Below, one piece after another: positions 1 through 54,048 of a stretch of 54,048 nucleotides of DNA; position 1 is the first letter of the stretch; the number at the start of each line of letters is the position of its first letter. A model generated the notes under the pieces. That model was not told where the DNA came from. It worked only from the letters and a program-made list of their open reading frames with translations, and searched no databases. The DNA is taken from positions 1-54,048 of the forward strand of contig DATDUD010000020.1 in assembly GCA_036517735.1 (NCBI GenBank). The letters are read 5' to 3'. Source of the stretch: Minisyncoccota bacterium (GTDB lineage Bacteria; Patescibacteriota; Minisyncoccia; Phycocordibacterales; Phycocordibacteraceae). The translations under genes and the position numbers were made by a program.

Positions 1-198
1 GTAAGGTTGGCTGAAGATTTGCTTCGAGCTGCCGATACACAGCACAGAAACGGAAAGACTACGGATGAGCTTCTTTCATTTATCGATGACCTTATGCATT
101 TCCTGCCGCTCCTCCATACAAGATCCGCACCCTTGAAGCTCATCTTTGAGCATCTCGGTCTTGTTATCCCCAAAGGCCTCGAAAAGGGGAGAGTTTGA
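1..198 (+). CDS. possible 3' end of an unidentified CDS entering from upstream (partial)
   Basis: Frame 1 is open from base 1 to TGA at 196-198 with coding-like composition. No family recognised. A short minus-strand reading cannot be excluded. Confidence 0.25.
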   Translation, partial: VRLAEDLLRAADTQHRNGKTTDELLSFIDDLMHFLPLLHTRSAPLKLIFEHLGLVIPKGLEKGRV

Positions 199-241
199 CG
201 CTTTTACCCCTATCTGGTATAACAACTGTATTATAACACGT

Positions 242-1333
242 ATGGCAACCAAGACCACTAAAAAAGTCGTTTCCAAGGTCCGAAAGACTTCTGCAAAAAA
301 GGGAAATTCAGCCGTTTCCTTTGACAGCGTAGCGCTCGTGAAGCAGCTCCTTAACGAGGTGCCTGAGCGCGCTCGGGAAGTCCTCGTATATCGCTTCGGA
401 CTCGGCTCCTCTTCGGAGCGCGAGACTCTCGAAGCCATCGGCGAGCGCTGGGGCATCACCCGTGAGCGCGTACGCCAGATCGAGGCTGCCGGCCTTGATG
501 CTATACGCTCTTCTAAGGCTTTTGACGATGCGCAGAAGTCTTTTGACGAGCTTTGCGATCTTATGCACTCCCTCGGTGCAATCGTACACGAGGATGAGCT
601 TCTTTCGGGCCTTGCCTCTGACGAGAAGTCTCGCAACCGCTTCCGCTTCCTGCTTGTGGTTGGAAGCTCGTTCTTCCGCGAGCGCGAGACCGACGACTTC
701 TATGCACGCTGGCATGTAGATCAGCCGACTGCAGAGAATGTCCACCGCGCGCTTTCCTCTCTCTATTCCTCTCTTTCCGATACCGAGGTCCTTACCGAAG
801 GCGAGATGCTCGACCGTTTCCTCGACGAGCTTAAGACCGTGAACGACGCATACAAGAATGAAGAGGTCCTCAAGCGCTGGCTCTCCCTTTCAAAGAACAT
901 TTCATCGAACCCTCTTTCCGAATGGGGCAAGGCGCACTCTCCCGCAATCCGCACCAAGGGCATCCGCGACTACGCATACCTCGTCATCAAGCGTGAAGGT
1001 CAGCCCATGCACTTCTCTGATGTGGCGAAGTCGATTAGCACCCTTTTTGCAAAGGAAGCGCACGTAGCAACCACCCACAACGAGCTCATCAAGGATGCGC
1101 GCTTTGTACTTGTGGGCCGTGGCCTTTATGCGCTTTCCGAATGGGGATACCAGCCGGGAGTCGTGCGTGACGTCATTCGTGACGTGCTCAAGAAGGGAGG
1201 CCCGATGACGCGCGAACAGGTCATGGGGGAGGTGAAGAAAGTCCGGTACGTGAAAGACAACACCATCCTCGTGAACCTGAATGACTCCAAGCATTTCAAG
1301 AGGAATAAGAACGGGACGTACGCAGTTGCGTAA
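242..1333 (+). CDS. sigma-70 region-4 HTH protein with C-terminal HARE-HTH-like domain
   Basis: ORF 146..1333 trimmed to the first ATG (242), which lies 6-7 nt after a -10-like TATTAT/ATTATA box. ERAREVLVYRFGL...ETLEAIGERWGITRERVRQIEAAGL matches a sigma-70 region 4 HTH. The C-terminus (HFSDVAKSI...VGRGLYALSEWGY) resembles a HARE-HTH / delta-subunit-like domain. Confidence 0.85.
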   Translation: MATKTTKKVVSKVRKTSAKKGNSAVSFDSVALVKQLLNEVPERAREVLVYRFGLGSSSERETLEAIGERWGITRERVRQIEAAGLDAIRSSKAFDDAQKSFDELCDLMHSLGAIVHEDELLSGLASDEKSRNRFRFLLVVGSSFFRERETDDFYARWHVDQPTAENVHRALSSLYSSLSDTEVLTEGEMLDRFLDELKTVNDAYKNEEVLKRWLSLSKNISSNPLSEWGKAHSPAIRTKGIRDYAYLVIKREGQPMHFSDVAKSISTLFAKEAHVATTHNELIKDARFVLVGRGLYALSEWGYQPGVVRDVIRDVLKKGGPMTREQVMGEVKKVRYVKDNTILVNLNDSKHFKRNKNGTYAVA

Positions 1334-1337
1334 CGAG

Positions 1338-1364
1338 AAAGCGCCCGAGAGGGCGTTTTTGTTT
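1338..1364 (+). terminator. rho-independent terminator
   Basis: GCGCCC-GAGA-GGGCG hairpin (1341-1355) followed by TTTTTGTTT. Confidence 0.7.
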
Positions 1365-1390
1365 GACAAAATCAGATAATCTCCTACTAT
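1363..1390 (+). promoter_or_regulatory. sigma-70-like promoter (TTGACA-16-TACTAT)
   Basis: TTGACA at 1363-1368, 16-nt spacer, TACTAT at 1385-1390. It lies directly after the upstream terminator and 25 nt before ATG 1416. Confidence 0.5.
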
Positions 1391-1415
1391 ATAGAAGGTT
1401 TGTAAGGGGTGCATC

Positions 1416-1700
1416 ATGTCAAACGTTGTTCAGTTTCCAACCAGAGTTCAATGTGATCTCTGGGGGAGGACGTTGCTGCCAAGCTGCATCGTCTTTGCGA
1501 TGGAGTCTTTCTGCGGTATGCGTCCGGATATCTCATTACCCGGACAAGTAGCATACGAAGTCGACTCAGGAACCCAGGGCCTCTATGAGGGCCCCGCGTC
1601 CGGAGACGAAGATCTGGCTCTCGTATCCTTCGAAGGGCTGCACGGAACAACGCTTCCCTGTGTGGTAGTTGAGCTCGAAAATCTAACTCTCGTGCGTTGA
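1416..1700 (+). CDS. small hypothetical protein (94 aa, several Cys)
   Basis: ATG preceded by AAGGGG. Has its own promoter upstream and a hairpin (1709-1732) downstream. No family recognised. A non-coding RNA is a possible alternative. Confidence 0.4.
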   Translation: MSNVVQFPTRVQCDLWGRTLLPSCIVFAMESFCGMRPDISLPGQVAYEVDSGTQGLYEGPASGDEDLALVSFEGLHGTTLPCVVVELENLTLVR

Positions 1701-1708
1701 GCACGCTA

Positions 1709-1740
1709 CGCCACCTCTTAATTGGGGTGGCGGCTTTGTT
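1709..1740 (+). terminator. terminator-like hairpin
   Basis: CGCCACC (1709-1715) pairs with GGTGGCG (1726-1732), followed by GCTTTGTT. The T-tract is weak. Confidence 0.4.
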
Positions 1741-1783
1741 AAATGCGTGTGAATCACCAACGTTAATCGGGTATACTACCTCT

Positions 1784-3157
1784 ATGTCAAGCAGCGGAGG
1801 CGGAGGTCTTCCCGGAATGGGAATCATTGAGAAGTTCTTTCACGGCTCGCACGATAGCGGGGGACTCCATATTTCAGCGCGTCCGCTCATCATCATGATG
1901 GCGGCCCTCGTCATTATCTTTTTCCTGTTCTCACCAAGCCAGACCCTCAAGAACTTTAACCTCCTTATCTTCCTTGCTCCCTTATGGGTCCCGTTCCTGC
2001 TTCTGAAGTTCTCTTTCGACCGGTTCATTCAGTCGCGCAGAGCCGACTTCATCAAAAACCAGCAGATGATCCTCCTCGAGCTCCGACTGCCTCGCGATAC
2101 CAAGAAGACTCCTCTTGCCATGGAAACGGTGCTATCGAACCTAAACTTCAGCGCTGGGGAAACCACCTGGTACAAGAAGTACTGGAAGGGAGGCGCACGT
2201 CCATGGTGGTCCATTGAGATTGCGTCGATAGGCGGACAGGTCCGCTTTTATATATGGACACGCGCTTCGCTGCGCCGGGGTGTTGAAAGCTTCTTCTATG
2301 CGCAATATCCAGGCATGGAGATCATCGAGGCTGAGGACTATAGCCGTCTTATCAACCCTTCGAACAACAACGAACGGGGCATGTTCGGTGCTGAATATCT
2401 CCTCACTATGCCCGACCCCTACCCAATCCGCACGTATGTCGACTTCGGTCTTGATAAGGCGGGTACGAAGCCCGAGGAGCAGATCGATCCCATGTCGCAG
2501 CTCATAGAGTTCTTCGGGTCGATTGGACCTCATGAGCAGCTCTGGTTTCAGATGGTTTTCAGAAGGGCGGGGAAGGAGAAGCTCGGTGGAGGGAAGACCT
2601 GGAAGGATGAGGCAAAAGTGCTTATAACCGAACTTCGGGCCAAGACCGTGATGCGTCGCACAACGGTCGATCCAGTGAGTGGGCAGGTGCGCGAGACTGA
2701 AGGCTTCCCGAATCCAACCCCAGGTGAGAAGTCGACCATTGAGGCACTTGAAAGAAATACCGACAAACCAGCATTCGATGTCGGCATGCGGTGCATCTAC
2801 ACGGCTGAGAACGGACACTTCGACGCCTCTAACATTACGTTCCTCATCAACATGCTAAAACCCTTTAACCATGAAGGATGGAACGGCTTCAAGCTTGCTG
2901 GCCTTTTCTCAGCCCTCTTTAACGACTATCCGTGGGAAGATCGAGGCGGACATCACAAGCAGCATGAGCACGAAAAGATCACCGAGTATTACCGCCGCCG
3001 TGCGTATTTCCACGATCCGTATGTGGGTCCCTGGATGGTCCTTTCTAGCGAGGAGTTAGCCACCATCTTCCATGTACCTTCAAGCACGGTCGAGGCGCCA
3101 AGCCTTCCGCGCATCCAGTCAGCAACAAGCGGCGCTCCCGCGAACCTTCCCACCTAA
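1784..3157 (+). CDS. hypothetical membrane protein (2 N-terminal TM helices + large soluble domain)
   Basis: Long ORF. Starts at ATG 1784, or alternatively ATG 1817, which is preceded by GGAGGCGGAGG. Hydrophobic helices LIIMMAALVIIFFLF and LLIFLAPLWVPFLLL. A domain of about 380 aa ends in SSEELATIFHVPS. No Walker A motif and no family recognised by eye. Confidence 0.8.
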   Translation: MSSSGGGGLPGMGIIEKFFHGSHDSGGLHISARPLIIMMAALVIIFFLFSPSQTLKNFNLLIFLAPLWVPFLLLKFSFDRFIQSRRADFIKNQQMILLELRLPRDTKKTPLAMETVLSNLNFSAGETTWYKKYWKGGARPWWSIEIASIGGQVRFYIWTRASLRRGVESFFYAQYPGMEIIEAEDYSRLINPSNNNERGMFGAEYLLTMPDPYPIRTYVDFGLDKAGTKPEEQIDPMSQLIEFFGSIGPHEQLWFQMVFRRAGKEKLGGGKTWKDEAKVLITELRAKTVMRRTTVDPVSGQVRETEGFPNPTPGEKSTIEALERNTDKPAFDVGMRCIYTAENGHFDASNITFLINMLKPFNHEGWNGFKLAGLFSALFNDYPWEDRGGHHKQHEHEKITEYYRRRAYFHDPYVGPWMVLSSEELATIFHVPSSTVEAPSLPRIQSATSGAPANLPT

Positions 3158-3160
3158 GGC

Positions 3161-4156
3161 ATGCAGTTCCTTGCATACGCATCCCGCGTTCGGGAAAGAC
3201 TCACGCCGTACCGTACGCTCATATCGCAAATAGCTGCAGTTCTTGTTCTTATACTCATAGTGTTCTTTTCATACCACCTTCTTCTTCCCACGCAGAACTT
3301 CCCGAGCGGGCATCTTATAGAAATCCCTGAGGACGCGTCGGTAGCGGAGATGGGAGCGATACTCAAGGGACGCGGAGCAATACGTTCAGCCCTCTCCTTC
3401 AAGGCATACGCACGCCTCACATTCCAGGACCGTTCACTAGAGCAGGGTCCATATGTGTTTGATAGACCGGTCGGCCTTCTTGAGATCGTGCACCGCATGT
3501 CAAATGGCAGACATGGCATCGAGCCTGTGCGCGTGACTCTCACGGAAGGCATGACGGTCAAGGACATGGGAAAGGCGTTGAAGCTTGCTATGCCTGACTT
3601 CAACGCGGAGGCGTTCGAGGAGCTTGCCTCGACCAGCGAAGGATATCTGTTCCCGGATACGTACTTCTTCATTCCAGGTACTGAGCCTGAGGAAGTGATG
3701 AAAAGGCTGCGAGAACGATTTGATGAGCAGATCCAGATCATTTCAGAGGAAATCCTTGCCTCAGATCGCTCAATGGGAGAGATCGTAACGATGGCGTCAT
3801 TGATCGAACGCGAAGCACAATCCGAAGAAGATATGCGCACCGTCTCGGGAATACTTTGGAAAAGACTCGATAGTGGAATGCTGCTCCAGGTGGATGCGGC
3901 CTTTGGATATATGCATGGAGAGAACGGGTATACGCCAACAGCCCATGACCTTGAGACTGATTCGCCGTACAACACCTATATGTATGGAGGACTTCCTCCT
4001 ACCCCTATTGCAAACCCGGGACTGACAGCACTTCGCGCTGCGGCTGTTCCCCTTACATCACCCTACTTCTACTACCTCACCGGGCGCGACGGACTCATGT
4101 ACTACGGAAAGACATTCGCGGAGCACATGAGAAATAAGGAACTGTATCTGGACTAG
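3161..4156 (+). CDS. mltG: endolytic murein transglycosylase MltG (YceG family)
   Basis: N-terminal TM helix plus YceG signatures: MASLIEREA, LLQVDAAFGY, SPYNTYMYGGLPPTPIANPG. Confidence 0.93.
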   Translation: MQFLAYASRVRERLTPYRTLISQIAAVLVLILIVFFSYHLLLPTQNFPSGHLIEIPEDASVAEMGAILKGRGAIRSALSFKAYARLTFQDRSLEQGPYVFDRPVGLLEIVHRMSNGRHGIEPVRVTLTEGMTVKDMGKALKLAMPDFNAEAFEELASTSEGYLFPDTYFFIPGTEPEEVMKRLRERFDEQIQIISEEILASDRSMGEIVTMASLIEREAQSEEDMRTVSGILWKRLDSGMLLQVDAAFGYMHGENGYTPTAHDLETDSPYNTYMYGGLPPTPIANPGLTALRAAAVPLTSPYFYYLTGRDGLMYYGKTFAEHMRNKELYLD

Positions 4157-4166
4157 AAATTGAAAA

Positions 4167-4199
4167 GTCACGGCTGCACGGCAGCCGTGACCCTTTTTG
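4167..4199. terminator. bidirectional rho-independent terminator
   Basis: Perfect 11-bp stem GTCACGGCTGC-ACG-GCAGCCGTGAC flanked by AAAA on the left and CCTTTTTG on the right. It sits between convergent genes. Confidence 0.8.
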
Positions 4200-4214
4200 A
4201 TGTACCGCATCGGT

Positions 4215-4526
4215 TTACTCCAAATCATCGATTGGCTTGCTCCACGAACCATCAGGCTGCCTCAACAAGAGTACGACTATCTCATAGTCCCAGGCTTCTT
4301 CGATGCATCTGAGTCCGAGAATCTTCCGGAGGGGCAGACCGCCCTTTCCAGGGATGACAAGCCAGTTGTCTTTCGTCAGCATGGCACAAAACGTGCCCGC
4401 CCCAAGATCCGGCGCGTCCTCAAGCTGCGCAGGAATCCGATAGTCCTCAGGGTTCCTATACAGCCGCAGGCGCTTACCAGGTTGAACAATAATGCGGTGC
4501 GTCGTCAAAGAACAGTCTCTGCTCAC
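4215..4526 (-). CDS. hypothetical protein (about 103 aa)
   Basis: Minus-strand ORF 4215..4535. GTG at 4526 lies 8 nt after a GGAGG box (GTG at 4535 abuts it). The ORF ends just before the bidirectional terminator. No family recognised. Confidence 0.5.
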   Translation of the reverse strand: MSRDCSLTTHRIIVQPGKRLRLYRNPEDYRIPAQLEDAPDLGAGTFCAMLTKDNWLVIPGKGGLPLRKILGLRCIEEAWDYEIVVLLLRQPDGSWSKPIDDLE

Positions 4527-4571
4527 TGAATTCACCTCCTTTCGTCCGGTGTGTACTGCAGATATAGTGTC

Positions 4572-5597
4572 ATGATGAAAAGGGAAGTCAACGAACGCAT
4601 TTTTGTCGGCCTTTCAGGGGGTGTTGACTCAGCAGTAACTGCCGCGCTTCTTAAGGAGAGCTGTAAAGATGTCACCGGCGTCTTTATAAAGGGCTGGTAT
4701 CCGCCAGGCATGCCCTGCACATGGGCGGAAGACCGTCGTGACGCTATGCGGGTAGCTGCGCATCTTCAGATCCCTTTTGTTACGCTTGATGCCTCCAAGG
4801 AATACAAGGAAAACGTTATCGACTATCTCATCCGCGAATACCGGGACGGCCGTACGCCGAACCCCGACATCATGTGCAACCGCGACGTGAAGTTTGGAGC
4901 CTTTCATAGATTTGCGAAGAATAAGGGAGGTCGCATAGCAACTGGCCACTATGCGAAGACCGAGAACGGACACCTCTTTCGCGGCACCGATGAAACCAAG
5001 GACCAAAGCTATTTCCTCTGGAGCGTTTCAAAAGACGCACTCATAGACTCCCTTTTTCCCTTAGGCAACATGCGAAAGGAAGCGGTTAGAAAGCTCGCAA
5101 AGCGATACGGGCTCCCGAATGCCTTGAAGAAGGATAGTCAGGGCATCTGCTTTCTTGGATCAATATCCGTAGAGAACTTCCTACGCTCTGAGATGCATCC
5201 TGAAGAGGGAAGAGCAATTGATGAGATTGGTAAGGAAGTCGGTACGCATGACGGCGCGGTGCTATATACGCTTGGCGAGCGCATTGCGGTTAAGAACGCG
5301 CACCCTGGACCCTGGTATGTCGTCAGCAAGGATCTAAAGGCCAATACCATAACGGTGTCGCACGGACATCCTAAAGTTCAATCCAAAAAAGCGATACCTC
5401 TTTCGCATGAGAACTGGTTTAGCGAGACTAGCGGTAAGATTGAGGCCCAGTACCGGTATCACGGACCACGCATACGGGGAACGTATGCAGACGGAGTCTT
5501 CACTTCCATAGACCCGCTTCCAGAACCCATTGCATCCGGCCAGTCTCTCGTCATGTACAGGACAGATGAGTGCCTCGGCGGTGGTATCATCACCTGA
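4572..5597 (+). CDS. mnmA: tRNA-specific 2-thiouridylase MnmA
   Basis: PP-loop SGGVDS, conserved NPDIMCN and KDQSYFLW motifs, full-length domain organisation. Start trimmed to ATG 4572/4575 after TATAGT (4563-4568). Confidence 0.95.
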   Translation: MMKREVNERIFVGLSGGVDSAVTAALLKESCKDVTGVFIKGWYPPGMPCTWAEDRRDAMRVAAHLQIPFVTLDASKEYKENVIDYLIREYRDGRTPNPDIMCNRDVKFGAFHRFAKNKGGRIATGHYAKTENGHLFRGTDETKDQSYFLWSVSKDALIDSLFPLGNMRKEAVRKLAKRYGLPNALKKDSQGICFLGSISVENFLRSEMHPEEGRAIDEIGKEVGTHDGAVLYTLGERIAVKNAHPGPWYVVSKDLKANTITVSHGHPKVQSKKAIPLSHENWFSETSGKIEAQYRYHGPRIRGTYADGVFTSIDPLPEPIASGQSLVMYRTDECLGGGIIT

Positions 5598-5599
5598 GC

Positions 5600-6427
5600 A
5601 TGCCGGACATCATTAAAGCAGACGGTACCGTTGAGCCTTGGCGCGGCAAGAAGCTCGAGGAGTCCCTCCTGCGTTCAGGCGCAAGCGAGTCGGTGGCTAG
5701 CCGTATCCGGGAGACCATCGAGACGTCCCTTGCCTCGAGTGAAGAGAGTAGCGAGATATACCGCAGAGCCTTTTCCATGCTTCGGTCTCAGACGCGTACT
5801 GCCGCAGCCAGGTATAGCCTCAGGCGGGCCCTTTTTGAATTCGGACCGACTGGTCACCCTTTCGAAGACTTTGTTTCAGAACTCTTTAAGAACGAAGGAT
5901 GGGTAGTCGAAGCTCGCCGCCTCATTCCCGGCAAGTGCGTCACCCACGAGGTCGATGTATATGCCTCACGAGGAGAGGAGTTCCTTGCAGCGGAGCTCAA
6001 ATACCATAACGACCCGGGATACAAAACGGACGTAAAGGTTGCCTTGTATGTGAAAGCACGTATGGATGATATCTGGGCTGCAGCTGACAGGATGGAGGGT
6101 CCGCGCGTTGATAAAGGGTATTTGATAACGAACACCAAGTTCACCACGCAGGCCGTGGAATATGCAAGATGCTCCGGACTCAACCTTCTCGGCTGGAGCT
6201 ATCCCCGCGAATCAAGCCTCTACGACCGCATTATCGCTTCCGGCCTCTATCCCATAACCGCCCTCACGCAGCTCAAGAAATCCGAGAAGCGCCTCCTGGT
6301 AGATCAGGGACTTGTTACGACCAACCTCGTGCGGGAGCACCGGGACAAGCTCAGGGAAATAGCCATACCTCCTGAACGCATCGGGAGCATTGTGGCTGAG
6401 ATAGAGACGCTTTCGTCAGGGGCATAG
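5600..6427 (+). CDS. ATP-cone domain fused to Mrr-like (PD-(D/E)XK) restriction endonuclease domain
   Basis: The N-terminus IIKADGTVEPWRGKKLEESLLRSG...IYRRAFSML is ATP-cone-like. The core GHPFEDFVSELF...HEVDVYA...AAELKY carries a D...E-x-K nuclease motif. ATG 5600 lies 2 nt after the mnmA stop. Confidence 0.85.
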   Translation: MPDIIKADGTVEPWRGKKLEESLLRSGASESVASRIRETIETSLASSEESSEIYRRAFSMLRSQTRTAAARYSLRRALFEFGPTGHPFEDFVSELFKNEGWVVEARRLIPGKCVTHEVDVYASRGEEFLAAELKYHNDPGYKTDVKVALYVKARMDDIWAAADRMEGPRVDKGYLITNTKFTTQAVEYARCSGLNLLGWSYPRESSLYDRIIASGLYPITALTQLKKSEKRLLVDQGLVTTNLVREHRDKLREIAIPPERIGSIVAEIETLSSGA

Positions 6428-6440
6428 TACACTGGACCAC

Positions 6441-7226
6441 ATGGCGGAGTTCAAGAAGCAGTACAATCCCAATCGCAGTTCCGACTGGAACTATGGAGGC
6501 CCGAAGTGGCGTCTTTCGCGTTCAAAGATCGAGCTTTTCAACGAATGCCCCCGTTGCTTCTATCTCGATAACAAACTTGGTACTGCGCGTCCCCGCGGTC
6601 CGGCCTTCACCCTGAACATTGCCGTCGATGCACTACTCAAAAAGGAATTCGATGTGCACCGCAAAGATGCGTCGGCTCATCCCCTGATGACTCAGTACGG
6701 CATTGATGCCATACCGTTCCAACATAAGGACATGGACACCTGGAGGGAGAACTTCAAGGGACTTGAGCACTATCATCCCGAGACCGGCTTCACTATCTCG
6801 GGCGCAGTTGACGATGTCTGGGTGAATCCGCAGGGCGAGCTCATTGTTGTCGACTATAAAGCAACGTCAAAGGACGGAACAATCACGTCGCTCTCGGACT
6901 CTTCGTGGGAAGGTTCGTACAAGCGGCAGATGGGGGTGTACCAGTGGCTTCTGCGGCAGATGGGCTTTAACGTTTCCAATATGGGATATTTTGTGTACGC
7001 AAACGCTGACGGGGATAAAGCAGCATTTGATGGAAAGCTTGAGTTTGAGGTGACGATTGTGCCATGCGAAGGAGATACGGCGTGGATAGACGAGACGCTC
7101 CCCAAAATTAAGGAAGCTCTGGAATCAGATGCAATTCCTCCGACAGGACAAAGTTGTGAACACTGTCCGTACCGCGAGGCTGCGGGAAAGAAGTTGCAAG
7201 CACTGCACAAGAAGACAATTAAATAA
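6441..7226 (+). CDS. PD-(D/E)XK nuclease, RecB/Cas4-like with four Cys
   Basis: Motifs GAVDDVWV, VVDYKATSK (D-x-K) and RQMGVY (QxxxY). Cys pairs CPRC near the N-terminus and CEHC near the C-terminus. Confidence 0.8.
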   Translation: MAEFKKQYNPNRSSDWNYGGPKWRLSRSKIELFNECPRCFYLDNKLGTARPRGPAFTLNIAVDALLKKEFDVHRKDASAHPLMTQYGIDAIPFQHKDMDTWRENFKGLEHYHPETGFTISGAVDDVWVNPQGELIVVDYKATSKDGTITSLSDSSWEGSYKRQMGVYQWLLRQMGFNVSNMGYFVYANADGDKAAFDGKLEFEVTIVPCEGDTAWIDETLPKIKEALESDAIPPTGQSCEHCPYREAAGKKLQALHKKTIK

Positions 7227-7249
7227 TCAATGATTCTACTGCAGAGCTA

Positions 7250-7278
7250 TTGACAAATAGCATCTCTTAGTGTAGGAT
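7250..7278 (+). promoter_or_regulatory. sigma-70-like promoter (TTGACA-17-TAGGAT)
   Basis: TTGACA at 7250-7255, 17-nt spacer, TAGGAT at 7273-7278. Followed by the SD-like GAGGGAG and ATG 7305. Confidence 0.5.
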
Positions 7279-7304
7279 TATATACGGGTAAGAGGGAGAT
7301 CAAT

Positions 7305-7553
7305 ATGGTTAGTCAGATTGAAGCGCCGATGCGCTCAAACAGTCAGCTTGCTGTTCTCGTTACGGGTCTCGTGCTGGTAATCGGGATTGCTGGGGCACTT
7401 TTCGTCAACTACGTTCTGCCCAGCGACCCCGTAGCCGACATGGCAAGCGCCTGCAAAAGGGCGGGCTGGAGTTACTACGACGACCAGACCTCCGGCTACC
7501 TGCCGCGGTGCATGGACGAGCAAGGCAACTTTCACTTCGTTCCTTCACGCTGA
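7305..7553 (+). CDS. small membrane-anchored hypothetical protein (82 aa)
   Basis: Own promoter, SD GAGGGAG and downstream terminator. One TM helix (LAVLVTGLVLVIGIAGALFV). Confidence 0.6.
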   Translation: MVSQIEAPMRSNSQLAVLVTGLVLVIGIAGALFVNYVLPSDPVADMASACKRAGWSYYDDQTSGYLPRCMDEQGNFHFVPSR

Positions 7554-7576
7554 GTCGGCGATAGCAAAATCGAAAG

Positions 7577-7607
7577 GGCGGCACGATCAATCGTGTCGCC
7601 TTTTTTG
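7577..7607 (+). terminator. rho-independent terminator
   Basis: GGCGGCACGA-TCAA-TCGTGTCGCC stem-loop followed by TTTTTTG. Confidence 0.75.
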
Positions 7608-7620
7608 TTATAGTTTCTCC

Positions 7621-8301
7621 ATGACCGATTCCGTAAACATAAAGCTCGAACAAAGCTGGAAGGATGCGCTTAGTGACGAATTCGGAAAGGAGTATTTCAA
7701 AGAGCTTACTGATTTCATAAAAAAGGAATATCAGGAGGGGAAGGTATGTCCGCAACCCAAGCATATTTTCCGCGCCTTTGAACTAACCCCTTTTGACTCG
7801 GTAAAAGTGGTCGTTCTCGGCCAGGATCCATATCACGGTGCAGGACAGGCAATCGGTTTATCCTTTGCCGTTAATGATGGGGTCCGACTTCCTCCCTCGC
7901 TTCAGAATATCTTCAAAGAGATTGAAGCTGACCTTGGTAAGCCACTTGAGAACAAGACGGGTGATCTCACCCGCTGGGCAGAACAAGGCGTGTTGCTTCT
8001 GAATGCAACCCTTACAGTGCAGGCTGGAAAAGCAGGCTCGCATCAGGGAAAGGGCTGGGAACTATTTACTGACGCTGCGATTAAAGCTCTCTCGGATAAA
8101 CGGGAGCATTTGGTGTTTATACTTTGGGGCAACTATGCACGACAGAAGGGTGCGATCATTGACCGGTTAAAGCATGTAGTGCTTGAATCAGCACATCCAT
8201 CTCCTTTCTCAGCAACGAACGGGTTCTTTGGGAGCAAGCCTTTTAGTAAAACGAACACGTATCTGAAAAAACAGGGAATTGACCCAATTAAGTGGCTGTA
8301 G
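7621..8301 (+). CDS. ung: uracil-DNA glycosylase, family 1
   Basis: Signature GQDPYHGAGQAIGLSF, LLLNATLTV and the HPSPFS leucine-loop region. Confidence 0.95.
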   Translation: MTDSVNIKLEQSWKDALSDEFGKEYFKELTDFIKKEYQEGKVCPQPKHIFRAFELTPFDSVKVVVLGQDPYHGAGQAIGLSFAVNDGVRLPPSLQNIFKEIEADLGKPLENKTGDLTRWAEQGVLLLNATLTVQAGKAGSHQGKGWELFTDAAIKALSDKREHLVFILWGNYARQKGAIIDRLKHVVLESAHPSPFSATNGFFGSKPFSKTNTYLKKQGIDPIKWL

Positions 8302-10266
8302 CTACCAGATCTTAGCCCTTGAGCCTGGCGGACGGTATAGCTTGTCTCCACTCTTAACGCCGAAAGATTCATAGAATTCGGGAAGATTCGAAGCCGGACC
8401 ATTGATGCGGAACGTGCCGGGTGCATGCTGGTCAGTGAGCACCTGCATCTTCTCAAATTCTGGACGAACGTTCTCACATTCGAAGACCGCAAAGCCAAGA
8501 AAAAACCGTTGGGTCGGTGAGAATCCGGCAATATCCGTCTTAGCGTCCCTCGCGGCGCGAAGACGGTATGCATCAAGAGCGATTGCCGCTCCTCCAAGAT
8601 CAGCAATGTTCTCGCCGAGCGTAAGCTTGCCATTTACCTTTACGTTATCGGCAACCTTATATTGATCAAACTGCTTTCTCAGAACTTCGGCACGCTTCTC
8701 AAAACGTTTCCTGTCTGCAGGAGTCCACCAGCTTTTAAGATTACCCTTTGCGTCGAACTGCGATCCTTGGTCGTCGAACCCATGCGTTATCTCATGCCCG
8801 ATCACTGCACCAATTGTTCCGTAGTTGACTGCGTTATCTGAATCGAGACTGAAGAAGGGAGGTTGCAGTATGGCAGCAGGAAAGACTATATCGTTCATGT
8901 TCGGCGAGAAGTACGCGTTTACGGTTTGGGGATACATGAACCATTCGCCCCGGTCGACCGGCTTCCCAAGCTTGCGCATCTGTCGCCGATGCTCATACGC
9001 AGTGACGCGCATAATATTTCCTACGTAGTCGTCTTCACGGATGATAAGTCCGTGGTACGACTTCCATTTGTCCGGATAGCCAATCTTTCGGTTAAGGGCC
9101 TTGAGCTTTTGGACGGCTTTCCTTTTCGTTGAAGGACTCATCCAGTCTAGCGCTGCAATGCGATTCTCATACGCCGCAAACAGATCATCCACGAGCTCTT
9201 CCATTCTCTTCTTGGCTTCCGGAGGAAAATGCTTTTCCACATAGATACGTCCCAGCACCTCGCCAAGACCACCGTTAACCGTTGTGAGTACTCGGCGCCA
9301 AAGGGGCCGCATGTGTTTTGCTCCGGTCAGTACTTTTCCATAGAAAGAGAAGCTTAGACGTTTAAAGCGTGCGGTGAGTGCTCCAGCATAATCATTCACT
9401 AGATGCCATTCGATGTATTGCTTCCATGATTCAAGCGGAATCGTAGTGAGCATCTCGGAAGCGGCTTCTAGGAACTTAGGCTGGTTAACAATCACAGAAG
9501 TCAATTTTCCCGCACCAATACGCTTCAAGTAGGGTTGCCAGTCAACGGCCGGGGCGAGCTTTTGAAGTTCTGTAATACGAAGTTTGTGATACGTCTTATG
9601 CGGATCGCGGAGATCCTCTTTTCTCATTGAGATTCGAGCAAGCTTAGTTTCTATCTCAAGATGCGTCTTGGCCTGAAGTCGCGCCTCCTGCGTGCTCCTC
9701 CCCATAAAACGATACAGAGCTTCAACATACGTTGTATATGCTGTCCTCACGCGCATAGACTCTGGATCGTCCTTTAGATAATAATCCCTATCCGGAAGCC
9801 CAAGGCCGCCCTGTCCAATGCGCAACGCATACTTCGTACTGTCCTTATCATCCTGGTCGAGCATCGTTACCCAAGGCACCTCAACTCCTATATGTGAGAA
9901 GTCCGCAAAAATACGCGCAAGATCTTTCAGTGTCGCACTCTTAACAATCTGCTTCCTGTACTTCGCGAGCGGTGCGATTCCAAGAGAATTGCGACGGCTC
10001 ATATCGATTCCCGAGCGATAAAAATCACGGATAATCTGTTCCGGACTCCCCTTAACTACACGCTTGCGCGACAGCAGTTCGTTCATAATGGTTCGAAGCT
10101 GCCGATCTACGTTGTACCGAAGCTTTATAAACGTTCCCCAACGGGATTCACTTGCCGGGATAGGGTTGTTCTTCATCCATCCTCCGTTTGTGTATCGGAA
10201 AAAGTCGTCCTGGGGTCGGACACGTGTATCCATATTTTTAGTATCAAATCCCCATTTCTTACTCAT
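8302..10266 (-). CDS. pepO: M13 family zinc metallopeptidase (PepO / neprilysin-like)
   Basis: HEITHGFDDQG (HExxH), GENIADLGG and NAYFSP motifs over about 650 aa. Start trimmed to ATG 10266, which lies 7 nt after a TATACT box on the minus strand. Confidence 0.93.
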   Translation of the reverse strand: MSKKWGFDTKNMDTRVRPQDDFFRYTNGGWMKNNPIPASESRWGTFIKLRYNVDRQLRTIMNELLSRKRVVKGSPEQIIRDFYRSGIDMSRRNSLGIAPLAKYRKQIVKSATLKDLARIFADFSHIGVEVPWVTMLDQDDKDSTKYALRIGQGGLGLPDRDYYLKDDPESMRVRTAYTTYVEALYRFMGRSTQEARLQAKTHLEIETKLARISMRKEDLRDPHKTYHKLRITELQKLAPAVDWQPYLKRIGAGKLTSVIVNQPKFLEAASEMLTTIPLESWKQYIEWHLVNDYAGALTARFKRLSFSFYGKVLTGAKHMRPLWRRVLTTVNGGLGEVLGRIYVEKHFPPEAKKRMEELVDDLFAAYENRIAALDWMSPSTKRKAVQKLKALNRKIGYPDKWKSYHGLIIREDDYVGNIMRVTAYEHRRQMRKLGKPVDRGEWFMYPQTVNAYFSPNMNDIVFPAAILQPPFFSLDSDNAVNYGTIGAVIGHEITHGFDDQGSQFDAKGNLKSWWTPADRKRFEKRAEVLRKQFDQYKVADNVKVNGKLTLGENIADLGGAAIALDAYRLRAARDAKTDIAGFSPTQRFFLGFAVFECENVRPEFEKMQVLTDQHAPGTFRINGPASNLPEFYESFGVKSGDKLYRPPGSRAKIW

Positions 10267-10304
10267 AGCGAAGAGTATACAGGGCATGCTATCGTCATAC
10301 CACT

Positions 10305-12212
10305 ATGACCGTATCGGAAGTACGAAGCAGATACCTCGCATTCTTCAAAGAACGCGGACACGCCATAATTCCTTCTGCTCCCATCGTGCCCGGGAACGAT
10401 TCGACGACCCTCTTCACCTCCTCGGGCATGCAGCCCTTGGTGCCGTACCTTCTCGGACAACCTCATCCTGACGGTACCCGACTGGCTAACTCTCAGACCT
10501 CCTTCCGTGCCGAAGACATCGAGGAGGTTGGCGACAACCGGCACACGACGTTCTTCGAAATGCTCGGCAACTGGTCTCTTGGTGACTATTTTAAACAGGA
10601 ACAGCTCCCTTGGATATTCGAATTCCTCACGAGTAATGAAGTCGGGCTTGGTTTTGATCCTGCAAAGTTGTACGTGACCGTTTTCGATGGAGATAAGGAG
10701 GCGGGAATGGACCTCGATACTGAGTCAGTTGATATATGGAAAAAACTCTTCAATGAGAAGGGTTTAGATGCAGAACTCGTGCGCATAGGGACAGAGGAAG
10801 AGGGGTATGCGAAGGGGATGCAGGGAGGACGTATCTTTTCGTACGGCTCTAAGAAGAACTGGTGGAGTCGCTCGGGAGTGCCTGCGAACATGCCGGCAGG
10901 AGAACCGGGAGGCCCTGATTCAGAGATATTCTATGACTTCGATACACCGCATGACCCTACATGGGGGAAACACTGCCATGTGAACTGTGACTGCGGTCGT
11001 TTCGTTGAGATCGGCAATTCTGTCTTCATGGAGTATGTAAAGAACGCGGATGGTTCCTTCTCCGAACTTCCGAAGAAAAACGTTGACTTCGGCGGCGGTC
11101 TTGAACGCATCACGGCAACGAGTCTGAATCAGTCGGATGTGTTCCTTATAGACGTATTCAGTGATGCCGTTAGGGTGCTCGAGGAACGGAGCGGAAAGAA
11201 ATACATAGAGGCGCAAACATCCTTCCGCATAGTGCTTGACCACGTGCGCGCAGCATCCTTCATGCTCGCAGATGGCGTCATTCCTTCAAATACAGAGGCG
11301 GGATATATCCTCCGCCGCCTCATACGCCGTGCTATACGTCACTCAGATGCTCTCGGCATCGAGGAGGCATCGCTTGCAGATGTCGCGGAGGGATTCGGAA
11401 AAGTGTATGAAGATGCGTATCCGGAGCTTGCAAACAAGGCCAACTTTATACGAACAGAACTTGAAAAGGAGGAAGCTAAGTTTCGTAGGACCCTTAAGCA
11501 AGGCATGCGGGAGTTCGAGAAGCTTGCAAAAAAGGGAAGCCTCTCGGGACATGGTGCTTTTGTCCTCTTCTCCAGCTACGGCTTCCCTATAGAGATAACT
11601 GAGGAGCTTGCAAAGGAACGGGGTATTGAGATAGATGTTGCTGCTTTCCGTGCAGAAATGGAAGAACATCAGGCGAAGTCCCGCACTGCCTCCGAAGGGC
11701 GCTTCAAGGGAGGACTAGCGGATCACAGCGATGTCACGGTTAGGTATCATACTTCGCACCACCTTCTTCTTGCTGCTCTCCGCAAGATACTTGGTGACTC
11801 AGTTCACCAGCGCGGCAGCAATATCACGCAGGAGCGCGTACGCCTCGACTTTTCATTTGATAGGAAACTCACTCCTGAAGAAGTGGCTGAAGTAGAAAAC
11901 CTTGTGAACGAAAAGATACAAGAAGAACTTCCGGTCTTTGCGACACCAATGCCGAAAGAGGAGGCAATGAAGCTTGGTGCCGAACAGGAGTTCGGGGTTA
12001 AGTACGGAGATCAGGTGACGGTGTATTCGATGGGCCCTAAAGATGCGACTGCAGAAAACCCTAAATTTAGTGAATCATTCTCTATTGAATTCTGCGGAGG
12101 TCCTCATGTATCAAATACGAAGGAGCTCGCAGACGGAGGAAAGTCGTTCAGGATCGTAAAAGAGGAGTCGGTTGCGGCGGGCATAAGAAGGATTAGGGCG
12201 GTATTGACGTAA
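10305..12212 (+). CDS. alaS: alanine--tRNA ligase, short form without C-Ala domain
   Basis: N-terminal FFKERGH...SSGMQPLVPYLLG...RHTTFFEMLGNWS catalytic core. Editing-domain motifs HHLLLAAL and CGGPHV. The ORF ends right after the editing domain at 635 aa. Confidence 0.93.
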   Translation: MTVSEVRSRYLAFFKERGHAIIPSAPIVPGNDSTTLFTSSGMQPLVPYLLGQPHPDGTRLANSQTSFRAEDIEEVGDNRHTTFFEMLGNWSLGDYFKQEQLPWIFEFLTSNEVGLGFDPAKLYVTVFDGDKEAGMDLDTESVDIWKKLFNEKGLDAELVRIGTEEEGYAKGMQGGRIFSYGSKKNWWSRSGVPANMPAGEPGGPDSEIFYDFDTPHDPTWGKHCHVNCDCGRFVEIGNSVFMEYVKNADGSFSELPKKNVDFGGGLERITATSLNQSDVFLIDVFSDAVRVLEERSGKKYIEAQTSFRIVLDHVRAASFMLADGVIPSNTEAGYILRRLIRRAIRHSDALGIEEASLADVAEGFGKVYEDAYPELANKANFIRTELEKEEAKFRRTLKQGMREFEKLAKKGSLSGHGAFVLFSSYGFPIEITEELAKERGIEIDVAAFRAEMEEHQAKSRTASEGRFKGGLADHSDVTVRYHTSHHLLLAALRKILGDSVHQRGSNITQERVRLDFSFDRKLTPEEVAEVENLVNEKIQEELPVFATPMPKEEAMKLGAEQEFGVKYGDQVTVYSMGPKDATAENPKFSESFSIEFCGGPHVSNTKELADGGKSFRIVKEESVAAGIRRIRAVLT

Positions 12213-12387
12213 AAGTTCGAAACCTGGTCAGCTAGCACGAGTCAGCGCAGTCAGTATCGAGAGATCAGAGAGCGTCAGAAATCGTGCACAAGGCTACTAA
12301 CACACTCCTTGTTAAGGAGTGCCATATGTTAGTGGCCCTGTGCAACATTGCCCGAGTCGGTTACCGGGTCCGCTATACTATCTCCAC

Positions 12388-13401
12388 ATGTGGTTCTCAA
12401 AGCCTAGCGGCGGCAGCTCTGCTGCACTCATCGACATCAGCTCCTCGAGCGTCGCTGGCGCCCTCGTGCGACTGGAGGAAGGCAAGGCTCCTTCCCTCTG
12501 CTATACCGTGCGTATTCCCCTTGAAGGAAGCGGGAAAGACCTTACCGCAGAGGCTCTTCATGCCCTTGAAGAGGTGGGGAATAGGCTAGTGCGCGAAGGG
12601 GCTCCTGCGCTCCGCGCCACTGTCGGGGAAGGGCACGTAGGCAAGGTGCTGGTCTCGCTTGGGAAGCCCTGGCAAGAGACCACCATCGAAACGAAAAGGG
12701 TTCAGAAGGTAACGCCGTTCACATATACGAGAAGTTTTACGACCAACCTTCTCGGTCCCGCGGTGGACGTTTCAGGCAGAAGCGTCACGCGCACCGTTAT
12801 CGCAACCCTTCTGAACGGATACCTCACTCTCGATCCGTACGGCAAGGAGGCTAAGCGGGCCGAGGTCATCGTTCTCTCGACCTCTCTCGAGAACGACATT
12901 GTCGACTCTGCTGAAAAGATACTGCGGTCCTGCTTTCATACTCGCGACATACGCTATACCTCTTTCCTTGAGCATGCGTATCACGCACTCCAGTCCCTGT
13001 ACCCGTACGAAAAGGATTTTATCCTCATGTCCGTAACAAAGGATGCAACTGAGGCCATTTCAGTAAAGCGGGGATACTTACTTGATGCTGGAAGTATTTC
13101 TTGCGGTTCGCGCACCTTCGGCACCGCAAAGGAATGCGTTGATTCTCTTTCCAGACTTCTGCGCGAGTTTGCCGCACGGCATGCCCTCCCGCGTACCGTC
13201 TTCGTACTTGCGGATGAGGCGGAAATAGTGAAGGGGGCCCTTAGCGATTCTTCCCTACACGCGCTTTGGCTTTCGGACGTGCCGATCTCGACGATTCCTA
13301 TACAGGCCTCCCATTTCTCGGGCATGGTATCAACCCAGGGATTTGCAGAAGGCGACGCAAGGCTCGCCATGCTCGCCCTTGCAGCTATGCGGAAAGTCTA
13401 A
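12388..13401 (+). CDS. hypothetical protein, possible actin-fold (FtsA/PilM-like) ATPase
   Basis: ORF 12319..13401 trimmed to ATG 12388, 8 nt after TATACT (12374-12379). The N-terminal ALIDISSSSVAGALV resembles the phosphate-1 motif of actin-like ATPases. The functional assignment is weak. Confidence 0.7.
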   Translation: MWFSKPSGGSSAALIDISSSSVAGALVRLEEGKAPSLCYTVRIPLEGSGKDLTAEALHALEEVGNRLVREGAPALRATVGEGHVGKVLVSLGKPWQETTIETKRVQKVTPFTYTRSFTTNLLGPAVDVSGRSVTRTVIATLLNGYLTLDPYGKEAKRAEVIVLSTSLENDIVDSAEKILRSCFHTRDIRYTSFLEHAYHALQSLYPYEKDFILMSVTKDATEAISVKRGYLLDAGSISCGSRTFGTAKECVDSLSRLLREFAARHALPRTVFVLADEAEIVKGALSDSSLHALWLSDVPISTIPIQASHFSGMVSTQGFAEGDARLAMLALAAMRKV

Positions 13402-13482
13402 TGCACACGCCCAGACGGCGGGGCTTGCCCTTGGGGTATACTTAACGGCATAGCAGGGGCATAATCGGCAAGGTTTTACTAT

Positions 13483-14763
13483 ATGAACAAAAAGATCACG
13501 GATATCATTCCGCCATCGCGCCGTCGCGCAATGGAGCTTGAAGATGCGGCATCCAATCCGACTCCCGACTACGTTCCACCTCTGGCACCTCTCCCGCCGC
13601 CGCCTCCGCGACCTCTTTCAGACCGTCCCATGCCCATGCCGGGTGGGCGTCGCCGCTTCCCTTACGGAACCGCCCTTATAGTCCTCCTTATCGTCCTTCT
13701 TTCTGTTGGAGCAATGTACTGGTTCTCAGGTGCTGAAGTGAAGGTGGCCCCCGAATCAAACAGCGCCTTTGTTACGGGCGACTTTACTGCAACTGCAGGA
13801 GGAGGCGACCTTCCGTTCGAGATCATCACGGTCGAGAAGACTGCGGGCACGCCGGTACCTGCCGAGTCTACTGAAATGGCTAACGATCCGGCCTCGGGAA
13901 GGATCGTCATTTCGAACGCACAGGCAAGCCCTCAAACTCTTATAAAGAACACCCGCTTTGAGAGCCCGAACGGTCTCATATACCGCATCCAGGACTCCAT
14001 AACTATTCCTGCGGGTTCGGTAGCTAATCCAGGGACACTTGAAGTAACTGTGTATGCAGACGCAGGAGGGGACTCGTATAACATCGGTCCGGCCGCCTTC
14101 ACAGTTCCGGGACTTAAGGGATCAGCTTCCTTTGACCTTGTTACGGCAAAGTCGAGTGGTCCCATGACTGGCGGCTTCTCAGGAGAACGGGCAAGTGTCG
14201 GTACCGCAACTCGTGAGGCACAAGACACCAAGAACCGTGCTGCACTTGAGACCTCTCTTCGAGAAGGTATGCAAGAGGCTCTTCCTGATGGATATATCCT
14301 TGTTCCAGGTGCGTCGTTCGTATCGTATACACCTACTCCTGATACTACTGGACGCGACAGCACCGTTACGGTCACCACAAAGGGAACCATGACTGCGGTG
14401 GTCTTCCCGCAATCAGCTCTTGCAAAGAGTATTGCGTACAAAGTGGTGGGTTCGTATGCAGGCCAACCCATCTCCATTCCAAGTGCAGAGGGCCTGACCC
14501 TGACCTCGTCCATTGAAGGGGCTCCGGTTGGACTCGAGACCTTCACCTTCGCGCTTAACGGCAACACGACCCTTGTATGGGACATTGACCCTACAAGGAT
14601 CGCGGGAGCAGTTGCAGGGAAGTCGCGCGATGCTGCGAAGAGCATTCTTCAGAGCTTCCCAGAGGTTTCGTCGGCAACTCTAGTACTTAGGCCTTTCTGG
14701 GCAAGCACCTTTCCGGATGATCCGGCTAACATAAAGGTGACGACGGAGGCTGTGGGGGAGTAG
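13483..14763 (+). CDS. hypothetical membrane-anchored protein with Pro-rich N-terminus
   Basis: 426-aa ORF. Pro-rich stretch PPLAPLPPPPPRP, then one TM helix (ALIVLLIVLLSVGAMYW), then a Thr/Ser/Gly-rich extracytoplasmic region. No family recognised. Confidence 0.75.
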   Translation: MNKKITDIIPPSRRRAMELEDAASNPTPDYVPPLAPLPPPPPRPLSDRPMPMPGGRRRFPYGTALIVLLIVLLSVGAMYWFSGAEVKVAPESNSAFVTGDFTATAGGGDLPFEIITVEKTAGTPVPAESTEMANDPASGRIVISNAQASPQTLIKNTRFESPNGLIYRIQDSITIPAGSVANPGTLEVTVYADAGGDSYNIGPAAFTVPGLKGSASFDLVTAKSSGPMTGGFSGERASVGTATREAQDTKNRAALETSLREGMQEALPDGYILVPGASFVSYTPTPDTTGRDSTVTVTTKGTMTAVVFPQSALAKSIAYKVVGSYAGQPISIPSAEGLTLTSSIEGAPVGLETFTFALNGNTTLVWDIDPTRIAGAVAGKSRDAAKSILQSFPEVSSATLVLRPFWASTFPDDPANIKVTTEAVGE

Positions 14764-14789
14764 TTAAGAACATAAGCGGCAGCAATACG

Positions 14790-14819
14790 AAAGCGCCCGG
14801 TCCGAAGACCGAGCGCTTT
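14790..14819. terminator. bidirectional terminator-like hairpin
   Basis: AAAGCGC-cc-GGTC-CGAA-GACC-ga-GCGCTTT, flanked by an A-run and a T-run, between convergent ORFs. Confidence 0.55.
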
Positions 14820-14831
14820 GCTGATAAGTGA

Positions 14832-14996
14832 TCAGCTTCTCGAAGAACGAGCAGCCCAGACAGTGGACGCCCCGTAGAGCGCGTAGCCCAAACGGGAAAT
14901 CCAGTCGTTCAGGGAGGGGTCGGTCAGATCGAGAACCACATTGTTTAGCAGGGTCATAGTGAACGCCCCACCAAGAATCACAACAAGAAACTTCAT
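14832..14996 (-). CDS. possible small membrane/secreted peptide (54 aa)
   Basis: My own translation, below the ORF-track cutoff: MKFLVVILGGAFTMTLLNNVVLDLTDPSLNDWISRLGYALYGASTVWAARSSRS. Hydrophobic N-terminus. Ends just before the 14790-14819 hairpin. Confidence 0.3.
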   Translation of the reverse strand: MKFLVVILGGAFTMTLLNNVVLDLTDPSLNDWISRLGYALYGASTVWAARSSRS

Positions 14997-15144
14997 TGTT
15001 TCTGCCCATCCTTTGGGCGATGAGAATGAATTGAACAGGGGTACTTCGTATGATATATGCCATGCACTTAAAGGATGTCAACGCCTAAGGACGCGGTTCA
15101 GAATTACAGATTAAATCCAGGGAGTTCTTCGTTCCACCCAGCAT

Positions 15145-15174
15145 TTGACGCTTTTTCCCGCTTCATGCTATTAT
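15145..15174 (+). promoter_or_regulatory. promoter of the infA-ribosomal protein operon (TTGACG-18-TATTAT, extended TG)
   Basis: TTGACG at 15145-15150, TG at 15166-15167, TATTAT at 15169-15174. It lies 13 nt before the infA ATG. Confidence 0.6.
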
Positions 15175-15187
15175 CCTTAAGCCACAC

Positions 15188-15400
15188 ATGGAGGAAAGCA
15201 AGGCGGAAGGACCAATAGGCACTGTAGAAGAAGTGCTCCCTAATTCGCTGTTTCGCGTGCGCTTGCCCGATGGAGAGCTAAAACTTTCTTATCTCGCAGG
15301 AAAGATGCGGTTACACCGCATCCGAGTCCTGGTCGGAGATAAGGTAGAGTTGGTGATCGATCCGTACGGCGGCAAAGCTCGCATTGTGAGGCGACACTAA
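15188..15400 (+). CDS. infA: translation initiation factor IF-1
   Basis: 70-aa S1-like OB fold: GTVEEVLPNSLFRVRLPDG...AGKMRLHRIRVLVGDKV. Confidence 0.95.
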   Translation: MEESKAEGPIGTVEEVLPNSLFRVRLPDGELKLSYLAGKMRLHRIRVLVGDKVELVIDPYGGKARIVRRH

Positions 15401-15517
15401 ATGAAAGTACGCGCATCAATCAAAGTTCAACAGCCGGGAGATATCATCGTCCGCCGTCGCGGGCGCTTGTATCGTATAAATAAAAGGAATCCCCGCAGGA
15501 AAGCACGTCAGGGCTAG
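15401..15517 (+). CDS. rpmJ: 50S ribosomal protein L36, Cys-less (type B / YkgO-like) form
   Basis: My own translation, below the ORF-track cutoff: [38 protein letters not shown]. Sits in the canonical position between infA and rpsM. Confidence 0.9.
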
Positions 15518-15558
15518 TTTTAATAGGTTATTTATCCATTCTATTCATTAGTAATCTT

Positions 15559-15939
15559 ATGCGTATCGCCGGAGTAACCCTTCCAGATAAAAAGCAGCTT
15601 GCATACTCGCTGCCTCTTATCTATGGCATCGGCCCTACCCGTGCCCTTGAGATCCTCAAGCAGGCAAAGGTAGCCCCCAACAAAAAGGGCAGCGAGCTCA
15701 CCGCTGATGAGGAGCAGACGATACGCACGCTCGCCGAAGGCTTCACCATCGAGGGGGAACTTCGTCGCGAGGTATCCCAGAACATCAAGCGCCTTAAGGA
15801 CATTCGTTCCGATCGGGGCGTCCGCCATGAGCGTCGTCTTCCGGTTAAAGGACAGCGCACAAAGACCAACTCACGAACCGTTCGTGGGAACACCCGCAAG
15901 ACCATGGGTTCGGGACGCCGCACGCTTGAAAAGACCTAG
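15559..15939 (+). CDS. rpsM: 30S ribosomal protein S13
   Basis: MRIAGVTLP...IYGIGPTRALEIL plus conserved operon position. Confidence 0.97.
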   Translation: MRIAGVTLPDKKQLAYSLPLIYGIGPTRALEILKQAKVAPNKKGSELTADEEQTIRTLAEGFTIEGELRREVSQNIKRLKDIRSDRGVRHERRLPVKGQRTKTNSRTVRGNTRKTMGSGRRTLEKT

Positions 15940-15942
15940 AGT

Positions 15943-16377
15943 ATGGGAAAGAAACGAATCATCAAGAAGTCAGGCAAGGGACTCGACCAGGGACGCAAGG
16001 ACCGGGCACTCTCTAAGGCAGTTAAGAAGCGCATCGAGCGCGGCGTCCTTCACGTTGAGGCAACCTTCAACAACACGAAGGTCGTGCTCACCGACGACAA
16101 GGGCAATGCGATCATTTCCTCTTCTTCAGGGGCATTGGGCTTCTCCGGTGCCCGCAAGTCCACTCCGTACGCAGCAACTAAGGTGGGCGAACTCATCGGC
16201 GAGCGCGCACAGACCATCGGCCTCAAGGAAGCATCCGTCATCATCCGCGGAGTGGGCGCAGGACGCGAGTCCGCGCTCCGCGGATTTGCGGCAAAGGGCA
16301 TCAGCATCCGCTCTATTAAGGACGTGACTCCGGTGCCTCATAACGGACCGCGTCCTAAGAAGCCCCGCCGCGTATAG
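15943..16377 (+). CDS. rpsK: 30S ribosomal protein S11
   Basis: HVEATFNNTKVVLTD..GNAI...GFSGARKSTPYAA signature. Confidence 0.97.
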   Translation: MGKKRIIKKSGKGLDQGRKDRALSKAVKKRIERGVLHVEATFNNTKVVLTDDKGNAIISSSSGALGFSGARKSTPYAATKVGELIGERAQTIGLKEASVIIRGVGAGRESALRGFAAKGISIRSIKDVTPVPHNGPRPKKPRRV

Positions 16378-16380
16378 CCT

Positions 16381-16998
16381 ATGAAAATCGGACCTAAGTA
16401 CAAAATCGCCAAGCGTCTCGGAGCATCCGTCTTCGAGAAGACGCAGACCCAGAAGTTCGCTATTGCCCAGGAGCGCCGCGCTGTCGTAAAGCGCGGTCGG
16501 GGACGTGGGCCGACCGAGTTCGGCCGCCAACTCCTCGAGAAGCAGAAAGTGCGCTTCACGTACGGACTTACCGAGCGCAAGTTCTCGGGATACGTACAGG
16601 CCGCCATCAAGGCGAACGCCAAGGATGTGAACCCCGCCGAGGTCCTGCACCGTTCGCTTGAAACCCGTCTTGATAACGTGGTGTACCGCCTCGGGCTTGC
16701 CCCGACGAGGCAGGCATCCCGCCAAATGGTCTCGCACGGCCACATAACTGTGGACGGGCGCCGCACGACCGTGCCGTCGCGGGAAGTTAAGATCGGCGAC
16801 GTCATCGGCGTGCGCGAGGGAAGCAAGAGCCGCGTGCTTTTCGAGAACCTCGAAGAGCGCTTCGCGGAGCGGAGTATGCCGTCCTGGCTCACCTTCGATG
16901 CGAAGGCGATGACGGGAGGTATCTCGCAGCAACCGACCGCCGAGTCTGCTAGCCCAGCGGGCGACCTGTCGGAAGTGCTTTCGTTCTACAGCCGTTAG
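16381..16998 (+). CDS. rpsD: 30S ribosomal protein S4
   Basis: N-terminal [11 protein letters not shown] and a C-terminal S4 RNA-binding domain ([30 protein letters not shown]). Confidence 0.97.
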
Positions 16999-17029
16999 TT
17001 TTATTACCCAGGTTAATTACGATTGAGTT

Positions 17030-17977
17030 ATGGAATACCAAGTCACTTTGCCATCCAAGCCCCGCGTTGTCTCTGAAGAGGCAAACCAAGGCGTTTATGA
17101 AATAGATTCGCTGTATCCCGGATACGGACACACGCTCGGAAACTCGCTCCGCCGCATTATCCTTTCATCCCTCTCTGGAGCAGCCATCACCTCAGTCAAG
17201 ATTGATGAGGTGCCCCATGAGTTCGCAACCATCGAAGGCGTGCGCGAGTCCGTCATGGAAGTGCTTCTTAACCTTAAGCGCGTCCACTTCGTTCTTCACG
17301 GAGATGAGCCTCAGACCGTGCGCCTTTCCGTAAAGGGACCGAAAACCATCACTGCAGCCGACTTCACGATGCCGTCCCAGGTCGAGATCGCTAATCCCGA
17401 CCAGTACATTGCCGACATCGCAGGGAAGATTCCCTTTGAGCTTGAGGCGACCATCGAGCGCGGTCTCGGATACGTACCTCGCGAGATGCTCACGAAGGAG
17501 AAGGTCGACATCGGCACCATCGCTCTTGACGCCACCTTCACTCCCATCCGCCGCGTGAACTACGAAGTAGAGAACATGCGCGTCGGCGACCGCACGGACT
17601 TCAACCGTCTCCGCATTCTCATTGAGACCAACGGTGCCGTCGGTCCCCGCGAGGCTCTTGAGCGCTCGATCGAGATCATGATCCACCAGCTTAAGTCCGT
17701 CATCGGCTTCCAGGAGGAGGTCGAAGAGGCACCTGCAAAGAGGAGTGCTTCGTCTGACACCGAAGGATCCAAGGACGGAGCGAAGACTAAGATCGAGGAC
17801 CTCAATCTCGGCTCCCGCATCACCACCTCGCTCACCGAAGCGGGTATAAAGAGCGTTGCAGGACTTGTGAAGAAGACTCCGTCAGCGCTTCGTGAGCTCG
17901 ACGGCATCGGCGACAAGGCCGTAGCCGAGATAAGCGAAGCACTTGCAAAGCTCGAGATGAGCTTGAAAGGTGAATAA
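17030..17977 (+). CDS. rpoA: DNA-directed RNA polymerase subunit alpha
   Basis: N-terminal domain (GYGHTLGNSLRRILLSS), a C-terminal HhH domain, and operon context. Confidence 0.97.
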   Translation: MEYQVTLPSKPRVVSEEANQGVYEIDSLYPGYGHTLGNSLRRIILSSLSGAAITSVKIDEVPHEFATIEGVRESVMEVLLNLKRVHFVLHGDEPQTVRLSVKGPKTITAADFTMPSQVEIANPDQYIADIAGKIPFELEATIERGLGYVPREMLTKEKVDIGTIALDATFTPIRRVNYEVENMRVGDRTDFNRLRILIETNGAVGPREALERSIEIMIHQLKSVIGFQEEVEEAPAKRSASSDTEGSKDGAKTKIEDLNLGSRITTSLTEAGIKSVAGLVKKTPSALRELDGIGDKAVAEISEALAKLEMSLKGE

Positions 17978-17997
17978 ATACAAGGTATAGGTAGCGT

Positions 17998-18351
17998 ATG
18001 CGACATCACAAAAAAGGAAGGGCGTTTAATAGGCCAACGAACCAGCGCACTGCGCTCGTGCGTTCCCTTGCCCGTTCCCTCATTCTCCATGAACGCATTG
18101 CTACCACCGAAGCCAAGGCCAAGGAGCTCCGTCCCTTCATTGAGAAAGTCATCTCCCATGGCCGCGCTGACACGGTCGCAAACCGCCGCCTCGTGTCATC
18201 CCGCCTTGGTGGCGACGCTGCAGCAGTAAAGAAGGTCTTCACGACCCTCTCGCCCCGATACGCTAACCGCCCTGGCGGATACGTGCGCATCGTGAAGCGG
18301 GCACCGAACGCAACCAACGCACGCGACAACGCGTACATCGCCTTCGTATAG
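17998..18351 (+). CDS. rplQ: 50S ribosomal protein L17
   Basis: MRHHKKGRAFNRPTNQRTALVRSLA...ATTEAKAKELRPFIEK. Confidence 0.97.
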   Translation: MRHHKKGRAFNRPTNQRTALVRSLARSLILHERIATTEAKAKELRPFIEKVISHGRADTVANRRLVSSRLGGDAAAVKKVFTTLSPRYANRPGGYVRIVKRAPNATNARDNAYIAFV

Positions 18352-18353
18352 AT

Positions 18354-18764
18354 ATGAAAACAAGAACTTCCATAGCAGAGAAAGTATCGAAGCAGCGCAC
18401 TCTCCAGGGCATGGAGACCGTGAAGTACACGGTCGACGCCAAGGGACGCCCGCTTGGCCGTGTTGCAAGCGAGGCCGCAAGCGCGCTTCTCGGAAAGAAG
18501 TCAACCAACTACGTGAAGAACAAGGCGCTTCCTGTGGAAGTAACCATCACGAACGCCGGTAGCCTCTCCATAGGGGAGAAGAAGCTTCTTCAGAAAGAGT
18601 ACGTCCGCTACACCGGATACCCTGGAGGCCTCCGCACTACGAACCTCTCGATGTTGAAAGACAAGAAGGGCATCGAGGAAGTGCTCCGCCGGGCCGTCGA
18701 AGGAATGATCCCACGCAACAAGCTTCGCAAGGAACGCATGAAGCGCCTTACCATCACTCTCTAA
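18354..18764 (+). CDS. rplM: 50S ribosomal protein L13
   Basis: DAKGRPLGRVASEAASALLGK and YTGYPGG motifs. Confidence 0.96.
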   Translation: MKTRTSIAEKVSKQRTLQGMETVKYTVDAKGRPLGRVASEAASALLGKKSTNYVKNKALPVEVTITNAGSLSIGEKKLLQKEYVRYTGYPGGLRTTNLSMLKDKKGIEEVLRRAVEGMIPRNKLRKERMKRLTITL

Positions 18765-18768
18765 TCAT

Positions 18769-19170
18769 ATGGCTGAAACTACTAAATACACGTTGGCCGT
18801 TGGCCGTAGAAAGACCGCGACCGCGCGTGTGAAGCTCACGCCGGCAGCAAAGACCACCGTCACCGTGAACGGCAAGTCCGGTGAGGAATATTTCAACACC
18901 AAGGAGCGCCGCGCCATTCCGCTTGATCCGCTCCGTCTCGACGAGGTCGATGGTACCTTCACCATCGAAGCCAAGGTGCAGGGAGGGGGTATCACTGCAC
19001 AGGCAGAAGCTGTGCGCATGGGAGTTGCCCGCGCCCTCACTCTTGCTAAAGACACTCTCCGGAAGCCTCTCAAGGCTGCGGGATACCTAAAGCGCGACCC
19101 ACGCGCCGTTGAGCGTAAGAAGCCCGGACTTCGGAAAGCTCGCAAGCGACCGCAGTGGTCGAAGCGTTAA
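18769..19170 (+). CDS. rpsI: 30S ribosomal protein S9
   Basis: GRRKTATARVKL...GGGITAQAEAVRMGVARAL...RKKPGLRKARKRPQWSKR. Confidence 0.97.
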   Translation: MAETTKYTLAVGRRKTATARVKLTPAAKTTVTVNGKSGEEYFNTKERRAIPLDPLRLDEVDGTFTIEAKVQGGGITAQAEAVRMGVARALTLAKDTLRKPLKAAGYLKRDPRAVERKKPGLRKARKRPQWSKR

Positions 19171-19206
19171 CCCACAAAGGACCGTTTTTTTGGTATACTT
19201 CCGAAT

Positions 19207-19500
19207 ATGAACATCCACCCTATACTTGCCGGCGTCATAAACGCGATATTCCCGGGCCTTGGCTACGTGCTCATCCGAGAGAGACTCGTGTTCGGCATAG
19301 GTCTTCTCCTTGCCATGGTCCTCTTCATGTTCGTATCCTTCACGGATCCTTCGCCCTCATTCGCTACCGTACTCTTTGCGGTCACCCCGACGGGAAGGCT
19401 CCTTGAAAGCCTTGCGTACCTCATTGCCGTTCTTGCCTTCGCGTACGACGCGTATGACCTTGCAAGGAAGAAGCGGGGAACTGCAGTCATAAAACTCTAG
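19207..19500 (+). CDS. small integral membrane protein (97 aa)
   Basis: Three hydrophobic helices. ATG lies 7 nt after the extended -10 TGGTATACT (19191-19199). Confidence 0.7.
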   Translation: MNIHPILAGVINAIFPGLGYVLIRERLVFGIGLLLAMVLFMFVSFTDPSPSFATVLFAVTPTGRLLESLAYLIAVLAFAYDAYDLARKKRGTAVIKL

Positions 19501-19517
19501 TGTGATATAGTGAAAAT

Positions 19518-19733
19518 ATGAAGCACGGAACGTTCCCCATCATCCTCCAGAAGCAAAAAGAAGGGGGGTACTTTGTTTCCAATCCGGCCCTTGAGGGCTG
19601 CCACAGCCAGGGTGAGACCGTTGAAGAGGCTCTTGAGAATATTAAGGAGGCAACCCTTCTTTGTCTTGAGGACGAAGAGTACGCAGAGGAGATTGAGAAT
19701 AGGGATGTCAGCATGCACTTGGTAACGGTCTAG
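19518..19733 (+). CDS. hicB: HicB-family antitoxin (UPF0150 fold)
   Basis: FPIILQKQKEGGYFVSNPALEGCHSQGETVEEALENIKEA is typical of the HicB N-terminal domain. Lies 4 nt upstream of hicA. Confidence 0.8.
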   Translation: MKHGTFPIILQKQKEGGYFVSNPALEGCHSQGETVEEALENIKEATLLCLEDEEYAEEIENRDVSMHLVTV

Positions 19734-19737
19734 AGCC

Positions 19738-19965
19738 ATGCCGAGGCTTCCTAGGATCTCGGGAGCCGAGCTAGTACGTGTGCTCGAACGCCACGGATAT
19801 ACACAAACACGCACCCGAGGCAGCCATGTACGGCTCTATCCTTCCGATAGTGCTCTTGCCGGCGCCAAGAAAATGACGGTGCCGCTCCATAAGGAACTCA
19901 AGACAGGAACGCTTGCCGCTATTCTCAAGGACGTGGGCTTAGCAGTTGAAGATATTGCAACTTAG
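19738..19965 (+). CDS. hicA: HicA-family mRNA interferase toxin
   Basis: SGAELVRVLERHGYTQTRTRGSHVRL...TVPLHKELKTGTLAAILKD matches the HicA/YcfA fold, including the conserved GSH. Confidence 0.85.
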   Translation: MPRLPRISGAELVRVLERHGYTQTRTRGSHVRLYPSDSALAGAKKMTVPLHKELKTGTLAAILKDVGLAVEDIAT

Positions 19966-19983
19966 GCATATAACGTAATTACC

Positions 19984-20373
19984 ATGAAAGGATACGTCAC
20001 CAACATCGAACAAGAGACGCTCAAGAATGAGAACTTCCGCACAGTTCTCTACACCTCCCCTCACATACAGCTCGTAGTCATGTCAGTGGAGACTGAGATC
20101 GGCACGGAGACGCATAAGGATACCGATCAGTTCATTCGAGTCGAGAAGGGAAGCGGAAAGGCGATCCTTAACGGGCAGGAGCATGCGCTTCAGGAAGGTT
20201 CAATTGTGGTCATTCCAGCAGGCATTGAGCACAACATTGTGAATACCGGAGACACTCCCCTGAAGCTGTACACCATATACGCACCCCCTCATCACAAGGA
20301 CGGCACCGTGCACACCACCAAGGAGGAGGCAGAACAAGGCGAGGAACACTTTGACGGAGTAACGAGCGAATAG
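19984..20373 (+). CDS. cupin domain protein
   Basis: Cupin motifs GTETHKDTDQFIRVEKGSG and VVIPAGIEHNIVNTG. Lies 2 nt upstream of grpE. Confidence 0.85.
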   Translation: MKGYVTNIEQETLKNENFRTVLYTSPHIQLVVMSVETEIGTETHKDTDQFIRVEKGSGKAILNGQEHALQEGSIVVIPAGIEHNIVNTGDTPLKLYTIYAPPHHKDGTVHTTKEEAEQGEEHFDGVTSE

Positions 20374-20375
20374 GT

Positions 20376-20921
20376 ATGGAGGAAGACGTCATCTTTGAGC
20401 CTGAGCGGGGAGCTGGAGGGGCTAGTGAGGAGGATATTGAGGCCTCCGAATCCCGCGCAGGTGCTAAATCCGACAAACTGAAGAGGGAACTTGAGACCGT
20501 TAAAAAAGAGCGTCAAGAATACCTCGACGGCTGGCAACGAGCCAAGGCCGACTATGTAAATGCCTTGAAACGCTTCGAGGAAGACCGTAGGATAGCGCTC
20601 ACGCAGGGCACCAGAAGGGCTGCAGAGGCCTTCATACCCGCCCTCGCCTCCCTAGAGCGGGCAGAGGCTCAGGGAGCGATTCCTGAGGGCATGCAGGGCA
20701 TCGTGAAGCAGCTCCATGATGCGGTCCGAAGCCTTGGCCTTCGGCAGTTCGGTGAAGTTGGGGAGATTTTCGATCCCACGCTCCACGACGCGCTTGGACA
20801 GGATGCAGCTACGTCCGAAGGCGGAGACAACACCATCTCGGCTGTACTTGAAGCCGGCTGGAAGACCCAAGAAGGAGTCGTGCGCCCTGCAAAAGTCCGG
20901 GTCTTCCACGCGGAGGGCTAG
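20376..20921 (+). CDS. grpE: nucleotide exchange factor GrpE
   Basis: Coiled-coil N-terminus, then RAKADYVNALKR...FDPTLHDALG...VLEAGWK...VVRPAKVRV. Confidence 0.93.
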   Translation: MEEDVIFEPERGAGGASEEDIEASESRAGAKSDKLKRELETVKKERQEYLDGWQRAKADYVNALKRFEEDRRIALTQGTRRAAEAFIPALASLERAEAQGAIPEGMQGIVKQLHDAVRSLGLRQFGEVGEIFDPTLHDALGQDAATSEGGDNTISAVLEAGWKTQEGVVRPAKVRVFHAEG

Positions 20922-20995
20922 GGCTTGAAACCCTTTTTGTGCAAGCGTACAATGCGCATACGTTTGTGCATTTTAGTAAATAACTGATATCGACT

Positions 20996-22885
20996 ATGGC
21001 AAAAATCCTAGGCATCGACCTCGGTACGACGAACTCCGCCATGGCCATCATGGAGGGAGGCGAACCGCGTGTTCTTGAGAACGCAGAAGGGCAGCGCACA
21101 ACTCCGTCAGTTGTCGCCATTTCAAAGAACGGTGAGCGGCTCGTAGGAACGCTCGCGAAGCGTCAGGCAGTCACCAACCCCAAGAACACCATATACGGCA
21201 TCAAGCGGTTCATGGGACATCGCTTTGGAGATGACGTAGTACAGAAGGACAAGGACATTGTTCCGTATGAGATTAAGTCAGGTCCTGACGGTGGAGCACT
21301 CGTACACCTCGGCGATAAAGACTATCGTCCCGAGGAGATATCAGCGATGATCCTCACAAAACTTAAGACCGATGCTGAGAAGAAGCTCGGCGAGAAGATC
21401 ACCGAAGCCGTCATCACTGTCCCTGCATACTTCGACGACGCGCAGCGCGCAGCTACCAAGGCCGCGGGAGAGGTTGCCGGCCTCAACGTGAAGCGCATCA
21501 TCAACGAACCGACTGCTGCCGCCCTTGCATACGGTCTTAACAAGAAGAAGGACGAGAAGATCGTGGTCTTCGACTTCGGGGGAGGTACCTTTGACGTGTC
21601 TGTGCTTGAAGTGGGCGACGATGTCATTGAGGTGAAGTCAACCGACGGCGACAGCCACATGGGAGGACGCGACATCGACCAGAAGCTCGTGCGGCACATT
21701 GCCGACGAATACAAGAAGGAGAGCGGCATTGACGTTTCCAAGGATCCGCTCGCACTTCAGCGTCTCGACGAGGCTGCCGAGAAGGCCAAGCACGAGCTCT
21801 CAAGCTCCGTTGAGTCCGAGATCAATATTCCGTTCATCACCTCCACTGCTGACGGTCCCCAGCATCTTCTCATTAAGCTCACACGCTCGACTCTCGAGTC
21901 CCTTGCGGAAGAATACGTGACGCGCTCTCTCGATATTACGAAGCGTGCACTTGATGCCGCTGGCATGAAAGCAGGCGACATCGATGAGATCGTTATGGTA
22001 GGCGGCCAGACTCGCATGCCCAAGATCAAGGAAGAGGTGCAGAAGCTTTTCGGAAAGGAACTGCATCTTGGCGTGAACCCAGACGAGGTAGTGGCTATTG
22101 GCGCCGCCATCCAGGCCGGCATTCTCCAGGGAGACGTGAAGGACATTCTTCTTGTCGATGTCATCCCACTCTCACTTTCCATCGAGACCATGGGAGGAGT
22201 CGCGACCAAGCTCATCGAACGCAACACTGCGATTCCCACCTCGAAGTCCCAGACATTCTCTACTGCCGCAGACAACCAGACGTCGGTGGAAATCCATGTC
22301 TCACAGGGCGAGCGCGCCATGGCCGCAGACAACAAGTCCTTGGGCAAATTCATGCTCGACGGCATCCCGCCCGCACCTCGTGGCTTGCCTCAGGTTGAGG
22401 TCGCTTTTGACGTTGACTCAAACGGCATTCTCACGGTAAAGGCTACGGAAAAGACAACCGGAAAGGTGCAAAGCATCCGCATTGAGGGATCAACGGGTCT
22501 TTCCAAGGAAGACATCGAAAAGATGAAAGCTGATGCTGAAGCGCACGCTAGCGAGGACGAGAAGCGTAAAGAACTCGTTGAGACAAAGAACCTTGCTGAG
22601 CAGCTCATCTACACCGCAGAGAAAGCTGTGAAGGATGCAGGAGACAAAGCCCCTGCTGAGGTTGTCACTGAGGTGAACGAAAAGGTTGAAGTGCTTAAGA
22701 AGGCACGAGAAGGCGAAGACCTCAACGCTATCAAGTCAGCATCCGAGACTCTCTCTGCTTCACTCTCAAAGATCGGAGAAGCGATGATGAAGGCAAATGA
22801 GGGACAGGCGCAACCTGCGGGAGAAACCACGCCAGAAGAAGGAACGACTGACGCTGAGTTTACGGAGAAGAAGGAGGGGGAATAA
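20996..22885 (+). CDS. dnaK: molecular chaperone DnaK (Hsp70)
   Basis: [27 protein letters not shown] and other Hsp70 signatures across 629 aa. Confidence 0.98.
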
Positions 22886-22934
22886 AGATAAGAAGTGAAA
22901 CGTTAGGGGCTGTAGGACTAAGTTCCTATAGCTC

Positions 22935-22963
22935 TTGACTTTAATTGAGATAATCTGTATTAT
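22935..22963 (+). promoter_or_regulatory. sigma-70-like promoter (TTGACT-17-TATTAT)
   Basis: TTGACT at 22935-22940, 17-nt spacer, TATTAT at 22958-22963. SD-like GAGGGGA lies before ATG 22999. Confidence 0.6.
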
Positions 22964-22998
22964 ATTAGACGGTCTATTCCAGCCCGAGGGGAATACTA

Positions 22999-23424
22999 AT
23001 GCGTACATTTCTCGTTATCGCCACGACCCTTTCCGTTGCCGCCTGCGGCTCTCCAGTGTACACCGACAAGCAGCGGGACCAGGTGGTCAAGCTCCTTGAG
23101 CGTCACTGCACTGCTCCGTCGTACAACACTTCCGAAACGGACGAGCGGTTGTGTGCTAACTCCACTTACTTGCTGTACAAGCTCGATAACGGACAGCAGG
23201 TCGTCGGATATGTCGACAGCTTCAATCGCGAAACCGGTCGGTTGCGCGTGCGGTGGCAGTCGTCACCTTACTATGTTGAGCCCGAAGACTTTTACCCGGG
23301 AACCGAGCGTGCGCTCGCCGGCAAGATAACGAAAGTCGAGTCATACGACTACGACTCCGATCGCTGGCGTTCCCTGCAGGAGGCCTTCGACAAGCAAGAC
23401 GATCGACGTACCATGCGGCGCTAA
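22999..23424 (+). CDS. putative lipoprotein (141 aa)
   Basis: Signal peptide with lipobox MRTFLVIATTLSVAAC. Own promoter and terminator. No family recognised. Confidence 0.75.
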   Translation: MRTFLVIATTLSVAACGSPVYTDKQRDQVVKLLERHCTAPSYNTSETDERLCANSTYLLYKLDNGQQVVGYVDSFNRETGRLRVRWQSSPYYVEPEDFYPGTERALAGKITKVESYDYDSDRWRSLQEAFDKQDDRRTMRR

Positions 23425-23434
23425 CAACAATGAT

Positions 23435-23475
23435 GGGGCGGCTACGGAGCAATCCGGAGCCGCCCCTCGACTTTT
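23435..23475 (+). terminator. rho-independent terminator
   Basis: GGGGCGGCT (23435-23443) pairs with AGCCGCCCC (23458-23466), followed by TCGACTTTTG. Confidence 0.6.
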
Positions 23476-23509
23476 GCATACCAAAACAAGAAAGCGTAAA
23501 ATAACCCCA

Positions 23510-24562
23510 ATGGCTAAGAACTACTACGACATCCTGGGAGTCGACAAAAAGGCAACAAAAGACGATGTGAAGAAGGCCTTTCGCAAGCTGGCCCAGAAAC
23601 ACCACCCCGACAAGGGCGGCAACGAGGATACGTTCAAGGAGATCACCGAGGCATATAGCGTGCTTGGGGACGAAAAGAGACGTCGTGAATATGATACGTA
23701 CGGACAGTCCTTCCAGGGGGGAGGGGGGAGCAATCCCTTCGAAGGCTTTGACTTCAGCGGCTTCCAACAGCAGGGAGGCATGGAGTTCGACTTGGGCGAT
23801 ATCTTCGGCGATCTTTTCGGAGGTCGCAGCCCGCGCCAGCGCCGAGGCCGCGACATCTCCATCGATATCGAAGTTTCCTTCAAGGAGTCCATTCAGGGTG
23901 GCACACGCCAAGTGCTCATCACGAAGATAGGGAAGTGCGACATCTGCAGCGGTTCAGGAGCGAAGCCTGGAACCGAGCTTGAGTCCTGCAGAACCTGCAA
24001 CGGCGCGGGACGCGTACACGAGAGCAGGAACTCAATACTAGGAGCCTTTTCAAGCGTACGCACCTGCCCAACCTGCGAGGGAAGCGGCAAAGTACCGAGG
24101 GAGGAATGTAAGAACTGTGCAGGACGAGGAGTGCTCCGGAAAGAAGAAGAGATCAGGGTCGCCATTCCTGCCGGCATCGATGGAGGCGAGATGATCCGCA
24201 TGCCGGGACTCGGAGAAGCGGCGAAAGGAGGCGTGCCAGGGGACCTGTACGTAAAGGTGCACGTGAAGCCGCATGCAGTCTTCAAGAAGCAGGGACTCAA
24301 CCTAACTATGGAGACGCCTCTCAAGCTCACTGATGCACTCTTGGGCACGACCATGAACATAACTACCATTGACGATAAGATGCTCGAGGTGAAAGTTCCT
24401 CCCATGACTGCTCCCGAACAGACCCTCCGCATTAGGAACAAGGGAGTAAACGTGGATGGACGAGTAGGCGACCTTCTAATCCACCTCACCGCAGCCTTCC
24501 CGAAGAAGCTCTCTGGAAAAGCGAAGAAGTTAGTCGAGGAGCTCAAGAGCGAAAGTTTATAG
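23510..24562 (+). CDS. dnaJ: molecular chaperone DnaJ
   Basis: J domain (YYDILGV...HPDK), G/F-rich linker, four CxxCxGxG zinc-finger repeats. Start trimmed to ATG 23510 (MAKNYYDILGV). Confidence 0.96.
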   Translation: MAKNYYDILGVDKKATKDDVKKAFRKLAQKHHPDKGGNEDTFKEITEAYSVLGDEKRRREYDTYGQSFQGGGGSNPFEGFDFSGFQQQGGMEFDLGDIFGDLFGGRSPRQRRGRDISIDIEVSFKESIQGGTRQVLITKIGKCDICSGSGAKPGTELESCRTCNGAGRVHESRNSILGAFSSVRTCPTCEGSGKVPREECKNCAGRGVLRKEEEIRVAIPAGIDGGEMIRMPGLGEAAKGGVPGDLYVKVHVKPHAVFKKQGLNLTMETPLKLTDALLGTTMNITTIDDKMLEVKVPPMTAPEQTLRIRNKGVNVDGRVGDLLIHLTAAFPKKLSGKAKKLVEELKSESL

Positions 24563-24614
24563 GCTATCCACCCAAGATTTAACTAATGCCGTTTTTATAC
24601 GGCATACTTAAGAC

Positions 24615-25133
24615 ATGGATATTGCGACTGACGTAAGCACCTTTGCAACAGGTGGCATTGAGAGCGTGTGGCTTTTAGTAGGGAACTTCCTGGTTCTCCT
24701 CATCCTGACCGTGATCATGATCGGCTTTTCGTACAAGACCGGCAGGGGAGGCATCATCTCGCTTATAATCGCCTTCTATGCAGGCTATGCTCTCTACATA
24801 GTCTTTCCCTTTACTGACGATATTTTGAACGCAGGAGGCTCGACCATCGTTAAAGCAGTCATTAGTATTGCCCTCTACGGCGCCATGACCTTTGTGCCGT
24901 TCCATTTCATCCAACGTCTTACGAGCGGCGGATTCGGCATCCTTTCCTTTGTGCCGCGCTTGCTGCTTTCATTCCTTGCCGCAGCCTTCCTTCTCACTCT
25001 TGCGTACCACGTCTTCCAGATCAGCAACATCTATAGCTTCCCGGATCCAATCAATTCACTCTTTGCCCCTGACGAGTACTTCTTCTGGTGGTTCATAGCG
25101 CCCCTGGTCGGACTTATCTTTCTAGTGAGATAG
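24615..25133 (+). CDS. integral membrane protein, hypothetical (172 aa)
   Basis: At least five hydrophobic helices. ATG lies 6 nt after CATACT (24603-24608). Confidence 0.75.
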   Translation: MDIATDVSTFATGGIESVWLLVGNFLVLLILTVIMIGFSYKTGRGGIISLIIAFYAGYALYIVFPFTDDILNAGGSTIVKAVISIALYGAMTFVPFHFIQRLTSGGFGILSFVPRLLLSFLAAAFLLTLAYHVFQISNIYSFPDPINSLFAPDEYFFWWFIAPLVGLIFLVR

Positions 25134-25151
25134 CGTGGTATATTCGTCCGT

Positions 25152-26387
25152 ATGAACGAACTGGCCGCCGATCTGAAGGCACGCGGGCTCATAGAGCATG
25201 TTTCGGCGGATATCGAGAAGATACTGGGCACTAAGCGCACTGTGTACCTTGGTGTCGACCCTTCTTCCGACTCCATGCAGGCCGGCAACCTTTTAGTCGT
25301 GCTTCTCATGAAGCGACTTGCCGACGCCGGGCATTCCATACAACTTCTAGTGGGAGGGGGCACCGGTATGATCGGTGACCCGAGAGAGAAAGGAGAGCGT
25401 CCACTTGCGGACATACACACAGTCGCAAAGAACAAACGAGCAATTAGGGGGCAATTCCAGCAGATACTTGGGCGAAGGATCAAAGTTTTCGACAATGCTG
25501 ACTGGCTACTCAAAGTAAAGCTTGTCGACTTCCTACGCGATATCGGCAAGCATTTTACGGTAAACGAACTGATTAAGCGTGATGTCATCAAACGTCGTCT
25601 TGATGCAGAGGACGACAGTATTTCGTACACGGAGTTCGCCTATAGTCTCCTCCAGGGCTATGACTATCTTGTGCTCAATCAAAAGTACGGCACTGACCTT
25701 CAGATCGGGGCATCGGACCAGTGGACCAATATTCTCTCAGGTGTTGAGCTCATACGAAGGAAGCTTAGCAAGGAGGCTTTTGCACTTACTACACCGCTCG
25801 TTACCGACTCGACAGGAAAGAAGTTCGGGAAGTCGGAAGGAAATGCGATATGGCTCGATCCGAAAAAGACCTCTCCGTACGCTTTCTACCAGTTCTGGCT
25901 CAATCAGCCGGATTCTGTAGTTGAGAAGTATCTAAAGTTCTATACCTTCCTTTCTCTTAGGGAAATTACGATGCTCATGGAGCTTCACTCCCGCGAACCC
26001 GGACGCAGGGAAGGTCAAAAGGCTCTTGCTCGCGAGATAACAGGCACAGTGCATGGAGAAGACTCGGCGAAGCGTTGTGCCGCTGTTTCTGAAGTGCTCT
26101 TTGGCGACCGTTCGCTTAGCGATCTCTCACGCGAGGAATATTCCGTACTCCTTAGCGAGGCACCCACCTTGTCCGTTGCGCCTGGTACATCCGTAGTTGA
26201 CGCCCTCACAGAATCAGGGTTGGCAAGCTCAAAATCAGATGCCCGCCGACTTATCGAAGGCAAAGGAGTAACTGTAAATGGGGATCAGGTTGGGTCAGCC
26301 GAGGCAATTATTGCATCCGCAGATTTCAATAACGGTTTTGCCGTTCTACGCCGAGGAAAGAATGCTCTAATTCTGCAGGAGAAATGA
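25152..26387 (+). CDS. tyrS: tyrosine--tRNA ligase (HIGH motif replaced by QAGN)
   Basis: GVDPSSDSMQAGNLL...LVGGGTGMIGDP...KFGKSEGNAIWL (KMSKS-type) and a C-terminal S4-like domain. Confidence 0.95.
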   Translation: MNELAADLKARGLIEHVSADIEKILGTKRTVYLGVDPSSDSMQAGNLLVVLLMKRLADAGHSIQLLVGGGTGMIGDPREKGERPLADIHTVAKNKRAIRGQFQQILGRRIKVFDNADWLLKVKLVDFLRDIGKHFTVNELIKRDVIKRRLDAEDDSISYTEFAYSLLQGYDYLVLNQKYGTDLQIGASDQWTNILSGVELIRRKLSKEAFALTTPLVTDSTGKKFGKSEGNAIWLDPKKTSPYAFYQFWLNQPDSVVEKYLKFYTFLSLREITMLMELHSREPGRREGQKALAREITGTVHGEDSAKRCAAVSEVLFGDRSLSDLSREEYSVLLSEAPTLSVAPGTSVVDALTESGLASSKSDARRLIEGKGVTVNGDQVGSAEAIIASADFNNGFAVLRRGKNALILQEK

Positions 26388-26464
26388 AATAGTTCGGTAA
26401 TATCATTTGCTGTACGCAGGCTCAACATAGCCCACTTTTCCATATAGCTACCTATGCTTAAAGC

Positions 26465-27271
26465 ATGGCGCGAAGATGGACGACCGAAGAGGAGAATTTC
26501 TACCGAAACCAACTGCTTGAACTATACGTCAAGCAAAATCTTACCATTGCGCAAGTCGGGGCAATCTTAGGTATTAAGGAGAAGACTGTCTTTGATCGCC
26601 TGGAACGCCTTGCCATTCCGACAAACCGCAAAGAAAAACCGGGTTTCAATAATCAGCGAAAGGACATCGTACTCCCTGAGAAATCGGAGAAATTGGCAGA
26701 GTTCTTTGGGATGATGCTCGGTGATGGAAATCTGACTAAATACCAAGCTACCGTTTGCCTTGGCAGCAAAGAGTATGACTATGTGCTCTATGTGCAGAGG
26801 CTAATGAGCGACTTATTCAAAGTATCTGCGCATATATCAACGAACAAGGCAGGGTATCACACAGTGTATATAGGATCTACGCAGGTAACGGATTGGATGA
26901 GAGAGCAAGGTTTTGTTCCGAATAAGGTGGCCGCTCAGGTGGGAGTTCCAACATGGATTATGGAAAAGAAGGAGTATATGCGGGGATTCGTTCGCGGATT
27001 CTTTGATACTGATGGATCAGTATATAAATTGAGATTTGGTATTCAGATCTCAATAACCAATTGTTCAATGCCGTTGCTCGTAGCTTTACAAAGCATGTTT
27101 CGAGCGTTAGATTACAGGGTATCGGAAATAAGTGCTTATCGTATCTACGTAACACGAAAGAAAGACGTATTGCGTTTCTTTAGTGATATTGCGCCTCAGA
27201 ATATCAAGCACATTGCCCGATTTGACAAATTCAAGCGTCGGTGGTGGAGCGGCAAACACACAACGCTGTAA
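26465..27271 (+). CDS. LAGLIDADG family homing endonuclease with N-terminal HTH
   Basis: Two LAGLIDADG motifs (FFGMMLGDGNL and FVRGFFDTDGSV). N-terminal HTH (LTIAQVGAILGIKEKTVFDRL). Composition is visibly AT-richer than the neighbours. The last 12 codons and the stop lie inside the tRNA-Tyr gene. Confidence 0.88.
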   Translation: MARRWTTEEENFYRNQLLELYVKQNLTIAQVGAILGIKEKTVFDRLERLAIPTNRKEKPGFNNQRKDIVLPEKSEKLAEFFGMMLGDGNLTKYQATVCLGSKEYDYVLYVQRLMSDLFKVSAHISTNKAGYHTVYIGSTQVTDWMREQGFVPNKVAAQVGVPTWIMEKKEYMRGFVRGFFDTDGSVYKLRFGIQISITNCSMPLLVALQSMFRALDYRVSEISAYRIYVTRKKDVLRFFSDIAPQNIKHIARFDKFKRRWWSGKHTTL

Positions 27272-27321
27272 ACGTTGCGGTCGAAAGACCTTCGGGGGTT
27301 CGAGTCCCTCCCGGCGCACCA
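27235..27321 (+). tRNA. tRNA-Tyr (anticodon GTA), type II with long variable arm, CCA encoded
   Basis: Folded by hand. Acceptor GCGTCGG/CCGGCGC (one G-U pair). D arm GTG-GAGCGGCAAA-CAC. Anticodon arm CAACG-CTGTAAA-CGTTG. Variable arm GGTC-GAAA-GACC. T arm GGGGG-TTCGAGT-CCCTC. Discriminator A plus CCA. Confidence 0.9.
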
Positions 27322-27327
27322 TATTTT

Positions 27328-27353
27328 GGAAATCCCCAGAAATGGGGATTTCC
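27328..27353 (+). terminator. terminator-like hairpin after tRNA-Tyr
   Basis: Perfect 10-bp stem GGAAATCCCC-AGAAAT-GGGGATTTCC followed by TGTTGTG. The T-tract is weak. Confidence 0.6.
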
Positions 27354-27639
27354 TGTTGTGCTTGGGCGAAAGCCACATGTGAATTATCAAATGCAGACTT
27401 GTTTTGGTTCGATATTATGCGGGATATTTGATTAACGAGAAAGCCACATCAAGCTGCGGCGAATCGCCGGAGACGGCTCACGCGAAACACTTACCGTACC
27501 TAATCATAAAGAGCTCGACCGGGGCACCGTCGTGTCCCTGTATCGCCAGGGAGGACGCTACATTCCCGAATCGGAACTTCGGCCTCATTTCTACTCTAAT
27601 TAGAGCGAGCCAAGCTGCTTAGCAGCAAGATCCGGACCT

Positions 27640-29154
27640 TTACATACTCCTGATCACTTCCACTTTAGCTCCCAGCTTATTCAATCTCTCCGCAATCTCT
27701 GCATACCCTCGCTGAATGGAATACACATTCCGAAGGGTCGAAACTCCTTCGGCAGCCAGCATTGCAATGAGAATGACTGCAGAGGGGCGGAGTGCAGGAG
27801 GACAGACTATCTGTGCGCCTTTAAGTTTCGTAGGGCCCTCGATGAGTGCACGATGTGGATCAAGCAGCGTTACCTTCGCGCCCAAGCGATTGAGTTCCGT
27901 AAAATAGATAGCGCGATTCTCCCACGTCCAGTCGTGTATGAGGGTGGTGCCCGAAGCCTGTGTCGCAAGAGGAACGAAGAAGGGGAGGTTATCGTTCTGA
28001 AGTCCCGGAAAGGGCTGGGTGTGGAGCTTGTCCGGAAGCGCGTGAAGTTTTGACGGGCGAGTCGTGATATCAACAAGTTCAGTACGTCCGTTCCGAGAAA
28101 GATACTTCTCTCCCACGTCGAACAAAAGGCCCATGGTGCGGAGTTTCTCAAGCTCGAGAAGGAGGAAGTTCACTGATACCCGTTTAATGGTTATGGTCGA
28201 TTCGGTAATCGCCGCAGCTGCAAGAAAGAACATCGCTTCGATAGGATCCTCGCTGTTATAGTGCTCGACTGTTTGATCTATATCCGATACCCCGTGCACG
28301 GTAAGAGTCGTTGTCCCAATCCCTTCTATATGCACGCCCATCTTCTCAAGCAGGAAGCAGACGTCCTGCACTTGGTAATTTGGTGGTGCGAACTTGATGA
28401 TCGAAACTCCCGGAATGAGCGCAGTAGCAAGAAGCATATTGATGGCTCCCGTATCACTTGATTCGTAGAGGACGAACTCGGCCGGGCGAAGCTTCCCCGC
28501 GGTGATCTCGTAATGGGCCTCCCGCGTCTTGATGCGCACGCCGAACTTCTCAAGTCCCTGCCTGTGGGCGGAAATGGTGCGTTCTCCCATCTTGCAGCCG
28601 CCTGAGTGTGGAAGACGGAAAGACTTTCCCCAGTGTATGAGGGCTCCTATGAACGTGAACGAGCGAGTACGTGCGGCAACGTCCACGTTTATATTTCCGA
28701 AATCAAGTTTCTTGGGAGGCTGTATCTCAAGCGTATCCGGAGAAGTCCACCTGACCGATACTCCAAGACTTTCAACAAACTCAATGTATCGATATACCTC
28801 CTCGATGCGGGGAATGTCGTGGAGTATGGTCTTCCCGCGATTAAGGAGAGATGCGCAGATCATATTGACCGCGCCGTTTTTCGAACCGTTTATGATGATG
28901 GAACCTTTGAGCTTTCTGCCTCCCGTCACCCTGAAGTCTATGGACTCGGTCAGTCCAAGGATCTTCCGCTCAAGAACCTTGCTTATCTTTCCAAGCTCGT
29001 TCAGGGTCAGGTTCTGATGTCCGTTCTCTATGCGCGCCACGGCGCTCTGTGAGGTGCCCAGTTCCTTGGCAAATACCTTCTGGGTCATGCCTTTCTCCTC
29101 CCGGAGCTTCTTGATCAGAAACCCTACCTTTGTCTGCTCGCTTGTTCGCGCCAT
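27640..29154 (-). CDS. murA: UDP-N-acetylglucosamine 1-carboxyvinyltransferase (MurA) with N-terminal XRE-type HTH domain
   Basis: Residues about 8-65 (FLIKKLREEKGMTQKVFAKELGTSQSAVARIENGHQNLTLNELGKI) form a Cro/C1-type HTH. The rest aligns by eye with MurA: INGSKNGAV, GGCKMGERTI with the catalytic Cys, PFPGLQNDN, IQRGYAEIAERLNKLGAKV. Start trimmed to ATG 29154, which lies after TATACC on the minus strand. Confidence 0.9.
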   Translation of the reverse strand: MARTSEQTKVGFLIKKLREEKGMTQKVFAKELGTSQSAVARIENGHQNLTLNELGKISKVLERKILGLTESIDFRVTGGRKLKGSIIINGSKNGAVNMICASLLNRGKTILHDIPRIEEVYRYIEFVESLGVSVRWTSPDTLEIQPPKKLDFGNINVDVAARTRSFTFIGALIHWGKSFRLPHSGGCKMGERTISAHRQGLEKFGVRIKTREAHYEITAGKLRPAEFVLYESSDTGAINMLLATALIPGVSIIKFAPPNYQVQDVCFLLEKMGVHIEGIGTTTLTVHGVSDIDQTVEHYNSEDPIEAMFFLAAAAITESTITIKRVSVNFLLLELEKLRTMGLLFDVGEKYLSRNGRTELVDITTRPSKLHALPDKLHTQPFPGLQNDNLPFFVPLATQASGTTLIHDWTWENRAIYFTELNRLGAKVTLLDPHRALIEGPTKLKGAQIVCPPALRPSAVILIAMLAAEGVSTLRNVYSIQRGYAEIAERLNKLGAKVEVIRSM

Positions 29155-29181
29155 AGCTACAGGTATATCATATGTGCTATG
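29152..29181. promoter_or_regulatory. palindromic divergent murA/murB control region
   Basis: Inverted repeat CATAGC (29152-29157) / GCTATG (29176-29181) contains both start codons. The central GGTATATCATAT carries overlapping -10 boxes for both strands. Confidence 0.5.
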
Positions 29182-30180
29182 CACCTCCGTGAGGATATCC
29201 CCCTTGCTCCTCTGACCACCTTCCGGCTTGGGCCTTCTGCCCGCTATTTGATCGACATACGAACAAAGGAAGAGCTTCCTGAAGCTTTTGCGTTCATCCG
29301 TAAGAAAAAGCTTCCTTTCTTCGTGCTTGGCGGAGGATCAAATACCATCTTTACCGACCTGCACCATTTCGAAGGGATCGTTCTCAGAGTAGAAATCCCC
29401 GGCTTTGAGGTATCCGGTACAACAGTTCGCGTCGGTGCTGGGGAGGATTGGGACAGCGTGGTTGAACAGTGTGTCTCCCAAGGACTTTCCGGCATTGAGG
29501 CAATGTCCGCCATACCGGGCTCTGCAGGCGCAACTCCCATACAGAACGTCGGAGCATACGGGCGGGAGATAGCAGACGTGCTTGAGAGCGTTGAAGTCCA
29601 TGATTATCTAGACAACTTATTAAAGACTCTTTCGCCCGAAGAGTGCCGGTTCACATACCGCGACAGCATCTTCCGGCACGAGAAACGATATGTCATCACA
29701 GCCATCACCCTAAAACTCTCTGAGGAAAAGTCTTCCGTCCCCGATTATCCAGGAGTAAAGGCTTTCTTCGGTGCGCGCGGCATCACTGATCCCTCACTTG
29801 CAGATATACGGAGCGCCATTATTGAAATACGCAAGACCAAGCTTCCGGACCCGAAGGATGTTCCTTCAGTTGGGTCGTTCTTCAAGAATCCGTTTGTTTC
29901 CGAAGAGGTCGTGCTGCGGCTCCAAGAAAAGTATGATGCTCCAATAGTGTTCGAGCAGAACGATGGGAAGTACAAGGTGGGAGCCGGATGGCTGATTGAT
30001 ACTCTTGGCCTGAAAGGGAAGTCGTTCGGCACCATTTCCACCTATCCACAAAATGCTCTAGTGCTGACGAATACCGGAGGCGCTACATATGCCGAGCTTG
30101 CGGAAGTCATGACTTCCATACAGAAGCAGGTGCACGAACGGTTCGGCATAGACCTCGAACCCGAGCCTACGTTCATATAG
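29179..30180 (+). CDS. murB: UDP-N-acetylenolpyruvoylglucosamine reductase
   Basis: PLAPLTTFRLG, VLGGGSNTIF FAD-binding region, and the C-terminal MurB domain (GSFFKNP, AGWLID). Confidence 0.93.
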   Translation: MHLREDIPLAPLTTFRLGPSARYLIDIRTKEELPEAFAFIRKKKLPFFVLGGGSNTIFTDLHHFEGIVLRVEIPGFEVSGTTVRVGAGEDWDSVVEQCVSQGLSGIEAMSAIPGSAGATPIQNVGAYGREIADVLESVEVHDYLDNLLKTLSPEECRFTYRDSIFRHEKRYVITAITLKLSEEKSSVPDYPGVKAFFGARGITDPSLADIRSAIIEIRKTKLPDPKDVPSVGSFFKNPFVSEEVVLRLQEKYDAPIVFEQNDGKYKVGAGWLIDTLGLKGKSFGTISTYPQNALVLTNTGGATYAELAEVMTSIQKQVHERFGIDLEPEPTFI

Positions 30181-30199
30181 CTGTGCTATCGTACTCTCC

Positions 30200-31141
30200 A
30201 TGAGCACAAAACAGACCCTCCTTACAGGCCTCCAGCCGTCAGGTGATCTGCATATCGGCAACTATTTTGGCGCACTTAAACCCTTTCTTGATGCGTACAG
30301 GGAGTACGACAGCTTCCTCATGCTCGCTGATTATCACGCTCTCACGTCTCTTCGCGACCCCAAGGAGCTGCGTACGAATACGCACAACCTCGCAAAAGCA
30401 TACCTAGCCGCAGGCTTTGATCCGGAACAGGCAACTATATTCAGGCAGTCGGACGTACCTGAACACACCGAACTTGCTTGGATATTCGACTGCGTCGTCA
30501 CCGTCCCATTCCTTATGCAGGCGCACGCGTACAAAGACAAGGTTGCCAAAGGTCTTGACGCTAATGCCGGCCTCTTCACGTATCCGATGCTCATGGCGGC
30601 GGATATCCTCCTGTACGATACAGACATTGTGCCGGTGGGCGAAGACCAACGACAGCATGTTGAATATGCAAGAGAAGCTGCAACGAAATTCAATGCTGTT
30701 TTCGGAGAACTTTTTAAGAAGCCTAAGGAGCTCATTCTTCCATCCGTAGGAGTGGTGCCGGGAACTGACGGCGCAAAGATGAGCAAGAGCTATGGCAATA
30801 CCATTCCTCTTTTTGCTTCCCGTGCTGAGCTAGCTGACGCAGTTATGGCTATCGTCACCGATTCAGACACAAGACGACCGGAGAACGTATATGCGATACA
30901 TAAGCTCATAAAGAGCGAGGATGAACTCGATACTCTGTACACCGAACATGAAGGGCAGTACAAAGTTCTCAAGGAGGCCCTTATCGAAGACCTCGATTCG
31001 TTCCTTGCTCCTATGCGCATGAAGTACGAAAGCATTTCAAATGACGAAGTATCAAATGTACTTAAGACAGGAGCTGCAAAGGCTCGGGAGCGTGCAGGAG
31101 CTAAGATGGAAACCGTGCGGAAGGCGGTGGGAGTGCGATAG
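30200..31141 (+). CDS. trpS: tryptophan--tRNA ligase
   Basis: GLQPSGDLHIGNYFG (HIGH-type), VPVGEDQRQH, KMSKS. Confidence 0.95.
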   Translation: MSTKQTLLTGLQPSGDLHIGNYFGALKPFLDAYREYDSFLMLADYHALTSLRDPKELRTNTHNLAKAYLAAGFDPEQATIFRQSDVPEHTELAWIFDCVVTVPFLMQAHAYKDKVAKGLDANAGLFTYPMLMAADILLYDTDIVPVGEDQRQHVEYAREAATKFNAVFGELFKKPKELILPSVGVVPGTDGAKMSKSYGNTIPLFASRAELADAVMAIVTDSDTRRPENVYAIHKLIKSEDELDTLYTEHEGQYKVLKEALIEDLDSFLAPMRMKYESISNDEVSNVLKTGAAKARERAGAKMETVRKAVGVR

Positions 31142-31351
31142 AAACCTGAACGACTGCGTGTTGGTTTTAACTACCGGACAACCGCACTAACGCAGTTGAA
31201 AGATAAGGGGATGGAAGGTGAGTACCGAACCCGAGAAACCAGCTATGAAGAAGGACCCGTGGGATCCAATTTTCGGCCCCTGCAGACTTCGAACGCCTGG
31301 CCCCGATGTGCCGTGGATAAGGCAAGACCAGGTTCCTCCCAAACAAGATGC

Positions 31352-31387
31352 CCCGCCCTGATACCAGGGCGGGTTTGTGCTATTTTT
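31352..31387 (+). terminator. strong rho-independent terminator immediately before aspS
   Basis: CCCGCCCTG-ATAC-CAGGGCGGG followed by TTTGTGCTATTTTT. It ends 8 nt before ATG 31395. Confidence 0.8.
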
Positions 31388-31394
31388 ATAGAAC

Positions 31395-32705
31395 ATGGAA
31401 CGGATACTGATAGGGGTGCTCGGCGATCACGTCGGCGAGACGGTGAATCTGTGTGGCTGGGTGGACGTGCGTCGTGACCAGGGGAAGTTGGTCTTTTTCG
31501 ATTTCCGTGACCGTACCGGATACGTCCAGGGTGTCGTCCTTCCGGGAGACGATGCACTTATGGAAACCGCCAAAGAGGTGCGTAGCGAATACGTCGTCCG
31601 GGTGACCGGCATCGTGAACAAGCGCCCCGAGAAGAACGCACAGACTGACAAACAGAACGGAGATATTGAGCTTGAGATCAAGGGTATTGAGGTGCTCTCC
31701 AAGGCGCACGAGCTGCCGTTCGATAAGGACGCGGAACTTAACATTGATACCCGTTTCGACAATCGGCCGTACACGCTCAGAAGCCAGCGCGACCGCGATA
31801 TCTTCAGCGTGCAGGCATCCATCGTCGACGCATACCGATCCTCTCTCATCCGCCAGGGCTTCACCGACTTCCAGGCACCGGCTCTGGTAGGGAGCGACGC
31901 GGAAGGTGGCTCGGCCGTTTTCAAGGTCGAGTACTTCAACGATGAGACAGCGTATCTTGCCACCTCGCCCCAGCTCTACAAGCAGATTATGGTTGGAGCT
32001 TTTGAACGCGTATTCACAGTCGCTAGAATATTCCGCGCTGAGAAGAGTGCCACCACACGCCATCTTTCAGAAGCTACCTGTATCGACTTCGAGATGGGCT
32101 TTATCAACGACGAGAACGACGTGATGCGCGTGCTCGAAGCCACGATAGGTGACGTAGTAACCACTGTTGCAGAGAAGCATAAAGATGCTTTCAATCGTCT
32201 AGGGGCCGAAATACCTCTTCTTGGGAATTCCTTCCCAATCCTCACTCTTTCAGAAGTATTTCAGACGCTCGGTCTTCCCGAGGAAGACGACCTTGCTCCC
32301 GAACACGAGCGCGCTATCTGCGAGTGGGCAAAGAAAGAACACAATTGCGACTTTATCTTCGTTACCAGATTCCCGACGGATGCCCGTGCCTTCTATACGA
32401 TGGCCGCCGAGGGGAAGCTATCACGGGGTTTCGACCTTCTTTTCAGAGGTCTTGAAATAAACAGCGGTGCACAGCGTATCCACGACTATGACGATCTAGT
32501 AGCGCGCATACAGGAGCGCGGAATGGACCCTGACAAGTTCCAGTTTTATCTCCAAGCTTTCAAATACGGCATCCCTCCCCACGGAGGCTGCTCGACAGGC
32601 CTTGAACGATTCACCATGAAGATGCTCCAGCTTGAGAACGCGAAGGAAGCGTCGGCGTTCCCGCGCGATATGAACCGCATCGACACGCTGCTGTCGGCTG
32701 AATAA
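31395..32705 (+). CDS. aspS: aspartate--tRNA ligase, short archaeal/type-2 form
   Basis: N-terminal OB fold (GWVDVRRDQGKLVFFDFRDRTG). Class II motifs (FRAE, GLERF). 436 aa with no bacterial insertion domain. Confidence 0.95.
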   Translation: MERILIGVLGDHVGETVNLCGWVDVRRDQGKLVFFDFRDRTGYVQGVVLPGDDALMETAKEVRSEYVVRVTGIVNKRPEKNAQTDKQNGDIELEIKGIEVLSKAHELPFDKDAELNIDTRFDNRPYTLRSQRDRDIFSVQASIVDAYRSSLIRQGFTDFQAPALVGSDAEGGSAVFKVEYFNDETAYLATSPQLYKQIMVGAFERVFTVARIFRAEKSATTRHLSEATCIDFEMGFINDENDVMRVLEATIGDVVTTVAEKHKDAFNRLGAEIPLLGNSFPILTLSEVFQTLGLPEEDDLAPEHERAICEWAKKEHNCDFIFVTRFPTDARAFYTMAAEGKLSRGFDLLFRGLEINSGAQRIHDYDDLVARIQERGMDPDKFQFYLQAFKYGIPPHGGCSTGLERFTMKMLQLENAKEASAFPRDMNRIDTLLSAE

Positions 32706-32707
32706 GT

Positions 32708-34114
32708 ATGAAAATAGCGTTTGCTAAATCGATAGAGAAAGCACCAAAGGGATATCTCCGGGTACGGCTGATGCAGGAGGACCGAGGTACAAAGCGCATT
32801 GTCAGAGAGAAAGGCATCGACTGGCTTGAGCTTGGAGTAGGAAAGCCTACCGATATGAACTTGCGTAAGTTCGTCATTCTTTGCAGGTCCATAATCAGGA
32901 CAGCCAAGGAATCGAAGTATAAGAAGGTGGCAACACAGTTCGATCTCACTCCCGAGATATTCAAGAATCTTCAGCACCTCACTCCCGAGAAAATATCCGA
33001 GATAGTTGGCACTAATTATGAGATGGCTAACTTCGAACCGAATGCCTTCAAGACAAAGCCAAAAGAAGGATGGCTTGAAGTTACTGACGTGCTTGCCTGT
33101 GGAAGAACATACAAATCCATGGAGCTTGCAGTTAAGCGCGGACAAGAGATAGGGAGGGCAGTGAATGCCTGCAGAAAGCTTGCGAACACTCCAGGCGGCG
33201 ATATGACGCCGAAACTTCTCGCGAAAGCTGCAAAGGACGCCGCCAAAGGCCTTCCAGTCAAAGTGACTGCACTTGGACGCAAGGAAATGCAAAAGCTTGG
33301 TATGGGAGCCGTTTTGGGAGTCGGACGCGGTTCATCGCACGAGCCTACTTTTACGATCATGGAGTATCGTGGAGGAGGGAAGGAGCAACCAATCGTCCTC
33401 GTAGGAAAGGGCATTACCTTCGATTCAGGAGGCATAAACATAAAACCTTCTTCAGGCATCTATGAAATGCATATGGACATGTCAGGAGCTGCGAGCGTCA
33501 TACATACCGTTACGCTTGCCGCGCGCCTGAAGCTCAAGCGCAACGTCATTGGTCTCATCCCCGCAGCGGAGAACATGCCGGGAAATGATGCCCTGCGTCC
33601 CGGCGATATTGTGCGGTCACTTTCAGGCAAGACCATTGAGGTCACCGATACGGACGCAGAAGGACGCCTCGTACTTGCCGATGCCATTACGTACGCGAAG
33701 CGCTTTAACCCTAAAGCCATCATCGATGTGGCAACGCTCACCGGTGCCGCAGAAGTCGCCCTCGGCCATTACGCAAGCGGCCTCATGACGCGTGACGACA
33801 AGCTTGCGGGAGCACTTCTCGAGCTTGGCGAAACCAGCGGCGACTATGTCTGGCGATTGCCACTGTGGGATGAATATGAGGGCGTTCTCAAAAGCGAATT
33901 CGCCGACATTCAGAATCACTCCATAAAGGAAGGGAGGTACGGAGGAGCTTCAAACGGCGCCATATTCCTTTGGCAGTTTGCAAAGGAGCTTGATTGCCCT
34001 TGGGCGCACATCGATATTGCTCCGCGTATGACCGCAGCTGCAGGCGAAGAACTCTCCAAAGGAGCTGCAGGTGCTCCGGTACGTCTTCTTTTCTCATACT
34101 TGGAGAACGCCTAG
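32708..34114 (+). CDS. pepA: leucyl aminopeptidase (M17)
   Basis: VGKGITFDSGGINIKP and TDTDAEGRLVLADA signatures. Confidence 0.93.
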   Translation: MKIAFAKSIEKAPKGYLRVRLMQEDRGTKRIVREKGIDWLELGVGKPTDMNLRKFVILCRSIIRTAKESKYKKVATQFDLTPEIFKNLQHLTPEKISEIVGTNYEMANFEPNAFKTKPKEGWLEVTDVLACGRTYKSMELAVKRGQEIGRAVNACRKLANTPGGDMTPKLLAKAAKDAAKGLPVKVTALGRKEMQKLGMGAVLGVGRGSSHEPTFTIMEYRGGGKEQPIVLVGKGITFDSGGINIKPSSGIYEMHMDMSGAASVIHTVTLAARLKLKRNVIGLIPAAENMPGNDALRPGDIVRSLSGKTIEVTDTDAEGRLVLADAITYAKRFNPKAIIDVATLTGAAEVALGHYASGLMTRDDKLAGALLELGETSGDYVWRLPLWDEYEGVLKSEFADIQNHSIKEGRYGGASNGAIFLWQFAKELDCPWAHIDIAPRMTAAAGEELSKGAAGAPVRLLFSYLENA

Positions 34115-34116
34115 CT

Positions 34117-34845
34117 ATGGAAACCCCACCGTCTTTTACCGTCCGTACAGGAGAATACGAAGGCCCCATGGAGATACTTCTCGACCTCATCGAAAGGAGG
34201 AAGTTTCTCGTGAATGAGTTGTCGATCTCGCAGGTCACTGACGACTTCATCACCTACGTACGCACGAGTGATGGCTTCCCTATGGAGGATGCAGCGAACT
34301 TCGTTGCTATCGCAGCAACTCTCCTTCTTATAAAATCGAAGTCGCTTCTGCCGGAGCTTGAACTCTCAAGCGATGAGGAAGAGGACATCGACGACCTGAA
34401 GCGGAGGCTTGAAGTGTATGAGCGGGCAAGGAATGCTGCCCGCGATTTGAGCCGGCTCTTCGGTCGACGCATTATGCTTCCTGCAGGAGAGCAAAAACTG
34501 GAACCCATGTTCGCGCCGTCAAAAGACCTTGATCTTGATCGTCTCTCAAAAGCCCTCGAAGCTGTTCTGGCCGCGAGGGAAGTGGAGGTCAAGCTTCCTG
34601 AAGCGCGCGTTCGTCCCATGATCTCCATCGAGGAGATGATGGACAACCTGCGAGAGCGGGTTGAGCGCGCACTCTCCTTCTCGTTCTCGGAATTTGCAGG
34701 GGATGCCAAGGAAAAGATAGAGGTCATCGTATCCTTCCTCGCCCTCCTTGAGCTTGTGAAGCAGGGGGCGGTCGAGGTCGACCAACAGGGAGACTTTAAG
34801 GATATACAGATAACGAACACGAGGGTGGCAGTGCCCCGGTACTAA
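34117..34845 (+). CDS. scpA: segregation and condensation protein A
   Basis: YEGPMEILLDLIERRKFLVNELSISQVTDDF is a typical kleisin N-terminus. Start trimmed to ATG 34117. Followed by scpB. Confidence 0.88.
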   Translation: METPPSFTVRTGEYEGPMEILLDLIERRKFLVNELSISQVTDDFITYVRTSDGFPMEDAANFVAIAATLLLIKSKSLLPELELSSDEEEDIDDLKRRLEVYERARNAARDLSRLFGRRIMLPAGEQKLEPMFAPSKDLDLDRLSKALEAVLAAREVEVKLPEARVRPMISIEEMMDNLRERVERALSFSFSEFAGDAKEKIEVIVSFLALLELVKQGAVEVDQQGDFKDIQITNTRVAVPRY

Positions 34846-34890
34846 CCTAGGTTTTCGAGCGGGCTTGCATACGGTATTCTGAGTGTATCC

Positions 34891-35448
34891 ATGACCCTGT
34901 CCCTTTCGCAAACGCTCGAGGCGGTCCTCTTCGCTCATGGCGAACCCATGCCGAAGAAGCAGCTTATGACCTTGCTCGGCATACCGTCCGAAATGCTCGC
35001 TGCCGGCCTTGCAGACCTCCGCGAACACCTCAAGGACCGAGGTCTTGCGCTTGTTGAGACCGATACTGAGATCGAGCTCCGTACACATCCGAACGCAGCA
35101 GCAGTCGTGAAGCAGCTACGCGAAAGCGAGTTCTCCCGCGACCTTGGAAAGGCGAGTCTTGAGACCCTTGCCATCATTCTTTACCAGAACGGAGCGACCC
35201 GGAGCGACATCGACTGGGTGCGCGGTGTGAACTCCACGGCAGCTCTCCGTTCGCTTCTCATGCGCGGACTTATTGAGCGCGGAGAGGACGCAACTGACCG
35301 GAGGCGTGCACGATACACGGCGACTGTGGACGCACTTGCGCATCTTGGACTTAGCAACAAGGAAGCCCTGCCGAGGTATGTAGAACTTGCCGGAGAGCTC
35401 TCCAAAACACAGGCAACACAGGCTGAGAGTGAGGCTGAAACAGTATGA
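34891..35448 (+). CDS. scpB: segregation and condensation protein B
   Basis: LEAVLFAHGEPM, LETLAIILYQNGATRSDID.VRGV winged-helix repeats. Confidence 0.88.
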   Translation: MTLSLSQTLEAVLFAHGEPMPKKQLMTLLGIPSEMLAAGLADLREHLKDRGLALVETDTEIELRTHPNAAAVVKQLRESEFSRDLGKASLETLAIILYQNGATRSDIDWVRGVNSTAALRSLLMRGLIERGEDATDRRRARYTATVDALAHLGLSNKEALPRYVELAGELSKTQATQAESEAETV

Positions 35449-36389
35449 GTACAGTATTCGGAAGCGTTAAAAAGGGTTGGCAGTATGTTGTTGTTGCTGC
35501 GCTCGTTGTCGCCATCATCGGTCTTGTCTTTTTGTACGGGAAGCGCCTAGAGGCCACTCCAACTCCCATAACGAGTCCTAATCCAATAGCAACTACGACA
35601 GCTCTCTCGCCAGAAGCATTCATGGGCATCAATCTCATGGGGCAGTCTGCCATCGTATACGACATAACGACCGGTCAAACCCTGTACTCACAGAACGCCG
35701 ACCGGCAACTTCCCCTGGCCTCGGTAACAAAACTTCTTGCGGTGTATGCAGGCCTTGAGACGCTTGGAGAAGGAGCGCTTGTTCCCATGACTACAACCGC
35801 TCTTTCTGCAGAAGGTGAGAGCGGCCTCATGGAAGGAGAAGTATTCCGCCTTCCGGACCTTGCGCGGTATGCGCTCGTCGGGTCCTCAAACGACGCAGCC
35901 GAGGCCATTGCGGAGTCGGTGGCAGCGCGCAGGTCAATGGATGTCCGCGGAGCGCTCTCTGCTACGGCTGCCAACGCCGGCCTCACAAGGACATATGCCG
36001 TAAATGGTTCAGGACTCGATGTGGATATGGTCTCCTCGGGAGGATACGGCTCTGCGCGCGATGTCGCTGTGCTTGCATCATCCCTCCTGAAAAAGGCACC
36101 CGACATCGCAGGTGCGACCACGGAGCCTGCAGTATTCATACAAAGCACGATTGGCATGCCGCATTCGCTTCCGAACACGAACCAGGGGGCAATCACGATA
36201 CCGGGACTCCTTCTTTCAAAGACCGGGTACACGGACCTTGCAGGAGGGAACCTGGTTGTCATCGTCGATGTGGCCATAGGGCATCCGGTTGCGGTCGTGG
36301 TGCTCGGCTCAACGCGCGAAGGGAGGTTTACGGACGTGAACCGTCTTATTGATGCGACGCACCAGTATTTTGCGGGTATTCCGCGCTAA
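35445..36389 (+). CDS. D-alanyl-D-alanine carboxypeptidase (S11, PBP5-like)
   Basis: SxxK (ASVTKL), SxN (SSND) and KTG (SKTGYT) motifs. N-terminal TM anchor. Confidence 0.85.
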   Translation: MSTVFGSVKKGWQYVVVAALVVAIIGLVFLYGKRLEATPTPITSPNPIATTTALSPEAFMGINLMGQSAIVYDITTGQTLYSQNADRQLPLASVTKLLAVYAGLETLGEGALVPMTTTALSAEGESGLMEGEVFRLPDLARYALVGSSNDAAEAIAESVAARRSMDVRGALSATAANAGLTRTYAVNGSGLDVDMVSSGGYGSARDVAVLASSLLKKAPDIAGATTEPAVFIQSTIGMPHSLPNTNQGAITIPGLLLSKTGYTDLAGGNLVVIVDVAIGHPVAVVVLGSTREGRFTDVNRLIDATHQYFAGIPR

Positions 36390-36392
36390 AGT

Positions 36393-37460
36393 ATGACCGT
36401 CCTTTCCTTCGAGGCAGCCCGCATACTCATTCCGTTCATTACGAGCTTCGCTGTGGGCATACTCCTCACTCCGGTTCTGACGCATTATTTGTATACGTAC
36501 AAGGTTTGGAAGAAGAAGCCAGGAAAGGAGACGCTTGAGGGAACGGTTGCTGAGAATTTCAACAAACTTCACCAGGCAAGGGAAGCGCACACTCCTCGCA
36601 TGGGAGGTATTGTCATCTGGGCATCGGTACTCATAACAGCATTGCTCTTTGCGCTTCTGGCATTTGTTGTCGACGGGTCGTTCACAAGGCTTAACTTTGT
36701 GAACAGGGGACAGACCTGGCTTCCGTTGTTTGCGCTCATCATGGGTGCCTTCGTTGGCTTCCTGAACGACCTGCTTGATGTGACAACTCCAGACTCGCGG
36801 GGAATATCGGTGAAGTGGAGGCTCCTGGCAGTGGTACTCGTCTCGGGCTTCATCGGCTGGTGGTTCTATGCAAAGCTCGGAGTCTCCGCGGTGGCTGTGC
36901 CGTTCCTTGGAACGCTTCCTCTGGGAGTCTTCTTCATACCGTTCTTCATACTGGTTGCGCTCGTGGTGTACGCGTCAGGAGTCATCGACGGCATCGACGG
37001 ACTCTCGGGAGGTATCTTCGCGATAATCTTCATGTCATACGCAGCCATCGCCTTTGCGCAGAACCAGGTTTCGCTTGCGGCCTTCTGCGCGACGGTCTCA
37101 GGCGCTACCTTTGCCTTCCTCTGGTTCAACATTCCTCCCGCGCGCTTCTGGATGACGGAAACGGGCTCCATGGCTCTAACTCTCACGCTCACCGTCGTCG
37201 CCTTCACAGCAGATGTGCTTGGGGAAGGAGTAGGCATTGCGGTCCTTCCGATAATCGCACTGCCACTGTTTGCGACTGTCGCGTCAGTGGTGCTCCAGCA
37301 GTTCTGGAAGAAGGTATTCAAGAAGAAGCTTTTCCATATTGCTCCGCTTCATCATCACTTCGAGGTCATTGGATGGCCGTCGTACAAGGTAACGATGCGG
37401 TACTGGGTTATTACGATCATCGCGGGCATGTTCGGGGTGGCGATTGCGCTGCTGAAATAG
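36393..37460 (+). CDS. mraY: phospho-N-acetylmuramoyl-pentapeptide transferase
   Basis: NDLLD, DGIDGL and APLHHHFE motifs. Polytopic membrane protein. Confidence 0.95.
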   Translation: MTVLSFEAARILIPFITSFAVGILLTPVLTHYLYTYKVWKKKPGKETLEGTVAENFNKLHQAREAHTPRMGGIVIWASVLITALLFALLAFVVDGSFTRLNFVNRGQTWLPLFALIMGAFVGFLNDLLDVTTPDSRGISVKWRLLAVVLVSGFIGWWFYAKLGVSAVAVPFLGTLPLGVFFIPFFILVALVVYASGVIDGIDGLSGGIFAIIFMSYAAIAFAQNQVSLAAFCATVSGATFAFLWFNIPPARFWMTETGSMALTLTLTVVAFTADVLGEGVGIAVLPIIALPLFATVASVVLQQFWKKVFKKKLFHIAPLHHHFEVIGWPSYKVTMRYWVITIIAGMFGVAIALLK

Positions 37461-37498
37461 TGAACAAGTCTTCTTAAGACTGCTGCTATATTTATGTT

Positions 37499-38596
37499 AT
37501 GAAAGCCTCCGGCGACCGCGTCTTCTCTATTATCGTGCTCATCCTGGTCGTCCTGGGCTTTGCGCTATTCTCCTCCGCTGCCTTGGGACTTCTCGCGCAG
37601 GTCGATGCTTCTCCCTGGAAGCTTCTTTTGACCCAATTCTCGCTTGGTCTTATTCCAGGCTTCCTAGCCCTCCTCTTCTTTCGCTTCTTGCCGCAGAAGA
37701 AGCTCCTTTCCCTTGTCCTGCCTTTCTATATAGGATCAATACTGCTTTCACTACTCGTATTCACGCCACTTGGCATCGAGCTTAACGGGGCAAGAAGGTG
37801 GATAGATCTTGGGTTCACGACCCTTCAGCCGGCAGAGTTCTTGAAGATTGGAGTGGTACTCATGCTTGCCGCTTTCCTGGCTAAAGCAGGGAACCGCATC
37901 CGAGATATTAAAGAAGGCCTTCTCCCGTTTTGTCTTATTGTCGGCCTTCCGAGCATCATCCTGCTTGAGCAGCCCAACACTTCCACCATGATCATCATCG
38001 GTCTTGCATGCGCGGCTATGTACTTCCTTGCAGGAGCTCCTTGGCGGGACTTCCTCATTCTTGGGGGAGTATCGATCATCGTCCTCACTGTTCTCATCTT
38101 TACGCGCTCATACCTCATGGAACGTGTGAAGACGTTCATTGATCCGTCCAGAGCACCTCAGTCAGCTGGATACCACATTCAGCAGTCTCTTATTGCCATC
38201 GGATCAGGAGGGTTGACGGGCAGAGGCTTCGGGCAGAGTGTTCAGAAGTTCAACTATCTCCCTGAGGCCCAGTCAGACTCGGTGTTTGCTGTGTACGGGG
38301 AGGAGTTCGGCTTCATGGGCACCGTCCTTCTGGTTGCACTCTTTGCGGCCTTCGCTCTCCGAGGCCTCATGATCGCAAGTGGTGCCTCTTCCATGTTCGG
38401 GCTCCTAGCCGCCTCAGGTCTCACGCTCCTGATCACATTCTCGGCGTTTCTAAATATCGGAGCGTTGTTGGGCATAGCGCCTTTGACAGGGCTTCCACTG
38501 CCATTCATTAGCCATGGAGGCACGGCGCTCATGGCTGCGCTTCTATCGGTTGGTATCATTTTGAATATCGCTGCGCATAGGAAGAAAAAATCATAG
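37499..38596 (+). CDS. ftsW: SEDS family peptidoglycan glycosyltransferase FtsW/RodA
   Basis: About 10 TM helices. RWIDLG..LQPAEFLK, QSLIAIGSGG..G.G, LPE..SDSVF, PFISHGG motifs. Confidence 0.9.
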   Translation: MKASGDRVFSIIVLILVVLGFALFSSAALGLLAQVDASPWKLLLTQFSLGLIPGFLALLFFRFLPQKKLLSLVLPFYIGSILLSLLVFTPLGIELNGARRWIDLGFTTLQPAEFLKIGVVLMLAAFLAKAGNRIRDIKEGLLPFCLIVGLPSIILLEQPNTSTMIIIGLACAAMYFLAGAPWRDFLILGGVSIIVLTVLIFTRSYLMERVKTFIDPSRAPQSAGYHIQQSLIAIGSGGLTGRGFGQSVQKFNYLPEAQSDSVFAVYGEEFGFMGTVLLVALFAAFALRGLMIASGASSMFGLLAASGLTLLITFSAFLNIGALLGIAPLTGLPLPFISHGGTALMAALLSVGIILNIAAHRKKKS

Positions 38597-38598
38597 AT

Positions 38599-39030
38599 AT
38601 GAAGGAAGGAGTCGATTACACCGGTATTTCTGTCGTCTTTGCGTGCCACGACGGGAAAGGCAACTATCTCCATGCGAAGCGCGGCTCAAACTGCAGGGAT
38701 GAGCAGGGAACCTGGGATATCGGGGGAGGAGGGATCGATGTGCACGATACGGTCGAGGGAACTCTTAGAAAGGAGATCCGGGAAGAGTACTGTACTGAGG
38801 TCCTGGAATATGAGTTCTTGGGCTACCGCGACGTACACCGAGAACATGGCGGAGAAAAGACCCATTGGATTGCACTTGATTTCAAGGTACTCATCGACCC
38901 TTCAACCGTCCAGAACGGGGAGCCCCACAAAATGGACAAGATCGCCTGGTTCAGACTCGATCAACTTCCCGAACCCCTCCACTCGCAATATCCTTATTTC
39001 CTCGAGAAGCATAAGGACAGTCTCCTATAA
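38599..39030 (+). CDS. NUDIX hydrolase
   Basis: Nudix box GGGIDVHDTVEGTLRKEIREEYCTEV. Confidence 0.85.
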   Translation: MKEGVDYTGISVVFACHDGKGNYLHAKRGSNCRDEQGTWDIGGGGIDVHDTVEGTLRKEIREEYCTEVLEYEFLGYRDVHREHGGEKTHWIALDFKVLIDPSTVQNGEPHKMDKIAWFRLDQLPEPLHSQYPYFLEKHKDSLL

Positions 39031-39087
39031 GAGAAGCCGTCCGATGCAGGCGCTTGCAAGGCGTACAGATAGGTGTACAATAGAACC

Positions 39088-39360
39088 ATGACAGCCAAAA
39101 GATTTCCCAAGGTGCTGAAGTCGGTTGGAGTAAGCGATTTTCGCGCAGAACTTTCGCACCACCTCGCCAGAGCGAAGCGCCAGCCTCTCGTTATATCCGA
39201 AAGACGTGGAAATGAGACGTATGTAGTGCTTTCAGCCGATGACTACAATGTCCTAGTCGAGGCTCGCGAAGACGCTATCGATGCCCGCGAACTTACCCGT
39301 CTTGTTGAGAAGAACCAAAAGGCGAAATTTACATCCTGGAAGTCCGTGCGTTCCCACTAG
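39088..39360 (+). CDS. Phd/YefM-type antitoxin
   Basis: VSDFRAELSHHLARAKRQPLVISERRGNETYVVLSADDY is a typical Phd/YefM N-terminus. ATG lies 6 nt after TACAAT. Lies directly upstream of a RelE/ParE toxin gene. Confidence 0.75.
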   Translation: MTAKRFPKVLKSVGVSDFRAELSHHLARAKRQPLVISERRGNETYVVLSADDYNVLVEAREDAIDARELTRLVEKNQKAKFTSWKSVRSH

Positions 39361-39369
39361 CTTGCGCAC

Positions 39370-39630
39370 ATGTTTCGCATTGGATTTGCGCCATCGGCGA
39401 GCAAGGAGTTCAAACGGTTGCCAAAGGCCGCAAAGACATCCATAGCCGCCCTGTTGGATGGCCCCTTTAGCCAGGATCCGTATTCGCGCGCGCTTCCAAC
39501 AAAGAAACTCCGTACGCCTTTCCCAGGATACCGTCTTCGTTGTGGTGAGTACCGCATTCTCTATACGATCGAGGATACGTATATCAAAGTCTATTCCGTC
39601 CGGCACCGAAAGGATGCATACCGCCAATAA
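39370..39630 (+). CDS. RelE/ParE-family toxin
   Basis: FAPSASKEFKRLPK...YRLRCGEYRILYTIEDTYIKVYSVRHRKDAY matches the RelE/StbE fold signature. Confidence 0.85.
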   Translation: MFRIGFAPSASKEFKRLPKAAKTSIAALLDGPFSQDPYSRALPTKKLRTPFPGYRLRCGEYRILYTIEDTYIKVYSVRHRKDAYRQ

Positions 39631-39676
39631 AGCCTGAAAACAAAGGGCGATTGGCGTGGTATAGTTTCGCTATCAT

Positions 39677-40819
39677 ATGAAAATCGTTTTCACTGGCGGC
39701 AGCACCGGAGGCCATTTCTATCCCCACATCGCCGTAGCTGAGGCAATACGCAGGATAGTCGCGGAGAACCGCCTCATCGAACCGCAGTTGTACTTCCTCG
39801 CACCCGAACCATTCGACGAGGAATCCCTTTTCTCCAACAACATCGCCTTCATCCGGATACCCGCAGGGAAGTTGCGTCGGTACTTCAGCCTAGCCAACCT
39901 GATAAGTCCTTTCATTACGTTCTGGGGAACAGTGCGGGCCTTTTTAGTACTTTTTAATCTTTTTCCGGACGTCATCTTCTCCCGCGGAAGTTATGGAAGC
40001 GTTCCCGTCGTTCTTGCGGCGCGCATTCTCGGTATACCGATAATTGTGCATGAGTCGGACTCAAAACCAAGCCGTGCCGTGCTTTTTGCTGCAAAGTTCG
40101 CAAAGCGCATAGCCGTATCCTTCGAGAGCTCAATTCCATACTTTCCGAAGAAAGTGCAGGGCAAGATTGCCTTGACCGGCATACCAGTTCGGGAGGCCTT
40201 CACGCAGCCCCTTCCTGAGGGAGCAGTTCAGGAACTGGGACTTGATCCAAGTCTTCCAACTGTTCTTATCATCGGAGGGTCATTGGGATCGAAACGAATC
40301 AACGAGATAGTGTTGAGCGGTTTGCCCGACATTCTCTCCTTCGCAAACGTCATCCACCAGACGGGGAAAGATAACTTCGGCGAGGTATCGAGTCGAAGCG
40401 GCGTGATCTTGAAAAGCACTCAGGGAGCAGGAAAGTACAGCGCCTTCCCATACCTGACGCTCGAGTCCTTAAGGAGGGCGGCAGGAGCGGCTAATGTTGT
40501 GGTCTCTAGAGCAGGCTCAACCGCCATAAGCGAGATCGCGCTTTGGAAGAAGCCGGCAATACTCGTTCCCATACCGGAATCCATTAGCCACGATCAGAGA
40601 ACAAACGCATACGCATACGCCCGTACGGGTGCTGCAGTCGTACTTGAGGAGGAGAACATGACTCCGCACATTCTTGCCTCGGAAATAAAGAGGATCTCAA
40701 ATCCTGCGGTCGCAGGCGCTATGAGCAAAGCTGCTGAAGGATTCGCAAACCCCAATGCGGGGCGCCTCATAGCAGAGGAGCTGCTGCGCATAGCGCTTTC
40801 GCACCAGCAGCCGAAATAA
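39677..40819 (+). CDS. murG: undecaprenyldiphospho-muramoylpentapeptide beta-N-acetylglucosaminyltransferase
   Basis: FTGGSTGGHFYP N-terminus, HESDS, the C-terminal SRAGSTAISE G-loop, and dcw-type context. Confidence 0.93.
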   Translation: MKIVFTGGSTGGHFYPHIAVAEAIRRIVAENRLIEPQLYFLAPEPFDEESLFSNNIAFIRIPAGKLRRYFSLANLISPFITFWGTVRAFLVLFNLFPDVIFSRGSYGSVPVVLAARILGIPIIVHESDSKPSRAVLFAAKFAKRIAVSFESSIPYFPKKVQGKIALTGIPVREAFTQPLPEGAVQELGLDPSLPTVLIIGGSLGSKRINEIVLSGLPDILSFANVIHQTGKDNFGEVSSRSGVILKSTQGAGKYSAFPYLTLESLRRAAGAANVVVSRAGSTAISEIALWKKPAILVPIPESISHDQRTNAYAYARTGAAVVLEEENMTPHILASEIKRISNPAVAGAMSKAAEGFANPNAGRLIAEELLRIALSHQQPK

Positions 40820-40820
40820 T

Positions 40821-42242
40821 ATGGTACGTACCCGCTTCGCCCCAAGTCCCACAGGATTTATGCACGTCGGGAACGTGCGTACCGGTCTGTATGCTTGGCT
40901 TTTTGCGCGCAAGCATGGAGGCTCCTTCGTCCTGCGCATCGAAGACACTGATAAGGAGCGGGAAGTGGAGGGAGCAGTTGGGCATATCATGGAATGCCTG
41001 AAATGGCTCGGCATCGAGTGGGACGAGAGTATTGATAGTGGAGGACCGTATGAGCCGTATATACAGTCGGAGCGCCTTCCTATATATCGCAAGTATGCAA
41101 AACAGCTCCTTGAAGCAGGATTCGCGTACCCTGATCCATACACAGAGACCGATGTCGATGAGTTCCGGAAGCAGGCGGAAAGTGAGAAGCGTCCGTTCCT
41201 TTTCCGCGAGTATCGCCCCGACCTCATTCAGGAGTGGAACGGAAAATCTCCGCTTCGCTTCAAGACACCGATCATAAAGCGGTATGAGTGGGAGGATGCC
41301 GTCCTGGGAAAACTTTCCGCAGGAGAGGAGGCGCTCGACGACTTCATTCTTCTTAAGGGGGACGGGTATCCAACATACAACTTCGCGCACGTGGTCGACG
41401 ACATTGAGATGAAGATCACGCACGTGATGCGTGGACAAGAATTTGTTTCATCAACACCGAAATTCCTTTCGCTATACGATGCACTTGATCAAAGACCTCC
41501 TATCTTTGCGACTCTGCCACCCATACTCGGCGAAGGAGGCAACAAGAAGCTTTCGAAGCGAGACAATGCAAAGGACATACTTGAGTACCGAAAAGAAGGG
41601 TACTTGCCCGAGGCAATGGTGAACTTCCTCGCGCTTTTGGGCTGGCATCCTTCTGGAAATAAAGAGGTGTTGACTATCGAAGAACTTATCCGGGAGTTCG
41701 AGCTTGAACGCGTGCAAAAGGGAGGCGCTCAATTCGACGAAGAGAAGCTTCGCCATCTGAACCGTGAGCACATGCGCATGCTCTCAGATACCTCTTTTAT
41801 GAAAGCGGTCGGCATCTCGGGAAAGGACCCGCGGCTTCTGCGCACCATACCTGTGCTCCGAGAGCGCGCGTATACCCTTAGAGAGGCACAGGAGATGCTC
41901 GATGGGGAACTAGGAGGGCTTTTCGGATCCTTGAATCTTGATGCGGGCCAGCTCACGGCCAAGGGGAGCAAGGCCGGCACAATAGATCATCTGGAGGCTT
42001 TTAAAGGGCTTCTTGAGTCACTTCATGAAGATATTGAGGCTGAGGAGGCCAAGACAGCTCTCATGCCGTATGCCGATTCGATACCCAAGGAGGAGGGTGG
42101 TAGGGGGGCTGCCCTTTGGACTTTAAGGTACGCCCTCTTGGGGCAGGAACGTTCTCCGGACCCCTTCACGCTCATCCATATTCTCGGTCGTGATGAAAGC
42201 TTGACCCGCCTTCAATCGTCTCTTGATATACTGAGCATATGA
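40821..42242 (+). CDS. gltX: glutamate--tRNA ligase
   Basis: RTRFAPSPTGFMHVGNVRT, RIEDTD, KLSKR. Confidence 0.95.
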   Translation: MVRTRFAPSPTGFMHVGNVRTGLYAWLFARKHGGSFVLRIEDTDKEREVEGAVGHIMECLKWLGIEWDESIDSGGPYEPYIQSERLPIYRKYAKQLLEAGFAYPDPYTETDVDEFRKQAESEKRPFLFREYRPDLIQEWNGKSPLRFKTPIIKRYEWEDAVLGKLSAGEEALDDFILLKGDGYPTYNFAHVVDDIEMKITHVMRGQEFVSSTPKFLSLYDALDQRPPIFATLPPILGEGGNKKLSKRDNAKDILEYRKEGYLPEAMVNFLALLGWHPSGNKEVLTIEELIREFELERVQKGGAQFDEEKLRHLNREHMRMLSDTSFMKAVGISGKDPRLLRTIPVLRERAYTLREAQEMLDGELGGLFGSLNLDAGQLTAKGSKAGTIDHLEAFKGLLESLHEDIEAEEAKTALMPYADSIPKEEGGRGAALWTLRYALLGQERSPDPFTLIHILGRDESLTRLQSSLDILSI

Positions 42243-43597
42243 GTTTGCGGCCCTACGCGAGTCTTGGAATTCTTTTGTTTTCACTTCTTGCCTTTTCAAT
42301 ACTCCTCACAAACCTCTTTCCGCATGCGCTCTACGCACAGTCCATTTCTGATATTCGATCGCAGATCGATGTTCATAATGAACAGATAAAGAAACTTGAG
42401 GAAGAGATAGCCATATATCAAAAAGAGTTGAACGTCATTAGCGGACAAAAGCAGACGTACGAGTCTGCTATCAAGACCATAGACATATCAAGACAAAAGA
42501 TTCTTGCGCAGATATCTCTCACTCAGAAGGAAATCACTTCGACCAACCTGAAACTGGACGAGCTTGCGCTCAAGATCACCAACAAATCGGAAGCTATCTC
42601 ACTTGACCAAAAAGCTGTCGCACAATCTATCAGGAAGCTCTACCGGGAAGAAGACGCAAGCCTTGTTGAGAGAGTCTTCGCCGCAGACACGCTCGCGGAC
42701 AGTTGGACCATGGCTGACCAGCTGTCCGAAGTTTCAAGCGCACTTCGTGAGAACGCCGAAGGACTTGCAAGCGATCGTATTGTCCTTACCGACCAGCAGA
42801 CTGCAGTTGCTGCTACGAAGGCCGAACTCTCGAAGCTGCGTCGCCAGCTTGCAGCGCAGCAGGGGGAGCTTGATGCAAACCGCCGCGAGAAGCAGCGACT
42901 CCTCAACCAGGCGAATCAGACTGCTGCGACGTATGAGTCGATCATTACAGAAAAGCGTGCACAGCAGCGTGCCTTTGAGCAAGCTCTCTCAGCACTTGAG
43001 GATAGCCTCAACGTTGTAGTGGACTCTACAACCATTCCAAGCGTCGGCTCTGGAGTTCTTGCATGGCCATACTCCTCCACCTTTGCACAAGGATGCATCT
43101 CTAAATCAGGCGCGCTCGGCAACCGTTTCTGCATCACACAGTACTTTGGTACCACGCCGTTCTCAACAGCAAACCCGCAGGTATATAACGGATCGGGACA
43201 TAACGGCATCGACATCGGGATGCCCTCAGGTACATCAGTCCTTGCCGCGCTTTCAGGAACTATTACGGGAATAGGGAATACTGACGCCATTCCCGGCTGC
43301 TATTCCTTTGGGAAGTGGGTGCTCATTAAACATGCAAATGGTATCTCAACGCTGTATGCGCACCTTTCAAGCGTGAATGTGTCGGCAGGGCAATCGGTCT
43401 CGACCGGCTCGGTCATTGGATACTCAGGCATGACCGGATACGCAACGGGTCCGCACCTTCACTTTGCTACGTACGCCTCACAGGGAGTCCAGATCATGAC
43501 GCTCGGTCAGTACCGGGGCGCAACGACTCCGTGCGCGAATGCGCGAATGCCAGTTGCTCCGAAGGAGGCTTACCTGAATCCGATGTCGTATCTCTAG
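42239..43597 (+). CDS. M23 family peptidase with N-terminal coiled coil (EnvC-like)
   Basis: Signal/TM segment, a long heptad-rich region, and a C-terminal LytM domain (HNGIDIG, GYATGPHLHF). Confidence 0.88.
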   Translation: MSLRPYASLGILLFSLLAFSILLTNLFPHALYAQSISDIRSQIDVHNEQIKKLEEEIAIYQKELNVISGQKQTYESAIKTIDISRQKILAQISLTQKEITSTNLKLDELALKITNKSEAISLDQKAVAQSIRKLYREEDASLVERVFAADTLADSWTMADQLSEVSSALRENAEGLASDRIVLTDQQTAVAATKAELSKLRRQLAAQQGELDANRREKQRLLNQANQTAATYESIITEKRAQQRAFEQALSALEDSLNVVVDSTTIPSVGSGVLAWPYSSTFAQGCISKSGALGNRFCITQYFGTTPFSTANPQVYNGSGHNGIDIGMPSGTSVLAALSGTITGIGNTDAIPGCYSFGKWVLIKHANGISTLYAHLSSVNVSAGQSVSTGSVIGYSGMTGYATGPHLHFATYASQGVQIMTLGQYRGATTPCANARMPVAPKEAYLNPMSYL

Positions 43598-43606
43598 AGA
43601 AATAGG

Positions 43607-43876
43607 TTACTCCACAACCCTGTAGGTCCTTTTGACAACGGAAACTTTATCGTCTATCGGCACCCTAATAGGACCGCCTCTGCTAAGAATGAGCATCACC
43701 TCATCGTTCATGCGAACCTTCCTTAGAATATTAATTCTCTCGCCGTTCTCAGCGACATAACAATATTTAGAGGGCTCTACTTCGTCTGCTCGCACTTTCT
43801 CTGCTTCTTCTGTCGTGCTAACAAGTCCCTCACGAGGGTGCGGCTTCTGAAACCGTTTTAGACTATCGAAATTCAT
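43607..43876 (-). CDS. hypothetical protein (89 aa)
   Basis: ATG 43876 lies 6 nt after TATACT on the minus strand. No family recognised. Confidence 0.6.
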   Translation of the reverse strand: MNFDSLKRFQKPHPREGLVSTTEEAEKVRADEVEPSKYCYVAENGERINILRKVRMNDEVMLILSRGGPIRVPIDDKVSVVKRTYRVVE

Positions 43877-43912
43877 AGGCTAAGTATATCGCACGCTCGA
43901 GACAAATTCGAT

Positions 43913-44566
43913 CTAACCCTCATATAACTTCCAAAAAACAAGACATGCAAACGATCGATGCGGAGACCATCCCTCAGCTATACGTGAGAGTTCAATCCGG
44001 GGAGTGTTTTTAGGAAGCCCATAGAGACGCTCCGTAGCGCGGGCAAGGGCCAGATCCCCAGGAGAGAATATATCTCTGTTGCCGAGCGCAAAGATAAGAA
44101 ACATCTCGACTGTCCAGGGACCGATTCCCCAAATTTGTGTCAGTCTAGCAGCAGCCTCTTTATATGTGAGGGTGCGGAGGGAAAGGAGATTGAGCTTTTC
44201 CTTTAAAACTGCATTTGTTAAAGACTTTAGGGTCTTCACCTTGGCAGCCGACAATCCAGCTTTGCGGAGTTTAGGAGAAGAAGTTGTTGCAATAGTCCGT
44301 GCTGTAACCTTGCCTCCGCAGGCGGTTTTCACACGCTCCCATATGGTGTCTGCAGCGCGCATGGAGAGCTGCTGGCCAACAACACTTGCAGCAAGCGCTG
44401 CAAAGAGCTGGTCGTTCCTCTTTTTAGGATCAGGACGCATGGCGTACTTGCCTCGAAAGGGGAGGGCAGCTTTATGGAGCACCGGATCGGCTTTCTTGAA
44501 ATGTGCATACGCCTCACGTTCGTATGCAGAGAATGCATCATCCTGCTTCTGTGGTTTCCTCCTCAT
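43913..44566 (-). CDS. HhH-GPD DNA glycosylase (3-methyladenine glycosylase II / AlkA-like)
   Basis: HhH-GPD signature LTQIWGIGPWTVEMFLIFALGNRDIFSPGDLAL. ORF 43913..44668 trimmed to ATG 44566, 7 nt after TATACT on the minus strand. Confidence 0.85.
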   Translation of the reverse strand: MRRKPQKQDDAFSAYEREAYAHFKKADPVLHKAALPFRGKYAMRPDPKKRNDQLFAALAASVVGQQLSMRAADTIWERVKTACGGKVTARTIATTSSPKLRKAGLSAAKVKTLKSLTNAVLKEKLNLLSLRTLTYKEAAARLTQIWGIGPWTVEMFLIFALGNRDIFSPGDLALARATERLYGLPKNTPRIELSRIAEGWSPHRSFACLVFWKLYEG

Positions 44567-44573
44567 CGCGGGC

Positions 44574-44583
44574 AGTATATACT
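44574..44583. promoter_or_regulatory. perfectly palindromic bidirectional -10 element AGTATATACT
   Basis: It reads TATACT on both strands. It lies 7 nt from ATG 44566 (minus) and 8 nt from ATG 44592 (plus). Confidence 0.5.
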
Positions 44584-44591
44584 TTACCCAT

Positions 44592-44804
44592 ATGCTTCGC
44601 ATCATCTTCTGGGCTGTCGTAGCGATCCTCTTCCTATCCTTCTTCGGCGTCTCTGTACAAGGACTCATTGAGAACCCTACGACTCAAACAAACTTTCATT
44701 TCATCCTCGACCTCGTAGCGGAAGGCTGGAACACCATCTGGAATGCGGTCAGCGGACTCGTGCTCGGGGTCATAGACCTCATAGTAGGTATCATTCCTGG
44801 CTAG
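44592..44804 (+). CDS. small membrane protein (70 aa)
   Basis: In-frame ATG within ORF 44079..44804. MLRIIFWAVVAILFLSFFGVSV... with a second hydrophobic segment at the C-terminus. Confidence 0.55.
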   Translation: MLRIIFWAVVAILFLSFFGVSVQGLIENPTTQTNFHFILDLVAEGWNTIWNAVSGLVLGVIDLIVGIIPG

Positions 44805-44806
44805 AT

Positions 44807-45067
44807 ATGGCGGAGAAGAAACAGATAGCGATATCCATACCGCAGGAGGCAAAACCGACCTTCAGCAATGCCACGCAGGTGACGGTATCAGACGATTCAG
44901 TTGTCATTCAGTTTGCATACGTGCGCCCTGAGACCACGAATGGCCAGCTTATTGCAGAGATCGTGCTTTCCCCGAAGCACGCCATTGATTTTAGCCGCGC
45001 ACTTGATGCCACTATTAAAAAACACTTTACCAGACATCTTGATTCTTTAAGTGGGGGAGGGGAGTAA
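44807..45067 (+). CDS. DUF3467-like small protein
   Basis: FSNATQVTVSDDSVVIQFAYVRP......AEIVLSPKHAIDFSRALDATIKKH resembles the DUF3467 pattern as I recall it. Confidence 0.7.
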   Translation: MAEKKQIAISIPQEAKPTFSNATQVTVSDDSVVIQFAYVRPETTNGQLIAEIVLSPKHAIDFSRALDATIKKHFTRHLDSLSGGGE

Positions 45068-45110
45068 GGGACACGGGTACATTATATTTAGCCTGCGCTA
45101 TATTCGACGG

Positions 45111-45293
45111 ATGTTTATCCCAGCGAAAAGCTCGCAAAGCAGGTCGTATGGGAGTTTTGAAGCCGTAACTACAGGCACTTCGGAAAACAATTTCGGTATT
45201 CCTGTAAGCATAATTGAGAAGGTAAAACTCACCGATATTGTGGCCTTTTCACGCCCTGGAAAGGGGTGTAATGGGAAGCTCAGCCGTTCATGA
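45111..45293 (+). CDS. possible small protein (60 aa)
   Basis: ATG 45111 lies 6 nt after TATATT. No family recognised. Weak call. Confidence 0.25.
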   Translation: MFIPAKSSQSRSYGSFEAVTTGTSENNFGIPVSIIEKVKLTDIVAFSRPGKGCNGKLSRS

Positions 45294-45369
45294 AAGATTC
45301 ATCCCCTTCCTCATATGATTGCGGATGAGGATAGCCGCTGGCATCCTAGAAACTAACTAACGATTGACT

Positions 45370-45606
45370 ATGAAAAAGTATCTTCTTGGAACGCTCGCCC
45401 TGGCGGCACTAGTCGCTTTTCCTGCAGCTTCATTTGCTGCAATGTACGCCTATGTAAACCAGGACGGGGAAGTTCGCACCGTTGAGGCCGCAAACGCAAA
45501 CACCTCGATCATGACCGCACCCGCGATCGATGAGCACAGTGGAGTGCTTTTGCTTGACAGCGCCGCTGACGAAGATATTGTCGGTGACAGTGTCGGGGGC
45601 GTGTAA
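45370..45606 (+). CDS. small secreted protein (78 aa)
   Basis: Signal peptide MKKYLLGTLALAALVAFPAASFA. Followed by a strong terminator. Confidence 0.65.
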   Translation: MKKYLLGTLALAALVAFPAASFAAMYAYVNQDGEVRTVEAANANTSIMTAPAIDEHSGVLLLDSAADEDIVGDSVGGV

Positions 45607-45630
45607 TTCCAAATCACTGCAACAAAAAAC

Positions 45631-45664
45631 AAAGTACGCCCGCAAATGCGGGCGTACTTTGTAC
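45631..45664 (+). terminator. rho-independent terminator
   Basis: 13-bp stem AAAGTACGCCCGC-AAAT-GCGGGCGTACTTT. Confidence 0.75.
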
Positions 45665-45714
45665 GTTTATACTGCTCAGCTTTTCTTTAAAACAAGTGCA
45701 CGTATACTTTCTGC

Positions 45715-46803
45715 ATGCACATACAAGCAATTCAACAGACACATCTGTACGCATTTCTCATTGGAGCTGCGTTTCTTATCGCAAGCTTCATCCCTCTAAC
45801 TGCTGCCGCAGCGAGCAAGAGGCCAACCTGCTCGCTTAACATAACGACTGAGGCTGGGGAAGCAAAGATAACCAAAGATGGCGATATCATCGTCCTTAAG
45901 GGAGAGGAATTCGAGGTCAAGTGGACCGGAAAGAACGCCGAGGAAGCCGAATTAAATGGTGAGGAAATTGATGTCTCGGACAGTGACGAATTTGCTCCCA
46001 CCAAGGCCACTACGTACGAATTCGTATTCAAGAGCGGAAGCCGCAAGGCAACCTGCGAAGTGACCGCACATGTCGTAGAGGCCGAAATCGAGACGACTTC
46101 CGCCAAGAAAGGCAAACCAACCATCAAAGGAACGGCTGACGGTCTCAAAAAGGTTAACGTTGGCGTATATACAGAAAAAGGAAAGAAAGTATTCGAGAAG
46201 AAGAATGTCTCGGTGAGGCGCGGCAACTGGTCCGTAAGGTCGAGCAAGACTTTAAAGGATGGTGAGTACGAGATTCGTCTTATGGGAGAGAAGAAGTACG
46301 AATTGAATGAGATTATGACCGGAAAGCTCACCATCGGCGAAGGCGAAAAGGATTCTGAAAATGGAGACGACTCTGACGGCATCATCTCCGTAAGTACTCT
46401 TCCTCTTCTTAGTGGAGGAACTATCCGTGCAGGCGAGACAAAGCCCGTCTCGTACCTCTATCTTCGCAACACCGGAAAGGAAGCTGTACGAGTTACAGGC
46501 TTTGATGTGAAGCAAAACGGGACGGCTAACGCGAGCGCCATCACCGGGCTCTCGACCGTCGATGACAAGGGAGGATCCCGCGGCGCCTCGAGTGTAAATC
46601 CTTTTAAGAACGGGATTGGATTTGCCCCAACAAACGCAGTCATCGAGCCAGGTGCGCTGAAGCTCTTCACCATCAAGGCAACGCTTGGTACAAACATATC
46701 GATTGGTACGAACCTGAAGCTTGATGTGACCGGCATTAAGACTAACGGATCGGAGAAGGCCACCTTCCCTCTGCGGGGTACGACCTGGACGATCGGAGGG
46801 TAA
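45715..46803 (+). CDS. secreted/cell-surface hypothetical protein with beta-rich (Ig-like) repeats
   Basis: ATG lies 6 nt after TATACT (45703-45708). N-terminal hydrophobic signal (LYAFLIGAAFLIASFIPLTAAAA). Lys/Glu/Thr/Gly-rich, beta-strand-like sequence. Confidence 0.75.
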   Translation: MHIQAIQQTHLYAFLIGAAFLIASFIPLTAAAASKRPTCSLNITTEAGEAKITKDGDIIVLKGEEFEVKWTGKNAEEAELNGEEIDVSDSDEFAPTKATTYEFVFKSGSRKATCEVTAHVVEAEIETTSAKKGKPTIKGTADGLKKVNVGVYTEKGKKVFEKKNVSVRRGNWSVRSSKTLKDGEYEIRLMGEKKYELNEIMTGKLTIGEGEKDSENGDDSDGIISVSTLPLLSGGTIRAGETKPVSYLYLRNTGKEAVRVTGFDVKQNGTANASAITGLSTVDDKGGSRGASSVNPFKNGIGFAPTNAVIEPGALKLFTIKATLGTNISIGTNLKLDVTGIKTNGSEKATFPLRGTTWTIGG

Positions 46804-46836
46804 CCTATCCACCACTAGTGGTGAGTATTTAGGAAG

Positions 46837-46865
46837 ACGTCCCGGACTTATCCGGGACGTTTTCT
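46837..46865 (+). terminator. rho-independent terminator
   Basis: ACGTCCCGGA-CTTA-TCCGGGACGT followed by TTTCT. Confidence 0.8.
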
Positions 46866-47103
46866 ATATCTCGGTAAGACGGGAGTAGCGGGGAAGTGGT
46901 ATCCGAGATTCTTTAAGGAATCAATAAGTGGGCCATTTTCAATCTCGGTCAATTTTAAGAATCTCAACTACGGAAGAAGTAGCAACTACCTAAAGTCTAC
47001 GGAAATACCAAGAATAGTTAGCAATTAGTAGAAAGAACTAAGGATATAGGGCCTTTACCTAAATTGTATAAATAGAAGGCTCATTTATAAGTACAACGCG
47101 AAA

Positions 47104-47128
47104 CAGATATTGTGCGAAGTATAAATAT
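47104..47128. repeat. 25-nt direct repeat, copy 1 (CAGATATTGTGCGAAGTATAAATAT)
   Basis: Identical 25-mer at 48121-48145. About 55 nt downstream shows looser homology (CTCAAG, CTTTAA.T.GGG, TCCCCT). A shared TATAGGGCC lies 50-63 nt upstream. Confidence 0.9.
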
Positions 47129-47367
47129 AAACCTCAAGATAGGCCTTATCCCACTTTAAATAATGGGATACTCCCCTCTTAATGCGTTCAAATTAACTTT
47201 GCTCAACACTCGTGCACACATTCTCTTCTACGCACCCATACGAAAATTATTTTCGTATATAAGGCGACAGGTAAGCCACTTCCCCGATGAAGTAACTGGG
47301 GTAGTGGGGAGCATGTCTAGATCGCTCTAGGTACCTATCCCTGGCTCCCCTGCCCTCCTTCAACCCT

Positions 47368-47384
47368 GAAAATTGGATGTGTCT
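47368..47384. repeat. inverted repeat, left arm (GAAAATTGGATGTGTCT)
   Basis: Its reverse complement matches 47881-47899 (AGACACACATCCAATTTTC) except for a 2-nt CA insertion. Confidence 0.85.
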
Positions 47385-47543
47385 GCTAGTGCCGTATGAT
47401 GGTGTTAAGGCAACCCTTGAGAAAGGTTGTCCGTTCACCAAGTTGGTGAGTCCAAATGCCATATCCATTACCATGGATACTCTTGCCCTCCTTCTCGTCC
47501 TTCTGATATTGCGAGAAACGAATAAGGGCTAATATCAGGCACT

Positions 47544-47570
47544 ACGCTCCCCTTACCGGGAGCGTTTGTG
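47544..47570 (+). terminator. terminator-like hairpin inside the non-coding island
   Basis: ACGCTCCC-CTTACC-GGGAGCGT followed by TTGTG. Confidence 0.5.
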
Positions 47571-47727
47571 CTCAGGTATACTGACACCAGATCTTGATAA
47601 CCCCAGTGGCCGTCTCAAGTAAGGCGACGGAATTATGGTGGGAAAGACCAACAACGCTGACGCCGCCCGGCGTGCGGCATCTTCCCCGCACGCCATAAGT
47701 CCGTTACAAACTAAGCGATACCACACA

Positions 47728-47838
47728 ATGCCCAACAGCAAACATGTAGTACATCGCGACAGTGGAACCGGTAAGTTCGTTACTGAAAAGTACGCGGACA
47801 AACATCCCAAGACCACTGAGCGCGAGATAGTTCCGTAA
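47728..47838 (+). CDS. possible 36-aa conserved-looking small protein
   Basis: MPNSKHVVHRDSGTGKFVTEKYADKHPKTTEREIVP. The R-D-x-x-T-G-x-F-V...A-x-x-H-P-x-T-T pattern resembles small proteins I recall from mobile elements. Unverified. Confidence 0.4.
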   Translation: MPNSKHVVHRDSGTGKFVTEKYADKHPKTTEREIVP

Positions 47839-47880
47839 GGAACGGCGAGCTGCCTCTTGAGGCGGCCGCTAGAGTTATCA

Positions 47881-47899
47881 AGACACACATCCAATTTTC
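47881..47899. repeat. inverted repeat, right arm
   Basis: Pairs with 47368-47384. The arms enclose about 500 bp. Confidence 0.85.
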
Positions 47900-48120
47900 A
47901 AAGTTGAAAGAAAGCTACCCCAAAGCAAGAAATCGTGTTCCTGTCTGGACAACACATTCGCTGTTGTGCGAACAGGCCATTACTTCCCTACCCTTTTGTG
48001 TCTTAGGTGGGAAATTTTTTAATTTATCCATCTAGAAACCCTTATTTCTATAGGGCCGTACGGCGCCCTCGTAGGACAGCGAAGATACAACCTTTTTCAT
48101 ACAATCGAGCTTCGTAGGGC

Positions 48121-48145
48121 CAGATATTGTGCGAAGTATAAATAT
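48121..48145. repeat. 25-nt direct repeat, copy 2
   Basis: Identical to 47104-47128. On the minus strand it reads ATATTTATACTTCGCACAATATCTG and so contains a TATACT box. Confidence 0.9.
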
Positions 48146-48373
48146 CCAAGCAGGCTCAAGTCTTTAATTGGGCTGAGTCCCCTTCTGTCAGCGAAAAATT
48201 CGCTGACTTTGAGCGATCTCCGTTTTGTACCTCTACTCCCCTCTGTAGAGGGTTTTATATGAAGCACACTATCGCTCCCGCGGTGGCGCTGATGCAGCGA
48301 GAGAGGGATGGCGGGGAATAGGTAGCGTATGTACTCGGGTTTTGGGGTATTTATTTCTGAGTTCCCTGCCCCA

Positions 48374-48661
48374 CTAGCTCTCCTGCATGTAGTCCACAAC
48401 AATGCTAATGATCTTCTGGACTGTTTCTGTGCAGTTCTTAAAGGTAATTCGGTCCAACACATTAGAACCGTAGATCCTTATCGGGTCGCTAATGAGTGCG
48501 TGAATGAATGATTGGGTTGTCCCATCCACGTTATCGAAGTTTAAAACCACCTCTTCTCCCCTCTCCAAAGCAGGAATTATCTTCTCGAGTCTTAACGACT
48601 GAGCTAAGTCTTTGTTTTCTGCAAATGAACCTGCGGATTCAAGTAGGTTTAGAGTTATCAT
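48374..48661 (-). CDS. STAS-like DUF4325 domain protein (95 aa)
   Basis: ENKDLAQSLRLEKIIPALERGEEVVLNFDNVDGTTQSFIHALI matches the DUF4325/STAS-like pattern. Lies 3 nt downstream of the ATPase gene. Confidence 0.85.
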   Translation of the reverse strand: MITLNLLESAGSFAENKDLAQSLRLEKIIPALERGEEVVLNFDNVDGTTQSFIHALISDPIRIYGSNVLDRITFKNCTETVQKIISIVVDYMQES

Positions 48662-48664
48662 ATT

Positions 48665-49636
48665 TTATTCAAATTTAGCTACCCTCTTATATCGATTTTC
48701 TTTCCGCTCCCTAATTGCCTTACCGTAGGTATCTCTAATCAGATCAAGAAGTGCATTGAACTCATCTGTTGAGTCTAGAGAGATATCGATGCCAATTACG
48801 GTACCATGCCACTGAGGCATGTTCGCTTTTTCAGAATGACGATCTAGGTTTGCATTTGCGTTAAGCGTAAAGGATCCATCATTTTCGTCCTTCCTTTTCA
48901 AAAGCTTGTACATTGCATTTCCACTGTAGATTACAAAGAAATTATGTTTCGTAACTGCAATAGATTTAATAAAGAATAGTCCCGCCCCTGCGTTTAGTGC
49001 AGTACCACCTTCTCTTGAAGTTGTTCCTGTAACACCCGGGGTCAGTGACAGCTTGATTGCGTCTAGATCGTCATTAGTGCGATGAGATCGGCTCAGGCTT
49101 GCGCGAATACCAATACCTGTATCCGCTATTCCTAGTCGAATAATATTGCTCTTCTCGAAATACTGTGCACACAGAATTGCGCCGTTATCAGATCTTGAGT
49201 GCTCAAGTACATTTCTTGCAAGCTCGCTAATTATGTAACGTATAGGTTCTGCTTGTCTTGGTTCAAGATGGAGCATGGGGACCATCTCTGTAATGAATCG
49301 TGTAAGGTCTTCAGAGTTACGAATTTGGGTCAAAGGAATAAACCTCCCAGAAGAGTCATGCTCCGTAATATCCATGCCGGACTCCACTCCAAGAAACTTA
49401 AAAAGTCCCATCCGTTCTAGATAATGGCCTGATCTTGCCTTGATTTTGGGGCAAGTAACCCTACCCTTTTCAAGGGTTAATGCTAGAGAAGCAATCATGC
49501 TGAGAGCAACTGGATGTAACCACATCCAGTTTTCAACCGCCGTAATATCCAACTTATCTGGCTCTGAAGGATCAAACCCATTTAAAAATTGGTCTATATT
49601 ACCCAGGAAAGCGCCATTTGGTAGATGAATCTTCAC
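48665..49636 (-). CDS. GHKL (HATPase_c) ATPase/kinase-like protein with unknown N-terminal domain
   Basis: N-box IISELARNVLEHS, G1 box GIADTGIGI, G2 box NAGAGLFFIK. The N-terminal ~130 aa are unassigned (WLHPVALSMIASLAL, YLERMGLFKFLG). GTG start lies 9 nt after TATACA on the minus strand. Confidence 0.85.
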   Translation of the reverse strand: MKIHLPNGAFLGNIDQFLNGFDPSEPDKLDITAVENWMWLHPVALSMIASLALTLEKGRVTCPKIKARSGHYLERMGLFKFLGVESGMDITEHDSSGRFIPLTQIRNSEDLTRFITEMVPMLHLEPRQAEPIRYIISELARNVLEHSRSDNGAILCAQYFEKSNIIRLGIADTGIGIRASLSRSHRTNDDLDAIKLSLTPGVTGTTSREGGTALNAGAGLFFIKSIAVTKHNFFVIYSGNAMYKLLKRKDENDGSFTLNANANLDRHSEKANMPQWHGTVIGIDISLDSTDEFNALLDLIRDTYGKAIRERKENRYKRVAKFE

Positions 49637-49687
49637 CCGGGAATTGTATATTATTTATAAATAAGCTGCAATCTCTATAATTCCCGG
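49637..49687. promoter_or_regulatory. 9-bp inverted repeat bracketing the ATPase promoter
   Basis: CCGGGAATT (49637-49645) and AATTCCCGG (49679-49687) flank a 33-nt AT-rich spacer. The spacer contains the minus-strand TATACA box. Confidence 0.45.
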
Positions 49688-49908
49688 TATTTTAAGCCAT
49701 ATTTTCCTAAAAGCTACTTCGCACGACCCCAACCTAATCCCCCAGTCCTTTACTGAACCTCGAACTTAGCTCCCCCCAACTGCGTTCCCAACATACCGAG
49801 CAAGCGTATATCCTCCAATAAGAACGGATGATCTAAATCTAAAGAAAAAATAGATACATAACAGCAATACGTTTGCGTTATCCACTCCTAATAGCAGCCT
49901 GTTGGCGC

Positions 49909-51156
49909 ATGTTCGGCCATAACCTTAGGTCTATGGTTATAGAGCTAAGCAGTGGTATTAAAGACTTGCGTGAGCTGTCCAGAAAGCCTCTTTCTGGACA
50001 CAATCTTTCTTCTGCCACATCAGCGCTTGACTCGCTCATAGCCATTGCCTGCGATGCTGAAGCCTCCGATTTGCACCTTGATCCAACCGAGACAGTTATT
50101 CTTGTACGCATTCGAATCGACGGACATCTTGAATCTTATGAGTCTCTCCCTAAGAAAATACACTTAGAACTTATTGCCCGCATCAAGGTACTTGCCGGAT
50201 TGCGTACTGATGAACACTTTACTCCCCAGGATGGCCGGTTTTACTACACTCAGAATGATGGAAGTAGGATAGACATCCGTCTTTCTATAGCACCTACTTA
50301 TTATGGTGAGAATGCGGTCTTGCGTTTTCTTGCTCCAACTCGACACGCGCTTTCGAATTTAGGGTTTTCTAACGTGCACGAGGCGCAGCTTGCCGACCTA
50401 CTTTCGAGGTCATATGGAATGCTTCTCGTCTCGGGGCCAACCGGGAGCGGTAAAACGACGACTCTCTATTCCCTTTTGCGTCTCATTGCTCAACGACCAC
50501 TTTCTCTCGTCACGATCGAAGACCCAATTGAGTACTCGATTGACGGAGCTGTCCAGATACAAGCGCGTAAGGGATTCTCTTTTGCTGACGGCCTTAGAAG
50601 CATTCTTCGACAAGATCCGGATGTAATTATGGTTGGTGAGATACGAGACGAGGAAACTGCGGGATTGGCAACGAATGCCGCTCTCACCGGACATCTAGTG
50701 TTTTCGACACTGCACGCAAACGATGCTCCCGGAGTTTTGCTTAGGCTTATGGATCTCAAGGTTGAGCCCTTTCTTATTACGTCGACGATTTCCCTTATTG
50801 TTGCCCAGAGACTTGTCAGGAAAGTTTGTGTGATCTGTGCGATTGAAGAGGAAATCAGTTTGACTGAGTATAATCAGCTTTCAAGATTATTTGACACTGA
50901 GATCCCGAAGCGCGTGGTGCGCGGTGGTGGTTGTGATGAATGTGACGGTAGCGGGTATCGGGGACGCATCGGCATATATGAACTGATGGAGATAAATCAG
51001 GAAATGCGTGAAGCGGTTCTTGCGAAAGTGGGTGCAGAGGAGCTCCGCATGCTTGCCCTCACGGCAGGCATGGCGCCCCTGCTGGCAGACGGCCTTTCCA
51101 AGGTCGCTCAGGGACTAACTACTTTTGAGGAAATACTTAGAACCCGATATGCATAG
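49909..51156 (+). CDS. pilB: type IV pilus / type II secretion ATPase (GspE/PilB family)
   Basis: Walker A GPTGSGKTTT, Asp box, Walker B DPDVIMVGEIRD, His box TGHLVFSTLH, tetracysteine CVIC...CDEC. The start is uncertain (ATG 49909 or 49933). Confidence 0.92.
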   Translation: MFGHNLRSMVIELSSGIKDLRELSRKPLSGHNLSSATSALDSLIAIACDAEASDLHLDPTETVILVRIRIDGHLESYESLPKKIHLELIARIKVLAGLRTDEHFTPQDGRFYYTQNDGSRIDIRLSIAPTYYGENAVLRFLAPTRHALSNLGFSNVHEAQLADLLSRSYGMLLVSGPTGSGKTTTLYSLLRLIAQRPLSLVTIEDPIEYSIDGAVQIQARKGFSFADGLRSILRQDPDVIMVGEIRDEETAGLATNAALTGHLVFSTLHANDAPGVLLRLMDLKVEPFLITSTISLIVAQRLVRKVCVICAIEEEISLTEYNQLSRLFDTEIPKRVVRGGGCDECDGSGYRGRIGIYELMEINQEMREAVLAKVGAEELRMLALTAGMAPLLADGLSKVAQGLTTFEEILRTRYA

Positions 51157-52243
51157 GGTTGCGAACATGTTTGATGTGATCTGGAGAAAAAGAGAGCTGC
51201 GCATGCGGCTTACGGACCGGATTCACCTGTACAGCCGCCTCTCGCTCTATCTTCGTTCTGGCATTCCAATCCGGGAAACTCTAGGCCTTATATACGGATC
51301 CGCAAGAAAAAAGGGTGACATCCACATTTTGAGACAGGTAGAAAAGGCGGTGTTGCATGGGACATCTCTTGAACACGCGCTTGGCTCTTTTCCAAATGCC
51401 TTTCCCGCCTTCGAAACTCACCTTATCGGAATTGGAGAACATAGTGGTTCTCTTCCGCAAAACCTGGCATATCTTGCTTCCCTGCTTGTACGGAGACGTA
51501 CGCTTGTTCGCAAGCTGCGTGGGGCGCTTTTGTATCCCTGCGTCATCGTACTCGGGACGATATCCGTAACGTCCTTTTTGCTTCTATACACATTCCCAAA
51601 GATAGTGCCTATATTTGAAGGTCTTAATACTCCCCTTCCCCTCTCGACTCGTTCACTTATTCTGATCTCGACCCTTGTTACTGAACACGGACTCATTGTG
51701 TTCCTGTCTTTTTGCACCTTAAGCGCCTCTATCTTTTGGCTTACACGTCTCCCACAGGTACCACGTTATTTCGAACGTATGACCCTGCGCACTCCCCTCC
51801 TTAAAGAGCTTGTACGCGGGTACAACCTTGCCCTTATCTCACGTACCCTTTCTACTCTACTGGCAAGCGGCATTACGCTTGTTGCAGCACTCGAACATGT
51901 CGGGAGTGGTATTCGGAATAAGGAGTATCGAGAAGCTCTGAAAGATGTCGGAAACCGGATTAACGAGGGGCGGCGTCTATCAGTTGCGTTTGGTGTCTAT
52001 ACAATGCTTTTTCCGCATACATTCGTGGAACTTATCGCTGCAGGCGAATCGACAGGCATGCTCAGTTCAAGCCTTAGAACGAGCGCTGAAGCTTATGAGG
52101 AGGAGCTTGACGAAAGTACGCGCATCCTCGCCACCCTTATTGAGCCGGGACTCATGATTGCTATGGGTCTTCTGGTGGGGTTCATTGCAATGGCCATCAT
52201 CACGCCGATATACAGCATTACTCAAAACGCAACGTTCCGCTGA
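51149..52243 (+). CDS. pilC: type IV pilus / T2SS platform protein (GspF/PilC family)
   Basis: Two T2SF repeats and three TM helices. Overlaps the pilB stop by 8 nt. Confidence 0.9.
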   Translation: MHRVANMFDVIWRKRELRMRLTDRIHLYSRLSLYLRSGIPIRETLGLIYGSARKKGDIHILRQVEKAVLHGTSLEHALGSFPNAFPAFETHLIGIGEHSGSLPQNLAYLASLLVRRRTLVRKLRGALLYPCVIVLGTISVTSFLLLYTFPKIVPIFEGLNTPLPLSTRSLILISTLVTEHGLIVFLSFCTLSASIFWLTRLPQVPRYFERMTLRTPLLKELVRGYNLALISRTLSTLLASGITLVAALEHVGSGIRNKEYREALKDVGNRINEGRRLSVAFGVYTMLFPHTFVELIAAGESTGMLSSSLRTSAEAYEEELDESTRILATLIEPGLMIAMGLLVGFIAMAIITPIYSITQNATFR

Positions 52244-52244
52244 T

Positions 52245-52703
52245 ATGAATCGTTCAAATCATCAAGCATTCACGCTTATCGAGGTTCTATTAGTTATTTC
52301 CCTTTTGGCAATCATTAGCAGCTTATCAGTGTTCGCTGGGAACGACAGCTATCAACGGGCACTTGCCGCAAACGACATAGAGCGCATTGTTAGTGTTCTC
52401 TACCGCGCTCGGAGTCTTGCTCAGGGAAGTGTCTGCAGCATTCAGCCTTGCGAGGAACCTAAACTCCAGGGAGTTCGTATAGAGCAAGGAGAAGTGTGGT
52501 TATTTGAAGGTAGCCAGTACGAAGAAGATACTGTAGTTGAGACATTTCTTTTAAGCGATGGACTTACTGTTACTCCTATGACGGTATTCTTTCTTCCACA
52601 CACTGGAGCGGCTACCGCCAACAAAACTATTAAAATACGGGATGCGTTTGGGAGAGAGCGGTCCATTGTGGTAAGCGAGGCGGGTGTTATTTCTGTAAAC
52701 TGA
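52245..52703 (+). CDS. prepilin-type N-terminal cleavage/methylation domain protein (pseudopilin)
   Basis: MNRSNHQA-FTLIEVLLVISLLAIISS class III signal. ORF 52158..52703 trimmed to ATG 52245, 1 nt after the pilC stop. Confidence 0.8.
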   Translation: MNRSNHQAFTLIEVLLVISLLAIISSLSVFAGNDSYQRALAANDIERIVSVLYRARSLAQGSVCSIQPCEEPKLQGVRIEQGEVWLFEGSQYEEDTVVETFLLSDGLTVTPMTVFFLPHTGAATANKTIKIRDAFGRERSIVVSEAGVISVN

Positions 52704-52704
52704 T

Positions 52705-54048
52705 ATGCGTGGTTTTTCGATGCTGGAAATACTGATAGCGCTTGCTATAGGAGTCACAAGTATCGTTGGAGCAATGCTTATTACGTTCGGGACGCCTGAG
52801 ATGCTCGCAAACGCACGGCTTGAGTATGTCGCATATAACATCGCAAGTGCTTTACTTACGGAAGCTGAGCTTACGGCGCGATCTAACTTTGATCAAATAT
52901 CCTCTATCGCACCGATTAGTGAAAACGGCTACGAAAGCTCTCTCGAAGTTAGCTACCTGCACGAGGACTTGGCTGCACGCCTAACGGCACGTGTTAACTG
53001 GACTGACACGCGAGGCAGGCGAAAGGAAATCTCTCTCGAATCCTTTATCACTGACCCAGAGTCTGCTCTCGATGACGCTTGCAGCCCTTTCCCGCTGGGA
53101 AACTGGCAGGAGCCCCGCCAAACTGCAAATCATTCCTTAACCAACAATGACCTTTTGCCTGGAGTGTCCGGTCTCTATCCGATAGCGGATGTCGTCACAA
53201 CCAGGGACGCTCTCTTGGCAGGAGTTTCTTCTACGGAACTTCCAACAGACTCTTCCCTTTTTCTTTTTAAACTTGGGAAATCCGGCGAGTTTCCACAGAT
53301 GCAGGGTGCCTTTGACAACGCCTCTACGTCACGCACTGGGTATGCTGCAGTATCTGCAACTGGAGAATATGCATACGCCGCTAACGCCTTCGGGAGCGCA
53401 AGTCCGGTCACATGCAGCACAGGCGCGTGTGCGCAGCTTCACGTATTTGACCTGCGCGATGGATTGAAACTCATAAGCTCGTTTTCTCTTTCTATGGACG
53501 CTCCTCCCTATGCGCAAAGCGCAGGAGGTAAGACAAGTCCTGCAAAAGCGCTTACCTACCGTAAAGGCTACATATATTTGGGTCTTGAAAAGACTCTAAA
53601 CGGAATGGAGTTCAACATTATCGACGTGCATGATCCTGAAGATCCTCATTGGATAGGAGGAGTGGCAGTAGGCAGGAGCGTCAACGACATAAGCATTCAA
53701 GGTACTCGGGCGTATCTTGCGACTAGTGACCCTATGCGCGAATTTATTATTGTAAACATAGAAGACCCGTTTGATCCCCGGATAGTTGGAGTATGGAACG
53801 CGCCGGGTTCTACAAACTTCGGTTTGGGAAATGTAATGCTTGCGAGAGCTGGTCGCATATATATAGGAAGATCGTACGTAGGAAATGCGTCTGAGTTTTA
53901 CGTATTTGAAACGAATGAGCTTACAACCCCCGTTTATGAGTATGACTTTGGAACTATCCTTACTCCCCGGAGCGTAAACGGAATTATTGCGCGTGGTCCG
54001 CTCCTGGCAATTCTTGTGGGAAGTCGCCTTGAGCTTTGGCACAGGAAT
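52705..54048 (+). CDS. prepilin-like protein fused to LVIVD-repeat beta-propeller (partial, continues beyond window)
   Basis: My own translation; the ORF is open to the window end. MRG-FSMLEILIALAIG class III signal. Repeats LHVFDLRDGLKLIS, FNIIDVHDPEDPHWIG and FIIVNIEDPFDPRIVG resemble LVIVD repeats. Confidence 0.8.
   Translation, partial: MRGFSMLEILIALAIGVTSIVGAMLITFGTPEMLANARLEYVAYNIASALLTEAELTARSNFDQISSIAPISENGYESSLEVSYLHEDLAARLTARVNWTDTRGRRKEISLESFITDPESALDDACSPFPLGNWQEPRQTANHSLTNNDLLPGVSGLYPIADVVTTRDALLAGVSSTELPTDSSLFLFKLGKSGEFPQMQGAFDNASTSRTGYAAVSATGEYAYAANAFGSASPVTCSTGACAQLHVFDLRDGLKLISSFSLSMDAPPYAQSAGGKTSPAKALTYRKGYIYLGLEKTLNGMEFNIIDVHDPEDPHWIGGVAVGRSVNDISIQGTRAYLATSDPMREFIIVNIEDPFDPRIVGVWNAPGSTNFGLGNVMLARAGRIYIGRSYVGNASEFYVFETNELTTPVYEYDFGTILTPRSVNGIIARGPLLAILVGSRLELWHRN

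Follow-up and report, generated by a model that had tools for sequence, protein, structure and literature searches.

The window analyzed here, a 54,048-nt stretch of DNA from a Minisyncoccota bacterium (contig DATDUD010000020.1), carries two adjacent minus-strand genes, K and S, which are horizontally mobile and on our analysis probably form a stand-alone kinase/substrate switch of the CapK-CapS/VapK-VapS family. The kinase motifs of K are intact, adjacency of K and S is obligatory, the two occur elsewhere as a fusion, no third gene is conserved beside them, and the module is mobile across domains of life. An earlier note on this DNA had offered two guesses, a mobile conflict- or defense-type sensor module or a gene pair controlling the neighboring type IV pilus locus; the first of these fits the evidence best.

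The K-S locus and the predicted K protein

The positions of both genes and of the features within them are given in Table 1. The two open reading frames and their 3-nt gap were confirmed as previously described (TAA-aat-ATG), and the GTG start of K is supported because all of its homologs begin at this point, with M[KR]IH. The view that the module is AT-richer and compositionally foreign was borne out by windowed GC content, which is 42.3% for K-S against 52.0% for the window (SD of 3.1% for 1263-bp windows), making it the 6th lowest among 1056 windows of 1263 bp. The strong terminator once said to bound the module is real, as a hairpin (46833-46864) with a T-run after it, but ends the upstream plus-strand gene of 362 aa. 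Rfam returned nothing near the K-S locus except that RsaF matched the terminator hairpin once, below threshold. The ~1.5 kb past S (46866-48373), formerly called repeat rich, is only mildly so, as its repeats amount to a perfect direct repeat of 25 nt and two nested pairs of inverted repeats. The direct repeat was considered as an insertion boundary and rejected: the similarity does not extend beyond it, and the repeats do not bracket the K-S genes. None of the open reading frames in this segment has a Pfam match, PIN included, and thus nothing points to a decayed effector gene there. An insertion-free relative was sought among metagenome contigs using the PilB of the window, but every match was below 50% identity, so the boundary of the K-S insertion is not definable. 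The gene/Pfam table of the identical contig shows the 10 kb on either side of K-S to be free of sigma factor, PP2C, PIN, and wHTH genes, in agreement with the earlier statement that no cognate sigma factor, PP2C phosphatase, or effector is nearby.

Table 1. Positions of the K and S genes and of associated features in the window
Feature	Position	Strand	Description	Basis
K gene	48665-49636	minus	323 aa, GTG start	ORF list and homologs
S gene	48374-48661	minus	95 aa, ATG start	ORF list and Pfam
K residues 1-105	49322-49636	minus	predicted N-terminal alpha/beta domain	AF2 secondary structure
K residues 108-245	48902-49315	minus	predicted Bergerat-fold GHKL ATP-binding/kinase core	Pfam, Foldseek, invariant motifs
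N-box, E138-L-A-R-N142-V-L-E-H146	49199-49225	minus	E138, N142, and H146 invariant
G1 box, D172-T-G174-I-G176	49109-49123	minus	D172, G174, and G176 invariant
G2 box/end of ATP lid, N215-A-G-A-G-L-F-F	48971-48994	minus	N215 through F222 invariant
K residues 246-323	48668-48901	minus	predicted beta-strands, then helix	AF2
S T49-Q50-S51	48509-48517	minus	N-terminus of second STAS helix; candidate phospho-acceptor region, invariant
Terminator-like hairpin	48200-48216	minus	~160 nt 3' of S	consensus scan only
K-S/pilB intergenic region	49637-49908		272 nt; divergent pilB; predicted K-S promoter region

K matches HATPase_c and HATPase_c_2 in Pfam with E values of 3-5e-4, which are below the gathering score, and a search of PDB sequences with the K profile gave chance matches only, so fold comparison was required. 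The AF2 model (pLDDT of 83.5, pTM of 0.85), Foldseek, and the invariant motifs confirmed the predicted GHKL fold independently of Pfam. The best-covered Foldseek targets were SpoIIAB chains, with TM scores, normalized to the target, of 0.59-0.68; ATPase domains of the type II topoisomerase/GyrB type had E values similar to or slightly better than those of SpoIIAB. A Foldseek search of viral structures found only generic phage GHKL proteins. The N-box, G1, and G2 motifs quoted in the earlier note are invariant in 30 homologs, on which the invariance of the K motifs in Table 1 is based, and the invariant residues include G217 and G219. The ATP lid loop (residues 207-210) is modeled with low pLDDT. 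Beyond the core, the model shows an insertion at about residues 250-268 followed by a long basic C-terminal helix at residues 287-317 (...KAIRERKENRYKRVAKFE). No NCBIfam family matches K or S, and Pfam finds no DNA-binding domain in either.

Relationship to CapK-CapS and VapK-VapS-VapC

The remark that no function had been assigned to this pairing is outdated, since the homologous CapK-CapS and VapK-VapS-VapC systems were characterized in 2026 (Chambers et al., EMBO J 2026, PMC13373217). Once activated by ssDNA, the Ser kinases CapK and VapK phosphorylate a STAS partner; they act in anti-phage immunity, and CapK-CapS and VapK-VapS are described as DNA-damage-sensing immune switches. The ssDNA occupies a groove that lies between the STAS-like domain and the GHKL domain, and there it is contacted by an aromatic residue (CapK W68, VapK F54) and by basic residues (CapK K237/K239); the substitution N218A abolishes CapK activity (PMC13373217). 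The phospho-acceptor is an absolutely conserved Ser/Thr that starts STAS helix 2 (CapS S54, VapS S48), and in one system the output is the wHTH that CapS carries, together with the immune operon downstream of it, while in the other it involves a C-terminal tail on VapS that inhibits the PIN toxin VapC (PMC13373217). VapKSC from Escherichia sp. E4736 protects against a phage (PMC13373217), and an independent report describes PIN.4 VapC genes coupled with DUF4325 genes (PMC5499597).

Using the VapK and CapK sequences from the supplements of PMC13373217, we obtained profile alignments indicating that K and S are homologs of CapK/VapK and VapS, respectively. Compared with CapK residues 1-303, the K-family profile aligns from K residue 25 onward (hhalign probability of 98.1%, E of 7e-14), in a stretch that takes in the STAS-like domain and reaches to the G1 box, and K aligns with VapK over residues 91-286 (96%, E of 3e-9), with a global K/VapK alignment running end to end at ~25% identity. 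S has a single STAS-like domain, assigned by Pfam to DUF4325 (E of 8.5e-13, above the gathering score) and to neither STAS nor STAS_2. The top match of its profile among PDB sequences is Escherichia VapS (9z7o), and hhalign pairs S with VapS at 84% (E of 7e-6). Both folds named in the earlier note are thus backed, the DUF4325 fold of S by Pfam and the GHKL fold of K by the model, Foldseek, and motifs.

The ~130 N-terminal residues of K, previously left unassigned, match by hhalign the domain that is STAS-like in VapK and CapK (84%, E of 8e-6 against the VapK N-terminus), and the domain bears the near-invariant motifs P-N-x-A-F-L-G-N-I-D and W37-x-W39-L-H-P. Against SpoIIAA the alignment keeps the STAS register but is weak (E of 1e-3, probability of 22%), and a fused homolog, P0362, has a weak STAS_2 match in Pfam in the same domain. 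A paralogous origin of this domain from S was considered and rejected (hhalign probability of 1%).

In the kinase core, the E-x3-N-x3-H spacing of the N-box is common to K, SpoIIAB, VapK (E156/N160/H164), and CapK (E214/N218/H222). K reads S-E-L-A-R-N-V-L-E-H-S where CapK reads S-E-L-I-G-N-V-R-D-H-S, making N142 the predicted equivalent of CapK N218. At the presumptive ssDNA groove, W39 of K aligns with VapK F54, but this column varies within the family (W, F, S, I, or H), and ssDNA sensing may therefore not be general; K162, in a beta-hairpin that aligns with the K237-K239 region of CapK, is near-invariant. In S, the invariant Gln Q50 aligns with the phosphorylated Ser of VapS (S48) and with SpoIIAA S58, in a register that is uncertain by ±1, so the acceptor would be T49 or S51, or S is possibly not phosphorylated. 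The same TQS triplet is invariant in the fused K-S proteins described below (T369-Q370-S371, within a TQSF motif), where the STAS helix of the AF2 model begins at Q370.

K-S resembles VapKSC in the architecture of its kinase (a STAS-like N-terminal domain and a GHKL kinase, with no HTH), in its DUF4325-type STAS partner, in the order of K before S, and in being a mobile cassette. It differs in that no VapC/PIN gene is found in the window neighborhood or in 80 related loci, in the length of S (95 aa, against 116 aa for VapS), in the insertion and basic C-terminal helix of K, which VapK does not have, and in the Gln, flanked by Thr and Ser, in the phospho-Ser column of S. The C-terminal inhibitory tail of VapS is missing from the window S and uniformly from the S family. 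With CapK-CapS the pair shares the STAS-like and GHKL homology, a near-identical N-box, and a STAS partner gene immediately downstream, but K does not have the N-terminal HTH, S does not have the wHTH DNA-binding domain, and no CBASS, Bub, Thoeris, or other immune operon follows K-S. PADLOC has no dedicated model for either the two-gene or the fused form; the sole match is to the N-terminal part of DrmA, with K residues 45-249 matching positions 49-251 of the 1750-position profile PDLC02567 (E of 2e-16). This likeness to DISARM holds for every K-family member tested, but K lacks the helicase and DUF1998 of DrmA and the locus lacks the other DISARM genes (drmB/C/MI); we read the match as showing re-use of a domain rather than membership in DISARM.

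Distribution, fusions, and genomic neighborhood

K has 3038 homologs of ~320 aa (60-83% identity), counted as clusters at 90% identity, and S has 1105 clustered homologs (~65-75% identity); both sets keep their full length, with a mean column identity of ~73-76%. Pattern-plus-tblastn matches place the pair in 430 of ~185,000 species-representative genomes. K and S are ~60-70% identical across CPR bacteria, DPANN, other archaea, Elusimicrobia, and others, and the archaeal pairs (60-65% identity) come from Nanoarchaeota, Woesearchaeota, Micrarchaeota, Thermoplasmatota, and Methanosarcinales MAGs. Conservation of the two genes as neighbors, which the earlier note had left to be checked, is clear: S lies directly 3' of K in 77 of 80 related loci, the other three being contig ends, and the genes overlap by 4 nt in 61 of the 80.

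In the 80 loci there is no conserved third gene beside K-S. The ±1 neighbors comprise 146 proteins in 134 Pfam families, no neighbor family occurs in more than 5 of the 80 loci, and PIN, sigma-factor, and PP2C families are absent from the 25 commonest neighbor Pfam families listed. Integrases are the most frequent neighbor family, and the neighbors differ in every lineage, WOR-1 and Deltaproteobacteria among them. In CPR and DPANN the adjoining genes are mostly housekeeping genes, with few PADLOC matches among them. K-S also adjoins other toxin-antitoxin (TA) pairs as well as integrases, occurs on small plasmids and in phages, including the temperate Marinitoga phage MPV1, where the pair lies inside the integration module, and is present in several copies in some genomes.

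Natural K-S fusions of ~420 aa, annotated as "STAS-like domain-containing protein" or "ATP-binding protein," occur in Pseudomonas, Burkholderia, Variovorax, and other Proteobacteria. They share three domains, their order, and the TQSF motif with the window pair and likewise stand alone, but they are a single polypeptide with ~37% identity to the window K, in which the segment equivalent to K residues 246-323 serves as the linker to the STAS domain. The fused genes are single-gene insertions, for instance within a beta-oxidation operon. A Pseudomonas fusion is flanked by a TIR gene, a kinase-helicase giant, and HEPN_AbiU2, and one in B. gladioli adjoins a resolvase, GmrSD, and integrases. Association with defense islands is limited to some copies of these fused proteobacterial relatives.

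GHKL ATPases dominate the Foldseek list of the fusion model (pLDDT of 84.5), with Hsp90/TRAP1, topo VI-B, and GyrB in the lead. Together with the good E values of topoisomerase ATPase domains against K itself, the Gln in the phospho-Ser column of S, the strongly basic C-terminal helix of K, and the joining of a related domain to a DrmA helicase in the PADLOC profile, this would favor K as a clamp or chaperone like MORC, MutL, or Hsp90 that acts on nucleic acid, with S as a regulatory subunit rather than a substrate. We consider such a role quite unlikely, as the S-E-L-x-x-N-V-x-x-H-S N-box is common to CapK, which in experiments phosphorylates its STAS partner on Ser, the AF2 model has no transducer or S5-fold domain after the Bergerat fold, and SpoIIAB gives the top TM scores when these are normalized to the target.

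The likeness to the RsbW/SpoIIAB-RsbV/SpoIIAA partner-switching pairs that was pointed out previously holds in part: the GHKL Ser-kinase fold, the N-box spacing, and the small single-STAS partner do resemble an anti-sigma kinase and its antagonist, but a link to a sigma factor or PP2C is unsupported. K is 323 aa long with extra N- and C-terminal domains, whereas those kinases are compact (~140-160 aa); S belongs to DUF4325 and not to PF01740 or PF13466; and K-S comes without a sigma factor or a PP2C phosphatase (SpoIIE/RsbU/RsbP) and is also found in Archaea. That K is a classical anti-sigma kinase for a sigma factor encoded elsewhere, with S as the antagonist, is accordingly very improbable, for all that SpoIIAB chains are its best-covered structural neighbors, its N-box has the E-x3-N-x3-H spacing, and JGI labels its homologs "anti-sigma regulatory factor." Genes for sigma factors or PP2C are absent from the ±10 kb around the pair and do not recur among the neighbors in the 80 loci; the STAS-like N-terminal domain and C-terminal helix of K are not found in anti-sigma kinases; and the pair is present at 60-65% identity in archaeal MAGs. 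Archaea are not known to have bacterial sigma factors.

Regulation of the type IV pilus operon through the K-S/pilB intergenic region fared no better and is highly unlikely. The two transcription units are divergent and have these 272 nt in common, but neither K nor S was found in any of 80 PilB-containing metagenome loci, which came from the search for an insertion-free relative, a PilB-like ATPase lies within 10 kb in only 2 of 80 K-S loci, the neighbors of K-S are unrelated across WOR-1, Deltaproteobacteria, and other lineages, neither protein has a DNA-binding domain in Pfam, and the GC content marks the module as foreign to the locus. The intergenic region is probably the K-S promoter region; it contains an AT-rich palindrome (49643-49672), and both of its strands give weak matches to a sigma70-like consensus that are no commoner than in shuffled sequence.

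Given the ~1.5 kb without recognizable genes past S, the module might also be taken for a vapKSC operon that has lost VapC and is drifting toward a pseudogene, with the downstream DNA as a remnant. This is barely credible: more than 3000 K and more than 1100 S clusters are full length at ~73-76% mean column identity, none of the 80 relatives has a conserved third gene, the S family as a whole is without the VapC-inhibiting tail, and the downstream open reading frames match neither PIN nor any other Pfam family.

Proposed working of the K-S switch and its significance

Three points about how the pair works are inferred: the action of K as a kinase on S, ssDNA or DNA damage as the cue, and the nature of the output. 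As a kinase/substrate switch of the CapK-CapS/VapK-VapS family, the translationally coupled operon would supply K and S in 1:1 amounts, binding each other. A stress cue, which in CapK and VapK is ssDNA, would turn K on, and K would transfer phosphate onto the N-terminus of STAS helix 2 of S, in the T49-Q50-S51 patch, whereupon phospho-S may swap partners. The output step is pure inference. K itself may be the effector, with S as its pseudo-substrate or antagonist, in a kinase-type toxin-antitoxin or abortive-infection switch; K is taken as the effector because the GHKL kinase is the sole catalytic activity, with no toxin or DNA-binding domain present, and because the fused polypeptide, on our reasoning, works alone in defense islands. 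Alternatively, freed S (or K) might sequester some target, cellular or from a phage, that is universally conserved and has its gene elsewhere. We put forward only tentatively the fuller proposal that K-S, along with its single-chain fusion, is a self-contained and hitherto unrecognized immune or TA system, in which a GHKL kinase effector would phosphorylate either a phage protein or a target that bacteria and archaea share, and the bare STAS protein, as a pseudo-substrate lock, would be freed by a nucleic-acid danger signal.

It is possible, if unlikely, that K-S is a selfish addiction cassette with no immune role, in which K would be a growth-arresting kinase toxin restrained by S and the pair would persist by post-segregational killing and transfer. 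The compact gene pair with its usual 4-nt overlap, its insertion amid unrelated housekeeping genes and even within operons, its multiple copies in some genomes (loci L068 and L090 come from one MAG), its proximity to TA pairs and integrases, and its presence on small plasmids and in phages are all compatible with such a cassette. However, an enzyme-first order is unusual for type II TA pairs, as is 60-70% conservation across domains for pairs that diversify fast, and the homologous VapKSC gives phage protection (PMC13373217). The addiction reading overlaps the best explanation, the sole difference being the selective benefit.

In CapK-CapS and VapKSC, the kinase/STAS pair is a sensor attached to a separate output, which is a repressor domain in the former and a PIN toxin in the latter. 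The K-S family of the window is far larger than these and is without a recognizable output, and we found no papers on effector-less K-S pairs in the literature. If K-S is functional alone, either the GHKL kinase is itself an immune or toxin effector or a bare STAS protein acts on a universal target, and either outcome would extend the kinase-based branch of prokaryotic immunity. Experiments are feasible in the culturable hosts of the fused homologs, such as Pseudomonas canadensis and Burkholderia gladioli. Were the self-contained system to prove true, K-S would be a rare conflict module that moves nearly unchanged among CPR bacteria, DPANN, other archaea, and free-living phyla. A pair that functions alone would also make conflict systems accessible to testing in CPR and DPANN organisms, in which known defense systems are few.

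Two coupled genes of foreign composition

The two minus-strand ORFs lie exactly where the earlier note had described them, 3 nt apart (junction TAA-aat-ATG), and encode a 323-aa GHKL protein (K) and its 95-aa DUF4325/STAS-like partner (S). The GTG start of K is supported by its homologues, all of which begin with M[KR]IH in our alignment. The AT-rich island was also found, as the GC content of the module is 42.3% versus 52.0% for the window, about 3 SD under the mean for windows of the same size and the sixth lowest of 1056. The terminator proposed to bound it is a real hairpin, but it belongs to the upstream plus-strand gene.

Coordinates of features in the window and, where an L-number is given, in individual loci examined
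Feature	Position	Strand	Details
K gene	48665-49636	minus	ORF, GTG start, 323 aa
K N-domain	residues 1-105		alpha/beta; AlphaFold2 model
K core	residues 108-245		Bergerat fold; AlphaFold2 model
K C-terminal extension	helix, residues 287-317		beta-strands and long basic helix; AlphaFold2 model
S gene	48374-48661	minus	ORF, ATG start, 95 aa
Hairpin	46833-46864
25-nt direct repeat	47104-47128 and 48121-48145		perfect; CAGATATTGTGCGAAGTATAAATAT; copies 1017 nt apart
Inverted-repeat pair	47356-47382/47885-47911		27 nt, 89%
Nested inverted-repeat pair	47592-47619/47856-47883		28 nt, 86%
Small ORF	47635-47838	plus	67 aa, inside both inverted-repeat pairs
Type IV pilus-like operon	49873-52703 and beyond	divergent from K-S	PilB/T2SSE, PilC/T2SSF, N-methyl prepilin-like protein, then unannotated ORFs
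362-aa protein	45715-46803		sole match weak Ig-like (Big_13)
ParE-toxin/PhdYeFM-antitoxin pair	about 39088-39630 (L001 20007-20549)		weak Pfam matches
Marinitoga phage MPV1_51/50	L181 2992-4345		annotated 'Histidine kinase' and 'Putative anti-sigma factor'
Pseudomonas canadensis CAP12-PCTIR TIR gene and fused K-S	L093 9011-11257	same strand	TIR gene 165 nt upstream of the fusion
Fused K-S in fatty-acid beta-oxidation operon	L184 6001-7260	same strand	gaps of 18 and 75 nt

Pfam assigns S to DUF4325 over threshold (E 8.5e-13), while K gives solely sub-threshold HATPase_c and HATPase_c_2 matches, at residues 109-232. The AlphaFold2 model of K, for which 30 homologues were the input, is confident (pLDDT 83.5, pTM 0.85). 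In a Foldseek search of the PDB, its best-covered targets were SpoIIAB chains (TM 0.59-0.68, target-normalised); type II topoisomerase/GyrB-type ATPase domains had similar or slightly better E-values, and UsfX and RsbW came next. The N-box (E138, N142, H146), G1 (D172-G-x-G176) and G2 (N215-AGAGLFF) are invariant among homologues, indicating that the catalytic motifs of K are intact. The structural reading in the earlier note, of a GHKL and a STAS-like protein, was correct.

The gene-poor stretch downstream of S has features of its own. The 25-nt direct repeat, whose flanks share no further similarity, encloses the small-ORF/inverted-repeat unit and not the K-S genes. The 67-aa ORF is a called gene on the identical public contig and has no Pfam match; as the representative of its cluster, from a 640-kb NCBI contig, is 36 aa long, the real gene may comprise only the C-terminal 36 codons. 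The unit at 47356-47911 may represent a small element, either mobile or structured. At 46830-46927, overlapping the terminator hairpin, RsaF scored below the Rfam threshold (25 bits versus a gathering threshold of 60, E 0.08), a match almost certainly due to chance.

Homology to the CapK and VapK kinases and their STAS substrates

CapK is an HTH-STAS-GHKL kinase that, when activated by ssDNA, phosphorylates the STAS-wHTH repressor CapS at S54 and so de-represses a downstream immune operon; its N218A mutant is inactive (Chambers et al., EMBO J 2026; PMC13373217). In the vapKSC operon, which protects against phage Bas42, VapK is a STAS-GHKL kinase (302 aa), VapS (116 aa) a STAS antitoxin ending in a short C-tail and VapC a PIN toxin that is freed by the phospho-mimic VapS S48E (PMC13373217). 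Using VapK, VapS and CapK sequences from the supplementary AF3 models of that study, hhalign aligned the K-family profile to CapK 1-303 (98.1%, E 7e-14) across window K residues 25-185, spanning the N-domain and GHKL domain, and to VapK (96%, E 3e-9) across residues 91-286; the N-domain matched the VapK N-terminus (84%, E 8e-6) and aligned weakly, in STAS register, to SpoIIAA. K and VapK can be aligned end to end by global MAFFT, and K and CapK share the N-box S-E-L-x-x-N-V-x-x-H-S nearly letter for letter. The S profile aligned with VapS (84%, E 7e-6), and its top match among all PDB sequences was 'Escherichia VapS' (9z7o). On these matches, the N-domain, which the earlier note had left unassigned at ~130 aa, is the STAS-like domain of the CapK/VapK family, and the pair is a member of the CapK/VapK-CapS/VapS superfamily. 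By sequence, the pair is homologous to an experimentally characterised kinase activated by ssDNA and its STAS substrate, and it can no longer be regarded as a pairing without assigned function.

The window pair nevertheless differs from both systems. S is a bare STAS domain, lacking the wHTH of CapS and the C-tail with which VapS blocks VapC, and the locus has neither a VapC gene nor a downstream immune operon. In the global alignment, two parts of K have no counterpart in VapK, the insertion at ~250-268 and the basic C-terminal helix, and VapK F54, which contacts ssDNA, aligns with W39 in a column that is variable in the family. In sequence alignments, S has Q50 in the phospho-serine column (VapS S48, SpoIIAA S58), with T49 and S51 on either side, all three being invariant; TQSF is likewise invariant in fused relatives, and a Marinitoga phage homologue has T-H-S-F. 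The helix starts at Q370 in the AF2 model of a K-DUF4325 fusion and at A47 in the VapS crystal HELIX record, so the register may be off by one residue. The putative phospho-acceptor could be T49 or S51.

Spread, neighbourhoods and fusions

K has >3000 homologues in a protein collection clustered at 90%; the top 120 are each ~320 aa long, with 61-83% identity, and carry names from Berkelbacteria, Zambryskibacteria, Sungbacteria, Nanoarchaeota, Omnitrophica, WOR-1 and Deltaproteobacteria. S has >1100 (~65-75% identity), and alignment columns average 73% identity for K and 76% for S. This strong conservation, in thousands of full-length pairs, excludes the possibility that K-S is a decayed vapKSC. 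With one genome scanned per species, 430 stretches encoding a K relative were recovered, and the best 80 (58-75% identity to window K) were analysed. About one-third are archaeal MAGs (Nanoarchaeota, Woesearchaeota, Micrarchaeota, Thermoplasmatota and 'Methanosarcinales'); the others include CPR/Patescibacteria, Elusimicrobia, Saganbacteria/WOR-1, uncultured Gammaproteobacteria and Planctomycetia. A same-strand DUF4325 ORF follows K in 77 loci, the remaining 3 being contig ends, and the genes overlap by 4 nt in 61; the pairing is obligatory and translationally coupled. One Elusimicrobiota MAG (DATLSD01) has two separate K-S loci (L068, L090) in one genome bin; mobile, TA or defence modules typically have more than one copy in a genome.

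Clustering of up to four genes on each side of K-S across the 80 loci revealed no neighbour family conserved in more than 5. The next downstream gene has the opposite orientation in 39 of 74 cases, and the 146 immediate neighbours represent 134 Pfam families, most commonly phage integrase (4), then RhuM and Fic (2 each); few K-S neighbours matched PADLOC models. A WOR-1 genome, for example, has genes for a TPR protein and for FtsK on either side of the pair; in a deltaproteobacterium the flanking genes are those of alcohol dehydrogenase and fumarase. Within 10 kb on either side, the window has type IV pilus, metal-resistance, glycosylase, peptidase and tRNA synthetase genes and the ParE/Phd pair, a further small mobile-type module ~9 kb from K-S. 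Genes for a sigma factor, a PP2C phosphatase or a PIN protein are absent from this range, as the earlier note had stated for the first two; together with the archaeal distribution, the absence of sigma and PP2C genes essentially excludes a sigma-factor partner-switching role. Regulation of the adjacent pilus locus is excluded by the neighbourhood statistics: neither K nor S occurs in any of 80 PilB loci from metagenomes, and a PilB-like gene lies close to K-S in just 2 of its 80 loci. With no recurrent neighbour and no PilB association, K-S is therefore a self-contained cassette whose position beside pilB is incidental. Of the two original guesses, a mobile conflict sensor was the better.

An exhaustive search yielded 2613 relatives (50%-identity representatives), among them ~420-450-aa proteins in which K is followed by DUF4325 in one chain, a Rosetta-stone fusion of K and S. 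Such fusions are widespread: a search with one of them returned 404 clusters, with nearly all of the best 120 at ~420 aa, from Pseudomonas, Burkholderia, Paraburkholderia, Variovorax, Marinobacter and others; the AF2 model of the fused form is confident (pLDDT 84.5). Fusions are likewise stand-alone genes. That of P. canadensis lies between the TIR gene on one side and, on the other, HEPN_AbiU2 and a giant kinase-helicase gene, that of B. gladioli adjoins a resolvase, GmrSD and integrases, and others lie beside an integrase or TacA/TacT. In an unusually intimate single-gene insertion (L184), the fusion is flanked by 3-hydroxyacyl-CoA dehydrogenase/enoyl-CoA hydratase and thiolase genes. Plasmids and phages also carry more distant two-gene pairs; in the temperate Marinitoga phage MPV1 the pair is immediately upstream of the serine integrase, where a DNA-damage-sensing kinase could have a role in the lysis-lysogeny decision or superinfection exclusion. 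All K-family members tested matched the first ~250 of the 1750 positions of PDLC02567 ('DrmA', PADLOC), in window K at residues 45-249, the STAS-like and GHKL part; this implies that some DISARM helicases carry a K-like sensor module at the N-terminus.

A proposed kinase-STAS switch without a separate effector

K-S is autonomous, mobile and foreign in composition. By analogy with its characterised relatives, K would respond to a nucleic-acid or stress cue by binding S and phosphorylating it at the TQS patch, which would switch the K-S interaction. We favour a reading in which K itself would be the effector and S a pseudo-substrate lock, in a switch resembling toxin-antitoxin or abortive-infection systems, because a single polypeptide can suffice, the kinase is the sole catalytic domain and the module has transferred between bacteria and archaea. 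Our second choice is that released S or K sequesters a universal or phage target. Relative to the systems described in 2026, K-S is an effector-less, unusually conserved, cross-domain version, and the proteobacterial fusions make the question of its output experimentally tractable.
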